A stretch of 64,000 bases of DNA from Chlorokybus atmophyticus (GCA_009103225.1 RHPI01002161.1:68145-132144); one strand, 5' to 3'; positions 1 through 64,000 are shown, numbered from the stretch's first letter. The notes: generated by a model not told the origin, from the letters alone. Program-made: numbers and translations.

Positions 1-1543
1 GGGGGGCAAACACAAGGGTTCAACCCTTAACCAAGCATACTCTACCTTTACACATCGCAATGTGAAAAAGCCATTCAGCATGTGTATAAAACCTTTTATG
101 TGCTATGTGTGAAAGGCTTTTTAGCTGAATTTGAATACACGCAGTATAAATGGCTTACATTCATGCAATGGATTGTGTGTGCATTGTATACATGTATCAG
201 TTGCAAGCATGTTAAATATCTATATTGCAAGTTGCTTTCATAACAGACTAATTATGTGGCCATAATAAGATGACATTTTGTTGTGAGCCCTCTATGCGCT
301 TTCCACGTCATGGAAACAAAACTAGACCTATGCCTACAACAAAGGCAGTGCACGATCAACGGCTCAACACTGTCAATGCAGCTTTCGGGTAACTTTCGGG
401 TACCCGGCCGGAGCGCGCATTGCTGATTTTTGCTGCGCCTGATTTTCGCGGGTGCGGCCACTCATGCTGCACTGGCCGCGTGAGTGACCGATGATTGCAA
501 TCCGCATGTAAAACTTTCAGCGACTTCACCAATCCTGCCAAGGCCTCAGGATACGGTCAGCACCTCGACGCTAACACCGCAACCGGACATTCTACCGGCA
601 ATCATATTTCCCTACTGTGGATTGCGGGTATTGCCTACAGCTGTGACAGCATACCGGTTGGAGACCGGCAACTAGGTGGTTGGGCTGAGAGCCACTGTAA
701 TTCTTGCTACTCCTGACGACTGTGATCAACGATATGCAATCGATGGCCATAGTTGCGCTGTGCAGGGCGTCACGGTGCACAGACCGAAACGCCCCCCGAA
801 AAAGAACGCAAGTGTTCGAGCAGAACAATCAGTCCTTGGATCAACAGTCGAGCACGATTACTTTCGCCTTTTAACGGGGCCGTCCGACAACTGCGCTCGA
901 CGTTTGACAAGTCGATCAACGAGGCCATGAATCGCGATTCACCCTCCATCATGAGGCTCCATGCATGTTCTTGCCCTGGGGCCCAGACCACCGGCAAAAC
1001 TCATGAGAGAAGTGCGACCGACATTTGACCTGTCAGTGCAATGCAGAACGAAGAGCTTGATATTGACCTGTCAGAGCGGTTTTCATCGAGCGGAAAGGAA
1101 AGCAACGAGCAGCGTAACGAAAGCAGTCCGGGCAAAAAGTGCTCGGCTAGGCCGAGTTGGCGTGCCTCGCTGTAACCACACAACGCTTTTCCGCTTTTTG
1201 GGCCCCTTTTTCGCGTTGTTCCTGCTTCGGCGCGACCGAATCGCTTGTCAGTCAATCCGACTCGCCCGGTCCCACGGCCAAATCCACGGGTCTGCTGCAG
1301 CTTATTACGCGCACACCCTAGCGACGGCGGCGACGGTGGTGGTGGAGGACCAGGAGAGGCTCGCGGCGGTTGTGGAGGAGTGGGGCCAGCAGGTGCGCCG
1401 GTGCGCTACGGAGCGTGAGGTGTTGGAGGCGAGGGCGGGGCAAGGCGAGGCAACAAGGCGCCTTGGTCTGTGCAGCGGCCTGGGGCTAGCTAGGGTTTGT
1501 GCAAGGGGGAGGAGCGTGGCTGAGTTGGTCGAGGTGAGCCATC

Positions 1544-3440
1544 ATGGCTGCGGCGGCAGTGGCGGCCGTGGGGCCGTCCGCCGCTATGCCGGGACCAGGG
1601 TTGCGCCCGCGCCCAGTCGCGGCGGGCCCGGGCCCCGTCATTGGCGGTATGCCTCACCCCGCAGTGGCGCAGCCAGCAATAGCTGCTGAGGCCAGGGTGG
1701 GAGTGCCATCCACGGCAGGGGCAGGGGCAGGGGCAGGGGCGGGGGCGGCAGTGGCTGGCACTCTATCCCCGCCGCCAGGGGCGACCGCAAACGCCGCAGC
1801 AGCCAAGAACGCGGACGGGACTGCCGGGCCCAACCCGCTAGCAGCCAGGGGCCAGTTCTTGGATGAGGCGACGTTTCAGCGGCTGGCTGCCGGGCTGCCT
1901 CCGGAGGCCGACACCGTGCCACTCAAGCAGCCGTTGATACCCGCCTTTCTCGCCAATGCCTTTGGCATCGCCGATGCCTCCTCCTACGTTGAAAGAAGGT
2001 CTGTGTGCTGCTTGGGCTGCTTTTGCTGGCTTGGTGGTCTTTGCTTGCTCTGTTACGAACGACTGGTACTAGTGAGGCAGGCCTGTGTTGCAGCATAGCC
2101 TAATGTAGTCACATAGCAAATCCTTTTGGAGCTCAGCATTGTGCAGCGCATTGTCTTGGTATGCCATGACATGCCAACAATGTCTCCTGTTGTACTGATT
2201 TGTACTTGTGTAACGATTATGCGTTGGTGTTGGCAGAGAGGAATCTATGCCCGCACACCCTGCATCAATGCCTGCAAAGCCCAGCGCTGCGTTTGCGATG
2301 CCTCCCCCACGCTATACCGAGGCGGAGCCGCAGGCCGGTCCGGTGCCGGCACTGGACATGCGGGAAGCTCCGTCGTACATCCCCCCACCGTACGGTTATG
2401 CGCGACCGCAGCTACCCCCTGTGGGAGCGTCCCCGTACGCTCCCTATGCTGCTCCCGCACCTCCTCCCACATTCATGCCCGGCGTGTACCCGACGCCCTC
2501 CATGTATGCTTCAATGGCTGATGCGCGCGGGGCGGGTGATGTTGGAGCTGCAGCTGCCCAACCGGGTGACCAGCCCTCTGTGGCCCCGTGGGCCGGGTTG
2601 GCCCACATGGACACGACTCGCAGCTTTGGGGCTGGTGTGTCGGGGCCGGCTGCCGATGGCGTTGAGGCCAGTGGTCATAGCAGCGGCAGTGCCGGGAAGC
2701 GGTCTCGAGAGGACGCTCAGCTTGACAATGACATGACCAGTAGTCAAAGGGATGCCAGCCACATGAGCGGGGGCGAAGCTGCGCCTTCAGGTACTTTTTC
2801 GTGTTGTCTAGTGCATCTGTAATGCCTTCACCTCCTATTCATTGGCACTAACACAATGTCATTATCTTGCCTGGCAGGCGCGCAATCAGATAGTGCTCTC
2901 AAAAGGGCAAGGCTGGTATGGACACCGCAACTGCACAAGCGCTTTGTAAACGCCGTTGCTCATCTAGGCATCAACAACGCTGTGCCCAAGATGATTATGC
3001 AGGTTCGTACTCAGCGCTAATGGCATGAGCAGGTCTGGCCCATTACAGACAAGCTTGTATTTTACAACAATGACCATATCTATTGCCTTGAACAGCTTAT
3101 GAATGTGGACGGGTTGACACGCGAGAATGTGGCAAGCCATCTTCAGAAGTATCGCTTGTACCTGAAACGAATGCAAGGTAAGCAGCACATGTATGTCGTC
3201 GTATTTCTGTCGGGAGGGTTGTGCCATGCTATTATATCAGCATTGAAGTGCTCTTTGGCGGTCATTGTGTAGCAGTTAGCAGGCCAAGGTTTGCGTGCAT
3301 TCCGCGATAACAGCAGCACTGACCTGTGGCTCTGTTCTGCAGACTCCGAGTCCATGCCAAGCAGTGCCAGTGCAAACCCTGTGCAAGATGGCCATGTGGT
3401 CGGTGGTTTCTCTAACCGGCAACATATAAGCGCGAATTAG
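1544..3440 (+). CDS. LUX: LUX ARRHYTHMO/PCL1-like GARP (Myb-like, SHLQKY) transcription factor, 5 exons
   Basis: Exons 1544-1998, 2237-2790, 2878-3002, 3096-3177 and 3343-3440 join in frame via GT-AG. GARP domain '[34 protein letters not shown]|[27 protein letters not shown]'. N-terminal '[25 protein letters not shown]' resembles the LUX-specific LP..L.PL.Q.LI...LA.AF.I motif. Confidence 0.85.
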
Positions 3441-5309
3441 TTGGTAGTAGGCTCTCGAGCACAATGCGTCTTTTGCACCTGTAGCCTGTGGGCAAGGCCA
3501 AACAGCGCGGTGTATCATATGCATGCTCTCTGGATGGCGGCATGCTTGCGAGACTGAAGGCAGTTTACTACATTAGTATTGGAGGCCTTATGTATATAGT
3601 ACCTTTATTGCTGGTAAGCCTGTTGTATTGTGCGCAGAGAGGTTGCAATCAGATTAGTAGTTTGTCAGCATGAAGTGCAGAAACTAGCTCTTGACAGTCT
3701 TATGGTATCAGGGTCATGAATGATATCCAGGCCGAACAGCACGCGGTACTGTGTGATGGATGTGTTGCTCACAACATTCCATCCTCTGCATGCAGTCACT
3801 CATCAGCGGTTTCGCACCAAGTCCCCCCAAGCACTGTTGTTGATGTAGATGGTCGTGGCTTACTAGGCCAGGGGAGCAACAGGAGCCAGTGGTTGTTGGC
3901 GTCACTGACGACAAGGTTGCTGGCGGGAGCAATCATTGCCCAGCAATGTCACTGGCGGTTGTGACCGGTCGTGCTGTATGTTGTACAACATATAGGATGC
4001 AGGGATTATGCTCTGCTAGGTATGGCGGATGGAGAACACACCTGACAGGCACACCATGTCCATATACCATAATAGAGATGATTATCGTTTGTGCGGTAAG
4101 CGTATGAGGTGTGGTGAAATGCGCAGTGCTAGATATGGAGGAAAAAAGTGATAGGCACACCATGCCAAGCAGACACATGCCATAAAAAGATAAGCATCGT
4201 TTGTGCGGTGTGCATATGAAGCCTGGTGATCGATAACAAGTGCAGCACGTGTGAAGTCCGTGTCTCACAAGGCGGATGGGATACATCTGGTGAGTGTAAG
4301 GGGGTATGCATAACCTTTGTGCAACATGTTAGTTATGCTCCCTGCCTGCTCGTGTTAACCACCACGCCTTTGCATTTGCACATAGTGCATTGCAGCATGT
4401 AGTCTACAACCTTGTGTAATTGAACGCCTGCCCCTGCCTTGTCTGCCTTGTTCGTTGCCGGCTTTATGCTTGCTGCTTTACATGTGCATATGTTTGTATG
4501 TGCACGAATGTGCATTATCGACCCATATCTATACCATATGCATGCCCAATGGCACGAGCGATGGAGCTGACAAAGTGTTGTAAATATGATAATCTTTTGG
4601 GGGGCGATATATTCTACCCATTCGAATGGAGACTATGGCCATTTGTGAACTCCACTCCACTCCTTCGATAGGACTTTCATTGCCTGCTGCGGCTGTGGCC
4701 GCTGTGCGCGAAACCGTCTTGCGTGATGGCCAAATTGGCGGCAGCAGGTGTGGACAAAAAGTGTTGGTCAGAGGGCTTCTTGCAACTAGCCCGACATCCC
4801 ATGACCTGCAGGGCGCGCATCATCATAGAGGAAACATCCGCGATCGCCGCAATGCCGGCTAGGGGCCATTGCCGACGAACCCGCCGACCACGGAGGCGGA
4901 CCTGGCGTTGGCAATGGCATGAAAGACGAGGGTGCAAAAGGCGTGCGTGTAAAGGCGGATGAGAAGGCCCTCCACGCTCGGGGCGTAAGCATGCCATGCA
5001 AAGCACAGGCTGTGCTAGCTTTCGATGTGCATGCACATGTGTGTAGTGTTAGCTGTATTGCCATAATAGCGAGCATCACCACCATGGTATTGTTATGTGA
5101 GACACGCAATGTTGTGGTATAGCTATTAATGTTTAGGCTGTCAATGATAAAAGATATTCAACTTTGTTAGCGTCTCATTTATTTCGCTATTCTCTATGTC
5201 GATGCATTGCGTGCAACCGGGAAAGTTCGGTTGCCCTACCGCGGCAGTTGGCGCTTGGTGCATGCGCGTCATATTTTTCCTTTGCGCACGGTACCCTACT
5301 AGTCAATGG

Positions 5310-5830
5310 GTGTTAATGATAGTGATAGTAACAGGGATAGGGCTTAAGATAGGGACACTACTAGTATTAGTTGTAGTGATAGTGGTAGTGGTAGTGATGA
5401 TGCTAGTGATAGATATGGTGATAGTGGTAATGGTAGTGATGGGGCGAGTGATAGTTGAAGGGATAGTGGTATCGGTAGTGATAATAATAGTGATAATAAT
5501 AGGGAATGGCTCAAGACAGGGAAAGTACTAGTGACAGTTGTAGTGATAGTGGTAAATTCAATGACAAGGGTAGTGATAACGTATTGTAATGTAGTTTAAT
5601 TGCAGTGATAGTGGTAAGGACAACAATAGTGATAGTGATTATATATATACTAGTAGTAAGAGTAGTGGTAACCGATTGTGGTAATATCTTAGTTTGTAGT
5701 GATAATGGTAATGTTAGTTGTAGTGATAGTAATATACATGGTAAAGATAGTGATAACTTGACGCGATATGATGCTAGTTGTAGTGATAGTGATAGTGACA
5801 TGGTAGAACCAATAGCAGCATAGTGATTAT
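5310..5830. repeat. Degenerate AGT/GAT/GGT low-complexity tract
   Basis: About 520 bp of gtgata/gtagtg/gataat variants with no continuous ORF. Confidence 0.8.
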
Positions 5831-6397
5831 TATGGCGGCTGAGAATACGAGCGCCAATTGCTAATTAGATCACTATGTCCCAATATCCTAATTCATTATA
5901 TTAAAATGATATATAAGATTGATTTGATTAGTTGATTGGTTACTTTCAGCCTCCCTCCTGGTTTTAACATGTCTACTGCGGTGACACAATATTAAAAGTG
6001 TTAAAACCATTCCATCACGTGTAATTTGTTGAACGCAACTTACCATAGCGCAACTTTATAATAACTTTTATTGCTGCCAGAATTGATTGCCATTTGTTGC
6101 AGGGCTCAGTTGACTTACTGCATAAATGTATTGCATGCTTGTGTAAAATTTGATGTGAAAACCGCTTGTTATTGATACATGCGAAAATGTCGCGTTTTAA
6201 GCACAACGTTATTCTACGCACACATTGAGTGTGCTGCATTGTGTTTTTTGGGTTTTTAATGACTGTTGTAATGCATTATTTAGGTTTCTTTGATACGGTC
6301 GCTTATATAAAAGCAAAAATGCAAATGGGAATAAGAATACACACATGCATGATTGCTGTAAGAGTTTTTTTTGGGTGGTGGGGGGGGGGGGGGGGGG

Positions 6398-6454
6398 NNN
6401 NNNNNNNNNNNNNNNNNNNNNNNNNNNNNNNNNNNNNNNNNNNNNNNNNNNNNN
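6398..6454. other. Assembly gap (57 N) flanked by poly-G
   Basis: Run of N with G homopolymers on both sides. Confidence 0.99.
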
Positions 6455-6585
6455 GGGGCTCTGATGTGCTATAGCGCAAGACGTTTAGGACTAGATTGCT
6501 ACTACTCGGACCAACCAACCAACGATAACATACAACATACACCCAACCCGAAGTACAGCAGGCAGGTAGGAGGGGAGGGGCAGGG

Positions 6586-7648
6586 TGTAACGTGGCTACT
6601 AGTTATGCTCTAAGTGCTTGGACATATGTGAGATAGACAAACAACAAGCATGTATGCTTGCTGCTACAAGGTAGACATTTTGTGTGGAACAGTTAGCCAC
6701 CTATGTCTATATTGTAGATGTTAACATCTTTTATGTAGGTGTTTATCAGACAGACAATGATGTGGGCTACTTAGCCACAAATGTCTAATATGTAGTGTCT
6801 ATATTGTATACAAAGAAAACTAGGAAGACAAGTATGCTAATATCTAATACATAATTGCGGGTATCTTACATATAAATGTGAATAACATACCTTTGATCTT
6901 GATATCACACGGACGTATGTTTGAAGAATATTGGAAGAGTCAAGCATAGATATCACACACAAGGGCGTGGATATTTTAGCAATGATGTTCACACTGTACA
7001 AGACACTGTGGACATTACACGTGCACTTATCTAGAAAATGCTAGAAGAGGCAAATGCGGGTATCGCACGGAAGTACGCTGGTATTGTAGACTGCAATATT
7101 AATATCACAGAGATTGGTTTTACAAACTGTGGTGACGAGACTGTGTGGCCAATACCATGAGATTATAGTACAATCTCATTGGTTGCTCATACTTGGAGTA
7201 AGATATCCTTGAAGGTGATTGGTGTGAGCCTAGTAAGGGCAAGTGCAAGAGTGCTTGTCACAAGATGGTTGGCGGCTTTAGATTACACTAGGGTCCGAAT
7301 GAGGCACCATTGCTGGGAACACCCACGACCCTTAAGTGACTAGATAAGGCAATGGGGGTATATAAGTGAGCATGCTTAGTAGGCAAAGCATTGAAGACTT
7401 GGTCCTACCTTGCCTTGGCGTGCTCGCTCGTGTGGGACTTCACGTGGGGTGTTCGCGTGAGAGGCCGTTCAAGGGGGTGTAAAAGCTCTTCAACCTCAAG
7501 GTGTGGACGTGTGTCCTTGTGTAGCACTTGTGTGTGAGTGTATGCACGGTTTGAGCATGCTTGCACTTGTATGTGAGTGCTTGCACGAAGTAGAGTGCAT
7601 GACCCTTATAGGTGAGAGCTAAGTGCTTAAGCTTAGGGTGGCGTTACA
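6586..7648. mobile_element. Solo LTR (1063 bp) with 5-bp TSD CAGGG
   Basis: Starts TGTAACG and ends CGTTACA (7-bp terminal inverted repeat). CAGGG lies at 6581-6585 and 7649-7653. TATATAAG at ~7359. No internal coding region. Confidence 0.85.
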
Positions 7649-8961
7649 CAGGGGAAGCAGACAAGTCAGGCAAACCACCTGCGCAGCAGGCGTGGAGAAT
7701 TTGGCCGGGTTCTCAGCATCACGCAACAAGGACAAGGACACCTTGGAGGACGACCTGACAAACAACGGACTAGGCCCCAGCCGCCAAGAGTCCGCACAGC
7801 TCTTTGCGTACCTGTCACATCATGTATAGTGTATAAAAGATGACAATGCATGCAGACACTTTGTACGTACGATGTTGTGTGTTGCAACGGCCACACGTGT
7901 AAGACAACATATGCTTGACACGGCATACAAGCATGGTAGCATGATAGCATAGCAATGGCACATGAACACATCATTCAACAAGCATGAGCATAGCAGCATG
8001 GCATCATAGCAGTGACTTGCATGCGGGCAGGCAACCTGCTCCCCACACTTACTTACGTGAGTGCTTACCCGCACTTGCATATGTTGCTGGTCTGATGTTC
8101 TATGTACGAGGTGAGTAGTTTTTATAGGTACCGCCAAAGATCACCTCTGTCTGCCTTTGTGATCCACTTGCACAACACTCATAACGGCATTTGCTTGTTA
8201 TATCATAATCCAGCATAGCCCATTACAATGACACCATCCTGTCCTGCAGGAAATGTGAGAGATAGGTAGATAACCGTGGAGGTAACCTCAAGAAGCGAAT
8301 GCACGGTGAAACTACCCCAAACTTGAAAACCTTGATACTGTCGTGGGGTAGACACGATTATCGCGTGCCATGTATTAAAAAGTGATAAATGCAGTAATTA
8401 CCCATGTACTATATTCCGCATTTAACAACTGGTTATACATACATATGCGTTGATTGGGCCAAGCCCCTGCCCAAGCCTTACCTGAACTGCCTTGTTGTTA
8501 GTTGGTGCTTGCTTGCGTGCGTACTTGTATGCTATGTATTTGTCTTATTGATAAGCCTATATTCATATATGTATTATGATGTACATTGCATATATGTGCA
8601 CTGATGTCATTAGCACGCGGTCGCAATGTAACAGTGACTCACTATTGTGCGGCATACCAAGAATTTGGCTCAGATGTGTCAGTCGTCCAAGGCTCGTGGT
8701 GATCATGCGTTACTTATACTTTAGTAATTGTATCAGTACTTTTATCACTTGACATTGTTTGCATTCCGAAAACGACTCTAGCTTGCCAAGGTCCGCAGCG
8801 AAAGAGCTTGCTCAGCCGTGCGCGGGCAACACTGCCAGCCTCATCTTTTCTCTCTGGAGCTCGCCTGCCAGGGCGGCCTGCCAGCCGCCTTGGGCCGCCC
8901 TGGTCAAGTTGAGCTGCTGGTCTTTGGCACCCGTGCATTGCATGCAAGTGTTTGCTAGCTA

Positions 8962-8991
<30 letters not shown>

Positions 8992-8995
<4 letters not shown>

Positions 8996-9048
8996 ATGGC
9001 TTCTTACTACACACGCACTCTATGCGCGTGTAGTAAGAAGCCATGACG
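8992..9048 (+). promoter_or_regulatory. Perfect 21-bp hairpin containing a 16-codon uORF (8996-9046) whose TGA overlaps the main ATG (9043)
   Basis: Arms 8992-9012 (cgtcatggcttcttactacac) and 9028-9048 are exact reverse complements. The uORF reads MASYYTRTLCACSKKP* and ends in the A-TGA overlap. A (CT)n tract lies just upstream. Confidence 0.8.
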
Positions 9049-11355
9049 GAGCCAGTCAGAGCTTCAGCAACGCCCTGGTGGCTTGTTGTCATCGCCTTGC
9101 TGGCCATGCATGCTGGCACAGCCCAGGCCAGCATTTTCCGCTACAGCTTCATGTCCTGGCGCAAAGACCCTAACGGAGGCCCTTACGACGTCATCATCGC
9201 CATCACCCAGGTATGTAGTGTCATGGAAGTTGAGTTAAGCGTATGCCAACTCTGTGCACACAACCCTCACAGACATGCTTGAACCTCAGAGCTGGAGGTT
9301 GAGCGTTCTCTTCAATGTGCAGTCCCCCGGCGACAGCTTCTCCCCGGCTTTTCTTGAAGGCAATTTTGTCGATGAGTCCAGTTTTGAAGTAGGGCTCTTT
9401 GTCACGTCGCTCAACTATAACCGGGACATCGTAGAAGGCACAAATCAGGTCAAACACACACACGCACGCGCGCGTGCGTGCGTGCGTCCTAATGCACACG
9501 CACCTGAGACTGACTTGCATTTCTTCTGGCAGTTTTATAAGAGTTTCGCTGAGCCGGGTCCGCACACAGTACATATGGATGACTGTTGCAGAATATCAAG
9601 CCTCGCCAACTCAGCGAACAGCCCATTCCTTTTACAGATGGTGATCGACATGAACACCGGCAACATTGGCGGCGTGGTCTCCACCTCACCACCTATCATC
9701 CAGATGGCTGGCTCGGGTGAGCCCAACACCATCCAGCTTCCTGTGCATGACCCAGACATGGACTCCTTTACATGCCGGCTTGCTACATTAGACGAGTTTC
9801 GCATACCCGACTCCACCCCGAGCTCAACCGGCACGTTGACCGTATCACGCTCGTGCGTGTTGGAGTGGCGCACGGACGGGACGCAAGTGGGTGAGTTGTA
9901 CGCCGTGCAGGTGATGATCAAGGAGCGTCACGCCGGCAACAACCCCGCTAAGCAAACGTTGGACTTCGTCGTGGAGATGTGAGTGCTGAGGACATCTCCC
10001 ACAGAGTCTTAGCAACCTGTGTGCAGCTTCGATGACCCGCTCCCGCCACAATGCATGTTGGATGAAGTCACTGGAGTTGCGCGCTGCTGCTGTTACACAC
10101 GTACCCGTGGGAGATGTCCTCACCCTCAGCATCATCGCCGTATCCGACACAAACCTCACTCCTGTCTACTCCGTCAAGCCTTCCTTCCCGGACGGCGTGT
10201 TGGACATCAACCCACCCGCGGGTGTTGCGGTGGATGCGCTTCCACTCGTCACAACAACCACATCCGCGGACACCGACACAGGGCGTGAAGGAGACCTTCC
10301 AGCGAGGATCGGGGGTCAAAGAGCGCAGAGAAACCACATGCTCTTTCACCATCCACGTGCAAGGTGCATGCGTGTGTGTGTGCATGTGTGTATCTCTGCT
10401 TGTTGCATCTGTCTTGGTGGTATGACTGTGACTTACACTCAGTATCCTCTGCAGAGTTCTGTTTTGGTAGATTGGATGAGACGCCCTGCACGGATGGCGA
10501 GTGTCAGGCCGGAGTCTGTGAGGTGGGTGCAAGGTATTGTGTGTGTCTGTGTCTGTAACTGATGCAACTGTGATTGACTCGTTCTTGTGCTTCTGCTCAG
10601 CTGCGGACACCGCCGCCACCACCGCCATCACCACCACCACCATCGCCCCCACCTGCTCGTGATGGTAAGTGCAATGTGGAAGGGACGCAGTAGCTATGCA
10701 AATCCTTATGAGATTGCATGTCATAAATGTCACTTGGTGAGGTCACCAATGTTGTGTATCTGACTGACTGTGTGTATCCACACAATCTGCAAGCCAGGCT
10801 GCCAGCCTGTGGCTGGTGGCCAACGCTGCTGTCCTGCAAATTGCGATGCGACCATGGCTTTTATGAACAAGTAAGTCGCCATTGCTGTGAGTGTGAATGC
10901 TGTGTGCATGCATGCAACTTGCAACAACTAACTGGCTCGCTCCCTCTGTGCAGAAGCGTCTCAATGGCGACAGCTGGTGCAAGTCCTTCTGCTCGAGGCC
11001 GGTGTCCACGGGGCTGTGGAAGACGCCCCCGCTGCACCGCATCAATCACCGGATTAACCGCGTCCCCCCGACGCCGACACATGCTGCCACGAGTGCAAGA
11101 GCAACAACGCATGCACTTATTGGGCATACTACACCGGTGACGGCCGCTAAAGCAAAGTATGCATAGTGGATCATCAGATGTGACAGCACGCACATGCGCG
11201 CATACACATGTATGCATGCGTGGCTCACAACTGCTGACTGACCGCAGGTGTGCAAGCTCTTGCGTAGCGGGGCGTCTGGACCGGGCTGGGGTCCGATCCA
11301 GACGGCGGCGCCAACGGCGAAAGCGGACGCTGTGCTGGCAGCTGCGGCAGAGTAG
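9043..11355 (+). CDS. Secreted modular protein: signal peptide, Sib/integrin-beta-like N-domain, Cys-rich module, SPPPP linker, PAN/apple-like module; apparent frameshifts, possibly a pseudogene
   Basis: Signal peptide 'WWLVVIALLAMHAGTAQA'. Motifs 'SIFRYSFMSW', 'DDCCRISSLAN', 'DPDMDSFTCRLA' and 'SCVLEW'. Small exons 'EFCFGRLDETPCTDGECQAGVCE' and 'PPPPPPSPPPPSPPP'. PAN-like 'DTCCHECKSNNACTYWAYY'. The 3' exon structure is uncertain. Confidence 0.6.
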
Positions 11356-12323
11356 TTGTAGTAGTGTGGCGTGCTTGCATGCCGCTGACATGCGTGTGAG
11401 TATGCTTGTGCAATGATAGGCAGGGATGACAGTACATAGCTTGGTGTGACGATTTTGCTGTTAGTAGAGAGATAGATCTTTCGTAGCGGGAAGAGTGCCA
11501 ACACGTGTTACGGCGACGCTCAGCTTGACATGAGCGACAATGCATGGATTGCTGGCAAGCTGTGCAAGCAGCGGCAGAGCAGCATCTCTGTCTGCAATGT
11601 CTCTACAAGCTGCAACCAGCGCATACCCACTTAGCACCATTTACAGTAGGACAGTAGTATCAATATGGCACTGCTTAGCTTGAGCTTACAGCTCGGCTGT
11701 GATGGGTGCTAAGAAACTACAAGCGCCAGCCAGTCCGAGTGGGGTACATAAGTTGGATACAATAGTTGTGTTTGGACAGCATTCAATGCCATATTCAATG
11801 CCTTTACGTGTGATGCTCTCGATTGATGACATCCACGTGTCTATTGCTTCAGCTGCGCTAGAGTTGGACAACTTCGTCGGGAATGTTGTCCTGCTTTTGC
11901 TGCGCAAATACCTTTTGCACAGCCAAGATACACAAACAGCTCAAAAGCTGCAGCTAACATCACTTGCGTTATCTTATGAATGGGCCAGTCCTAAACCACT
12001 TGTGGTAAAACCAGCAGCATAACATCATGCCAGCTACTTTGTTTTTTAAAACCACAGCTTCCCAAATGAAATGCACACAATCATCCCAATACACCATTCC
12101 CAACCAGCACACCAGACAAGGCCATGCAGTAGAGAATCTATTGGAAATAGATATATTACAAACCAGAAACCACCTGATTTGACTGTCAGTTTGCTTTAAA
12201 GACCTACTAACCCAATTCAGATCGCTAGTTCAGACACATCATCGGGGCGGGTGATGGGGGGGACACAAGCAGGCGGGGAGAGTCAGACACAAAAACCCAC
12301 TCAATCAAGAAGGTTGCCTGTGT

Positions 12324-14108
12324 CTAGTACTTGTAGCCCTTCTCGAACATGCCCTTGGCGGCTTCTGCGCTCTCGCCCTCGCCGGTGTACTTGCCAAGCT
12401 GGGCCAGGGAGTTGGCGCGGGCGCGGACAAGGAGGGCCTCCTGGGCGGCCTTCGCATTGGCGGCCTCACCCTTCCACGTCTTCAGAACGCTATTCTGCAG
12501 GGCGCGAGCGTACGAGAAAGACACGTGCCACGGGTTGGGAGACTGGTTCATCGCGTTGAGGTTCTGGGTGGCCTCAATCTCAGACTGACCGCCAGACAGG
12601 AACTGCACAACAGACAGAGCTCATCAGCAGCCATCAATCACACACCAACCCAACATCCTACAGCGACAACAACAACAACTCACCATGATGCCGGGGACAG
12701 CGGGGGGCACGCGGCGCTTGAGCATGCGCAGTGTGTATGCAGCGACCTCCTCAGCGCTGCTCCTCTTCTTGCAGTCGGCGCCGGGGGTGACCATGCTGGG
12801 CTTCAGCAGGATGCCCTCGAACAGGACGTTGTTGTCGGCGAGGTACTTGAAGGTCTGGGCCCACACCTTCTCGGCAACGGCCAGGGTGGTGTCGATGTCG
12901 TGCTCGCCATCGAGGAGGATCTCGGGCTCAACAATGGGGACAAGGCCGTTGTCCTGAAACACCACACATGTCAATAAATGGCGAACTCACAGTGCCAGTG
13001 CCACACTCAATGTTATAACTCATTACCTGTGAGATGGCAGCGTAGCGGGCAAGGCCCCAGGCGGCCTCGTGAACAGCGAGCTCAGAGGGGCCCTGGGGGA
13101 TGGAGACAACAGTGCGCCTGTGTAATGATGATCAACACAGTCAGCAATGCCTCAACCGCATCCAGCGGTGAAGAGTGAATATGTGATGTAAGCCCCACAT
13201 ACCACTTGGCGAAGCGGGCACCCTGCTTGTAGTAGGCTGCTGCGCGTCCGGCGAGGCCATCGAGTCCCTGGCACCAAGACTCGTCGTTGGAGCCGGCGAG
13301 GGGGACCAAACCCTTGTCGACCTTGATGCCGGGAACAATGTTGTTGGCGTTCAGGCCGTCGACCATTGATGAACCCTTGGTGGTGTTCTGGTAAAGGGTC
13401 TCCTCGAACAGGATGGCGCCGGAGATGTACTCGCCGAGGCCTAATGGGCAATGCACCCATGTCAATATCAAGAACAACTTATATCAAGAATGACTCGATG
13501 AGCACGATGCGAATGAGGCATAAGGATAGGCTGTGAGATTTGCATGGGGCAATGTGCATGTGTGCATTGTGTGACCCACCGGGTGTCAGGATGAGGAGCT
13601 CGCGGTATGCCTGGCGGTTGGCCTCGGTGTTCTCCAGGCCGATCGACTCCAGGCGCTTGCCGCAGGTGGCGTTGGACTCGTCCATGGCCAGGATACCCTT
13701 GCCGGGGCTGGCAATGGTTTTCTGTAATGGGGCACACCAAAGAGGCACACATCAACGCCTGACGAGCTTGCATGCTCAATGTTTGTCGACACGCTGTCAA
13801 TGCCGCTTTAACTTAGAGCACGAAATGTCATGCAGACCAAGGCAATGTGCTTGGACTAAACATCCACTGCATGGTCGGGAGGCAATGAGCAGCTGGCTTC
13901 CAGCATGTGTGGTCAAGCAACCCATTGCAGCGAGAATAACAGGACAACCTACCGCTGTCTTGACGAGCTCGGCCTCATATCCGGCTGCCTTGACGACGAG
14001 TGAGCGTGCGGCGGCGGCCTTGGGGGCGTTCTGCTTGGCCTTGGGGAGGGCCTGGCCCACGAAGGAGCTGGCGGCGGCGGTGTGCGCGATGGACGCCATG
14101 GCAGCCAT
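12324..14108 (-). CDS. FBA: Class I fructose-bisphosphate aldolase, plastid-targeted
   Basis: Ala/Ser-rich transit peptide, then '[23 protein letters not shown]', '[14 protein letters not shown]', '[16 protein letters not shown]', '[13 protein letters not shown]', 'FLSGGQSE', '[13 protein letters not shown]' and terminal 'EKGYKY*'. Confidence 0.97.
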
Positions 14109-15047
14109 AACTATTTACTTTCTCTGCTGCTCCTGGCTGCTATTCCGCTCTTTCCCGTACCGACGCCGCCGACCACAAGCACAACCTCAACAATGTCTGC
14201 CTACACACGCTGGCTTCTCAACCCCTCACTCTCGCCGTCCTCACCCGCTTTCAGCTACGGATGAGGCCTGCCACATAATCGCATAGACTGCATTGAACCT
14301 TACCCTCGTTTGAGGCTCACATCGCACGCCCAATGTCGTCAAACCAGGAAACCGAAACACACCGGATAAAGGGGTCGACATTCTCGGTTTGGTCCAAGTT
14401 CGCGGTTCGATTGACCAAACACGGTCAAACGATGTGTGACCGCGGTTTTGCAATCGCGTCTGGGTCCTGTCAGACGTAACACCTCTCGGGGGGGGGGGGG
14501 GGTATCTGAACGCAACGGGAAGGTGCCCGAGATGATAGGGATCTTCGCGGAAAGTGAGCCCGAACGCACTGCACTGACTGTGGTGTGACCGGCCGTTACG
14601 TTTTGGACCATGGTTGGCACATTGCGAATTCCTGAACCGCGCTATGTTGCGGTCAGCTAACCGCGAACGCAGCTAGCCATGACCCCGGCTTTACCGGTCT
14701 CTAAGTGCTGCTGTGACCGGTGTGGTATATCCTGTGGCGCGCTGGCAGGGCCTCCAGTTGTCGCCAGCGCTGCTGCGCTGTAATCCGCAATGGGCGGCAT
14801 TGAAACGTGGTTGGATAACAAACTGTTAAACCGGCTTTGCGGGCTGGGTGCCGCCACTCTCGCTTTGACCCGCCGTTTATGTTAACGACATTACCCATCC
14901 GAGATGGCCCGTCCCCTCTTCCCTTCCGCACATACACTGCCTGCCTACTTCCAGAAACCGCACTTCCTCACGAGCTAACATTCGCACCCTTCGGAAGTTG
15001 TCACGGACAGCAACGAGTTCGAAAACTGAAAGGCTTTTTGCGCGCGC

Positions 15048-15088
15048 AAACCCTAAAGCTGGGCCACGTGGGTTCCGATGCCGTTGGA
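15048..15088 (+). promoter_or_regulatory. Clustered plant-type motifs upstream of kinesin: telo-box, site II, G-box, MSA-like
   Basis: AAACCCTAA at 15048-15056, TGGGCC at 15060-15065, CACGTG at 15065-15070 and GCCGTTGG (MSA-like CCAACGG on the minus strand) at ~15081. Short motifs, function unproven. Confidence 0.35.
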
Positions 15089-15222
15089 TGCGCACATCAT
15101 CGTGTGGCATTGAGGGGGTGGTCTGGGAGGATGATTGAAAAATCGTTACGGCATGTTTTGACTTCACGAGCGCGCAATGGCGGGCTGCTGTTCGGCCTGG
15201 CCCGGCCTGGCCTGGCCTGGGA

Positions 15223-15260
<38 letters not shown>

Positions 15261-15354
15261 GGGGTGGACGGGGATGCTGGTGAGGGCGTGAGGCATACCG
15301 GGAGGCTGGTGTGAGCGCGCTGGAGCACTGGAGGTTTGATCGTCGTGGAGAGCC

Positions 15355-18300
15355 ATGACAGCTGACGGCGCAGCTGCTGCGGCGGCTGCCGCCGCCTCCG
15401 CAGCGGCGCCGGTGCGTGTCGCCGTCCATGTCAGACCGCTGCTGTCTCATGAGCTGCTGGAGGGCGCCGCACCCTGCCTGGAGATCACTCCAGGCGCACC
15501 GCAGGTGCGTCAAGCAGGGTGCAATGGTGGCCATTGCACACGCATGCCATTCGTGTTTGGTGCATTTGTGTTACAGCCTAAATTGCAGTCACATCCATTA
15601 TGGCTTTAACTCTTAATCAAGTTCATATTATTGCGGTTGCCATTGCTTGCTTGATCACATATGCGATGGCGCGTTTAGGCCATGCACTGCCTACTGTGCT
15701 CAACACAGTAAGACCGCAAGAGCTATATGCACTCTTGCTGCAACTGTGTTGAGATATACTAATCAAGAAACAGCTCTTTATTACAACCAGAGCATGTCAC
15801 ATGATCCACAGCAAGCAGTTCAAAGCAAATACACACGACGCATGCGATTCTCACTTGCTTGTACGTGTTGCAACATACCACAGATCACGGTAGGCCAGCA
15901 CTCCTTTACCTTTGATCACTTGTACGGCGAGGGCGGTCCATCATCCGATTCGATCTTCAGCGAGTGCGTTGCTCCTCTAGTGGATGGTTTGTTCGGCGGT
16001 TACAACGCAACGGTGCTGGCATACGGTCAGACGGGCAGCGGGAAGACGTACACGATGGGCACCGCCTACGCCGAGGGCGCAATCGGACCCTCCGGCATCA
16101 CACCACTCGCCATGGCACGCATCATGGAACGCATCACGCAGCTACAAGACACAGAAGTCCTCGTCCGCGTCTCATTCATTGAGGTGCGTGTGTGTGTGCG
16201 TGTTGTAGGGTTCGCAATCTCATTTGTGTTGAACACCCACATCAGATCCATAAAGAGGAGATAAGGGACTTGTTGACGCCTATGAGCGAGCGCGTGCGGG
16301 GCAGGCCTGAGCAGCCTGTTGTCTTGCGGGAGCTGCCGAGTGGGGGCGTTTGCTTGGCTGGCGCGCGAGAGGCAAGCAGTGTTCTACTTCAATACACATG
16401 TTTAGCAACTTCACTCAACAAGAGGTGAATCCAACATTCCACGTGGATGTTGCAGGTGGAGGTTTGCACGCTAAATGACATGCAGGAGTTGCTTCGCACG
16501 GGCACGCTCTCGCGTGCAACCGCTGCCACAGGCATGAATGCACACTCAAGGTGAGAGCAACAACCGTACCAGTACATGTGCGTGTGCCTGCTCAACCCAG
16601 TTACAGTTACATGTTGCCCTCAACTCTTTGTGTGTGCAGCCGATCGCACGCCATTTTCACAATTACGTTGGAGCAGCGCCGTCACGCCACTGCCTCGCAT
16701 CCCTCCGAAAATGGCATCGACGACAATAACTTTGAGGTGGATGCGTTGGATGGCGATGACTACCTCTGCGCGAAGCTTCACCTGGTGGATCTTGCGGGGT
16801 CGGAGCGCGCGAAGAGGACGGGCACGGTGGGCGACCAGTTCCAGGAGGGCGTGAAGATCAATGCGGGACTGCTCGCACTCGGCAACGTCATCTCCGCCCT
16901 TGGAGACCCGCAGCGCAAAGTCACACACGTGCCCTACAGAGACAGCAAACTCACCCGCCTGCTGCAGGTTGGTTGTTGTGAGTAACTAAGAAGCATGTCA
17001 ATTTGGTAAGGAATGCTGGATACAACACAGTAATGACATGTATGGTTGCCATGCAGGACTCGCTTGGGGGCAACAGCCGCACCGTCATGATTGGTACGCA
17101 TGAGCTGTGCACACTTGGGTTAATGATTGTTGTTGGTGTTGTTGTTCAGTGCTGTTGAACTGAAACTTCTTCTCTCCAGCTTGCGTAAGTCCTGCCGACA
17201 AGAACTATGCAGAAAGCCTCAACACTCTGCGATATGCCAACCGCGCACGCAACATCCAGAACACGCCCACGGTGCGTGCATGCAAACAATAATCGCTTAC
17301 GGCAGTCACGCAGTCACGCACGCACGCACGCACGCACGCACGCACGGCTGTTGTTTCTTTCCTAATATTCGAGCAGGTTAATCGCATGGACACGGGTGCG
17401 GAGGTGGCGCGCCTTCGAGCGCAGATCAAGGTGCTTCAGATGGAACTCCAGCGCGCGCGTGAGGCCAACGGCTTCACTATGCGATCGGACATTTCCTTTG
17501 AAGACTATGAGGTACCTACTGTACTGGCACCAACTGTTGCGAATGACGATTGTCGTGCTAACACTCTCTGCTCCAGGTGATGCAACGGAAAAATGTTGCA
17601 CTCGAGGCAGATGTGGCATACTTGAAGCTGCACCTCGCACGTGTGAGTCCTTCCATGGTAAGGAATTGCATGATACGTTGGGTTGTTGTTTGTTGCGTTG
17701 GGTGAGTAAGTAAATATGGCATGTTGGTCCAGGATGGTGAGCAGCAGTTGCCGAGCGAGAGGTGGTCGGTTTCGCGTGGTGTCGTTGATGAGGCAAGTGA
17801 AGACCATGAGGACGCAGCGATGCTGAGCAGCAGCAGCGGCGGCGGCAGCGGTCAGGAGGACGAGAAGCAGCTCGCTGAGGAGGAGCAGGAGTACGAGGCT
17901 GGGCAGGAGCGTCTCGGGACGGACCTGAAGCAACTCACCAACACGTTACGTGCAAAGGAGGAGCAGATGGCACGCCTCATTGCATCCGATGCACGTGTGG
18001 CAGCGGTGCAAAGTCAATATGAAGCGAAGCTCGCGCAGTATCAACACCACTGCGCGCTGCTGCAGGCGGAGAGGGAAACACTTGTGCAGCGCATACACGC
18101 ACTAGCAGCAGAAAAGGGCGGGGCCAACAACAAGAAAGCGAACAACAACAGAGATAACGATGCGGCTTTGCGTGCAAGGCTGGCGCAGCTCGAGGCGCAG
18201 CTCGCGGACTTGCAGCGTAAGCAGGCCGGGTACGCACGACTCGTGCAGTTGAATGTTAAGCGCGAGGCCGCCTCGAAGCAGCTTCAGAACGAGATTTTCT

Positions 18301-18546
18301 CTTTGAAGCAGCAGCGCGTGACGATGATGAAGAAGATGCGTGCGGACTCGGAGGCTTTCGCGGCGGCGCGCGCAGCTCAGAGCAGAGAGATACTCCAACT
18401 TAGACGTGCCGGGCAGAAGGATCAATATGAGTTGCACAAGATACAGGCGCTGTACCACAAGCAGCAGCAGGTGATAAAGAGGAAGCACGAGGAGGCGGAT
18501 GCAGCGAAGAAGAGGCTCAAAGAGGAGCTTACGCGCAGGCAGTACG

Positions 18547-18577
<31 letters not shown>

Positions 18578-21041
18578 ACATCAACAACATCAGTCGGGGT
18601 CGGTTGCGTTGGCGCGCAGCAACTCGTTGTCGATGCCGAAGGGCGAGGCGCACATGCGCGAGTGGGTCCGACGCGAACTCGAACTCGCCGTTCGCATGCA
18701 CGCGGTGCAGCGTGCCCTCGCCACCCACCTCAAACAGTATGTGCACGCATGGAGTGCTGCTGGGTTTTGCTTAACACACACACGTGCACGCACATGCACA
18801 CACGAGCACACACAAGCACATATGTACACATGTACACCCGCACGCACATACGAACACATGCACACATACATACACGAACATATGTAGATTCACGTGTAAT
18901 GCAGGCGTACACAAGCGAGTCAGCAGCTGGAGGCATTGGCGAGTGTCCGTGAGAGCAGCGAGGGGCGGGAAGAGGACGAAAGCGAGACCGCAGCCCTGAA
19001 GGAGGCTGCTGCGTTGCACACGGTGTCCATCCGAGAGCTGCAGGCGGAGCTGTCATCGGCGGAGAGCGTCCGGCAGTCCAGCTGGCAGTTTGTGAACAAC
19101 CTCGCTGATGCACGAGCGCTGTTGCGCATCACATTCGACAGCGCTGTGGACGCTAGGTAAAAACAGGTCTGCGTGTGTGTTTGCGTATGCGAGTGCGTGT
19201 TGTGCTATATTGTTGACACGTAAATTACAGGTGCAAGTTACAAGCGAAAGAGCAGTTGTGTACAGAGTTGAGGGAGGAGGCCGTGCAGGCAGTGGCGGCG
19301 TTGGACGACGCGCGCGCAGACTCTCAGCGGCTGCTTGAACAACAACAACGACAACAACAGCAGCAGCAGCAGCAGCAGCAATCCCACTCATCGCGCATGG
19401 CGTCTCCTCCCGGCACGCCCCCCACGCAGCCCCACTCCCCCACCCTGGTGCGCATACGTCAGGGGCCTCAGCTCCCCCGTCCCAACAACAACAACAACGA
19501 CAGCGTGCTTTCCTCGCTCGAAGCCGCGAGCATCAAGCTCAGGGCTTCGAGTGGGGATGCGGCCGAGGCCGTCGGCGTGGTGACGATGCCCTCGCCGGCA
19601 CGCCAGCTGTCGATATCGGAGCTGGACATCGACGGGCTCATCAGCGCGCAGGACGACCAGCTGGCAGCGCTTGAGTCGCCAGCTATCGACGTGCCGCCGG
19701 TACTTGTGCATGTGTGTGTGTGTGTGGGTGCATGCATGGGGGCGGGCGTCCGTGTGTTATTAGGGTGGCAGTTGAGTCGGCGAGTGAGGCTGTGGGTTGG
19801 GTTCGATGGGGAGTTTTGTTTTCCTGTTCTGTTGTGTTTTGAGTTATTGTGTTGTTTTTGTTCCTGCATATAGTCACCGGCGGTGCACGTGCCCATCCCG
19901 CCGCATGGCCAACGAGGCAAAAGGACGTTTGTGCAGGCCATCAAACGCATGTTTAAGTAAGGCTGGGGCGTGCTTGTTGGCCGACAACATAATCCCCCCC
20001 TTGGCAAGTTTTGCCAATGGGGGGGGTTCGCTAGGCTAGGATACATGCGTGCATCAGGATTATACACGTCAAGTAAGGCACTCACCACTTTGTGTGCTCG
20101 TGTGCGTGCAGAGGTCCACCCCAAGCTGGGGTTCGGGCGCAGTGACAGCACAGCAGCTTCAAGCACATCTCCCGCCCAACCTAGCGCATGCGGCCGCGAT
20201 GCTCGACCAACACCTCCCCCGCCTCGGCCTCTGCTTCATGCCCGCAGGCGCGTCTCCCGCCCCCTCACCAGCACAACAACAACAAAGAACCCCTCAACAG
20301 CAGCAGTGCCACACGCCCACTCGACGCCTTGTTGTTGTGTCGGAGGGGTTGGCCACGGCCACGCCGGGCCGGCTGAGGTACGCGGCCTCGTCGGGGACAT
20401 CTTCGGCGAGCTCGGAGGTGTGCGACACAACGTCGGGCGTGGATGAAGAAGAGGAGGAGGAGAACGAGGGTGAGAATGATACGGATTGGGAGTGGACACC
20501 CATGAAGGGCCAGCTGGCGCACGCGCGTGGTGGTAGCAGCAAACAGCAGCAACATGGCAAGCGAGCCCGCGAGGGAGGCGCAACAACATCATCCTTGACC
20601 ACTATTGAGTTGGGAGCTGCCACGAAGCCGCATGATGAGGACCTGTGCTGCCAGTGCAAGGGCCAGTGCGTGCGCGGGTGCGCGTGCAGGGTGGCGAGGA
20701 CTCAATGTGGGAGCGGGTGCGCGTGCAACGTCAGCAGATGCAGAAACCGAGAAGACACCGCGATAGCATTGCCCCTCAGTACATCGCTCACGGCAATGTC
20801 AATTGACTCGAGTACGTGTCCATTCTAATAGTTGGGATTGTTACACCTTATACTGAACCGATGTGTGCTTGTGGATGCAGACTCGGACTTGAGGGTTTCC
20901 ACGAGCTCGCAAGCGTCCGACCGCTACCATACTGTTGCCTTTGGAGCTGCTGTGACCAAGCTCGCAAAACGCCAGCTGGCATCGCCCCATTCCAAACCGG
21001 CACGACCACGATTGCACCAGGGTCCGCAACTTTGTTCGTGA
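15355..21041 (+). CDS. Kinesin-4 (KIF4/FRA1-like) with N-terminal motor, coiled coil and C-terminal CXC Cys cluster
   Basis: '[10 protein letters not shown]', '[20 protein letters not shown]', 'SRSHAIFTI', '[12 protein letters not shown]' and '[14 protein letters not shown]'. Long coiled-coil exon 17721-18740 with poly-Q. '[35 protein letters not shown]'. The last exon is uncertain. Confidence 0.93.
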
Positions 21042-22005
21042 ATGCCACGTGGTTGTGATTATAACAACTGTGCAATGCGTGCTAATGGTGTTGTGTTGCG
21101 AGGGTAGGTTTGGGCATCCCGAGGCGCAGCGTAAGTGTGAGGAGGAGAAGGGAAAAGAGGTCAGATCAGCAGAAGGCAAACGTGACTACAGCCAGCACAA
21201 AAGTGTCGTGAGCGCGACGGGTGTCTATGCAGTTGTTGTTTGAAGAGGCTGTAGCGTACAGTGAGACAGTAGAGTTGCCCCTCACGACAAGTAGATATTT
21301 ATCCCCTTACAGATATCATCTGCAGTTGATGACGTGGTCTGTCTCAGCCGAGTTGTATATTCTTTGTTCATAGCCAAGACCCGTTGCGATGAGTATTAGC
21401 TGCAGCATAGCGGTTGCTCATTTGACTAGCATGCATGCCGAATACGTGGATGCGTGGCAAGCTGTTGTCAACCCAGCTTGCATTAGCGTGTTGCTGCACA
21501 CACCTTTAGCTGTTGGACACAACCACTACAGTATGCGCTAATCAGACATGGTTGCAACTGAGTACACGCTACAGTGCAAAAAGCCAGCATGTAAGCAGCT
21601 CAGTCTGCTCATGACGACTGGCTTGCATGCGCAGCAACTACATATTTATTACTGACTACACAGGTTTCACATACAGTAGTAGTGTACCACATCACAGGCG
21701 CGCTGTAACACTACAGAAGCCCGCAAGCCATTTGCACTTTGTACAGGCCCGGAACTGAAGCGCATTACAATTGAAGATTGTAGGCAAACTGACATGTCAT
21801 TTCCACAACAAAAACGATCAACGGTCAAGTTCCACGGACGTGATCCCGATTGAGCAACTAAACCTAAAAGTTTTACGCCAAAACTGAAGCAATGTACGGA
21901 GGCCTTCTGAGAAAACCCCCATCCAAATGATCAACATGATATAACTACAGTTAACATTACCTTCGCCTGACAAGCACTACGGAGCCAGATACAACCACAG
22001 CCTCA

Positions 22006-24336
22006 TCACGCAGCAGCGACACCGCGCGCTTTCTTTTCCTCAATCTCTTCCAGAAACTCTCTAATGAGGCGTACAGTGTCGTGCGGCTTCTCCTCGTGCG
22101 GGAGGTGGCCACACGCAGGCAGCACGTGCAGCCGCGCGCCCGGGATCGCCTCAGACACCGCCTCAGACACCCACGGCGGAATGATGCGGTCGCTTGAACC
22201 CGTGATTACCAGCGCTGAAGTAAAGGACACTCAGGCGTGTGTGCGTGCGCAAGCACGCGCGTATGTGTGCGTGCGCTCGTATGCATGCGCGCGTATGCAT
22301 GCGTGCGTGGGTGTGTGCGTGCGTTGCTAATAGAACAACAGCAGTACTTACTGGGGACTCGAATTTCGGAGAGGCGGTCAGCAACTTGTTCGGGGCGTGC
22401 ATCGGCGTCTTGAGGCGGGCCGAGGGCTGCTAGGCAGTACTCGAGCAGGGCCTTGTCCCACGCTCGGCACTTCAGAGGCTGCATGCACATGGACAGATAC
22501 CACTCAGTTAAGCAACAGTTTTGTTGCTGGACCTGAGGATGTGTGAGCACATTGCACACAAGCAAACACTTGCACAACCGAGCGCGCGTGCAGCTGTCAT
22601 CAAATAGTCCAGCAAGCAACAGCCCGAAGGACGTGAAGGCACACGCACAGACTTGCGCACGCACACACATGCCCATCAAGTAAGCAATAAACTGGACTAC
22701 AACCGGTCATCACCTTGGAGTATCCGTTGATAATTTCGTCAGTGACAAGCGCAGCGTCATGCCAGGCCAGCCGCACCGCTCGTATGCTGACCGATTGAAT
22801 CAGAAACCTCACCTGGTTAACGCACGCACACAACATGAGCAGGAGTACACCACAACAAGCAGCCAACGCACCAACAACCATCTCACCACCGAGACAGCGA
22901 TGGTGGAGCGAAGCAGCGCCATGCGAAGCCACCACCACGCCTTGTTTAAGGGTGCAAGCAAAAAGCGCAAAAGCCTCGTAACGGCAGCGGCTGCGCGTGA
23001 CAGCAGCCTTTGCACGAGTGAGGGGTTGTTGTTGCCTGTTGGTGCGTTGTTGGTGTGGGGTTGGGCAGGTGTGCTTTGTGTCTTCGCAAATGTAGCGGCA
23101 GCAGCAGCAGAGCCTTTGGTTTGCTCAACACCCGCGGCTTTCCTCCTCCTCTTTGTGTTGGGCATTATCGCCGGGCACAGCAACACCAGCGCCTTCACAC
23201 GCTCGGGGTAGCGCAGACACGCTAGCACTGCTATCAACGCCCCTGCAGAGTGCCTATACACAGCGGTTGTCATTGCAACAGTGCCTTGTGCGAGACAAGA
23301 CCACACATGCGAGCACATGCACGCATGCACACACAGCCACTCCCGCATGCACGTGCACAGCCGCGCGCGCACCTACATACATACACGCTGCAACAGTCAA
23401 CGGTAACCTACACAGACACACTCACACGCACACAGCCACATAACCACCTTTCTCACCCAACGAGGACGGCAGGATTGTGGTCGCCAAAGGTTTTGGCAAG
23501 ATCCATTGTGGTTTTGACGGAGAACTCCGGTGTGTAAGGGTTTGCGCCTTTCTCCCAGCCACGGACCGGCCGCGCCAGCCGCGTTGACAGCCCAAACGCC
23601 GGCCGGTCAAACGCCACCGCACTCCCACCTAAGGTGATAGCATATGCACGTGGTACTTATGTTGTTGAGCTTCAGGTGGTATATGTTTGTGAGGCATATG
23701 TACATGTGTGGTGATGTGCATCATGTGCAAATCACCACGTACTACGTGAAGGTCAAACGCACATGCGCATTCACACAGTACGTACCTGTTGCGTCTGCGA
23801 GGGGCTTAAGCACGCGCTCGTACGAGTACGCAGACGCTCCAAAGCCGTGCAGGAGCACCATCGGAGAATGCGAGGCCGAGGCCGAAGCGTCATTGGCGGC
23901 GCCATGCGCAGCCTGGTCATGGTGATGACAACAGTTCACAAACTGGTTGACTTCTTGCTGTTGTGTTTGCATGTCGTAAGTGTACCTTGTAATGGATGCG
24001 CACTTGGCCGACTTGCATGAACTGGCTGTCGGGGTCTGCTAGCTCGTCCACACCATCATCCTATCATTTCAAACACTGTTGCAAAAGCAAGCAGCCACTC
24101 AAGTCTTTATACTTATGACATGTGCGTGCTGCTGGGACAGATCCTCTGCATTGCAATGCAGTCGGGTTCTGTGTAATGCTGTTTGTCATGCAGCTGATTA
24201 CCAGCGCAATGTCCGCAGCCTGCCTGCTCCATCGCGCACCGGCCCAGTCGCTAAACCACCCCTTTCCTCCACCTGCTCCTCCCGGCGATGGCACCACCAA
24301 CGCCCCCGCCGCCGCCGCAGCGGCGGCGGACACCAT
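22006..24336 (-). CDS. Alpha/beta-hydrolase fold protein (MenH/Abhydrolase_1-like, plant type)
   Basis: 'LADPDSQF', 'MVLLHGFGASAYS', 'AFDRPAFGLSTR', nucleophile elbow 'VLVG|HSAG', 'VITGSSDRIIPP' (Asp) and 'CGHLPHEEKP' (His). The start could be upstream at 24510. Confidence 0.9.
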
Positions 24337-24759
24337 TGCCGGCAGAGGCGGCGGCGGCGACGGTGGGTGCGCTTTCCGCCAGTGAACAGCGTCAGATCGC
24401 CACGTAAGTGAATCCCCCTTCTCCCTCACTCTATCCCCTCTGCTCCTGCTCAGCGCCCTCGGCGGCAGCAGCGCTAGCACCGGCGCCGCCGCCGCCCCCG
24501 GCACGCCCATGCGCCACGTGGCAGCACCTTTTCTGCCACCCTATCCGACGTGGCAGCTCTATCCATTTAGCCCTTTTACCCGGCCCACCGCATGCATCTG
24601 GTCACCCCTCTGCTACGCGGTAACTCGGTCAGTACCGCCCCGGCTTGCCGCATGTCAGTCATCGTATGCGATTGGGACGCTTTCTCTCCTTCCTGGCCCA
24701 AAAACAAACTGCACAATTGTGAACACATGGACTTGTTGTGCACAAGCTCAGGGGTGTGG

Positions 24760-26921
24760 ATGGGCGTGGCGTCGGCGGCAGCGGCGGCGGCGGTGATTGA
24801 GGAGGGCGACAGCGAGGGGTTGGTTGTGACCAGCGCCTACGATCAGGGAGACGAGGAGCAGGTGCTTAGAAGCGTGGGGCCGCCGCTGGTCTGGCACCGC
24901 TTCAGGTGTGTGTGCGTTGGTGGGTTGGGTTGGGTTGCGTTTCCTTCTTGTGTATTGGAATAAGCAATGCGGATTTTGAAGCTGGATGCAACCATGGCAT
25001 TGCGCACTGTGACATACTAGGTATATGAAGTTAAAATTATCACTACTACTGTTGCTGTTCTGCCTTGCATGATCCCCGTTATGCAAGCAATGCAGGAAAC
25101 GCAACAAGAGGAGTACAGTTGTGGAGGGTCGTTGGTTGCTGATGCTATCGTTACCAACTACGTGCGCTGTGTGATATACTCTCATTGTGAATAGTCTAGT
25201 ATGAATTGCCATCGCAAACGAATGCACTGTGCTGAGCAGCATTGCAGAGTAAAACATCACCAAATAGGTGGTTGACTTCTAGCTTGTTGGCTGTAACTGT
25301 GGGGGCACCAGCGCTCGCACCGCCTCACAACTCAGATAATGACACAACAATTCCAAAACAACTTGCACGCAACTCAGCTACAACCAATTGCAGTAACAGA
25401 GAACACACGCGCGCATGTATAGCCGTGCACACATGTGCACCCACGCACCCACGCACGCACGCCAAATCAAACAACACACACGAGTTTCTGTATGCGTGGT
25501 CCACATCGCAGGGCGCGGCTGGTGGCGGAGGGTGGTGGTGGCGGTGCGGTGGTGGAGGAGGAGGTGCGGCGGGCGATCGGTAGAGGTGGCATCACCGTCA
25601 CGCGCAACGACAGCCTCCTTGCCGAGGCCGACGCCCTCCAAGCCGTACTCGACGTGCGTACTACATGCCACATTTAAGCTGTCATCTCATTTGGGCTTTG
25701 AGCTCACTATGCAGAAGCTGATGTGTGCTATTGCTGTGAGCGCGAACGTGTGGGTGCGTGTGCGAGCAGGGGCATGCACGTGTGTGTGTGCAAGCCTGTG
25801 TATGTGTCACCATAGCGTGATGAGTGCTCTAACTAACTTTGTTCAGGACGTAAGGGAGCGTTGGGATCGGCAGCTTGCGGCCAGGAAGCTTCTGCATACA
25901 CCCGCACGCAGGGCCCTCGAAGACCACCTCGCAGTAAGTTGGAGTAATAATCTTCTCAGCTCACCCGTAAAACTGTTCAGAAGTTCACTCACAGCGAGTG
26001 CTGTTCATACTCCCTGCAGGGGTTGTTGTTGGCTAGGGACGAGGGCTTGGACGGCGCAGCTTTGTGTAAAGAAGAGCGCGTCGTAGCAGACTACGTGCTC
26101 GCCTCCACCACCACCACCACATCATCCGCCTCCCCCTCCCCTCGCTCGTTGTCGTCCCGGCCCTCCACGTCATCTACCTCCTCCTCCCGCCCGTCCACGT
26201 CCTCATCCTCCCGCTGCTACTCCACCGCGCGGTCATCGTCGCTGTCGTCATCACGACCGTCGTCCTCCAGACCCTCCTCGGTACCAAACAATAATAGCCT
26301 CAACCAGAGCTTGCAGAAACTCAACCTCACAACGGCCGCGGGACTGGATGATATCGATGCTGCCGTCGCAATCCTCGTCCCCGCACTCGCACGCGAAAAG
26401 GCAAGCACTGGATGCAGAAGTTGTGTGCTGTAAAGCAAAGCAGGTTGCATTGTTTACAAAAGCACGCACATGAGTGTGCACTCTCAAACGCGCGCGCATG
26501 CACGTGTGCACATGTGCACACACATGCATGCATACACGTACATGCAGAGGAACATGTACGCACACGTGTGCGCGTGCACGCACGCACGCGCTCATGGACA
26601 CGCACAACTTGCACGCGTGCACGTGCTCACCGACACACTGCACAGGATGCCCTTGAGTCCGATGTCGACCGTGTTCGTGCTGCGCTCGATTGTGCGTTTG
26701 AGTCGATGGAGTCCGTCGAGCGCCGCGCTCCCGCCACGTCCGATCTCGAGCGCCTGGCCGTGAGACTGAGCAGTAGTAAGGGGAATGGTAGTGGCGTTGA
26801 TAGGAGCGGGTTGGGCAGTGGTAATGGCGGGGTGTGTGGCGTTGGTGTTAGTGTTGGGAGTGGGGGAAAGCGGGTGGAGAGGTTGAGAAGGACGGTGCAA
26901 CAGTTCAGGGAACCAGGATAG
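24760..26921 (+). CDS. Uncharacterised helical/coiled-coil protein with Ser-rich tract, 5 exons
   Basis: Exons ~24760-24905, 25511-25656, 25847-25933, 26021-26400 and 26647-26921 join in frame (one GC donor at 26401). No recognised domain. An in-frame upstream ATG lies at 24727. Confidence 0.6.
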
Positions 26922-27698
26922 TCTTTGTATGGGGTTTTGGTATGGTGATTGCGTGAGTGTTGAGTGAGTCAGTGCACAACAGAAGCCCGAAACTGACGCG
27001 GTCGTGCCACCACCACCACCACGTTGACAACAATGTGCTGCTCTTTGGTAGTCTGTGCACTTGCAGCTGTTCCACTGGCTCGCAGCAGTCAATGTGCGAT
27101 TGCTGCAACTCTAGTCAGTCACCGTGCTGCCTTGCATTGTCCTTGCACTGACCGCTATACCATTGTCGAATAGCACTCTTCCCCACCCAACAACTTCGCC
27201 AAACACAGTGTGTCTACCTGAACTTGCGTTCTATCATGCTGAAGTCATGAAAATGCCACCAACGCAACACGCAGCCACATACAACAAGAATGCTAGCGTG
27301 ATGTCGTATAGAGTACAGTGAACCAGCTGACGTGACTGTATGTGAGATGAGCATGACCAAGTTCGCCGTGTGTGCCATCACCAGGCTCTAAACTTTGGGC
27401 GTTGAAGAAGACTTGTGTCTTGTCATGCGCTGCCTCCTCGCCCTATTCCACCGCCGCCGCCGGCACAGCGTGAGCAACTGCATGTGCTTCCACCCTGTGC
27501 TTTGTGCGTGTGTTGGCAAGGCGGCGGCGGCGGCGGCAGGTGCGATGACTCATCTCTGCTGAGTGACAGATGACCAAGTCGTGGTGAGGCACCTGCCTCC
27601 CTTAAGCTTGACCTGCATGTAGCCCTCACCACCGAGGCAGCAGCTGCCGCTCACCAGCCGTAGCCGTCGGAGGCATTTGAGGCGGCGGCGGCAGCAGG

Positions 27699-30221
27699 AT
27701 GAAGGCAAGCCTGAAGCGTTGCCTTGCTTGCAGGGTTGCTCTTTTCGCTGCCGATGCCCGACTTTGTCACTGCTTGTGTTTGGTATTTGGTTATGACACT
27801 GCATCCAAGCTGTATGAGCATGTGCAGTCAAGCTGGGTGCTACTGTCCATTCGCATTGTTGCCACAGTACATGCACAGCATGTTTCATTGTCTGTTTAGC
27901 TGATCCGTTTGTTGAACGGTTTTCTATGCATTTGCCATTCGCAACACTGTTGTTGTTGTTGTTGCTGTTGTTTATCATGGCGTGCTGAGAGTTGCTTGTG
28001 TCCAGATAGCTGTTGAGGGCTGCTGTCACGGCGAGCTGGACAAGATCTACGAGACGCTCGCCCACCTCCAAGCCAAGGAGAACATCAAAGTGGACCTCCT
28101 CATCTCGTGCGGAGACTTCCAGGCAAGCCCCTCGCGTGATGTGGATGTGTGCAAACTGGAGCACACACGCACACGCACATAAGCACGTGTGTGCACACGC
28201 ATGCATGCACACGCACGCACATGCAAACACGCGCCCGTGCGCAAAGGCACGAAGAAATGCACACGCGCGCGCATGCACACTTGTGCAAGTATACCCCCAC
28301 ACACCCAACAACAGCACGCGACAGGCAGTGCGCAACGTGGACGACTTGGAGTGCCTTGCTTGCCCTCCAAAGTACCGCGACCTGCGCACGTTCCACTCGT
28401 ACTACTCTGGTGCCCGCGTCGCTCCCGTACCCACACTATTCATCGGCGGCAACCATGAAGCCTCAAACCACCTCTGGGAACTGTGAGTGGGATTGTGTGC
28501 AAACTATACATCTATCGTGTGTGCTTGCGCACAGGTACAAGTATGTACTCGCATAACAAAAGCTGTACGCAACATGCGCGCGCGCACGTGTGCATGTGTG
28601 TGCGAGCGTGCGTGCACGCGTGTGCATGCATGTTTGGTTGCGTCGCTACCAACACGCTACGAATGACAGCTACCATGGCGGTTGGGCTGCTCCCAACATC
28701 TACTTCCTCGGCTTCTCCGGCGTGGTTCGTTTCGGCGGCGTGCGCATCGCGGGTCTCTCCGGCATCTACAACGCGAACCACTACCACTCCGGTTACTACG
28801 AGAGCGTGCCCTACGGTCCCTCCACCATGCGCTCCATCTACCACGTGCGCGAGTACGCCGTGCGCAAGCTCATGAGCGTGAGAGAACCCATCGACGTGTT
28901 CCTATCACACGATTGGCCACGCGGGATCGCTTTCCACGGGGACACTTCTGATTTAGTGAGGAGGAAAGCTTTCCTGAAGAGTGAGATTGAAAGCAACACG
29001 CTAGGGAGTCCCGCTAGTGAAGAGATGTTGAAGAGACTCAAGCCGAGGTATTGGTTCAGCGCGCACTTACACACGAAGTTCCCCGCACTCGTCACGCATG
29101 GGTACAACCACCTGGAATCCACAACGAGGTTTCTTGCATTGGATAAGTGCCTACCTCACAGAGACTTCTTACAGGTGAGGTTGTGGACTCGCAGACTCGA
29201 CACATGCTGTGAACGTGTTGACGCTCACCATAACAACAGGTGATTGACGTCCCGAGTGCGAAAGGATCGTTGGAGTTTTCTTATGATGAAGAGTGGTTGT
29301 CCATAGTGAGGGCTTCGCACAACTACTTGTCTCTCGCACGCGCTCCCGTCACCCTCCCGTAAGCTTGAGGTTTGTAACTATGCTATCCAATCAATAGCAT
29401 AGGATTAATTGGAATGCACAGTGCAGAGTTTCCGGGCTTCTACCAGCATAGGAAGTTTGTGAAAGAGGCGATGGTGAAGAGGGGCGGCGATAAGGTCCCG
29501 CTCAACTTTGCACCCACGGCGCCTGTACACGACCCAAGAAGCAACCGCAGGAGAGGCAACCCATCCGCACTGAGTAAGGCTCGAAGGAGTTGAGTCTGGA
29601 CTGCGCGTGTGCGTGCGTGTGCAAGAAGCTGTATTTGAATGGCATGTTGTTGCTGCGCATGTCAGGAGAGGTGAGGAACCCGCAGACTGAGGAGTTTCTC
29701 AACATGCTGGATCTGCCGTACAACTTGGACCATGGAGCAAGGAGTAGTGGTGGTGCAGCAGGCGCACACACGCCATCGCCAGGTGGGTGTTGTGATGGCT
29801 TGACACAAGTGCATGCATGTGGTTGTGTTGATGCGAATGTGCGCGCGTGCATGCGCGCCTGCACATTCTAAGAGTGCGTGTGCGTGTGCGTGTGCGCGTA
29901 TGCGCCTGTAGATTGTGTGCGTACGCGTGCATGCGCGCGTGCAAGTTTGTGTGGTCAGCTGTGTGCGTGTGCATGTGCGTGTGAATGTGAGCTGGTGTCT
30001 TAGTGAGTGTGGCCGCCAGGGCATCGGCACATGCACACCTGTGCGCAGGCGCTGACTTCAGCCACGATGACGTTGCCAACCCGGAGGAGATTCCACTCGA
30101 TGACGATGATCCCGATGCTGTGCCGGACGGCGAGGACGGCGACAATGACATTGGCAACGCCACTGCGGCGCTGGATTTGGCCAACCCTGAGGAGATTGCG
30201 CTAGATGATGATGAGGAATGA
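27699..30221 (+). CDS. DBR1: Lariat debranching enzyme
   Basis: 'MK|[12 protein letters not shown]', 'CGDFQ|AVRN', '[10 protein letters not shown]', '[12 protein letters not shown]', 'FLSHDWP', 'YWFSAHLH', '[11 protein letters not shown]' and an acidic C-terminus 'NPEEIPLDD'. Confidence 0.96.
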
Positions 30222-31137
30222 GACATGGAAGTGAGATTAGTGCGAGAGGAGTTGAATTAACTTAACTCTCCATGTGCGTGTGCATGCTGGCAAATGCCGG
30301 CGATTGCACGGGTTGAGCCTTGGCATTGTGCTCGTGCGCATGTGCAGCTGCACAGCATTGCATCACAAAGAAGGGGTCGCAGCGCGTATGGGCAAAGACT
30401 GTGGCAAGACAAGTGACTCACATGGTACCACTCACGCACTTGCGCGTGTACTGGGCAGCACTGTTGCTGTGATCCACTCCGGGAAGGCTCAAAGCAAGTG
30501 GAGCGCGTAGTTTACGACAATGCATCATTGGTACTAATACAGTAACGCATAAGTCGGTTCGTCAGTTCAAGTGGCAAACACCCTTGCACTTCGCAATAGT
30601 AATACTATAGTAGTGTCCCATATCCCCGTTCAAAGTGCTCCATGTGCATCGTCAAAAAAGTGCAGCCTAGCCTACAAGTGAGGACTGCTTAATCAACATG
30701 AAGTGCAACACACGGGGTAGGGGTTAGGGCATTGGGAAGATTTAGCAAGCAGCCCGGTGGTATGAAGTACTGGCGTGTCATTGCATGGGTTGAGTGCTGG
30801 TGTGGTGCATGACATTGCATGCGAGTGACACCTTGCATGCGGGCTATGCGGCATAAATTTGTCTCTTGCACACCTGCTGTGCCTCACAGCCTGTGGCAGT
30901 CGGTATGGACTTACTGAGGGTAGACTGCTGTAGAGGTACGAGTGAGGACCCGCGGCTTGCGCCGTCATCACTGCCAGCCAGACCCCTTATTTAGGGGCCC
31001 TTCTGGCCCATAAGTTATGGCTTGCCGTTTCGAAATATCTGGATTGGGCGCGTCAGCGCTCAAAGCAATTGCCTTAACTTTTGCCAACTCAGACGACGTG
31101 GCGCCATCGGGTGGCAGGTGGTACAGTCAGTGCCAGC

Positions 31138-32832
31138 ATGGCGGCGGCGGCGGCAGTGGCGGCGAGGGTGCTGGAGTCCAATGCGGCATCAACGCCGTGC
31201 GCAGGGAGGCGTGGTGCGCGTGCCGGAGGCGGCGGGTGTGGGGGTGATGGCTTGTCGTCATGGAGCGGAAGAAGGAGGCGGGGGAGGGGCAGACGTGGCT
31301 CCTCCTCTGCCGCCGCCGCTGCGGCGGCGGCGATGGGGCTGGAGAGAGGAGCGGCGATTACGTCTGCTTCCGGCGGGGCGTCGTTGTCCGCGGTAGAGGC
31401 GCCCTCCTGCATGTACATTGGGCCACTGCACCTTGCCGACCAGGCTGGACTAGAGGCGCTTTACACACAGGTGGGCTTTTGTGTGCACCCCTACAGAATG
31501 CTTTTTCCCTAGCAAGAAGTCAGTCAAACATGTGACATTGTGCAATAGGCTGTTTGCAAGCTGAAATTTCAGTTTGCAACATACTGAGGTCGTCTGCTTG
31601 CAGTATCTGCAACACCTCAGTGCATACGTTTTGGTTCCCCCTTGCTGCTTGCAAAGGTGTATGAGCATCAAACTTGATATGTGCATGTATGCTTGCAGGC
31701 ACGCGACACATACTATAGTGGCCGGCCCCTTATTATGGACGAGATGTTTGATGCTCTTGAGGTACGTATTTGTTGCTTGTGCTGCATTCCTCGGTAGGGT
31801 GGTTTGGTTACAGTGTGCATTGGTTCTGATGGGCATTATTTGAATTGCTAGGCACGCTTACGCGAGTACAGCTCCAAGTTGGTGAAGAAATACCCGCGCT
31901 GCAGCCTACAGAAATTTGCTGTGTACTCGGATGCAGAGGTAAGACATCACACGCAAGATGAGCAGACATTATCAGTGAAACAAATGTGTAATAGTTTTGT
32001 CACACTATGTAGTACTATGGTTGAGCAATGTATCTTCTGGTATTCAACTAGTTGGCATGTAAATACGTATTGTGACTAACCCTGTGGTTACGAATTTGTA
32101 GTGATTGAGTTTGACCAGAATGTGTTTTTTACATTTGGTTTTGCCAGGCTGATCATTCGCAGATGGCGACGCTATGGGGCATTTGGTTAGCTTTGTTGGC
32201 GGCGGGCGTGGCCGTGTCGACAGAGTGCGCCTGCACGGTCTTCTCCATGTGCAGAATACCCTCTGCGTCCTCGGGCTGGCGGATAGGTGGACACGCTGCC
32301 ACGCACGCCAGCACAGCTGTTGACTCTCTGCCACAATCAAGCGCAATTTACCCCGTATTTGGACTCGCTCTTGGGCTCCCCGTTGCATTTGCAGCAGGTG
32401 TGAGAGATTTGGTGTTAGTATGCTCCGACAAGTTGTAGTGAGTGACGGTGACGATGTATGTTGTGTGTGTGTGTGTTCAGTGAGCTCGCTGCAGCGGTTA
32501 TCCAGCAATTCCACAGTGGCAATGAAGGGCGAGTGTCCTGGTTGTGGTGAAGAGGTGTATGCTTTCATCAGAGCGGATGGCTCGACACGCCCGCGGTTCA
32601 AGACTGAGTGCCATTGCTGCGAGAGACCACTTGTGTTTCAGGCCCATCTGCAGGTATGTTGGAGTGTTGTCGTCCTCGTCTTGTATGTGGTACACTACCT
32701 CAGCAAGCCCTCATTAATGATCAATGTTGGCGCTTGCAGCAATCTTTGCGGCATCCCCGCAACATGTTTGCGTACGGGCGCATCTACTTGGTATCCAGGT
32801 CAAACGACCTCGCACCATCACGTGAAGCATAG
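31138..32832 (+). CDS. PGRL2: PGRL1-family thylakoid protein, PGRL2 (At5g59400)-like
   Basis: Transit peptide, then 'PSCMYIGP...LEALYTQ|ARDTYYSGRPLIMDEMFD', 'KYPRCSL', two hydrophobic segments, 'KGECPGCGEEV', 'ECHCCERPL' and 'YGRIYLV'. It matches my recollection of PGRL2 rather than canonical PGRL1. Confidence 0.75.
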
Positions 32833-34051
32833 TAACACTGGCAGTGTAGTCATCAATGTAAACAGATGTACTCCTGCATCGAGGGAACTGTTCTCTGTTC
32901 ACAGTAATTCACAGTAAGCATATGGTGGTTTGTACGAGTTGGTAGGTGCAGTCGGAATTGAATTATGATACAGAAAACTAGCATCAAGTCTTAATGTACG
33001 ATTAATGTACGACAGCATTCTTGGATAACCACACTGGATGTTACCAGCTCGCGTCCGGCAGGGCGAATCTTATACCCCTCTATGCATACATTGGCGAGAT
33101 TACATGTGTGCCTTGTGGTAGAAGCGCGCAGTCATGAGGTGGTGCACATTGGCGGTGGCTGAGCGCATTGCATATAAGTGCAACTTATGTCAATGTGACC
33201 ATAACTGCACTATTCATCGCATCATGGGTACAAGAGACAGTCCAATGTGTCACTGTAGTTGTGCCTTAGATCTTTAGACACATGACAGCCCCACTACAGC
33301 AGCACGCAGCATTGAACGCAGCGCCAAGGCAACACACACCATGCGAACTGCTGGACACTGAATGTGCATGGGAAGCGGGCTGCATGGTAACGCAGCACGC
33401 CCGTGCGGAGGAGACGGCCAGCCAACCCCACCACCTGCACCCAACTGACAGCGACACTACACAGCGCAGTGCTGCCGACCGCACTGCATATGGGTGACGC
33501 ACAGGGGCGGAGCAGAGGAGCAGGGCAGAGGGGCCCTGCCACGCCAGCAATGGCAAGGGTTTCAGTCACGGCAGCGACCAAAGAGGAAGAAGAAGAGGTG
33601 GAGGACGGAGAGGAGAAGGAGGTAAGAGGAGGGGGGAGAGGAGGAGGACGGAGGAAGGGAGGGAGGGAGGGAGGGAGAGAGGGGAGAGAAGGAGACATAT
33701 GGGCATGCTGCATGCTGCTGCTGCTCCGCTACAGTTGCTGAAGACCGTAGTTGACGCTACCATGCGGCCTGTTGTGCAGGTAATGGACACTAACATGCAT
33801 GTATGCATGTTCAATGGGCAGGTCTAGGGTGGCGTATAGCGTGTTAGGTAGCAACAAGCAGTAGATATCAGCCCGGTGGTGGCCTCTGATCAGGCTTGCA
33901 TGCTGTTTGTGTGCACTTATGTGCTTCTGCATTATGCATGTACAAAACTGCCTCGAGCATGTCCTGTACATGTATGGTTATTCTACTACCAACTCTCTAC
34001 ACACTGCAACAGGACAAAAGTAAGCTAAACCATATGCTGCGCCAACCTTTC

Positions 34052-34088
34052 GTTCAGTTCACAAGATCTGGCATCTTGTGAACTGAAC
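34052..34088. repeat. Perfect inverted repeat (16-bp arms, 5-nt loop)
   Basis: gttcagttcacaagat-ctggc-atcttgtgaactgaac. Confidence 0.95.
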
Positions 34089-34140
34089 CATGACAGCACT
34101 CACTGTAACAACACGACATGCGTGTAGGGTCTCCACACTG

Positions 34141-34300
34141 AAGTATATGTATAGGATATGTGAAGTGCTGTGTGGCGCACGCATGCAACATCAATGCACA
34201 ACCGCACTACATCATCATCTCTGTATAAGGGTTTACATTGTCACCACCGGGCCAATCTCTTCTACACTACCACTATCGCCTAGCCCCGTCAGACATGCAT
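34141..34300 (+). repeat. Short dispersed repeat, related to copies at 45595-45880
   Basis: Shared blocks 'ggatatgtgaagtgctg', 'gcatgcaacat', 'ttcacattgt..accaccgggcc', 'ttctacactac' and 'agacatgcatg'. Confidence 0.7.
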
Positions 34301-34951
34301 GAACGTAGCAATGACAGTCACCTGCGCGACGGCCGTTGGTCAGCGCCCTTTCTCCTCGGCAAGGCAGTAGCAGCAGTAGCAGATCCAACGGACTCCCCCT
34401 CCTCCTCCGCCTACATCACCAGGCCGCCACCCACAACTACGTCGTCCACTTAGCTGCAACTGCGTTGTTAGGGTTTGCGCCCATTGGCGCGCAGCATGCA
34501 TGCACACGATCCGCTGCACTCCCTGTCAAAGTGCCGTCGCTGTGTCCTTCAGGCTCCTTCACACGAGCAGCCTCCACTGCTCCCCATGTACGTCGACGTC
34601 GTCATCGTCTTCCACTGCATGCATGACCAACACGTTGATATTACTATGATACAACTCAAACAAACACTCCAGCAGATCCGTGATATCACTTGGCTTTGCA
34701 ACGTGCATGCATCATCGTGCAGGCTATGTGCAGCAGAGATGTAGAACAATAGCGGAGAGTCGTGCTGGTGTAGACAACCTTCGCAGAAAAGCCCATACAA
34801 ATACCTAGATACCGGAAGAACATGTTAACAGAGAGAGGAAACAGAAAATGACTACACCACCTATGCGCAGAGCGTTTAAAGGTTGCTACCTGCACAAGAA
34901 GAGTTTGAAGGCATAATGTACTATGCGAGAAAAGCTATTTCAAGACCACAA

Positions 34952-37900
34952 CTACTGATGAGCTGCAGCAGTGGCACCGCCGCCACAGCACGCAGCAAAG
35001 AAGCCACCGCGCTTTTTTGGTTGCAAGGGTGTGGGCAATTTGCTTGTGACAGCAGTAGCAGCAGCAGAAGTCTTTGTAGTAGCGTCAGCCATCACCCCTG
35101 AGACCTTTTCAGCAGCCTTCATACCAACACCAGTCCCAGTGCTTGACTCAAAACCAGCAGGCGCAGGACCAGCTGCAAGACCAGGAGTTGGAGCTTGAGG
35201 CTGCACCAGAAACATAAGATCAGTGTGAGCCCCAGTTGATGTGTCTGTACAGCTACTGAAAACTTGGTGGGGCTGAACACATCAACAACATGAGCGACCT
35301 TGACGGGCGCATACGATTGTCTAACTGCACTCATGCTGTCATATGCAAACCATAACGCGACCATGGCGCACCTCAGCGGCGGCTTCAGACACGATGCCTT
35401 GCACAGCACTGACTGGCGACACAACTGCGGGTTGAGTAGTGGTTACCTCCTGCTGCAGGGGAGATGTAGACATGGGCAATGCTGGCTGGCCTGTGGGTGC
35501 GGCAGCAACCTGCATGGCCATCACACAATGAGTGTCAGTGCCGCAAACTGCAGGCTTGCGCAAATGAAATCTAGACTATACCTCTATCTCTGCACGTGTT
35601 GCAGGGGCAATGCTTGGGGGCACAGTAGTTGCTGCAGCTGGCGTCATGCCAGGAACACTCAGCTTGCCAAATGCAGTCTTGCTGGCCTCGCCCACCTTCG
35701 CAGCCGTCGTGTTGTCAAGCCCAGCAGCAGCTGCACCCTGTGTTGCATACTGCTTCACCTGATCAGGGCTGACCTTGCTCATGAATGAGCCGACCTGCCC
35801 GCCAAGGCCAGTTGAGCCTGTTGGTGCGACTGGCATCGTCTCTGCAGCTGGCGTCACAGGTGGTGCTGGTGCTGCAGGGCTGACCTTGCTCACAAGCGAG
35901 CCAACCAACCCACCAAGGCCAGTTGACGCGGTTGGTGCACCTGGCGCCGATGTCTCTGCAGCTGGCGTCACAGCCGGTGCTGCTGCTGCAGGGCTAACCT
36001 TGCTCATGATTGAGCCAACCAGCCCGCCAAGGCCAGTTGAGCCGGATGGTGGCGCCAGCGTCTCTGCAGCTGGCGTCACAGCTGGTGCTGGTGCAGGGCT
36101 GACCTTGCTCATAATTGAGCCAACCAGTCCGCCAAGGCCAGTTGAGCCGGATGGTGGCGCCGTTGTCTCTGCAGCTGATGTCACAGCTGGTACTGCGGAT
36201 GCTTCTGGCGATGTCGAGACTGCAGACCCCGCAGTCAGCTTTGTGAAGCCAACCTTGCCCAACTCCCCAACCTGTATGGCCTTGGCGCTGTCCAACCCGG
36301 CAGTGGAGGCAGCCTGGGTGGTGTACTGCTTGACGGCGTCCGGGCTGACTTTGCTTGCAAAGCTGCCGAAGGTGCTGCCAGCAGCCCCTGTGAAGCCCGC
36401 TGGAGTGGCCCCTGGAGCCTCTGCGGGAACAGTGGTTGCGGCTAAAGTTGGTGCTGCCCCAAAAACACTCTGAGCTGAGACTGGCGTTTGGACAGTTGAT
36501 GCTGTCGCGCTGGTTGCGGTGGGTCCCGCGAACTTGCTAAAGGCATCCTTGCTCGCTGTGCCCACCTTCATGGCAGTTGCCAGGTCAAGCCCGGCAGCAC
36601 CTGCGCCCTTCGTTGCGTACTGCTGAACTTGATCAGGGTTGACCTTGCTAGCAAATGACCCGATAGTTCCTGACAAGCCACCGGATGATGGCAACGCTGT
36701 TGTTGGCTCTGTGGCTGGAGCTGCTTGCAAAGGTGCAGAACGCGAGACATCCAAACCAAATGCGGAGAGGGAGGGGTGTGCAGCTTCGGGTTTTGAAAAG
36801 ACGGGCTGAAGATCAGCATCCAAAGGATCTGCCTCTGGCATAGAAGTTGGCATTGCGCTTGGCTCCTGCACGCTCAAGGATGAAGTGATTGGTGCTGCTG
36901 GCTGCGGCACTAATATCGTCGATGGCTCAGACAAGGGCACAGAGACTGGTGATGCAACTGAGCTGGGCTCTTGCACGCTCAGAGGTGTGATTGGCGCTAT
37001 AGGCTGCGGCACTGGTATAGTTGATGGCTCAGACAGAGAAGAAGTGGGGATTGCCTGTGTTGATCGTGTTGCCTCGCTTGTGGCCATGCTGGAGATGCTT
37101 GAGACAGAGTACTCTGACCCTGCTTCAGAAAGCACACTTGTCGACGGTGCCTTCAGCAGTGATGGCTCAGTTGGGGCACTCGAGACAGAAACAACATCAC
37201 CAATTGTGCCCGGGGCTGTTCCAGGAGGAATTACGACTTGGGTCAGGAGAGGCTCTGGGGCAACCGTCTCAGCAGCAGTGAAGGGTTGTGCAGCAACTTC
37301 AGCTGGAAACTCTGTAGCACTTGGCTCCACACGCTCAAGAGGCGTCAAGGCTGGGGGTGTTGAGATGGCTTGAAGCGAGTCCGCAGCAACTGCAGGTTGA
37401 GCAGCTGCAGCCTCAACTGCTGCAAGAGGCTCAGCAGAAGTTTCCGCAGGGGCAAACATGGAGGAGTCCCCTGATGCTGTCAGGACCTGAGGAACCTGGG
37501 TATCAGGTTGTGGCGATTCTGCAATCACAGGCGCCACCATGTTGTTAACAACCTCCTCTGCAGCTTCAGGCAGTGTAGACTCAGCCATTGGTGTGGTGTC
37601 GACAGATTTCACTGCTTCGCTCGCAATTGGAGTTTCAGTAGTGATGGGAGCAGGATGCCTTGAAGTCAGTGAGGTAGCAGCCCTACCAACAACTCCAAAC
37701 AGACCGCCAGCAACAGCACCGACTCCGCCAAGGATGCCACCTACTAAGCCGCGGCTCGGGCTGGGAGCTGACTGCGCTGGCTGTTCAGCAGCAGGAGTGG
37801 AAGGTTCCATGGCGGACGACGGCTCACTTGGCACAGGTGGAACTTCAGGTGCAGCCTCCATGCTTTCTGTAGCGCTGTCAAAAGCACGTTGCGACTCCTC

Positions 37901-40900
37901 TGACGGTGCGGTTAGAGCAGCCTCTGTTTCAATCACAGCCGGTACTTGCTGCAGAAATGAAGACCTGTCTTGGGCAACGGAAGTTGACCCACCAAGCGCG
38001 CCCACATAAGCATCAGCAACATCAGTTCCAATTGCAGGAACACCGGAAATCCCAGACACTGGGAGCGTCATGGGGGGAGCTTCCGATATGGGTGGCGTGG
38101 TAGCTGATACTGGCACTGCAACATCCGCATTTACGGGGCCAGATGTTGGAGGCGCAAAGGCAATAGACGGTTCTGGCGTAGTGGCTACATTGACATCAGA
38201 TGCATGAAGACTAAAATCAGTTGATGGGAAGATGGATCGAACATCTGGAGGCGGCGCTTGGCTGAGACCGGTAGGAACAGTGCTGTTGTTAAAGCCTTCT
38301 GTTGCGGTGTGCACACTACTGGCAGTGTCAATTGGTACATCTGTAGCCATTGCGCCCCCAAAACCTGCTTCACTTGAGGCCGGAACTGCATTGACCCCTT
38401 CTGCAACAGAAGATGCCGCTGCGTGAAAATTTGGCTTGTGTCCTTCAGGATACATGCTACCAGCCTCCAGCGCATCGGCCTTGGCAGCTTCTTCTGTGCG
38501 GATGACTGGAAGCTGAGCTTCCAGGCTTTGCGCATCAGAGGTGCTCGCAGGCAGGCTTGTTGAAGGTACACCTCCACCAGTCAGAGCGGTGGGTACCAAA
38601 GCCTTGGCTCTGTCCACCAAGCTCGGGCCCTCTGCTTGTTCGGAGCCAGTGAATGGCAAAGCACTTTTTACTCTCTCTGTGAGAGTGGGACCTTCTGAGG
38701 AAGTAAGTGACTCGGGGAGCATGCTTTTCACCTTTTCACTTACTGTGGGATACTCTGTCAGGCCCTTGGAGTCCAGCAACTGTCCTACACCTTCAGCTGG
38801 CGAGGTAGCTGACTGTTGTTCGGCGACAGAGTCTGCACTCACTCCGGCTGGTTCTGGCAACAGATCAGGTGCAGCGGAGGGTTGAGTAGGTTCAACCAGT
38901 CTGTCTGTTTCGAATGCACTCGGTGGTGCATCACCGGCAACTGGGCTGCTGCCACTAACAAATGCTGGCAAGAGACTTCTTGCCTTGTTAACAAGCCCAG
39001 TGGTCTGAGACTGTGCCTGGTCCACAAGGCTTGCACCTGTACTCGACTGTCCAAAGCCAAAAGATGGTACTGCACTCTTGACTTGCTCCGTCAAACTGGG
39101 GCCTTCCGTAGAGGTCAAAGACTCTGGCAGCATACTCTTCACCTTTTCACCAGCTGTGGGGTACTCTGTCAGTCCCTTAGAGTCCAGCAGCTCACCAACA
39201 CCCGCAGTAGGCTGTCCTGGTGCACTGATCTCCTCAGATGGTATCGAATATTTGACTTGGTCAGTCAAACTGGGGCCTTCTGTGGAAGTCAACGACTCAG
39301 GAAGCACACTCTTCACCTGTTGCCCGACTCGATCAGTCAAACTGGGGCCTTCTGTGGAGGTCAACGACTCAGGAAGCACGCTCTTCACCTGTTCACCGAC
39401 CTTGTCGGTCAAACTGGGGCCTTCTGTGGAGGTCAAAGACTCAGGAAGCATGCTCTTCACCTTTTCGCCAACCGTGGGGTACTCTGTCAGCCCCTTCGAG
39501 TCCAGCAGCTGACCGACACCTTCAATAGGCGGTTGTGCTGCACTCACCTCCTCTGCACTTAGTGCAAATGGTGCTGTGAATTGTTGCTGCATATCCTGCA
39601 CAGCATCCCCGCTCGTCAAGCTGCCTGTATCGAGAGCGCTGGTTTGGGATGCAGTGCTATCCGCTGGAGTGGTGGACGCAGCAGAGGATGGCAGAAGGGC
39701 CTTAGCCTGATCTACTAGACCACTAGGGGCGACCAAGCCCTTAGACTCAAACAAGGCCGGGATGCTGCTGGAATGTTCCTGATCGGCCACGATGCTGCTG
39801 CTGCTTGCTTGTAGTGCATTGCCGCCTGGGACTGCGCCACCCAGGGCGAGAGAGGTTGGAAGCAGGCTCTTAACCTTATCAACCAGGCTGCTCGGCGCTG
39901 TGGCACCCTCTGACTCCAACGTGCTCTCTGGTGAAGAATCTGCTACTGCACCACCAGCTGCATCTGTACCAGCAGCTGGCAGGTCTGTAGCAGAGGTGTC
40001 GACTGCCTGGCTGTCAGAAGGCACGTCTTTCAACGGGGCCTCAGCTGATGACGCGGATTGATCTGTGCTTGTGCTTGTCTGCAGTACATTGACAGCTGGA
40101 GTACCGGACAAATGCAGGAGGCCCTTCACCGTGTTAATGATTCCACTAGGCGCCACCAAACCTTTTGACTCAAACAGAGCGGGAACATCACCTTCTGAAG
40201 GTCCAAGGTTCAGTGCAGAAGGGTCAGCCAGCGCACTGGTTGGCTTGTCAGCTGGGCCAGCAGCGATGCCTGTGATTGCAGCTGCAGGAGAGGTTGGATC
40301 CGTCACTTCGTCAAGAAGAGAGGGAGCTTCTGTTATGATGGGGGCAGGTTCTGAAGGCTGTGGCTGGTTGCCACCCAATGCCACAGGCCACGCGCTCCTT
40401 GCTTTGTCCAGCAAGCTAGGCTCCTCACCAATAAGAAGTACGGACTCCGCCCGTTCCATCACTGGAACGCCAGCAGAGGTATCCAGAGGCTGATCGCTGC
40501 CTTGGGCTCCCAAGCTTGCCGCGCTCGGTGTATCCACATCAGTCTCCAACAGTGGCATCGACTGCGTTTCCGCTAGTGGAACAGGGGTTTCCTCTGGTAG
40601 CAAAGACTGTGGGCCTATGGACATGCTTTCATCCACCGAAGATTCTGTTCCATGAGATGTTGGCAACAGACTCCTCACAGTGTCCATTGCGCTAGAACCC
40701 AGCTGTTTAGCACTTGAAGCGGTGTCTGTTGAGCCTGAAGGATATCCTCCCAGCGACGATGGCAAAACCTGCTTGACACTCTCCATCAGGCCTGCAGACT
40801 CTGTTTGGCCTTCACCGGAGCTGGTGATGGATGCCGGCAATGAACTCTTAATGCTGTCAACAACGCCATAAGTCTGGCCTTCTGCCGGCGCCTGGTTTGA

Positions 40901-42668
40901 GCCAGTTAAAGACGCTGGCATAGCGCTTTTGATGCTGTCAACAAAGCTGGAAGTCTGCCCTTCTGCTGGTGCTTGACTGGCGCCAGACAGCGATGGGACC
41001 AAGCTTGACGCACGCTCCATCACAGATGGCCCCGTGGAGGACTCTTGAGGGGCAGGAGACCCGGAGCCGGTGAGGGATGCAGGCAGTACGCTCTTTAAGC
41101 TGTCAACAATGCCATAGGTCTGCCCTTGTGCCAGCGCCTGGTTTGAACCAGTTAAGGATGTTGGCAAGGCGCTTTTGATGCTGTCAACAAAGCTGGATGT
41201 CTGCCCTTCTGCTGGCGCTTGCCCGGTGCCAGGTAGAGACGGAACCATGTTTGATGCACGCTCCATCAACAATGGATCTGTAGAGGACGCTTGAGGAGCA
41301 GAAGATCCGCCAAGGGATGCAGGCAGTATGCTTTTCACGTTATCCACCAAGCTCGACTGAGTTGCGCCGGCCGTGACATCTACATCTTGTGCCATAGATG
41401 TGTCGAGGGAATCACTTGGGTTATCAGGCAAAGGGGAATACGGCACTGACGCAGCAATGCCAGGCGTGAGTGTGGTTGCACTTGATATTGTGTCCTCGGT
41501 GCCCGCAAGCGCATCTGAATGTGGCAGTGTGCTTTCTGACACAGTTTGTGCCTCACTGCTCGAGCTGAACGACCCAAGGCGCTCTATGTAAAGTGCTTGC
41601 AGCTCGGCGCTTTCTGATGGACTGAGCGTTGTGGGCAGCAATGGCTGAACCTGCTCACAAGCCAAGAATCAGGACTGACTGTCCCATATGAACAAATGTT
41701 TGTGAAGCGGTACAAAATGCAACTTGAAGGCACAGTGTATGCGACAGCACGCACTGAGGACAAAACTCAACAACTGCCGACTCACAAATCAGATAGGGCG
41801 TGTGCAAGATTCACATAGTCACTGAATGGACTGTGGAGACAAGGCACTGAACTCACGTTGGTACAACAATTATTGATGTGATTGTTGCTGAGGTTAATTA
41901 ATGTGAAGTTGCTGCAAAGCTTACCTCATCAACCTTCGGCGCTGCTATCAGCACGGCCTGCTCTGGCGCGGCATCCCTAGTTATCTGTCCGCTTGCAGCG
42001 TCCTGACAAGCCGCGAGCATGACTTTAAACACATATAACAAAGGTCTGCTCTATACCAAAATCCGGCGGTGCTGAACTGGCTGGTCAGTTCATAGCGTTG
42101 CACTCAAGCTGGCAAAAGTGGCTTTCCGGGCAACGAACCGGAGCGAACAATAACCAGGGCAACAGAACGCCACAGAGAGTATTTCTCAACAAGATGGATC
42201 TGGTACAGCTGTCCCGTGTGACAATATTCGCAGTAGGAAATGCAGACGCTTGACCATACAGCCGCAAGAACTAACCAATGCCTGCCATTTCCTCACCACG
42301 ACAAGGGCAGGTTCCTCTGAAGCTTGTGAAACCATTGGTGACATTGAGCGCATGCCTTCCGGCGTAGCGAAGCCACTGCCGCTGTCGTCCGCACCAGTAC
42401 CCACCTGAGCAGACACGCAACTGTCAACGTTAGGCACGCAAGCAACCATTCCAACCCCCTTTCGGAAGGAAAACACCGTGGGTAGTATACAATGATAATA
42501 CCGTGATAATAAACTGTGTGCATGCATGCGCCTAACCTGCGTGGTATCTTCATCTGTCATGTTCGCCTGAGCGTCGTCAAACTGGGCATCGTCTGCCTGA
42601 GCATCATCGCCTACTACCGGTGGGGCCTCGCCAGCCAGTCCGGCCGGCGTGCCCTGTTTATTGCCCAT
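34952..42668 (-). CDS. Giant (~2,257 aa) S/A/P/T/G-rich, probably disordered repeat protein
   Basis: Exons 42668-42537, 42404-42297, 42002-41925, 41650-35582 (6,069 bp), 35509-35372 and 35200-34952, all with GT-AG phase-0 junctions and no stops. Begins MGNKQG (context GCCATGG) and ends KKRGGFFAACCGGGATAAAHQ*. Confidence 0.85.
39250..39470 (-). repeat. Coding tandem repeat, 75-bp (25-aa) unit
   Basis: Unit 'VKSVLPESLTSTEGPSLTD.VG.Q'. The DNA motif 'gtcaaactggggccttctgtgga' recurs at 75-bp spacing, with dispersed copies near 38690 and 39090. Confidence 0.85.
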
Positions 42669-43526
42669 GGCCTGGACTGACTGCAGCCACCGGCAAACAG
42701 TGTGAGTCAGTGTGTATAAAACCCCCCCATGCACATCTTGATGAGGGCATGCATGTAGCTTGGCTGGCAAAACTTCGGCGGTATTTGCTATCGCTAAAGC
42801 TGAATGACAAGCATGCACGGAAGAAGTAACACAAAGGACATACAGTGCGCTCCTCCGATGGTGCAACAACGCTTGACCAAGCACTCCGAAGAACCAAAGC
42901 TGCGCAAGCCAACAGCAAGCAGCGACAGGAGCACATACATTAGCAGCTGTGCTCAGCAACGGCTATCGTAGCCAGGCGAACGGCGGCAAAACCACCATCA
43001 GTTTCGCAAGTTATGCAAGCTGTTCTATATGACCAGCCCAGCTGCAAAGCTTCACCTTTCGCTACTGCGCACCCGCTCAACCAAGCTTCTTGGCATGAGT
43101 ACAACTACAAGCTAGCATGAGTAGCGGCAGGCACCTGGCCGTCAGCCCGGGTGAGTGGGTCTCCGGGCGTATCCGTCGCTGCGTCTTTTAGGCGCGCAGG
43201 TAGAAGAGTCCTTTAGCAGCCCGTCCGGACCAGCGGCCTGCCCCTCACGCACAAGGACGGCCAAGACAATGCTGTCGCCGTCGCCACTAGGCCTATGACA
43301 GGACACGCAGTTGAGTTGCAATCAAGCGAAGCGGAGTCGCTTCAAGACAGAAGATGACAACGAGCGGATTTTTTCGCTCGTCGGTTCGACACACGTGTAC
43401 ATCGACGGTGATACACGATAGTCTATCATCGTCGATAGAGTGTTTAAGGGGCAAGTTACCCGTTGGCAACGGGAATCAGTGGGCAACGTGGGGGATCTCT
43501 CTCTCTCTCACTCTGTTGCATGCGAG

Positions 43527-43561
43527 GTGCAAATTACCTGTATTATACAGGTAATTTGCAC
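43527..43561. repeat. Perfect palindrome (17-bp arms, 1-nt centre)
   Basis: gtgcaaattacctgtat-t-atacaggtaatttgcac. Confidence 0.95.
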
Positions 43562-45594
43562 TGAACTCAGGACATGCAGGCTGTATGTCATGAGTTTTCA
43601 TCTTACAACACACTAGCATGCTTCACATCCGTGTAACCTTAACCTACCACATACTGGACCACAATAAGCCAGATCTTATGCGCTTGTACATGGGCGGAAA
43701 TCGATGGCCCGATTGAGACTCACATAATACTTGTGTCTGTGCCAGCTACGTTGCACGCAAATGTGCGGATACAAGTGCGCGAACATGAAGACCAATTGGC
43801 ATTTTGAGGGACGAATAACTTTCCCTGCAGCAGGCACATTTTCAAACAATTTCAATGAGGAAAGGAGAAAAAATACGCGGGGCGATTAGATGAGCATGGT
43901 GATGGTTCCTTCAAAAGTCGGAATTTTGATTATTCAACTTTTTACTTCGCCGTTTACAAGCCCCAACTTTCACTGTTGCCCCCTAATGAAGACCTTATAT
44001 GTCTTAAATTCGGCTTTTGGCCTTCATGCGAACATAACAAAAATTGTCAACTGTTGTGGTATCGTTTGATGTTCATACAATAAGTTAGCGCATAAACTGT
44101 GTGCACGACACGCATATAAGTTCATGCATCGCAAGTCGAACGTCGTAACAAGCTAATAATCGTATCTAATAAAGTATAAAAGCAACACATACTACAATGG
44201 GTTGTACTATTATTGTTACATTAAGATGTATACATGCTGCATAAGCTAATAAGATGTTGCTAATGCAATGTCACATGCAAACTCACACAAGAACACACAG
44301 TAACACACTCAGCGGCAAGTATGCTATGTGCATGCTGTTGGATAGTTGCATGCAAGGAGTTGTATATGTTGACATTAATGACAGTAAAATGCATGCAATG
44401 TTAATACTGTGTAAAGTTACAAGCTTTGCAACATGTATACAGTCTAACCCGGCTATAAGAATACTACTTGCCACTCAATTTCAAACTTATGATAGGGGTA
44501 TTCTATTGATTGTTATAAAACCGCATAGTCTTGAAGCGCATGTAAGCACATATTGTGATAATGATAATATGGGAAAAATTAGACAATCATAACATACTTA
44601 TATCTCATGCACTTGATACCACGTGCATAATACAAGATATGTGTAGCCTATATACATATCATGTCATTGTTTTCTCTCGTCGTGAGTATAATAAAGCGGG
44701 AGTTGACATATAATTCAATATTACCCCTCGCGGTTAAGACTATTCTTGAGCCCATAGCTGTTTATTAGTGCGGACATCGTTCTTGAGATTCTAATCTCGT
44801 GATGAGGTTAATCGGCAAATATGATACTAGCGGGGGTAGACTGCACCACATTTGTCAAGCTTTGACATCGCGAGCGGCAGTGCGGCATGAGCACAATAAG
44901 TAAAAAGATAACTAAACAGTATATATGGGCTTTCCCATGGCTTCATTGCAGCAAAGTACACCAAGCACATCACACTACATGCACACTCACAGACATCAGG
45001 ATCTGCACGAAACACAACCTTAACTATATATGGAAGGGGTAGGGGCAAGGACTATATATGTGCACTGCTTGAGTGCATGCAATGTGGCGTAGGGGAGGCG
45101 GGGAAGCAAGTGAGCAAAGCAGTATGGGCAAGCATGCAGACCTGTAGCAACAGCGCAGACCATATATATTACATGCATCAAAGTTACAACTGCAAATGGC
45201 ACGCGCAAAATTATGCGTACTTTCCAAATAATCAGACTTGAGCATGCAAAAGGTAAGCGCGCATTGCATTCTTAAAGTTGCATGTTACTCATTCACTCAC
45301 TTAAATTGTAGCTGGCTGACATTTTCTTGACGTTTTTCTTTTCATTAATCTGTAGCACTTATAATTAGATGTCATTGCTACTAACCACTATACACTAACA
45401 CTACCAGCATACATTTCAGACTACACGCAACTTCTATGTAGAGTTGAAGAACAAGAGCATTATCAGCTGTATGTATAACAAAGAATTGCATCATGACATG
45501 AATCACAGTAGGCACTACATATGGCAATGATAAAGAATGAGGAAACAACTCAGAAATGTCATGCAGTTGTTGTACATACGAGAACTGCAATGTG

Positions 45595-45880
45595 AGGGAG
45601 TGTATTGGATATGTGAAATGCTGTAGGCCACACGCATGCAACATAAATCCACGGTAACACATCGTTACCACTACACAAGGCTTCACATTGTTCACGACCG
45701 CCACGTGAGGAAGTATACAGGATATGTAAAGTGCTGTTTGGCACATGCATGCAACATAAATCCACAGCAACACTACATCATTACCTATATACAAGGCTTC
45801 ACATTGTTTACCACCGGGCCCACCACTACTTCTACACTACACTATCACTACCGCCCAGCCCCATGAGACATGCATGCATG
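45595..45880 (+). repeat. Two tandem copies of the short dispersed repeat also seen at 34141-34300
   Basis: 'ggatatgtgaaatgctg...gcatgcaacataaatccac...acaaggcttcacattgtt' occurs twice about 113 bp apart. Confidence 0.75.
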
Positions 45881-46328
45881 TATTAGTGACAGGTCCCTGC
45901 ACCACAGCTGCTTGTCAGCAGCCCACTCCTACAGTGCAGCACAAGAAAAATATGGCTCTGCGCGAAAGTTGCATCAACCCCTGACTAGCAGCATGTTAGA
46001 GTATGACACACCAAATTGCCTACTGGAAAAGAATACTTGTGATCGAGCACAACCGCGACAACATGTCCTAAACTGCATCTGCGCCAATCAGCGCTTGCAT
46101 CTGTACAGAAAATGCGAGAGGGGTATGTACAGAAAATGCGCAACACGTATGTGTGAAGAACCCAACAAATTGGACACATGTTTACAGCAATCACGTGGGG
46201 TAACTTCGGCTAATGAGAGCACCTGGTCCGGCAGCTTGCAACGCTGTAGACAGAGCTCAAGTTGCCGCATGGATTACATTGCTAACCCCTTCCCAAAAAG
46301 TTTGTTATCTACAAGGTTCGATCTCAAC

Positions 46329-49127
46329 TCATGCAGGAACTAGAGATTGCTGCAAACCCTCCTTGATGGTAAAAACCTTGTCCAGCACTTCCTCAATGGC
46401 CTGCCAGAAAACCAGACTGAACCGACAGACATGGACAACACAGTTATGCGGCTGCAAGTGGAAGGCACGCATGCAGTGGCTGTGCAAACAACAGGCGCAA
46501 ACGGAAATGCCTAAGCAGACCCATGGCGCGTACTTTGTCTGGAGTTGATGCGCCAGATGTGATGCCAATGGTGACAGGTCCTTGTGGAAGCCAGTCGGCT
46601 GTCTCCACAAGCTCGCCATGCTGCGAAACAATCCGACATCATGACAAGTGCAACTGCTCAAGTGTCAACCACAGTGTGGCTAGCGCAATAGTAATTGAAA
46701 ACAATAACAACGCACCATTAGCAAGTGCTGGATGTGGTTGCCCGGGCCCACGCGCGAAGCACCATCAATCCAATAGGATGGGATCTTCTTGTCCTCAGCA
46801 ATTTCCTAGGAGAAAGTGGTCAGCCAATCCGACATATACTTTCTGAGCGCAGAAACAAGCACACGCCAACCTGTAGGTGGGAAGTGTTGGATGAGTTGAA
46901 CCCTCCAATGACCAGCATCAGGTCCAGGTCATCCTCAACAAGTTCGTACATCGCATCTTGTCGTTCCTGTGATGACGAGGGTCAGGCTGCAATGTGTTGT
47001 GTGCGTACACCAACAGCAAGCCATGCCTATTGCAGCTGCTACATCACCTGAGTAGCATCGCAGATCGTGTTGAAGCTCATGAAATGTTCATTGAGCTCAA
47101 CTGGGCCATACTTGTCTATCATAGTCTTCTCAAGCATCTTGCCTGTGGTACACCATACATTAATCCTTTTCACATTACTTATCCCAACATCTATAGATGC
47201 CATGCATGTCATAACCACGCAATTGCCTGCACATGCTGGCGATTGCAAGAAATGACAAGCACCGGCGCTTTGCATAATGACTCACCAATTGTCTCTGTTT
47301 CTCCCTTCAACATGGTCGTCTGATTTGCAATGCCAACCCTCTCTAAGTGCACATCCGGGTCGAACCCTTCTGAGATCGCTTTTGAAAATTTCTGCAGCAG
47401 CCCAAAGCGCATCAGCATCTGAAAAAGGAAACCAACGGCTGCCCAATGCAGTCGCCAAAACCTGTCAAGTCATGCCTGCAAAAACTCCTCCTTTGTGCCG
47501 CTTGAGCCATTCAGCTTTCCACCCAGAATGTAGTCACAGACATACTCCGTCTGCAACGGCGGTTTTAGAGAGGTGCACAAAAGCAGTAACCGTAACAACA
47601 TGCGGTAGATGTACTGCACCTCAGCAATATTTTTGACGATGAGGTAATCGCCTGCAAATGAAGCAGTCGCAACGGTCTCCTCATGAGCATACTTGCCATG
47701 AATGACAGACGTGTACGTCTTCTTCTTGTGCTTTTCAACTGTATTCCAAACCTGGTGCAAGCATACGACACAGCTGACTTCTTCAACCTCGTACATGACT
47801 TTGTTCACATTCAATTGCAATCTGCATTGTATGACAACCTCAATGCAGGATCTTGCAAGTCATATAATCAAGAAAGAATCACCACTAAGCATTGTTCAAC
47901 CGCACAGGGCATTCACAACTTCAGTGCACTTCAATAGCTGAATAGCTACTATGCGTCTCGGCAAAACTGAGCAGCTTTGCTGGCTTACCTTCGAAACCCA
48001 GGGACAGGTCGTGTCCACTATCTGCACACCCTTTTCATTGAGCGTCTGCATTTCTTGCATGCTAGCACCAAAGGCTGGCAATATCACCACGTTCCCATCG
48101 CCAACAACTTGAAAATCCTTGACACCCGAGTCCACTGGGATGTACTTGACTCCCATGTCTTGTATCCTCTGTTGGACAATTTCGCTGAGCAACCTGCTAA
48201 CTTAAAAACCAGCTCCTTGACACTAAGTTGACATCTTCATAATAAATACTTGCGGGACCCAATGCTTGTAGTTGTACGAGACACGTACTTTGTTCACGTC
48301 TGGGTTGTGAATAATCTCGTTGGTGATCCAGATCTGCTCTGTGGGAAAGTGCTTTCGGGCCTCGTAAGCAATCTGCACAGCCCGCTCCACACCCCAGCAG
48401 AACCCGTATGCCTTTGCCAGCTTGATCGTCACGTCGCCGACCGTCAGCACCATGTTGTTGTCTTTCAACATCTGCACCATGCTGCCTGTGCACGACTTGA
48501 ACTGGTGAGTGGATTGGCTGGCAAAAACAAGTGGCGAATGCGAATAGTTGCATGGGTGTCAAGTATGCAAAAAGAACCGCATGCAAAAGCTGAGGACTGC
48601 GCAAGCTGCTGAGAGGCCTGCTGACTGGTGGCAACATGTGCAAAACAGTACAACGGGTGAACAGCATTTCCTCTGGCTGCCCTGCCGGCACACCTGTAGT
48701 GCTGCTGAAAAGATATGCAAAAAACATGCGCAATGTGCTTAAGCAAGAAATTGTGCATGTTTGCTAATATGTGTTGAAGATGCTCCATAATCCTGTGACA
48801 CTTACTTTGGTACTCAGAGCCCATCATCTCCAGGATCTCCTTCTTGTACCCGAACCCTTGCCTATTATAGGTGCCGCTCTTGTTAAGCGACCGCCTAAAC
48901 GCCTTGGTGTCAACCCTCTCTGCGGCAGCAACACCTCCATCCTCGCCTGCGGCAGAGGAGGAGGGAGCCGCACACCTGACAGGGGCCACCCCAGCCCCAA
49001 CTACGGCGGGCCGCGCCGCCGGCCGCCTCCTCAGCGACTGCGCATCCGCTCCACACAGAGCTGCAAGCTGCCCAGAGGTGGCCGCAGCCCTCCCCACCGA
49101 CACTACCGCCGCCGCCGCCGCCGCCAT
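46329..49127 (-). CDS. ispH: 4-hydroxy-3-methylbut-2-enyl diphosphate reductase (HDR/IspH), plastid
   Basis: Transit peptide, then '[18 protein letters not shown]', 'NEIIHNP', 'ILPAFGA', '[10 protein letters not shown]', '[10 protein letters not shown]', 'ANQTTM', '[11 protein letters not shown]', 'GGFNSSNT' and '[10 protein letters not shown]'. Confidence 0.97.
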
Positions 49128-51639
49128 GTCGTCCGGCTAGCAGGCATAGGCAGCAGCCAACCTGCTTCAGCACAGATTGGTCTGCCCGGGCGTGCGTACG
49201 CCATGCTACTCGCAGTGCGCAAGCCTGTGCTGTCTCTCTCCCTACAGCCATTGGCTGAACCGGTTGCTGTCGTACTTTAAGAGCATCCAGTTTTGTCGAT
49301 CCAGTCCAAAAAAACACTGCCTTGTGCAGCATCTGATTATCTGATTCACATGGCCTCGGGAGGCCGCCTCCCCCATCCGCGTCATCGGCAGCGGACGGGC
49401 GTCGACGTGCCGTGTAACGGGTGCTCCTCGTAAACAGGGCTATCAGTGTTGACAACAAGGGTTGCGCGTTACATGTCGTTACTCGCGCACAGAAATTTGC
49501 AAAACGTCAACTTGCAGAGGCTGTTATTAACCATCATCTACCCATCTCCAAAACAGCTACAACTTGGATCGGTGTTTGTAGGCTGCTTGTGTGCGGCATT
49601 GAGAGTCTTCAGCTTGTTGGTGTTTGACACAAGGAACATCACTTTGAAGTAAAGGCGAGCTGATTGCAGCGCATTTTAGCAAAGCCGGATTTAACTGCGG
49701 TTACTTGAAAAGGCTGTCAATACCACGCAAGATAGGGCAAAGAAGAACTAAATCATCAATCAACCTCACTGTAGCTTAGCTTACTTCGCATGTGTATCAT
49801 TTCGCATGATTCTTGGCTTTCCCGCATAGCACTGCACAATGTACTCCACAGTTTGTCATGCTGCGTTGAATACTTGCTGCGATATTGTGCAATATACTTT
49901 ACATTGCACATCACAATCTATCATGTTGACAGAAACCACACTTGTCTCCATTACAATTGTTGCAACGCAGTGTTCTTTTTCATTATAAGATTATTGTCAG
50001 CGCACATGCTGTACGGTGGTTTTTAAAAGTCGTCGATGACATATTACGAAAGATACACAATATGGCAAGTTGTATATCAGAATATATGCTTACTTACAAG
50101 CGTCCCAAGTTAATCAAACGCATTAACCAATGTTATAACAACCGCCTTACAGCCCTTGCGCGTTCATACAAGGAATGCGGTTGTTCTTATATCGTTATAA
50201 ATTTCGTACGCTCAATATCAAAAAATCAATTGTTGTAACGCGATTATTCTATCAACAGGCAAGACACAAATACAAGTAGACTTTACCCTTTATATCAAGT
50301 TTGTCTTGGCTTGTGAGCAATGCATTGACATTACTATTCAAAGCGTATCAGTGATCAAGCAGCACTCGAGTTATTATTCGAGCACTTGTATCGTGTACAT
50401 ATAGTATAAAAAGGAGCGCGAGCGTTATACACTGTTGTGTTTTATGATTTGATGCGATGATCATGAGAAGAGCCATTCCACCGGGTTTCGAAGATCAATA
50501 TTGGCTCTTCAAAAGTGCCTGATGTGTTTGGATGCATGCTTGCATGCATGTAACTAAAATGACTTCGACATCGTCATTACATAGGGTCGACGATATTATA
50601 GTATAACGTGTCACCGCTGTGAATGTGTTGCTGCTTGCGTTAAACACTCTGCATAGGAAGGCCTTGCATACTGCTCATGGTACTACCGTGGTACATGAAA
50701 CGGACAAAGCTTGTGGACCAGTGGTCCACTGGCTTTGTCATTGTTGTATCCTCCCTCCATGACACACAGTCTGTGTCGACTCGCCAAACTCACTGCAGTG
50801 AGTGCAACACTCCGAGTGCTGCGGGAGTGTGGTCGTCGGCGATTCCCAGCAAGCAGCGTTCGACAGTGTTCCCTCTTGCACAACGCCATCCACATCACCA
50901 GCAACATCACCGCCGACAACAGGCACCATCACACAACCAGCAGCTGCACACGCGTGCGTGAGTGAGGGCAGATTCCACCTCTTGTGCACTGGGACGCGGC
51001 GCAGGTGGCGGGGGGGACAGCGTTGGGGGGATTGCTGACGAGCGAGGGCTGCGCCGGGGTGTTGAGTAAGCGGAATGAGTGTGGGTGTGGGCGAGGCCTT
51101 CTCTTGCGCCATGGCGCAGCGGACGGTGGTAGGGTTTTGGTGCTGCTAGGCCGGGGCGGCGAGGTGCGGAGTCGCCCCCTGGTGAAACGGCGGCAAGGCG
51201 GCAGATGAACGACGACCACGTGGATGTGAGCATGGATCTCGTCCGTGCGGCTGCATAGTTGCCGTTGGCTTTTCCCAATTGCACAGAATGGCTTACGAAA
51301 GCTGCAAAGCTTGCAACATACTTGATGCATGCAATAAGTTTGTCAGCCTTTTTATACTTTTCTCTTTATTTCGCTTTAATCAATGCATTTGCAATCCGCA
51401 CTCACAGCCCACTCAGAAACCAAGAACTTGACTGCATGCCCTGTGAGCCTGCCATGCAAGGCCTTAATTGTGGCCTGCACATGGACACGTGTTTGTTTAT
51501 TTTCGGTTACCATTGGACACAGTGCTGCTACTCTGCGTCTTGCAGAGCTGTGGCGGTAGCTTGCTGAGTAGCATGTCCAGAACTTAACTGTAGTTTCAAC
51601 ACTGTACCCCATAGAAGGTGATTGCAACTGGCTTGAGTT

Positions 51640-53130
51640 TGATATAGTTGTCAACTGCGCAGGCCATAGCGTTGCTCGATGAATCTCATGCAGATGCGTC
51701 CACAGCTGCGACATCCCCCGTGCCATTGGTCGTTGCACACGCACCCACAACGACAACAACAACTGCATCAGCTTCTATTCAAGAGTCTGCAGCAGGACTT
51801 GAGTTCACGCCCACCGCACTGGCATTCCCACCATTAACAACAGGTGCCCCCACTACTACTGCAGCCGCCTTTGCGAGCACGACCCCGAACGCACAATCCG
51901 AGCAACCGCCAGCAGATGGTGTCACAACGCGCCCTTTCAGAGCACATGACAGAAAAGGTGAGGATTTGCTCAGTGTCGGTGAAAGGTTTAGTAGAGTCAG
52001 CCTGGGATGACTGAGTACAATGCTTGGTTTCTTGTCAGATTGGATTGATCAAGCACCACTATCGCACATTAGCGTTGAGGAAGATGGAGTCACGAAGATT
52101 GCGCACATGGCAAGGCGGTGCGGGGGTTGCAGCATGAGCAAGAACTGCACAGAAACGAAGCAGAAGAAGTTCTATTTGTTGTCATGCAGTGCTGCGTACC
52201 AGCACCACGACACATGGACCGGCAGCTTGCGTGGTAATGCCTCCACACAACAGTATGATCTTGTATGTGTGCCTCCTGCCTGTGCGCAGCACAGTTGTCA
52301 GGCAGATATGGACTGAGTAAAACCACGCAGGCCAGCACAAGCTCTGCCTCAAGTGCTGGAAACGTCTTCAGGGCCGGTGTCCCCTTTGCCACATCCCTCC
52401 TGAAGAGCGCCGCCAGCTGTTAAAGCGCACTGCATCAACGGCAGACACGCCGCCGCCTGAGGACAACAGCACGCCTGTCAATGACAGGTGAGAAACGGCT
52501 GCTGCCAATACTCAGGGGAATGTAACATCACACTCAACAAGCAAGGAACTCCCAATTGTGCTTTGGGCGTGCATGGTCAGAACAAGCGTCCGCCAGACCT
52601 TCAACCTTGCTGAGGTGTTGGCGACTAAACTGTGTGCCTCAAGTTATTGTGTGGCGGACTTGCGTTGCAGGCCTCCAGGCAGCAAGCCGTCAAAGCCAGT
52701 GAAGCCGGCTACGAGCACAAAGGCAGTGCTGCGCACGCGGCTTGCAGAAAAGGACTCGCAGCTGGAAGCATTGAAGTCGAAGCTTGCAGATAAAGATGCA
52801 GAGATAGACAGGCTTAAGCAGCAACTTACAGTCGCAACGCAACGGTTGGGGGATGGCGCGAGTGAGGCTGTGAGCAGGTTTGTCGGTTTGGTCAACGGAG
52901 AGGCTGAGCGCAGGGCAAGGCAGGCCGAAACCAGAGCTGACATGGAGCATCAACGGGCGGAAAGGCTCTCGAGGGTGGTTCTGAAACTGCGACAGCTGGC
53001 GTCCATCATGATGATGGAAGAGGTTGATGGGCTGGTGGTTCCTTCCAACAATAATCACAGGGGCAATGAAACTGCAGAAAGACCCGCAACTGTTGATGAA
53101 CTTGCGTTGCAAAGAGAAGCTCCAGGTTGA
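51640..53130 (+). CDS. RING-type zinc finger plus C-terminal coiled-coil protein (5' end unresolved)
   Basis: 'RCGGC' (~52117) and spliced 'VPPAC|QHKLCLKCWKRLQGRCPLCH'. The final exon has heptads 'LRTRLAEKDSQLEALKSKLADKDAEIDRLKQQL'. Confidence 0.5.
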
Positions 53131-53493
53131 ACACTGCTAGGTTCAGGATACAATCCGGTTACTCAGAATAAGTGAGCTGGTATAGGCATACTTACTATAG
53201 CCGATCAGTTCTGCAGCCAGGCATCGCTACCTGTCAGCAGGTGGGTGAGTCTTCTGTAACACTTGAAGTACAGGATACACGCCCTGATTGGGCAAGTAGC
53301 TTGAGCGCAGGTGGAAAGACAGGCAGTTCTGGGTGCACAAGTTGGTAGCTAAGCAGGTACTCATAGAACTTGCAAGCGAGCAGGTAATTGGCATTGTGGT
53401 TGCGAGTGCTCCCAAGCATTGTTGCAAGTGGCTTTTTCAGCACGGAGCCTTTACACACGTGAAGCCTCCTTGATTGCGTAGGTATTTATTCAC

Positions 53494-53591
53494 ACATGGA
53501 TTTCAAAGCAGCTTTATTGTACAGTGTTTTTGATAATGAGTGTACTACTTGAACTTATCAAGGACATATAAGCTGCACTCAAAATCCATGT
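53494..53591. repeat. Imperfect fold-back (~98 bp)
   Basis: Paired blocks acatggattt/aaatccatgt, gcagctt/aagctgc and ttgataa/ttatcaa. Confidence 0.6.
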
Positions 53592-54619
53592 ATGCTCACC
53601 ATCGTTTTGATATCATCACACCATGAGCCTCATCAACCGTCTGCTATCAGTCAAGTGCACAACGCCGCAAGACAAACTGTGCGGATGCATGAGAGGTAGA
53701 GATTGTAACATGCTTGTGATCGCGAAGCACTACTCGGTGACAGTTGCTTCGCATCCGTCATGTAATGTCTACAAAAGATGGAGTGCTGATAAGTGCGTAC
53801 ATGCAGCCCGTACTCACACCCGCGCACGCGCGTGAAAACTGCACGTGTGGTGTAGGCGTGTGCGTGCATGCATGCACCCGCACATGCGAGTGCAAATAGA
53901 AAAGGCACCATTGCATAGGGTATGAGTCATATTTGCAAGAATGCAAGCGAGCATGCAGCAAGCATCGCGTGTGTACATAGGGTAAAGGAGAGGGGCCCCC
54001 AGTAGCAGCAGCCACAAGCACACCAGCAAGCACACGAGCCAACACGTATGCACAGCAGGAGTGGTAGAACACTAGAATTTACAATTACACACACACGGCC
54101 GCACAGCGCATGCCCAAGACAGGCGCGCTCAGCTAGTAAGTAATTCACCCAATGTCATACTCCTTCCCACCAGCACAAGCATCATCTCATCACGCACAAC
54201 CAGCAGTTTACTTTAACAACAACAACAAACCCTAAAGCTAAGGGGGCTGGCTAGCTTGGTGCACGCCAACCAACCAGGAACGACGCCGACAGCAGGCGCA
54301 GCTGTATCTGCAAAGCGGAAGGTAGGTAGGCACAGAGGGAGAGGAGGAGGAAGACGTTAGGCCCTGACTCGACTGACCAGAACCATAACCACAACCACAC
54401 AACCAGCCCCCACGCCGCTCGTGGCTTGCTGGAGTGATATAGTCCTGTCACAACTCACAACGCAACCATGGCTGCAGGCCATTGGCATAGTTGTTACACA
54501 TAGCCGCTAGGCACACATAGCCGTTAGGCACAAGTCGTAGAATAAAGCGGGCACGAAGTGCTCCCCACCGTTGTGTGCATACATGCATACTTACCTCACT
54601 TACCCAGCGATTGCCCTGT

Positions 54620-55520
54620 TCAACCCACGTAAGGTGTTGCTGAAGCGGATGCAATTGCCTGAAACAAGTGCCTGTAAGTGCCATCAAACACAACTCCAGG
54701 CCTGGACCACAGCACAGCACGCAAACGAGACAGCAAAATTCTTCTGTTGTAGCCCATGGCCTGTATATCGTCCAGAAGACGTGTGATTTTCTCCAAGAGA
54801 TGAGCACGATATGTGGATGTCCTGAGGAGCCTAAAGCATTGCGACACAACCATAATCTGCTTCGTTGCGCGCGCTATGTTAAAGCTGGGTGTGGTGCTCG
54901 CATGGTAGGCACCCCAACAAATGCTGGTTCCCTCCGCTTACGGTACAAGCGCGTCACCAATATCAGGTGTTTGGAACACAAGCATGTCCAAATATGGCAG
55001 CTGTACTCCATGTGCTGTCATGGCCAATATCAACATGTTTGGTGGATAGATCCCTCTTGCTGAAGCGATATTCAACTTGTACAACACGTCCGCGAAGTCA
55101 GGATTACCAACAACCAGTAGATATTCAACAGAGCGGACAATGCCTCTAGCATAGTGCACGAACACAAGACGAGGTACCAAAGGCTTGTATACCCGTGACC
55201 AGTCCAGCTCCTAGCTTGTGAGGAAGTCGTTTGTTAGGTAGACCCCTGCGCTATTGCCCATGGGAATCCTAATAACTTGTTTGTACCACCTGTCCGCTGC
55301 AGTTCGCACATACAAGTTACCAACCACGTAGGTCAGTAAAGCATGCAACCCCTTAGCAGTGAACACTCTGGTTTGCCCCTCAACAATGATGGTGTGTCCT
55401 ATTGCGCATCTATGGGACACAATGCTATTTAGCACAGTAATGTGCGGAGTGTTAGCACAAATGGTGATGTGCATGTAATCAAACGCAGCATCAATCACAC
55501 TCTGCATACATCGCAAATTT
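54620..55520 (-). pseudogene. Decayed Penelope-like reverse transcriptase (Naiad/Chlamys-like), 5'-truncated
   Basis: One frame with two in-frame stops: 'YKQVIRIPMG...LTNDFLTS*ELD', degenerate YxDD ('RSVEYLLVVGNP'), 'GIYP', 'YLDM' and a thumb-like 'VVSQCFRLLR...GYNRRIL'. Confidence 0.72.
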
Positions 55521-55529
55521 ACACGGTGG

Positions 55530-55967
55530 CTGACAAGGGACTGAGGGACTGACGGGTGCCTGACCCTGACTGATCCTACCTGACGTAACGGATTGGTCCA
55601 TAAAGGGACTTTTTAAGACGGCCGTTATTGCTAAGCAACATATACCGACGGCAAGCGGTCGGCCGATGGGTACAATCGACGGCGGCCTACCTATAACGGC
55701 GACACCGCACTTTAAGGTGACGGCCGATTGTCGGTCGTCCCATTTGCGCGATGGCGACCTATCTGTATAGCAAATAAGTCACGTTTTGGTCACATACAGT
55801 GACAGCCGACCGTCGGTTGTACCCTAATCGTCGGAAAGTATGCGTGACGGCCTGCCTACTATGGCAAGCCAGTCACCGTTAGTCGCTATCAGGTGACCTT
55901 ATCGCATTCATTAAGTGACGGCCGACCGCCGGTCGTGCACTTAACGCGGCGACGACCTAACGGTTAT
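55530..55967. mobile_element. Left part of an unclassified non-coding repeat that hosts the chromovirus
   Basis: Abruptly replaces the 5' part of the PLE. GTGAC(G/A)GCC recurs at 55717, 55799, 55844 and 55915. The sequence continues after the TSD at 62832. Confidence 0.45.
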
Positions 55968-56306
55968 TGTCAGGAGAGAGGGTGTGCCCCTCCTCCCTTT
56001 AATCCCCTACCCCAACACCACCACCAGCCTCGCCGCCGCCGCCGCCACTGCCGGGGCAGTTGCCAGAGCAAAAGATGCTCTGGCTATGGCGGCCGCTGCG
56101 TTAGCAGCGCCGCCATGCAGCTGATATCAACATGAGACTCATGTCTCATGTCGATATCAGTGTTATAGTTAAGTAACACTACATTAGGGCCTTAACACTA
56201 GGTTAACGACCCTAATAAGGCTTAATAGGCTGTATAATCCCGTTGGGACCCTTATTTAATCCTAAATAAGGGCGGGGAACCTCTATGGAGGTAGCACACC
56301 GTTACA
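55968..56306 (-). repeat. 3' LTR
   Basis: Identical to 62493-62831 except A56129 versus C62654. Confidence 0.98.
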
Positions 56307-56320
56307 TTCCCCCCCACTTA
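56307..56320 (-). promoter_or_regulatory. Polypurine tract
   Basis: The minus strand reads TAAGTGGGGGGGAA immediately before the TGTAAC of the 3' LTR. Confidence 0.9.
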
Positions 56321-56428
56321 GGTTTTAATGTCCTCATTGAAGGGTTAGCAAAGCCCCATCACGAGTCACAAAACGAAAGCAGTGAGAGAACCAGGGCCGA
56401 AGCGGTAAAGATGTCTGCCAGCACCCTT

Positions 56429-59400
56429 TTACCGTTCGCGTGTGGACACAGTACTCCAGTACCCCCGAAGAACCTCTTGGCAGTTGGTAAGATTCCTTTC
56501 GGGCTCCCATGTATTGTGTTCAACACCATACCCTTTCCATTTCACCAAGTAGGACGGCGCGCGTCCGCGTCGAGGCTTACGGTGACTTAGGATTGCTTCC
56601 ACCTCATACTCAAATGTATTGTCACCATCCACTGCGACTGGGGGTGGAGGAGGTTGAACCCGACCGTCTGATCGGTACGGTTTCAGTACACTCACATGAA
56701 ACACATTGTGAATTCGTATCGACATTGGTAAATCCAAACGATACGCGTGAGTGCCGACCCGATCAATCACTTTGAAAGGGCCTATCCAACGAGGGAAAAA
56801 TTTACGGGTACCCACTCCCTTGATGGATATATTTTTGGTACTCAAAAGTACTGAACAGCCCACATCGTAGCTGGCCTCCCTACGATGCGCATCAGCATGG
56901 GCTTTTTGTCTATCTTGCGCTGCGCGCAGACAGTGCTTTGCCAACGCTAACCTATCCTGCATGGCCGAAGCCATCTCGCGCGCTGCAGGTACGCGAGTCA
57001 CGTCAGTAGCGGGCAACTTAATGTTCGCAGGACTTAGTGGATGCACTCCGTAATTCAAGAAGAACGGAGTCTCCTGCACACTCTCTTGCCATGCATTATT
57101 GATCGCAAATTCAGCCATTGGGAGATAAATATCCCAATCACTCTGATTCGGGCTCACATAATGCCGGATGGTTTCCTCAATCGCTTGATTGGCGCGTTCT
57201 GTTTGACCATCCGTCTGTGGATGGTAAGCAGTGCTCACGTTCTGCTGAATGTGTAAGAAGCTGCATAGCGACTTCCAAAACTGAGCCACAAATCGCGGAT
57301 CGCGATCTGACACGAAGTTGCGGGGCAAGCCATGCAACTTGAACACAGACGCGACAAAAACCATCGCCAACTCACGGGAGCCTATCTCCGTGCGACAAGG
57401 GACAATGTGGACCATTTTTGTTAAACGATCCACGAAAACTGCAACCGCAGTGTGACCTAATGCTGTCTCTGGGAGCTCAGTAATTAAGTCCATACTCACA
57501 CTTTCCCATTTGCCATCAGGAACAGGCAAAGGTCGCAGCAACCCAGCGGGTTTCTGACGTAACGGCTTGTCACGCTGACATTTGTCACAGGTGTCAACAT
57601 AACGCTTTACGTCAACAGGCAACGATGGCCACCAGTACAGCTGTTGCGCTGCCTTGGTAGTCTTGCGATTTCCAAAGTGCCCAGCGTACGGTGGGTCGTG
57701 TACATCAGCTATGCATTGCATGCGTAGCCCAGCATGGTCAGGTATCACCAAGCTAGCACCCATATAATACAAGTTGTCTCGTGCTTCAAGCTGTTGTATA
57801 TTCTCTTGCCGTGAGAACCATGGGTCTAAGGAATACCCATGCAAAACAGATTGCACAAATGCATCATTAGCGGGCAATGTAACTTGCGTCGCAAGCAATT
57901 GCGCACGCATAACTGCCAATAATGACGGACAGCGACTTAAAGGATCTGCCACATTAGTTCTGCCAGGCCGATATACCCATTCAAAAGTAAATCGCGACAG
58001 AAACTCATTCCAGCGAGCTTGCCTACGTGACAAGGTCAGCTGCGTTGAGAAGTATACTAATGGGTTGTGATCAGTCACCACTGTGAACTGAACTCCCTCT
58101 AAGTAACATCGCCAAGTTTCGAGAGCATGTACGACACCAAGCAACTCTTGCTCAGTAGTAGTGTAGTTTACCTCCGCTGGGATAAACTTCCTACTTTCAT
58201 AAGCACATGGTCTGCCGTCTTGCAGTAGTACTGCACCACACCCAAGGGTGGAAGCATCACTGACCACAGTGAAATGTTTATCCCAATTTGGCAATGCCAA
58301 TTCTGGAGCTGAAGTTAATGCTAACTTCACTTGTTGCATAGCAGCTTCTTGGTCTGACGTCCAAGAAAATGGCGCGTCTTTTCGCAACAATTTAGTCAAG
58401 GGCATTACAACTGTAGAATAGCCCATCATAAATTTGCGAAAATAATTTGCCAATCCCAAAAATGATCTCAGTTGATGAATATTTTTGGGTTGAGGCCAAT
58501 TCTTGACAACTTGCACCTTGCGAGGGTCAGGCTTTACACCCGCACCACTCACAACATGTCCCAAGAATGGTAACTCCGATTTGCAAAAGTCACATTTTGC
58601 AAGGCTGGCAAATAAATGATGCTTCCGCAACAAAGTAAACACCGCTTCTAAGTGTTGCTTATGTTCCTCTTTGGTTTTACTAAAGACAATAATGTCATCC
58701 AAGTAAACCATAACATACTTGCCAAGTATATTACCGAAAATTTTATTCATTTCCTTCTGAAACACAGCAGGCGCATTCGTCAATCCAAAGGGTAGCACTT
58801 TGTATTGATAATGGCCCGAAGGTGTTCTGAAAGCTGTCTTATAGACATCAGCGGAATGAATTCGGATCTGATGATATCCACTTGTCAGGTCTAATGTACT
58901 GAAGTATGCATTACCTGATAGTTTATCAAACACGTCATCAATCCGTGGCAACGGGTATCGATTTTTCACCGTGATTTTGTTTAAAGCACGATAGTCCACA
59001 CACATGCGCAATTTTCCATTCTTTTTCATCACAAATAGGATGGGTGCGCCAAAGGGTGAAGAACTTGGTTCAATCAATCCTTTTTCCAATAACTCCTTGA
59101 TTTGTGTTTCCATTTCCCCCCTTTCTCTAGGGCTTAGCCTATATATTGGCCGAAAAGGAGGATCACTATCAGGAATTAATGGTACAGTGTGTCCGACACC
59201 TCGGTCAGGAGGCAAGCCCGGCAACTCATCTGAGAACACATCTTGATATTCCTCAATGAGGTTTGCCACACCTTCAGTACTACCCGGCGCAATGTCATCT
59301 GATGAAGACAAATGTACCAGAAAAGCCGGTGTGTTTTTGCGCAACGCACGTTTCACCTGTAGTGCCGTGAGTAACGCAGGGTCGGGTTGCTTGAATTCCA

Positions 59401-60199
59401 AGCTATGCGACCCTTTCACAGACAATGTAATCCGCTTACCGCCTTTCTTTACTGTGCACAAGCGTGCACCCGTATCCAATGTCATTGTGACATTATTTTG
59501 CCATTCTTGGCCTAGTACCACATCAACACCAGATATGTTGATTGCTACTACTATAAAGGCAAGATTGGCATAATAATTACCAATTTTAACCTTCAATTTT
59601 ACTTCTCCCGTCACTGGCAATGTACCCCCAGCACCGGCAGCCGAAAATGCTGAGGGTTTGCGCATGATTTTATTGCGCGCAACCCATTGCTCGTCCACGA
59701 AGTTGTGTGTCGCACCAGTGTCAATCAAAAACGAGCTATTCACACCTTGCATTGTGCCACTGAATGTCCACAACAAAGGTACCACTCGTCCTTGAAAGGT
59801 AGCCAAGAATCCGTGACTAATGCGGGGGTTGATTAATATTGCTGATAATCGAATTGTCCCAGTCTCGCGCTTGGTGAATTGTTTTAAAACAGTACCCCCT
59901 CGAGTATACTTCAACCATGGGCCATGATATTTTGGCACCATTGCTACCACACTCAGGGATCTGTGTTTACATTGCAATTCACTCAATGTGTGCAACACGT
60001 CGGTAAGCATGTTAAATTTCACATGTACCAGTACACAAGTATTTGCTTCCACTGTTGCAACATCAAACAGTGGTAACTTGTGATGTGTTTGCCATGCATG
60101 CGTCATTACATGCATTTGAGACAGATTATCAAACCAGTTAACTGCTTGTATCTCAAGCAACTGACTATCAACCTTTGCTACATCAGCCACAGCGTAATC
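56429..60199 (-). CDS. pol: Pol: extra N-terminal domain, aspartic protease, RT, RNase H, integrase, chromodomain
   Basis: 'FLIDTGATHNF', 'LRMCVDYRALN', 'YLDDI', 'VSDAS', HHCC zinc finger, 'ESVSMDLITELP', 'WIGPF' and chromodomain 'YEVEAIL...YLVKWKGYGVEHNTWEP'. Open frame directly after the gag TAG. Confidence 0.96.
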   Translation of the reverse strand, partial: DYAVADVAKVDSQLLEIQAVNWFDNLSQMHVMTHAWQTHHKLPLFDVATVEANTCVLVHVKFNMLTDVLHTLSELQCKHRSLSVVAMVPKYHGPWLKYTRGGTVLKQFTKRETGTIRLSAILINPRISHGFLATFQGRVVPLLWTFSGTMQGVNSSFLIDTGATHNFVDEQWVARNKIMRKPSAFSAAGAGGTLPVTGEVKLKVKIGNYYANLAFIVVAINISGVDVVLGQEWQNNVTMTLDTGARLCTVKKGGKRITLSVKGSHSLEFKQPDPALLTALQVKRALRKNTPAFLVHLSSSDDIAPGSTEGVANLIEEYQDVFSDELPGLPPDRGVGHTVPLIPDSDPPFRPIYRLSPRERGEMETQIKELLEKGLIEPSSSPFGAPILFVMKKNGKLRMCVDYRALNKITVKNRYPLPRIDDVFDKLSGNAYFSTLDLTSGYHQIRIHSADVYKTAFRTPSGHYQYKVLPFGLTNAPAVFQKEMNKIFGNILGKYVMVYLDDIIVFSKTKEEHKQHLEAVFTLLRKHHLFASLAKCDFCKSELPFLGHVVSGAGVKPDPRKVQVVKNWPQPKNIHQLRSFLGLANYFRKFMMGYSTVVMPLTKLLRKDAPFSWTSDQEAAMQQVKLALTSAPELALPNWDKHFTVVSDASTLGCGAVLLQDGRPCAYESRKFIPAEVNYTTTEQELLGVVHALETWRCYLEGVQFTVVTDHNPLVYFSTQLTLSRRQARWNEFLSRFTFEWVYRPGRTNVADPLSRCPSLLAVMRAQLLATQVTLPANDAFVQSVLHGYSLDPWFSRQENIQQLEARDNLYYMGASLVIPDHAGLRMQCIADVHDPPYAGHFGNRKTTKAAQQLYWWPSLPVDVKRYVDTCDKCQRDKPLRQKPAGLLRPLPVPDGKWESVSMDLITELPETALGHTAVAVFVDRLTKMVHIVPCRTEIGSRELAMVFVASVFKLHGLPRNFVSDRDPRFVAQFWKSLCSFLHIQQNVSTAYHPQTDGQTERANQAIEETIRHYVSPNQSDWDIYLPMAEFAINNAWQESVQETPFFLNYGVHPLSPANIKLPATDVTRVPAAREMASAMQDRLALAKHCLRAAQDRQKAHADAHRREASYDVGCSVLLSTKNISIKGVGTRKFFPRWIGPFKVIDRVGTHAYRLDLPMSIRIHNVFHVSVLKPYRSDGRVQPPPPPVAVDGDNTFEYEVEAILSHRKPRRGRAPSYLVKWKGYGVEHNTWEPERNLTNCQEVLRGYWSTVSTRER

Positions 60200-61666
60200 C
60201 TATTCAACCTTCTTGGCTTTGCCCTTCGCCTTCGTAGGACAGGCCTTTGCAACGTGACCCGGCTGATGGCAGATGAAACAGGTGCGAGCTGCAGTAGGTG
60301 CATTACCAGCAGACGTACCACCAATTCGAGGAGCGAATGTCTTCGCTTTCTTCGCCACATGTACACTCGGCGGAGGATAGCGCTTTATTCCCCCCCCTTG
60401 CGGCTTGGCCATAGCTGTCACGTTCGACTTTTCCTGCACGACCGTGTCATCATTGTACAGGTAAACACTTAGCTTTTGCAGCTTGGCCAAGTCATCAGGA
60501 ACCCAAGGAAGCCCCGTTGCAGTGTTGTACTGCAGCTGATCGCGAACACGCGCATCCAAGCCACGCTTGTACAACTCGAACTGCTCAGCTTTGTCCATAG
60601 GCATCAGGCCGCTATTGGCACGACCAACTAATGCTTGGAACTCCTGCAGATACACTGATGCTGCTCGACCATTCTGTCGCAACTTGCTAAGTTTGTTACG
60701 AGCCTGAGTAGCCGGATCCATGCCACCATAGCGCTCCATCAGAAACTGAAACAGTGCTGGTACTGTCTTCACAGCGCCATGCTCTGTTTGTCGTGCCCAC
60801 TCGGCGAGAGCATCAGATGGCATAAGCAACTCAGCAACGGCAACGTGCTCACCCACCGGGCGCTTTAGCGCTGTCAGGTAATGTTCGACAGTCACCACCC
60901 AATCATGGATACTTACACTACCGTTAGGCTTGAACTTTTCAGGTTTGTTCAATGCCGTAACCGGCAGCCCCACTGATGCGCCAACTGATGAAGCAGCACC
61001 CGCTACTTGCTGACGCAGCGCCATCAACTCAGATTGCATCGCATCGAGGCGTGCCTCCAACTTCACTCGGCCAGCCAACTTATTTTCCAAGTTAGGTCCC
61101 AAGTACCAGAACACATCCTTGCAACGCTGCTGCGTTTCAACCATCAAGTTGGCTAAGGCCTCAAACGCCATCCGCTTCCCTTCGTATGGGAGCGGCCTAT
61201 CGTAGACGGCCATCAGAGCAGCCACTTTTGGATCACCACGCACGAGTGGCGGAACATTGTTCGTCAACTCGTGCTCAATCATGCGGATCACCATCTCCTT
61301 ACTAGTGCGAGGGAGAGTGGCAAAATCTGTTTCATAGCCATTACGAACCTTCTGCGCCCATGCATCCCACACTTCTTGACGAAGCTGCGGGTGGGCGTCA
61401 AGTAAAGTCTTGCGCTCGCGCGCATACTTTTCAATGGCTCCGCCAATGACACTCGGTGTGTCCATTACAGCTGGCTCACTGTGGGTAGACAGGTCGGGGG
61501 AAGCTTCGCTATCTTGCTTAGCCTCTTCTTCCTTGTCACTGTCAGTGAGCTTATAGCTCTCACTCGTGTCCGAGTCCCTCACTTTGTCATCACTGGATGG
61601 CTCATATGAGGATGATGAATCAGGGACGGTGAAGTACTTTTCACCTCCCTCTCCTTGGTCAGACAT
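60200..61666 (-). CDS. gag: Gag (488 aa) with CCHC zinc knuckle
   Basis: ATG at 61666. Capsid-like 'KPEKF...W...VEHYL' and 'ARNKLSKLRQ'. Ends 'CFICHQPGHVAKAC...KKVE*'. Confidence 0.93.
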   Translation of the reverse strand: MSDQGEGGEKYFTVPDSSSSYEPSSDDKVRDSDTSESYKLTDSDKEEEAKQDSEASPDLSTHSEPAVMDTPSVIGGAIEKYARERKTLLDAHPQLRQEVWDAWAQKVRNGYETDFATLPRTSKEMVIRMIEHELTNNVPPLVRGDPKVAALMAVYDRPLPYEGKRMAFEALANLMVETQQRCKDVFWYLGPNLENKLAGRVKLEARLDAMQSELMALRQQVAGAASSVGASVGLPVTALNKPEKFKPNGSVSIHDWVVTVEHYLTALKRPVGEHVAVAELLMPSDALAEWARQTEHGAVKTVPALFQFLMERYGGMDPATQARNKLSKLRQNGRAASVYLQEFQALVGRANSGLMPMDKAEQFELYKRGLDARVRDQLQYNTATGLPWVPDDLAKLQKLSVYLYNDDTVVQEKSNVTAMAKPQGGGIKRYPPPSVHVAKKAKTFAPRIGGTSAGNAPTAARTCFICHQPGHVAKACPTKAKGKAKKVE

Positions 61667-62479
61667 CTGCCCAAGGATAACACTGTTCAAATAGTGCACA
61701 AACACGGAAAGTTGTGCACTATGAAAACGTCGAATACTAGTGATTTTGTCCTGTCAAGTTTGGAGGGGTAAACGTGGAGTATTCAGCCCAAACAAGAGCT
61801 CTCCACACACCTCTCAACTAGACAATCACTGTGCAACAAACCGCACGCGAATGCACGCGACGGCTCACGAGCTATGGCTGCTCAAAGTTTTCACTTTGTA
61901 CAACCCAGCTCAACTTACAATCACAATTGACACCCAAAGTGCCAAAATCTCGTTGAATCAGCACTACAGGCTGATATCGACAAGTTGTGAGTTGTGAGTT
62001 TGATATCGACCGCACAGAAAAATTCTGGCGGCCTCACCGCACTGACTGGCGGTACCGAGACAGTCGATGTTGCCACCGAACTGCCCCCAAGGGAATTCAT
62101 CCAAAAAAATAGATAAAAAGCCCTTCACCACCACGAATCCACGTGGTGGTTAGCACACAAAGATTATAGTAAACAATATATGATTACTATGTTATGTGCT
62201 TGGATGCAATGCTTCAGGGAGGGGCCGAGATGGCCGCCCCCCCTTCACACAATAACAACTAAACTAGGACAAGTTAGGCATGGCATGGCATGGCATGCAT
62301 AGGCTAGGCTAGGCTAGGCTAGGCACCAGCAGCAGCGTTTAACTACAACAGTTAAACCAAACAAAACTTTTAACTACCGCTAGTTTGCCGCCGCAGTGCC
62401 GCCTGCCGACGCAGTGCCTGCCGCCGCCCCTGCAGTGCCTGCCGCCTGCCGCCCCTCCCACAGGCCCCTTGCCGCCCGT

Positions 62480-62491
62480 GCTCCGATACCA
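62480..62491 (-). promoter_or_regulatory. Primer-binding site, tRNA-iMet-like
   Basis: TGGTATCGGAGC lies 1 nt after the 5' LTR, one mismatch to the canonical TGGTATCAGAGC. Confidence 0.85.
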
Positions 62492-62492
62492 A

Positions 62493-62831
62493 TGTCAGGA
62501 GAGAGGGTGTGCCCCTCCTCCCTTTAATCCCCTACCCCAACACCACCACCAGCCTCGCCGCCGCCGCCGCCACTGCCGGGGCAGTTGCCAGAGCAAAAGA
62601 TGCTCTGGCTATGGCGGCCGCTGCGTTAGCAGCGCCGCCATGCAGCTGATATCCACATGAGACTCATGTCTCATGTCGATATCAGTGTTATAGTTAAGTA
62701 ACACTACATTAGGGCCTTAACACTAGGTTAACGACCCTAATAAGGCTTAATAGGCTGTATAATCCCGTTGGGACCCTTATTTAATCCTAAATAAGGGCGG
62801 GGAACCTCTATGGAGGTAGCACACCGTTACA
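62493..62831 (-). repeat. 5' LTR
   Basis: 339 bp, followed on the minus strand by the PBS. Confidence 0.98.
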
Positions 62832-62836
62832 GTTAT

Positions 62837-64000
62837 GCAAGCAAGTTACCGCCCGTCCCTATATGTTGGCGAGGAATGCCCGTAAGTCGAGGCGGTGGTA
62901 CAATGCAATTATTGTACCAAATTAATGGTACAAAATTGCCATTGCTATAATGACATATATATAATCGTACCATTTGAATGATACGACGATGCCATTGTAC
63001 CGTTAAGCGTGAATGACTTGAGCAGCCTAGGTCGTTCAACCGCTCAACGCCTTAAAGTGTTGAACAGGTGAGCGCTGGGCGGCGGCGGCGGCGGCGGCGG
63101 CGATGGCGACGGCCTGCATGAAGTAAGCTTGTATGCTGACGTTGTTATGCGCATGCAAGCTAATTGCCGTTCTTGTCTTTGGGCGGCCCTGGCCAGACCA
63201 AACTAGGCCAGGCCAGGACAAACCAGGCCAGGCTAGGCCAAGCTAAGCCAGGCGGCGGCGGCGGCAGCGGTATGGTAAGCGACAGCATGCGAGTGTGAAG
63301 GTTGTGTATGTTGCTGTTGACTGCGCTTGATTAATTGCCCTGTGCTTTGCTGGAGCGGCGGTGGATAAGGAGCGACGGCGGAGGTGGAGCGCGGTGCATG
63401 AGCGCCGGTTTATATTAAGGCCTTAGACTAGGGTAGTAGTAATGGTAGTAGTAGCTCACAATAGGTAATTTAGATTGCGCTTACATGGTAGTACTTTTAT
63501 AACTTGCAATATACGTTGTTTCATTAATTTAATTTCAGTCGCCATCTTGCTTGTCACGCATTTGAGTATCTAGTCATGAACTGAACGGCATTAAACAGTA
63601 CCTTCAGACGTACCTATCAATAACGGTCGGTAGGGAACAGGTACCATGAGGTACCTGTTAGTCACACTGAGTTAGTGTACAGTCACCGGTACACTAACTG
63701 TACCTAATTAACAGGTACCGGTACCGGACTTGTTGCACCCATCATGGCAAAATGTTTCCCGCGCCGGCTGACTCAATATTGGCAACGGCATGCACTTGAA
63801 GATACTCACTCTTTGGACTGTCATGGCTTAGTCCACCGAGAATCTCGATACAGGGACCTGAGCATAACGGCTGTCACCATCAGTCGGCGGCCGTCTACGG
63901 GAAGGGCCTGACCCTAATCGACAGATACCTGTCAAGTACCCATCCGTCAAGCAAACGGGACTTAATTCAACTGACAAGTAACCAACCTGTCTCCAACAAT
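62837..64000. mobile_element. Right part of the unclassified hairpin- and GTAC-rich host repeat
   Basis: Non-coding, with many stem-loops and GCC and GGCYA microsatellites. Shares motifs with 55530-55967 (inverted GGCTGTCAC at 63869; ACCCTAATCG at ~55820 and ~63910). Confidence 0.4.

Follow-up and report, generated by a model that had tools for sequence, protein, structure and literature searches.

A giant acidic protein of Chlorokybus with about 24 K-segment-like amphipathic motifs in a disordered chain

A gene in the 64,000-nucleotide stretch of Chlorokybus atmophyticus DNA analysed here (the window) encodes a giant protein, found only in Chlorokybus, that places some 24 copies of a K-segment-like helix, maintained by selection, in a new protein setting. 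The gene is real, transcribed, spliced and restricted to Chlorokybus. Sequence comparisons indicate that the giant protein is not a dehydrin-family member, and that its motif corresponds to the central skeleton of the K-segment without the lysine-rich flanks. We consider it fairly probable that the protein is a lipid-anchored, multivalent amphipathic-helix scaffold at a membrane or lipid surface.

The database protein P0001 (Chlorokybus model Chrsp134S02101) mapped exactly onto the window, defining a gene with six coding exons:

34952..43337 (-), whole gene
43135 to at least 43337 (-), 5'UTR exon, with the loose 5' end of the RNA contigs at 43138-43167
42681-43134 (-), 5'UTR intron
42537-42668 (-), first coding exon
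42297-42404 (-), second coding exon
41925-42002 (-), third coding exon
35582-41650 (-), main exon, 6,069 nt
35372-35509 (-), fifth coding exon
34952-35200 (-), final coding exon, containing the TAG stop

The summed coding exons (6,774 nt) hold 2,257 codons plus the stop, and the product (2,257 aa, 222.5 kDa, pI 4.17) is identical to P0001, the spliced product used for our searches; the 6-kb exon and the ~2,257-residue protein given in the initial annotation were thus correct. The splice sites are GT..AG, both 3' introns being canonical at the sequence level, and the introns at 41649-41922, 42002-42295 and 42403-42534 were spliced out in RNA contigs from three runs (X1, X2 and X3), whose 5' splicing agrees with the gene model. 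These contigs were assembled from ordinary transcriptome samples, and one of the three runs comes from another Chlorokybus species, ~4% diverged; the split between the Chlorokybus species carrying the spliced, transcribed gene is dated to 24-76 Myr (PMC8611356). The start codon assignment is firm. The ATG stands in the context GCCATGG, and, when the frame was read from the 5'UTR exon joined to exon 1, an in-frame TAA was located 93 nt upstream in the spliced 5'UTR, while no upstream ATG occurred within its 278 nt.

No homologues outside Chlorokybus were found in these searches, and the gene is an orphan. A word-index homology search with the motif region, residues 1140-2257 or the C-terminal 518 aa returned the protein itself or nothing, an ESM Atlas look-alike search with the motif region and two C-terminal modules gave no usable match, and the motif profile retrieved nothing from all PDB sequences at E<=10. 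The gene identifier was absent from the literature searched, including the supplements of the Chlorokybus genome paper, and Chlorokybus does not occur in the supplements of the dehydrin census.

The main exon carries the motif array, as defined by a regular-expression and HMM census:

38591..41350 (-), motif array, 20 canonical and 4 degenerate copies
41321-41350, 41162-41191, 41081-41110, 40916-40945, 40835-40864, 40760-40789, 40661-40690 (-), canonical cores 1-7
40385-40414, 39857-39886, 39689-39718, 39443-39472, 39371-39400, 39299-39328, 39239-39268 (-), canonical cores 8-14
39125-39154, 39065-39094, 38966-38995, 38714-38743, 38654-38683, 38591-38620 (-), canonical cores 15-20
41240-41266, 40994-41020, 40433-40459, 40112-40141 (-), degenerate copies
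40157-40177, 39734-39754 (-), auxiliary motif L-F-E-S-K-G-L, ahead of some copies
39488-39508, 39170-39190, 38759-38779 (-), auxiliary motif L-L-D-S-K-G-L-T-E-Y-P, ahead of some copies

The array consensus is [SG]-Φ-Φ-[DE]-x-[VAI]-[KR]-S-x-[LM]-P-x-S-L-x-G. Each unit makes up three turns of an amphipathic helix. Positions 1, 2, 5, 8 and 9 are hydrophobic, the polar side bears an Asp/Glu-Lys pair, and an invariant Pro ends the helix ahead of x-S-L-x-G. The initial annotation had reported about 24 amphipathic motifs at 38590-41360, which brackets our cores exactly, together with S/T/P/E-rich spacers; the spacers indeed proved to be S/T/P/A/G/E-rich, and the C-terminal extension P-x-S-L-[TG]-G lies beyond the core that it had given. 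The 20 strong copies score 25-41 bits each against their own profile, and the degenerate ones comprise three of the type MERA[SE]xx[VL][PL] and one IINTVKGLLH. Spacing between copies ranges from 20 to 176 aa, mostly 20-56 aa. The core pattern x4-[VIATL]-[KR]-x2-[LMVIW]-P was observed 20 times, whereas 2,000 shuffles of aa 191-1140 yielded it on average 0.33 times and at most 4 times; the full motif pattern was observed 19 times, against a mean of 0.008 per shuffle. Amphipathicity was borne out by a mean hydrophobic moment of 0.445 (~95th percentile among the 11-mers of the protein), and the polar face is Ser-rich and near-uncharged, with a net charge of 0 to +2 per 11-mer.

Several features outside the initial annotation lie at the two ends of the protein and in its centre, namely likely lipid-anchor signals at both termini, a central glycine-zipper and folded C-terminal modules:

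42663..42668 (-), start codon and Gly2, N-terminus MGNKQGT
37679..37759 (-), glycine-zipper-like hydrophobic segment, Arg-flanked, aa 1404-1430
35660..36682 (-), second, C-terminal repeat system, three modules and six units
36530-36682, 36224-36379, 35660-35806 (-), three ~50-aa three-helix modules (AlphaFold2)
35765-36670 (-), six G-x-G-G-x-V-G-S-Φ-Φ-S-K-V-S-P units, tandem period 105 nt
34955..35020 (-), polybasic-aromatic-Cys-Cys tail K-K-R-G-G-F-F-A-A-C-C-G-G-G

The N-terminus fits the permissive N-myristoylation pattern G-{EDRKHPFYW}-x(2)-[STAGCN]-{P}, suggesting that Gly2 may be myristoylated; a Pfam search with this region gave nothing meaningful. The glycine-zipper-like segment is a candidate membrane-inserting element: its Kyte-Doolittle 19-aa window peaks at 1.91, every other window in the protein staying at or below 1.3, and its Pfam matches are too weak to be meaningful (YidB-like, E 0.035). 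The C-terminal tail, on an exon taken from the gene model, contains the only cysteines of the protein (Cys 2246 and 2247) and is a candidate S-acylation site or membrane anchor. A secreted or cell-wall glycoprotein was rejected because the protein begins with Met-Gly and a signal peptide is absent.

The protein is mostly intrinsically disordered and strongly acidic. The AlphaFold check suggested in the initial annotation agreed as to disorder (mean pLDDT 36.8), but the motif helices were short, of low confidence and present over some copies only. Without an alignment, AlphaFold2 gave pLDDT 85-93 for the three C-terminal modules and below 50 elsewhere. For these modules neither Pfam nor the atlas gave a match and no PDB fold was specific; a structure search with the C-terminal model returned generic helical hairpins only (best Z 6.9).

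In the scaffold that we favour, myristoyl-Gly2, the glycine-zipper segment and the polybasic/Cys-Cys tail would tether the protein to the cytosolic side of a membrane or lipid surface, and many weak, near-uncharged helices would fold either against this surface or against a partner attached to it. The number of helices, and not charge, would then set the strength of binding, in a mode closer to ALPS/perilipin-type amphipathic coats than to the charge-driven K-segment, and the result would be a long acidic brush or scaffold. Several points count against this reading. With only ~10 residues ahead of the Pro, the helix core is short for inserting stably into a membrane, anionic membranes should repel a protein with a net charge of about -142, and the predicted helices at some copies only, with low confidence, likewise weigh against it. 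Furthermore, a hydrophobic segment that crossed the bilayer would put the two lipid anchors on opposite faces, so that one or more of the three signals may be spurious.

The acidity also speaks against direct binding to anionic lipids in favour of a possible, though in our judgement doubtful, alternative, a multivalent protein-binding scaffold of the "stickers and spacers" kind, in which each motif is a short linear motif that folds onto a folded partner and the membrane serves only as an anchor or plays no role. Such an array would cluster or condense its partner, as pyrenoid linkers do with Rubisco, or decorate a cytoskeletal or coat lattice. In its favour, conservation of the invariant Pro, the near-invariant Lys/Arg, the Asp/Glu and the fixed x-S-L-x-G is sequence-specific and exceeds what amphipathicity needs; the regular 20-56-aa spacing in disordered linkers is typical of such proteins. 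However, it leaves the three membrane-anchor-like signals unexplained, and the protein, acidic and lacking a transit or signal peptide, differs from the known basic, plastid-targeted Rubisco linkers.

A relation to dehydrins, as a true relative or analogue with diverged or ancestral K-segments that would be stress-induced to protect membranes or proteins in drying or cold, appears improbable. The K-segment parallel drawn in the initial annotation stands for the skeleton G/S-Φ-Φ-[DE]-x-Φ-K-x-x-Φ-P, which is in register and keeps the residue class at 7 of 15 positions (5, 6, 7, 9, 10, 13 and 14) in at least 15 of the 20 copies; it fails for the lysines, four of whose five positions are lost. Against the canonical K-segment EKKGIMDKIKEKLPG, the 20 copies show 30% identity and 52% same-class agreement, with Lys in none of the 20 at positions 2, 3 and 12, in 8 of 20 at position 8, and K/R in all 20 at position 10. 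The 15-aa motif window thus has 1.5 K/R and a net charge of -0.25, versus 5 and +2 in the canonical K-segment, while the hydrophobic moments are similar (0.445 versus 0.42). In addition, Glu11 is replaced by Ser and Lys12 by a hydrophobic residue, the final Gly is lost, and the x-S-L-x-G tail is added. Lysines are the most conserved residues of K-segments (PMC5415607), and it is these defining, anionic-lipid-binding residues (PMC5415607, PMC8961592) that are missing. In favour of the dehydrin reading, enzyme cryoprotection in vitro requires the hydrophobic K-segment residues (PMC8961592), and the habitat of Chlorokybus is subaerial (PMC7027972).

The dehydrin homology proposed in the initial annotation was not supported. 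At E<=10 no Pfam family, including PF00257, whose gathering score is 30.6 bits, matched the 2,029-aa exon product, the 924-aa motif region or any of eight separate 27-68-aa windows with single motifs. The whole protein (net charge about -142; A 15%, S 14%, P 11%, V 8%, L 7.5%, K 2.8%) is acidic and A/S/P/T-rich, whereas dehydrins are Gly/Lys/Glu-rich, and its GRAVY of -0.044 and pI of 4.17 set it apart from the hydrophilins. Dehydrins are very hydrophilic, with much Gly and many charged residues but little Cys, Trp or hydrophobic content; their K-segments gain helix on SDS or anionic vesicles, and they are induced by dehydration, cold, salt or ABA. The Chlorokybus protein has no Y, S or F segments; like dehydrins, it repeats a short amphipathic helix in a disordered chain, and its scarcity of Cys (2) and Trp (1) is the sole compositional trait that fits them. 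As had been claimed, it is far larger than known dehydrins, about twice the length of the largest confirmed ones (~1,140 aa, PMC11763121) and 222 versus 183.8 kDa, with 20-24 motif copies versus at most 14 in exceptional poplar and willow dehydrins.

The motif HMM comparison gave a mixed outcome. The canonical K-segment aligned in register with the motif profile at 5.7 bits, above 99.98% of shuffles, while the Klebsormidium K-segment scored -3.2 bits. Searched against 1.84 billion proteins, the profile gave eight non-self matches, three of which are K-segment-like repeat proteins (P0004, P0006, which is Chromochloris zofingiensis Cz17g17130, and P0007). The dehydrin-like P0007, which has four K-segments, scores 28.7 bits with Pfam Dehydrin and shares the L-P-D-S-[LM]-T-G tail, was retrieved at E 4e-5, E-values between repeat proteins being inflated. 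These three, of algal and metatranscriptome origin, are, like the Chlorokybus protein, disordered, repeat-built proteins with tandem [DE]-K-[IV]-K-x-x-[IL]-P-G-type motifs, but they have 324-601 aa, 4-9 copies, a Lys/His/Gly/Asn-rich composition and a P-G-T/H motif end; their copies score 2-12 bits versus 25-41 bits for those of Chlorokybus, and no similarity to the Chlorokybus protein was found outside the motif. The other five matches were rejected as relatives: P0002, P0003 and P0008 are artefacts of translating tandem repeats, P0005 is a coiled-coil protein of no relation, and P0009 (3,634 aa, with five near-identical S-G-L-V-D-x-A-K-S-L-M-P motifs), which at first resembled a giant relative, comes from a compact contig without introns and is the tail tape measure protein of a phage. 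Since this phage protein fits the profile equally well, convergence on a K-like motif is demonstrably possible, which weakens the dehydrin reading.

Dehydrins were long regarded as confined to land plants, and the first reports of confirmed members in algae date only from 2025; green algae have a few of these in addition to "pseudo-dehydrins" with weak, single K-like segments, and some pseudo-dehydrins exceed 150 kDa and are more hydrophobic in composition than dehydrins (PMC11763121). This distribution is in keeping with a dehydrin relative in Chlorokybus. Pseudo-dehydrins and the plant reticulon N-terminus (PMC11763121) resemble the Chlorokybus protein in carrying K-like segments within non-dehydrin proteins, and the reticulon segment scored 4.6 bits against our profile. 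However, they have one or two weak segments, versus one selected variant repeated 20-24 times here, and the reticulon homology domain is absent from the Chlorokybus protein.

Codon usage and between-species comparison show that all copies descend from one ancestral 16-17-residue unit and that purifying selection holds the motif while the spacers drift. The invariant Pro uses four codons and the conserved Leu residues four to five, Ser is always AGY at column 15 and always TCN at column 20, and residues identical between copies have different codons in 61% of cases; synonymous sites are saturated between most copies, and the residues are kept. In a test using 40 of the 95 listed between-species differences, with motif sets chosen post hoc, the 83 motif codons took up 7 of 19 synonymous changes but none of the 17 nonsynonymous ones, of which 3.9 were expected there (P about 0.01). 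The varied synonymous codons and the lack of replacements in motif codons thus point to selection on the motif. In the auxiliary motifs (span 38759..40177), all between-species changes are likewise synonymous. That the array is a functionless or near-neutral repeat expansion in a fast-evolving orphan, with recent duplication behind its conservation, is already disfavoured and very hard to credit: recent tandem duplication did produce some of the units (72 nt x 3, 90% identity; 246 nt x 2, 82%) and the spacers tolerate in-frame indels and many replacements between species, but saturated synonymous sites with retained residues, replacements that avoid motif codons where silent changes do not, and an intact 6-kb frame spliced and transcribed in two or more species all stand against it.

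The array bears on the question of whether the K-segment skeleton arose once and then diversified or is an easily reinvented surface-binding solution, and the phage look-alike P0009 argues for reinvention. Among streptophytes, Chlorokybus lies on the branch farthest from land plants. It seems rather unlikely that the array represents an early or parallel K-segment principle, a lysine-poor "proto-K" helix used ~24 times by a giant, lipid-anchored protein to protect or organise membranes in drying, its module being reused in other Chlorokybus proteins; if so, dehydrin-type motifs would predate land plants, in a different molecular context. As a natural sticker-and-spacer protein of unusually clear design, probably lipid-anchored at either end, it would also be useful for studies of multivalent weak binding to membranes or partners.

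Among known systems, pyrenoid linkers of the EPYC1 type are basic, plastid-targeted proteins with helical Rubisco-binding stickers regularly spaced in a disordered chain. The Chlorokybus protein shares with them repeated helices in disordered spacers and no sequence relation, and its pI of 4.17 and acidic Met-Gly N-terminus without a transit-peptide-like stretch place it outside this known class of Rubisco linkers. PCaP1, of the PCaP1/DREPP type, is an N-myristoylated plasma-membrane protein of plants, of ~25 kDa, with a Gly2 lipid anchor; its acidity, repeats and disorder recur here, as does Gly2 with a putative lipid anchor, again without sequence relation. ALPS motifs are lipid-packing sensors, each a weakly hydrophobic amphipathic unit whose polar face is rich in Ser/Thr/Gly and bears little charge. 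Units of this kind, in very large number, are common to perilipin 4/ALPS and the Chlorokybus protein, which have no sequence similarity. Perilipin 4 forms one continuous helix of 33-mers whose binding is set by total length or valency and not by charge (PMC5889406, PMC8064757). Whereas the ALPS/perilipin type relies on an uninterrupted helix of about 20 residues or more, and perilipin 4 has neither Pro breaks nor disordered spacers, the Chlorokybus helices, of ~10-16 residues, are broken by the invariant Pro at motif position 10 and joined by long acidic linkers.

The motif array falls within a single open frame of great length on the minus strand (35576-41665); its translation is rich in Ser, Ala, Pro and Thr and plainly repetitive. 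Searched by word index, the motif region matched one protein alone, the 2,257-aa P0001 (jgi/Chlat1/1766/Chrsp134S02101, Chlorokybus atmophyticus; 100% identical); the genome strain, CCAC 0220, is C. melkonianii under present naming (PMC8611356). When P0001 was mapped exactly to the window, six coding exons with GT..AG borders emerged, and the 6-kb exon and the product of ~2,257 aa proposed in the initial annotation both agree with this model.

Coding exons of the P0001 gene, from the mapping of P0001
42537-42668, minus strand, coding exon 1
42297-42404, minus strand, coding exon 2
41925-42002, minus strand, coding exon 3
35582-41650, minus strand, coding exon 4 (6,069 nt)
35372-35509, minus strand, coding exon 5 (GT..AG borders)
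34952-35200, minus strand, coding exon 6 (GT..AG borders)

Elsewhere in the window, the composition profile dips at 4001-8000 and 44001-46000, where G+C is 0.41-0.45 versus ~0.55 in the remainder.

The P0001 gene is a real one, and it is expressed. Of seven public sequencing runs listed, five contain part of the stretch, and the contigs of four were aligned to 36950-42900 (5,951 letters). In contigs of runs X1, X2 and X3, all three 5' introns were missing as the gene model predicts, each bounded by CT..AC on the plus strand (minus-strand GT..AG), and these contigs are therefore RNA; those of run X5 span intron sequence and thus represent DNA. The splicing evidence, from assembled contigs over this interval, covers the three 5' introns; the two 3' introns are taken from the gene model. 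A 5,976-nt contig of X1 is colinear from ~36130 to the 5'UTR. Furthermore, loose 5' contig ends map to 43138-43167, defining a 5'UTR intron at 42681-43134. Upstream of the start ATG, the spliced 5'UTR has an in-frame TAA at 93 nt and no further ATG in 278 nt, which, together with the start context GCCATGG, makes the N-terminus Met-Gly-Asn-Lys-Gln-Gly-Thr firm.

To delimit the repeats, we used a regular expression together with an HMM trained on the copies. The count of about 24 motifs in the initial annotation was borne out, as 20 strong copies (25-41 bits each) and four degenerate ones, all within 38591-41350. Within aa 191-1140, the core matched 20 times against a mean of 0.33 and a maximum of 4 in 2,000 shuffles, and the full pattern 19 times against 0.008 by shuffling. 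Gapless alignment of the copies defined the unit as [SG]-Φ-Φ-[DE]-x-[VAI]-[KR]-S-x-[LM]-P-x-S-L-[TG]-G, in which the Pro is invariant and Lys or Arg occupies its position in 20/20 copies. The 10-residue cores account for 21% of the residues in the region and contain 28 of its 43 Lys/Arg. The hydrophobic moment of the motif 11-mers averages 0.445, at about the 95th percentile of the 11-mers of P0001 itself, and that of the K-segment core is 0.42.

P0001 as a whole is acidic (222.5 kDa, pI 4.17, GRAVY -0.044), with 231 Asp+Glu versus 89 Lys+Arg and a net charge of about -142. AlphaFold2 without an alignment gave a mean pLDDT of 36.8 for aa 190-1140, with short helices only (pLDDT 50-59) on some motif copies. 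Four further features lie outside the array.

Other features of P0001
42663-43337, minus strand, N-terminal Met-Gly end with myristoylation pattern, and 5'UTR
37679-37759, minus strand, glycine-zipper-like stretch, ~10 Gly in 22 residues, mid-protein in acidic disordered surroundings
35660-36682, minus strand, second repeat system, three ~50-aa three-helix modules interleaved with six G-G-x-V-G-S-Φ-Φ-S-K-V-S-P units
34955-35020, minus strand, polybasic / Phe-Phe / Cys-Cys tail, from the P0001 sequence

The context of Gly2 fits the N-myristoylation pattern, the modification itself being a prediction, and the C-terminal tail, in an exon from the gene model, combines Lys-Lys-Arg, two Phe and an adjacent Cys-Cys, the only two cysteines of P0001; lipid anchors at both ends are possible. 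The sole strongly hydrophobic stretch (aa 1404-1430, Arg-flanked, Kyte-Doolittle 1.91) is the glycine-zipper-like one, a candidate membrane span, hairpin or self-association element. The three-helix modules were predicted at pLDDT 85-93 by AlphaFold2 without an alignment and had no match in Pfam, PDB folds or the Atlas, so that they may represent a small helical domain not described before.

On these features we propose, giving it about an even chance, that P0001 is tethered to a membrane or lipid surface. Three independent membrane-anchor-like signals frame a long acidic disordered chain, along which lie ~24 weakly hydrophobic helices whose polar faces are Ser-rich. In the simplest reading, the protein would be tethered at a lipid surface or at the cytosolic side of a membrane, and its helices would attach to this surface, or to a partner located there, via valency rather than charge. 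Alternatively, P0001 might be a multivalent protein-binding sticker scaffold, which we regard as unlikely, though less so than the alternatives below.

The motif was likened in the initial annotation to the dehydrin K-segment, with a comparison of a motif HMM and PF00257 as the check, and this likeness held in part. Published K-segments aligned with the motif profile in register (s-L-v-D-k-V-K of the profile with G-I-M-D-K-I-K); the canonical K-segment scored 5.7 bits, the Tribonema variant 7.4 and a reticulon K-like segment 4.6, each above at least 99.98% of composition-preserving shuffles, while a Vitis and a Klebsormidium segment scored -1.4 and -3.2. However, neither Dehydrin nor any other Pfam family was hit at E<=10, whether the query was the exon product, the motif region or any of eight single motif windows, and four of the five K-segment lysine positions are not kept. 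The residue class at K-segment positions 5, 6, 7, 9, 10, 13 and 14 is kept in 15-20 of the 20 copies, whereas Lys2, Lys3, Glu11, Lys12 and Gly15 are kept in none, and replacement of Lys12 by a hydrophobic residue widens the apolar face. The lysines are the most conserved feature of the K-segment, whose binding to anionic lipids is largely electrostatic (PMC5415607; PMC8961592). Because the motif is nearly neutral (-0.25 per 15-residue window versus +2 for the K-segment) in a strongly negative protein, electrostatic lipid binding of the K-segment type is unlikely in P0001. Judged by sequence, the motif thus has a K-segment-like helix skeleton, but P0001 is not a dehydrin, and we consider a true dehydrin relative or analogue improbable.

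A neutral repeat expansion is the least credible account of the array, in view of the codons. The Pro is written with four codons and the two conserved Leu with four and five, Ser is always AGY in column 15 and always TCN in column 20, and 61% of identical residues between copies are written with different codons. This synonymous variety at conserved residues indicates that the copies are old descendants of one unit whose residues have been maintained. In the diverged Chlorokybus lineage of run X3 (~4% nucleotide divergence from the reference), the in-frame indels of the orthologue (+9 nt at 39602, -12 nt at 39791-39798) are confined to inter-motif spacers. We analysed 40 of its 95 differences, in 36 codons (19 synonymous, 17 non-synonymous), with motif sets defined after seeing the data; on this basis, 0/17 replacements fell in the 83 core and auxiliary motif codons against 3.9 expected (P ~0.01), and 7/19 silent changes against 4.3 expected.

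Outside Chlorokybus, no relative was found when three parts of P0001 were searched by word index, nor in the Atlas, the PDB or the exhaustive motif-profile search, and the gene identifier was not found in the literature searched or in the supplements of the genome paper. The profile search covered 1.84 billion representatives and gave nine hits only (self, 518 bits), E-values being inflated between internally repetitive proteins. Three hits were translated tandem-repeat artefacts and one was an unrelated coiled-coil protein. Three others, from one chlorophyte genome and two metatranscriptome-like contigs, are small proteins of tandem K-segment-like [DE]-K-I-K-x-x-I-P-G units (P0006, P0004, P0007 / L002, L003). 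P0004, a metatranscriptome protein, repeats T-E-K-I-K-S-V-I-P-G; P0006 (Chromochloris zofingiensis Cz17g17130) has seven or eight M-G-E-K-I-K-Q-A-I-P-G-T repeats; and P0007, with four K-segments and an L-P-D-S-L-T-G tail common to the Chlorokybus motif, is the only one to near the Pfam Dehydrin cut-off (28.7 bits, E 2e-6, just below 30.6). From their sequences, these may be unannotated algal dehydrin-like proteins.

The closest-looking hit, P0009 (L001:51-10955, metagenome), has five copies of S-G-L-[VM]-D-x-A-K-S-L-M-P in a Pro-Ala-Met-Pro-rich linker, and these are almost the same as the Chlorokybus motif. We rejected P0009 as a relative, since its contig is compact and free of introns and the protein, 3,634 aa long, is a phage tail tape measure protein (PHROGs 58 and 1272, E 1e-26); the likeness represents a striking convergence or a structural solution in common. 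In sequence space, the motif thus has K-segment-like sequences as its nearest neighbours, and the same look also arises by convergence.

Taken together, we are highly confident that P0001 is real, expressed and confined to its lineage, and that its motif is under selection and K-like but not that of a dehydrin. The binding proposed for it would be closer in principle to the perilipin-4/ALPS type than to K-segments (PMC5889406, PMC8064757). P0001 adds a variant to the broad kind of disordered protein whose repeats are K-segment-like amphipathic motifs; it is neither a family member nor a categorically new principle.
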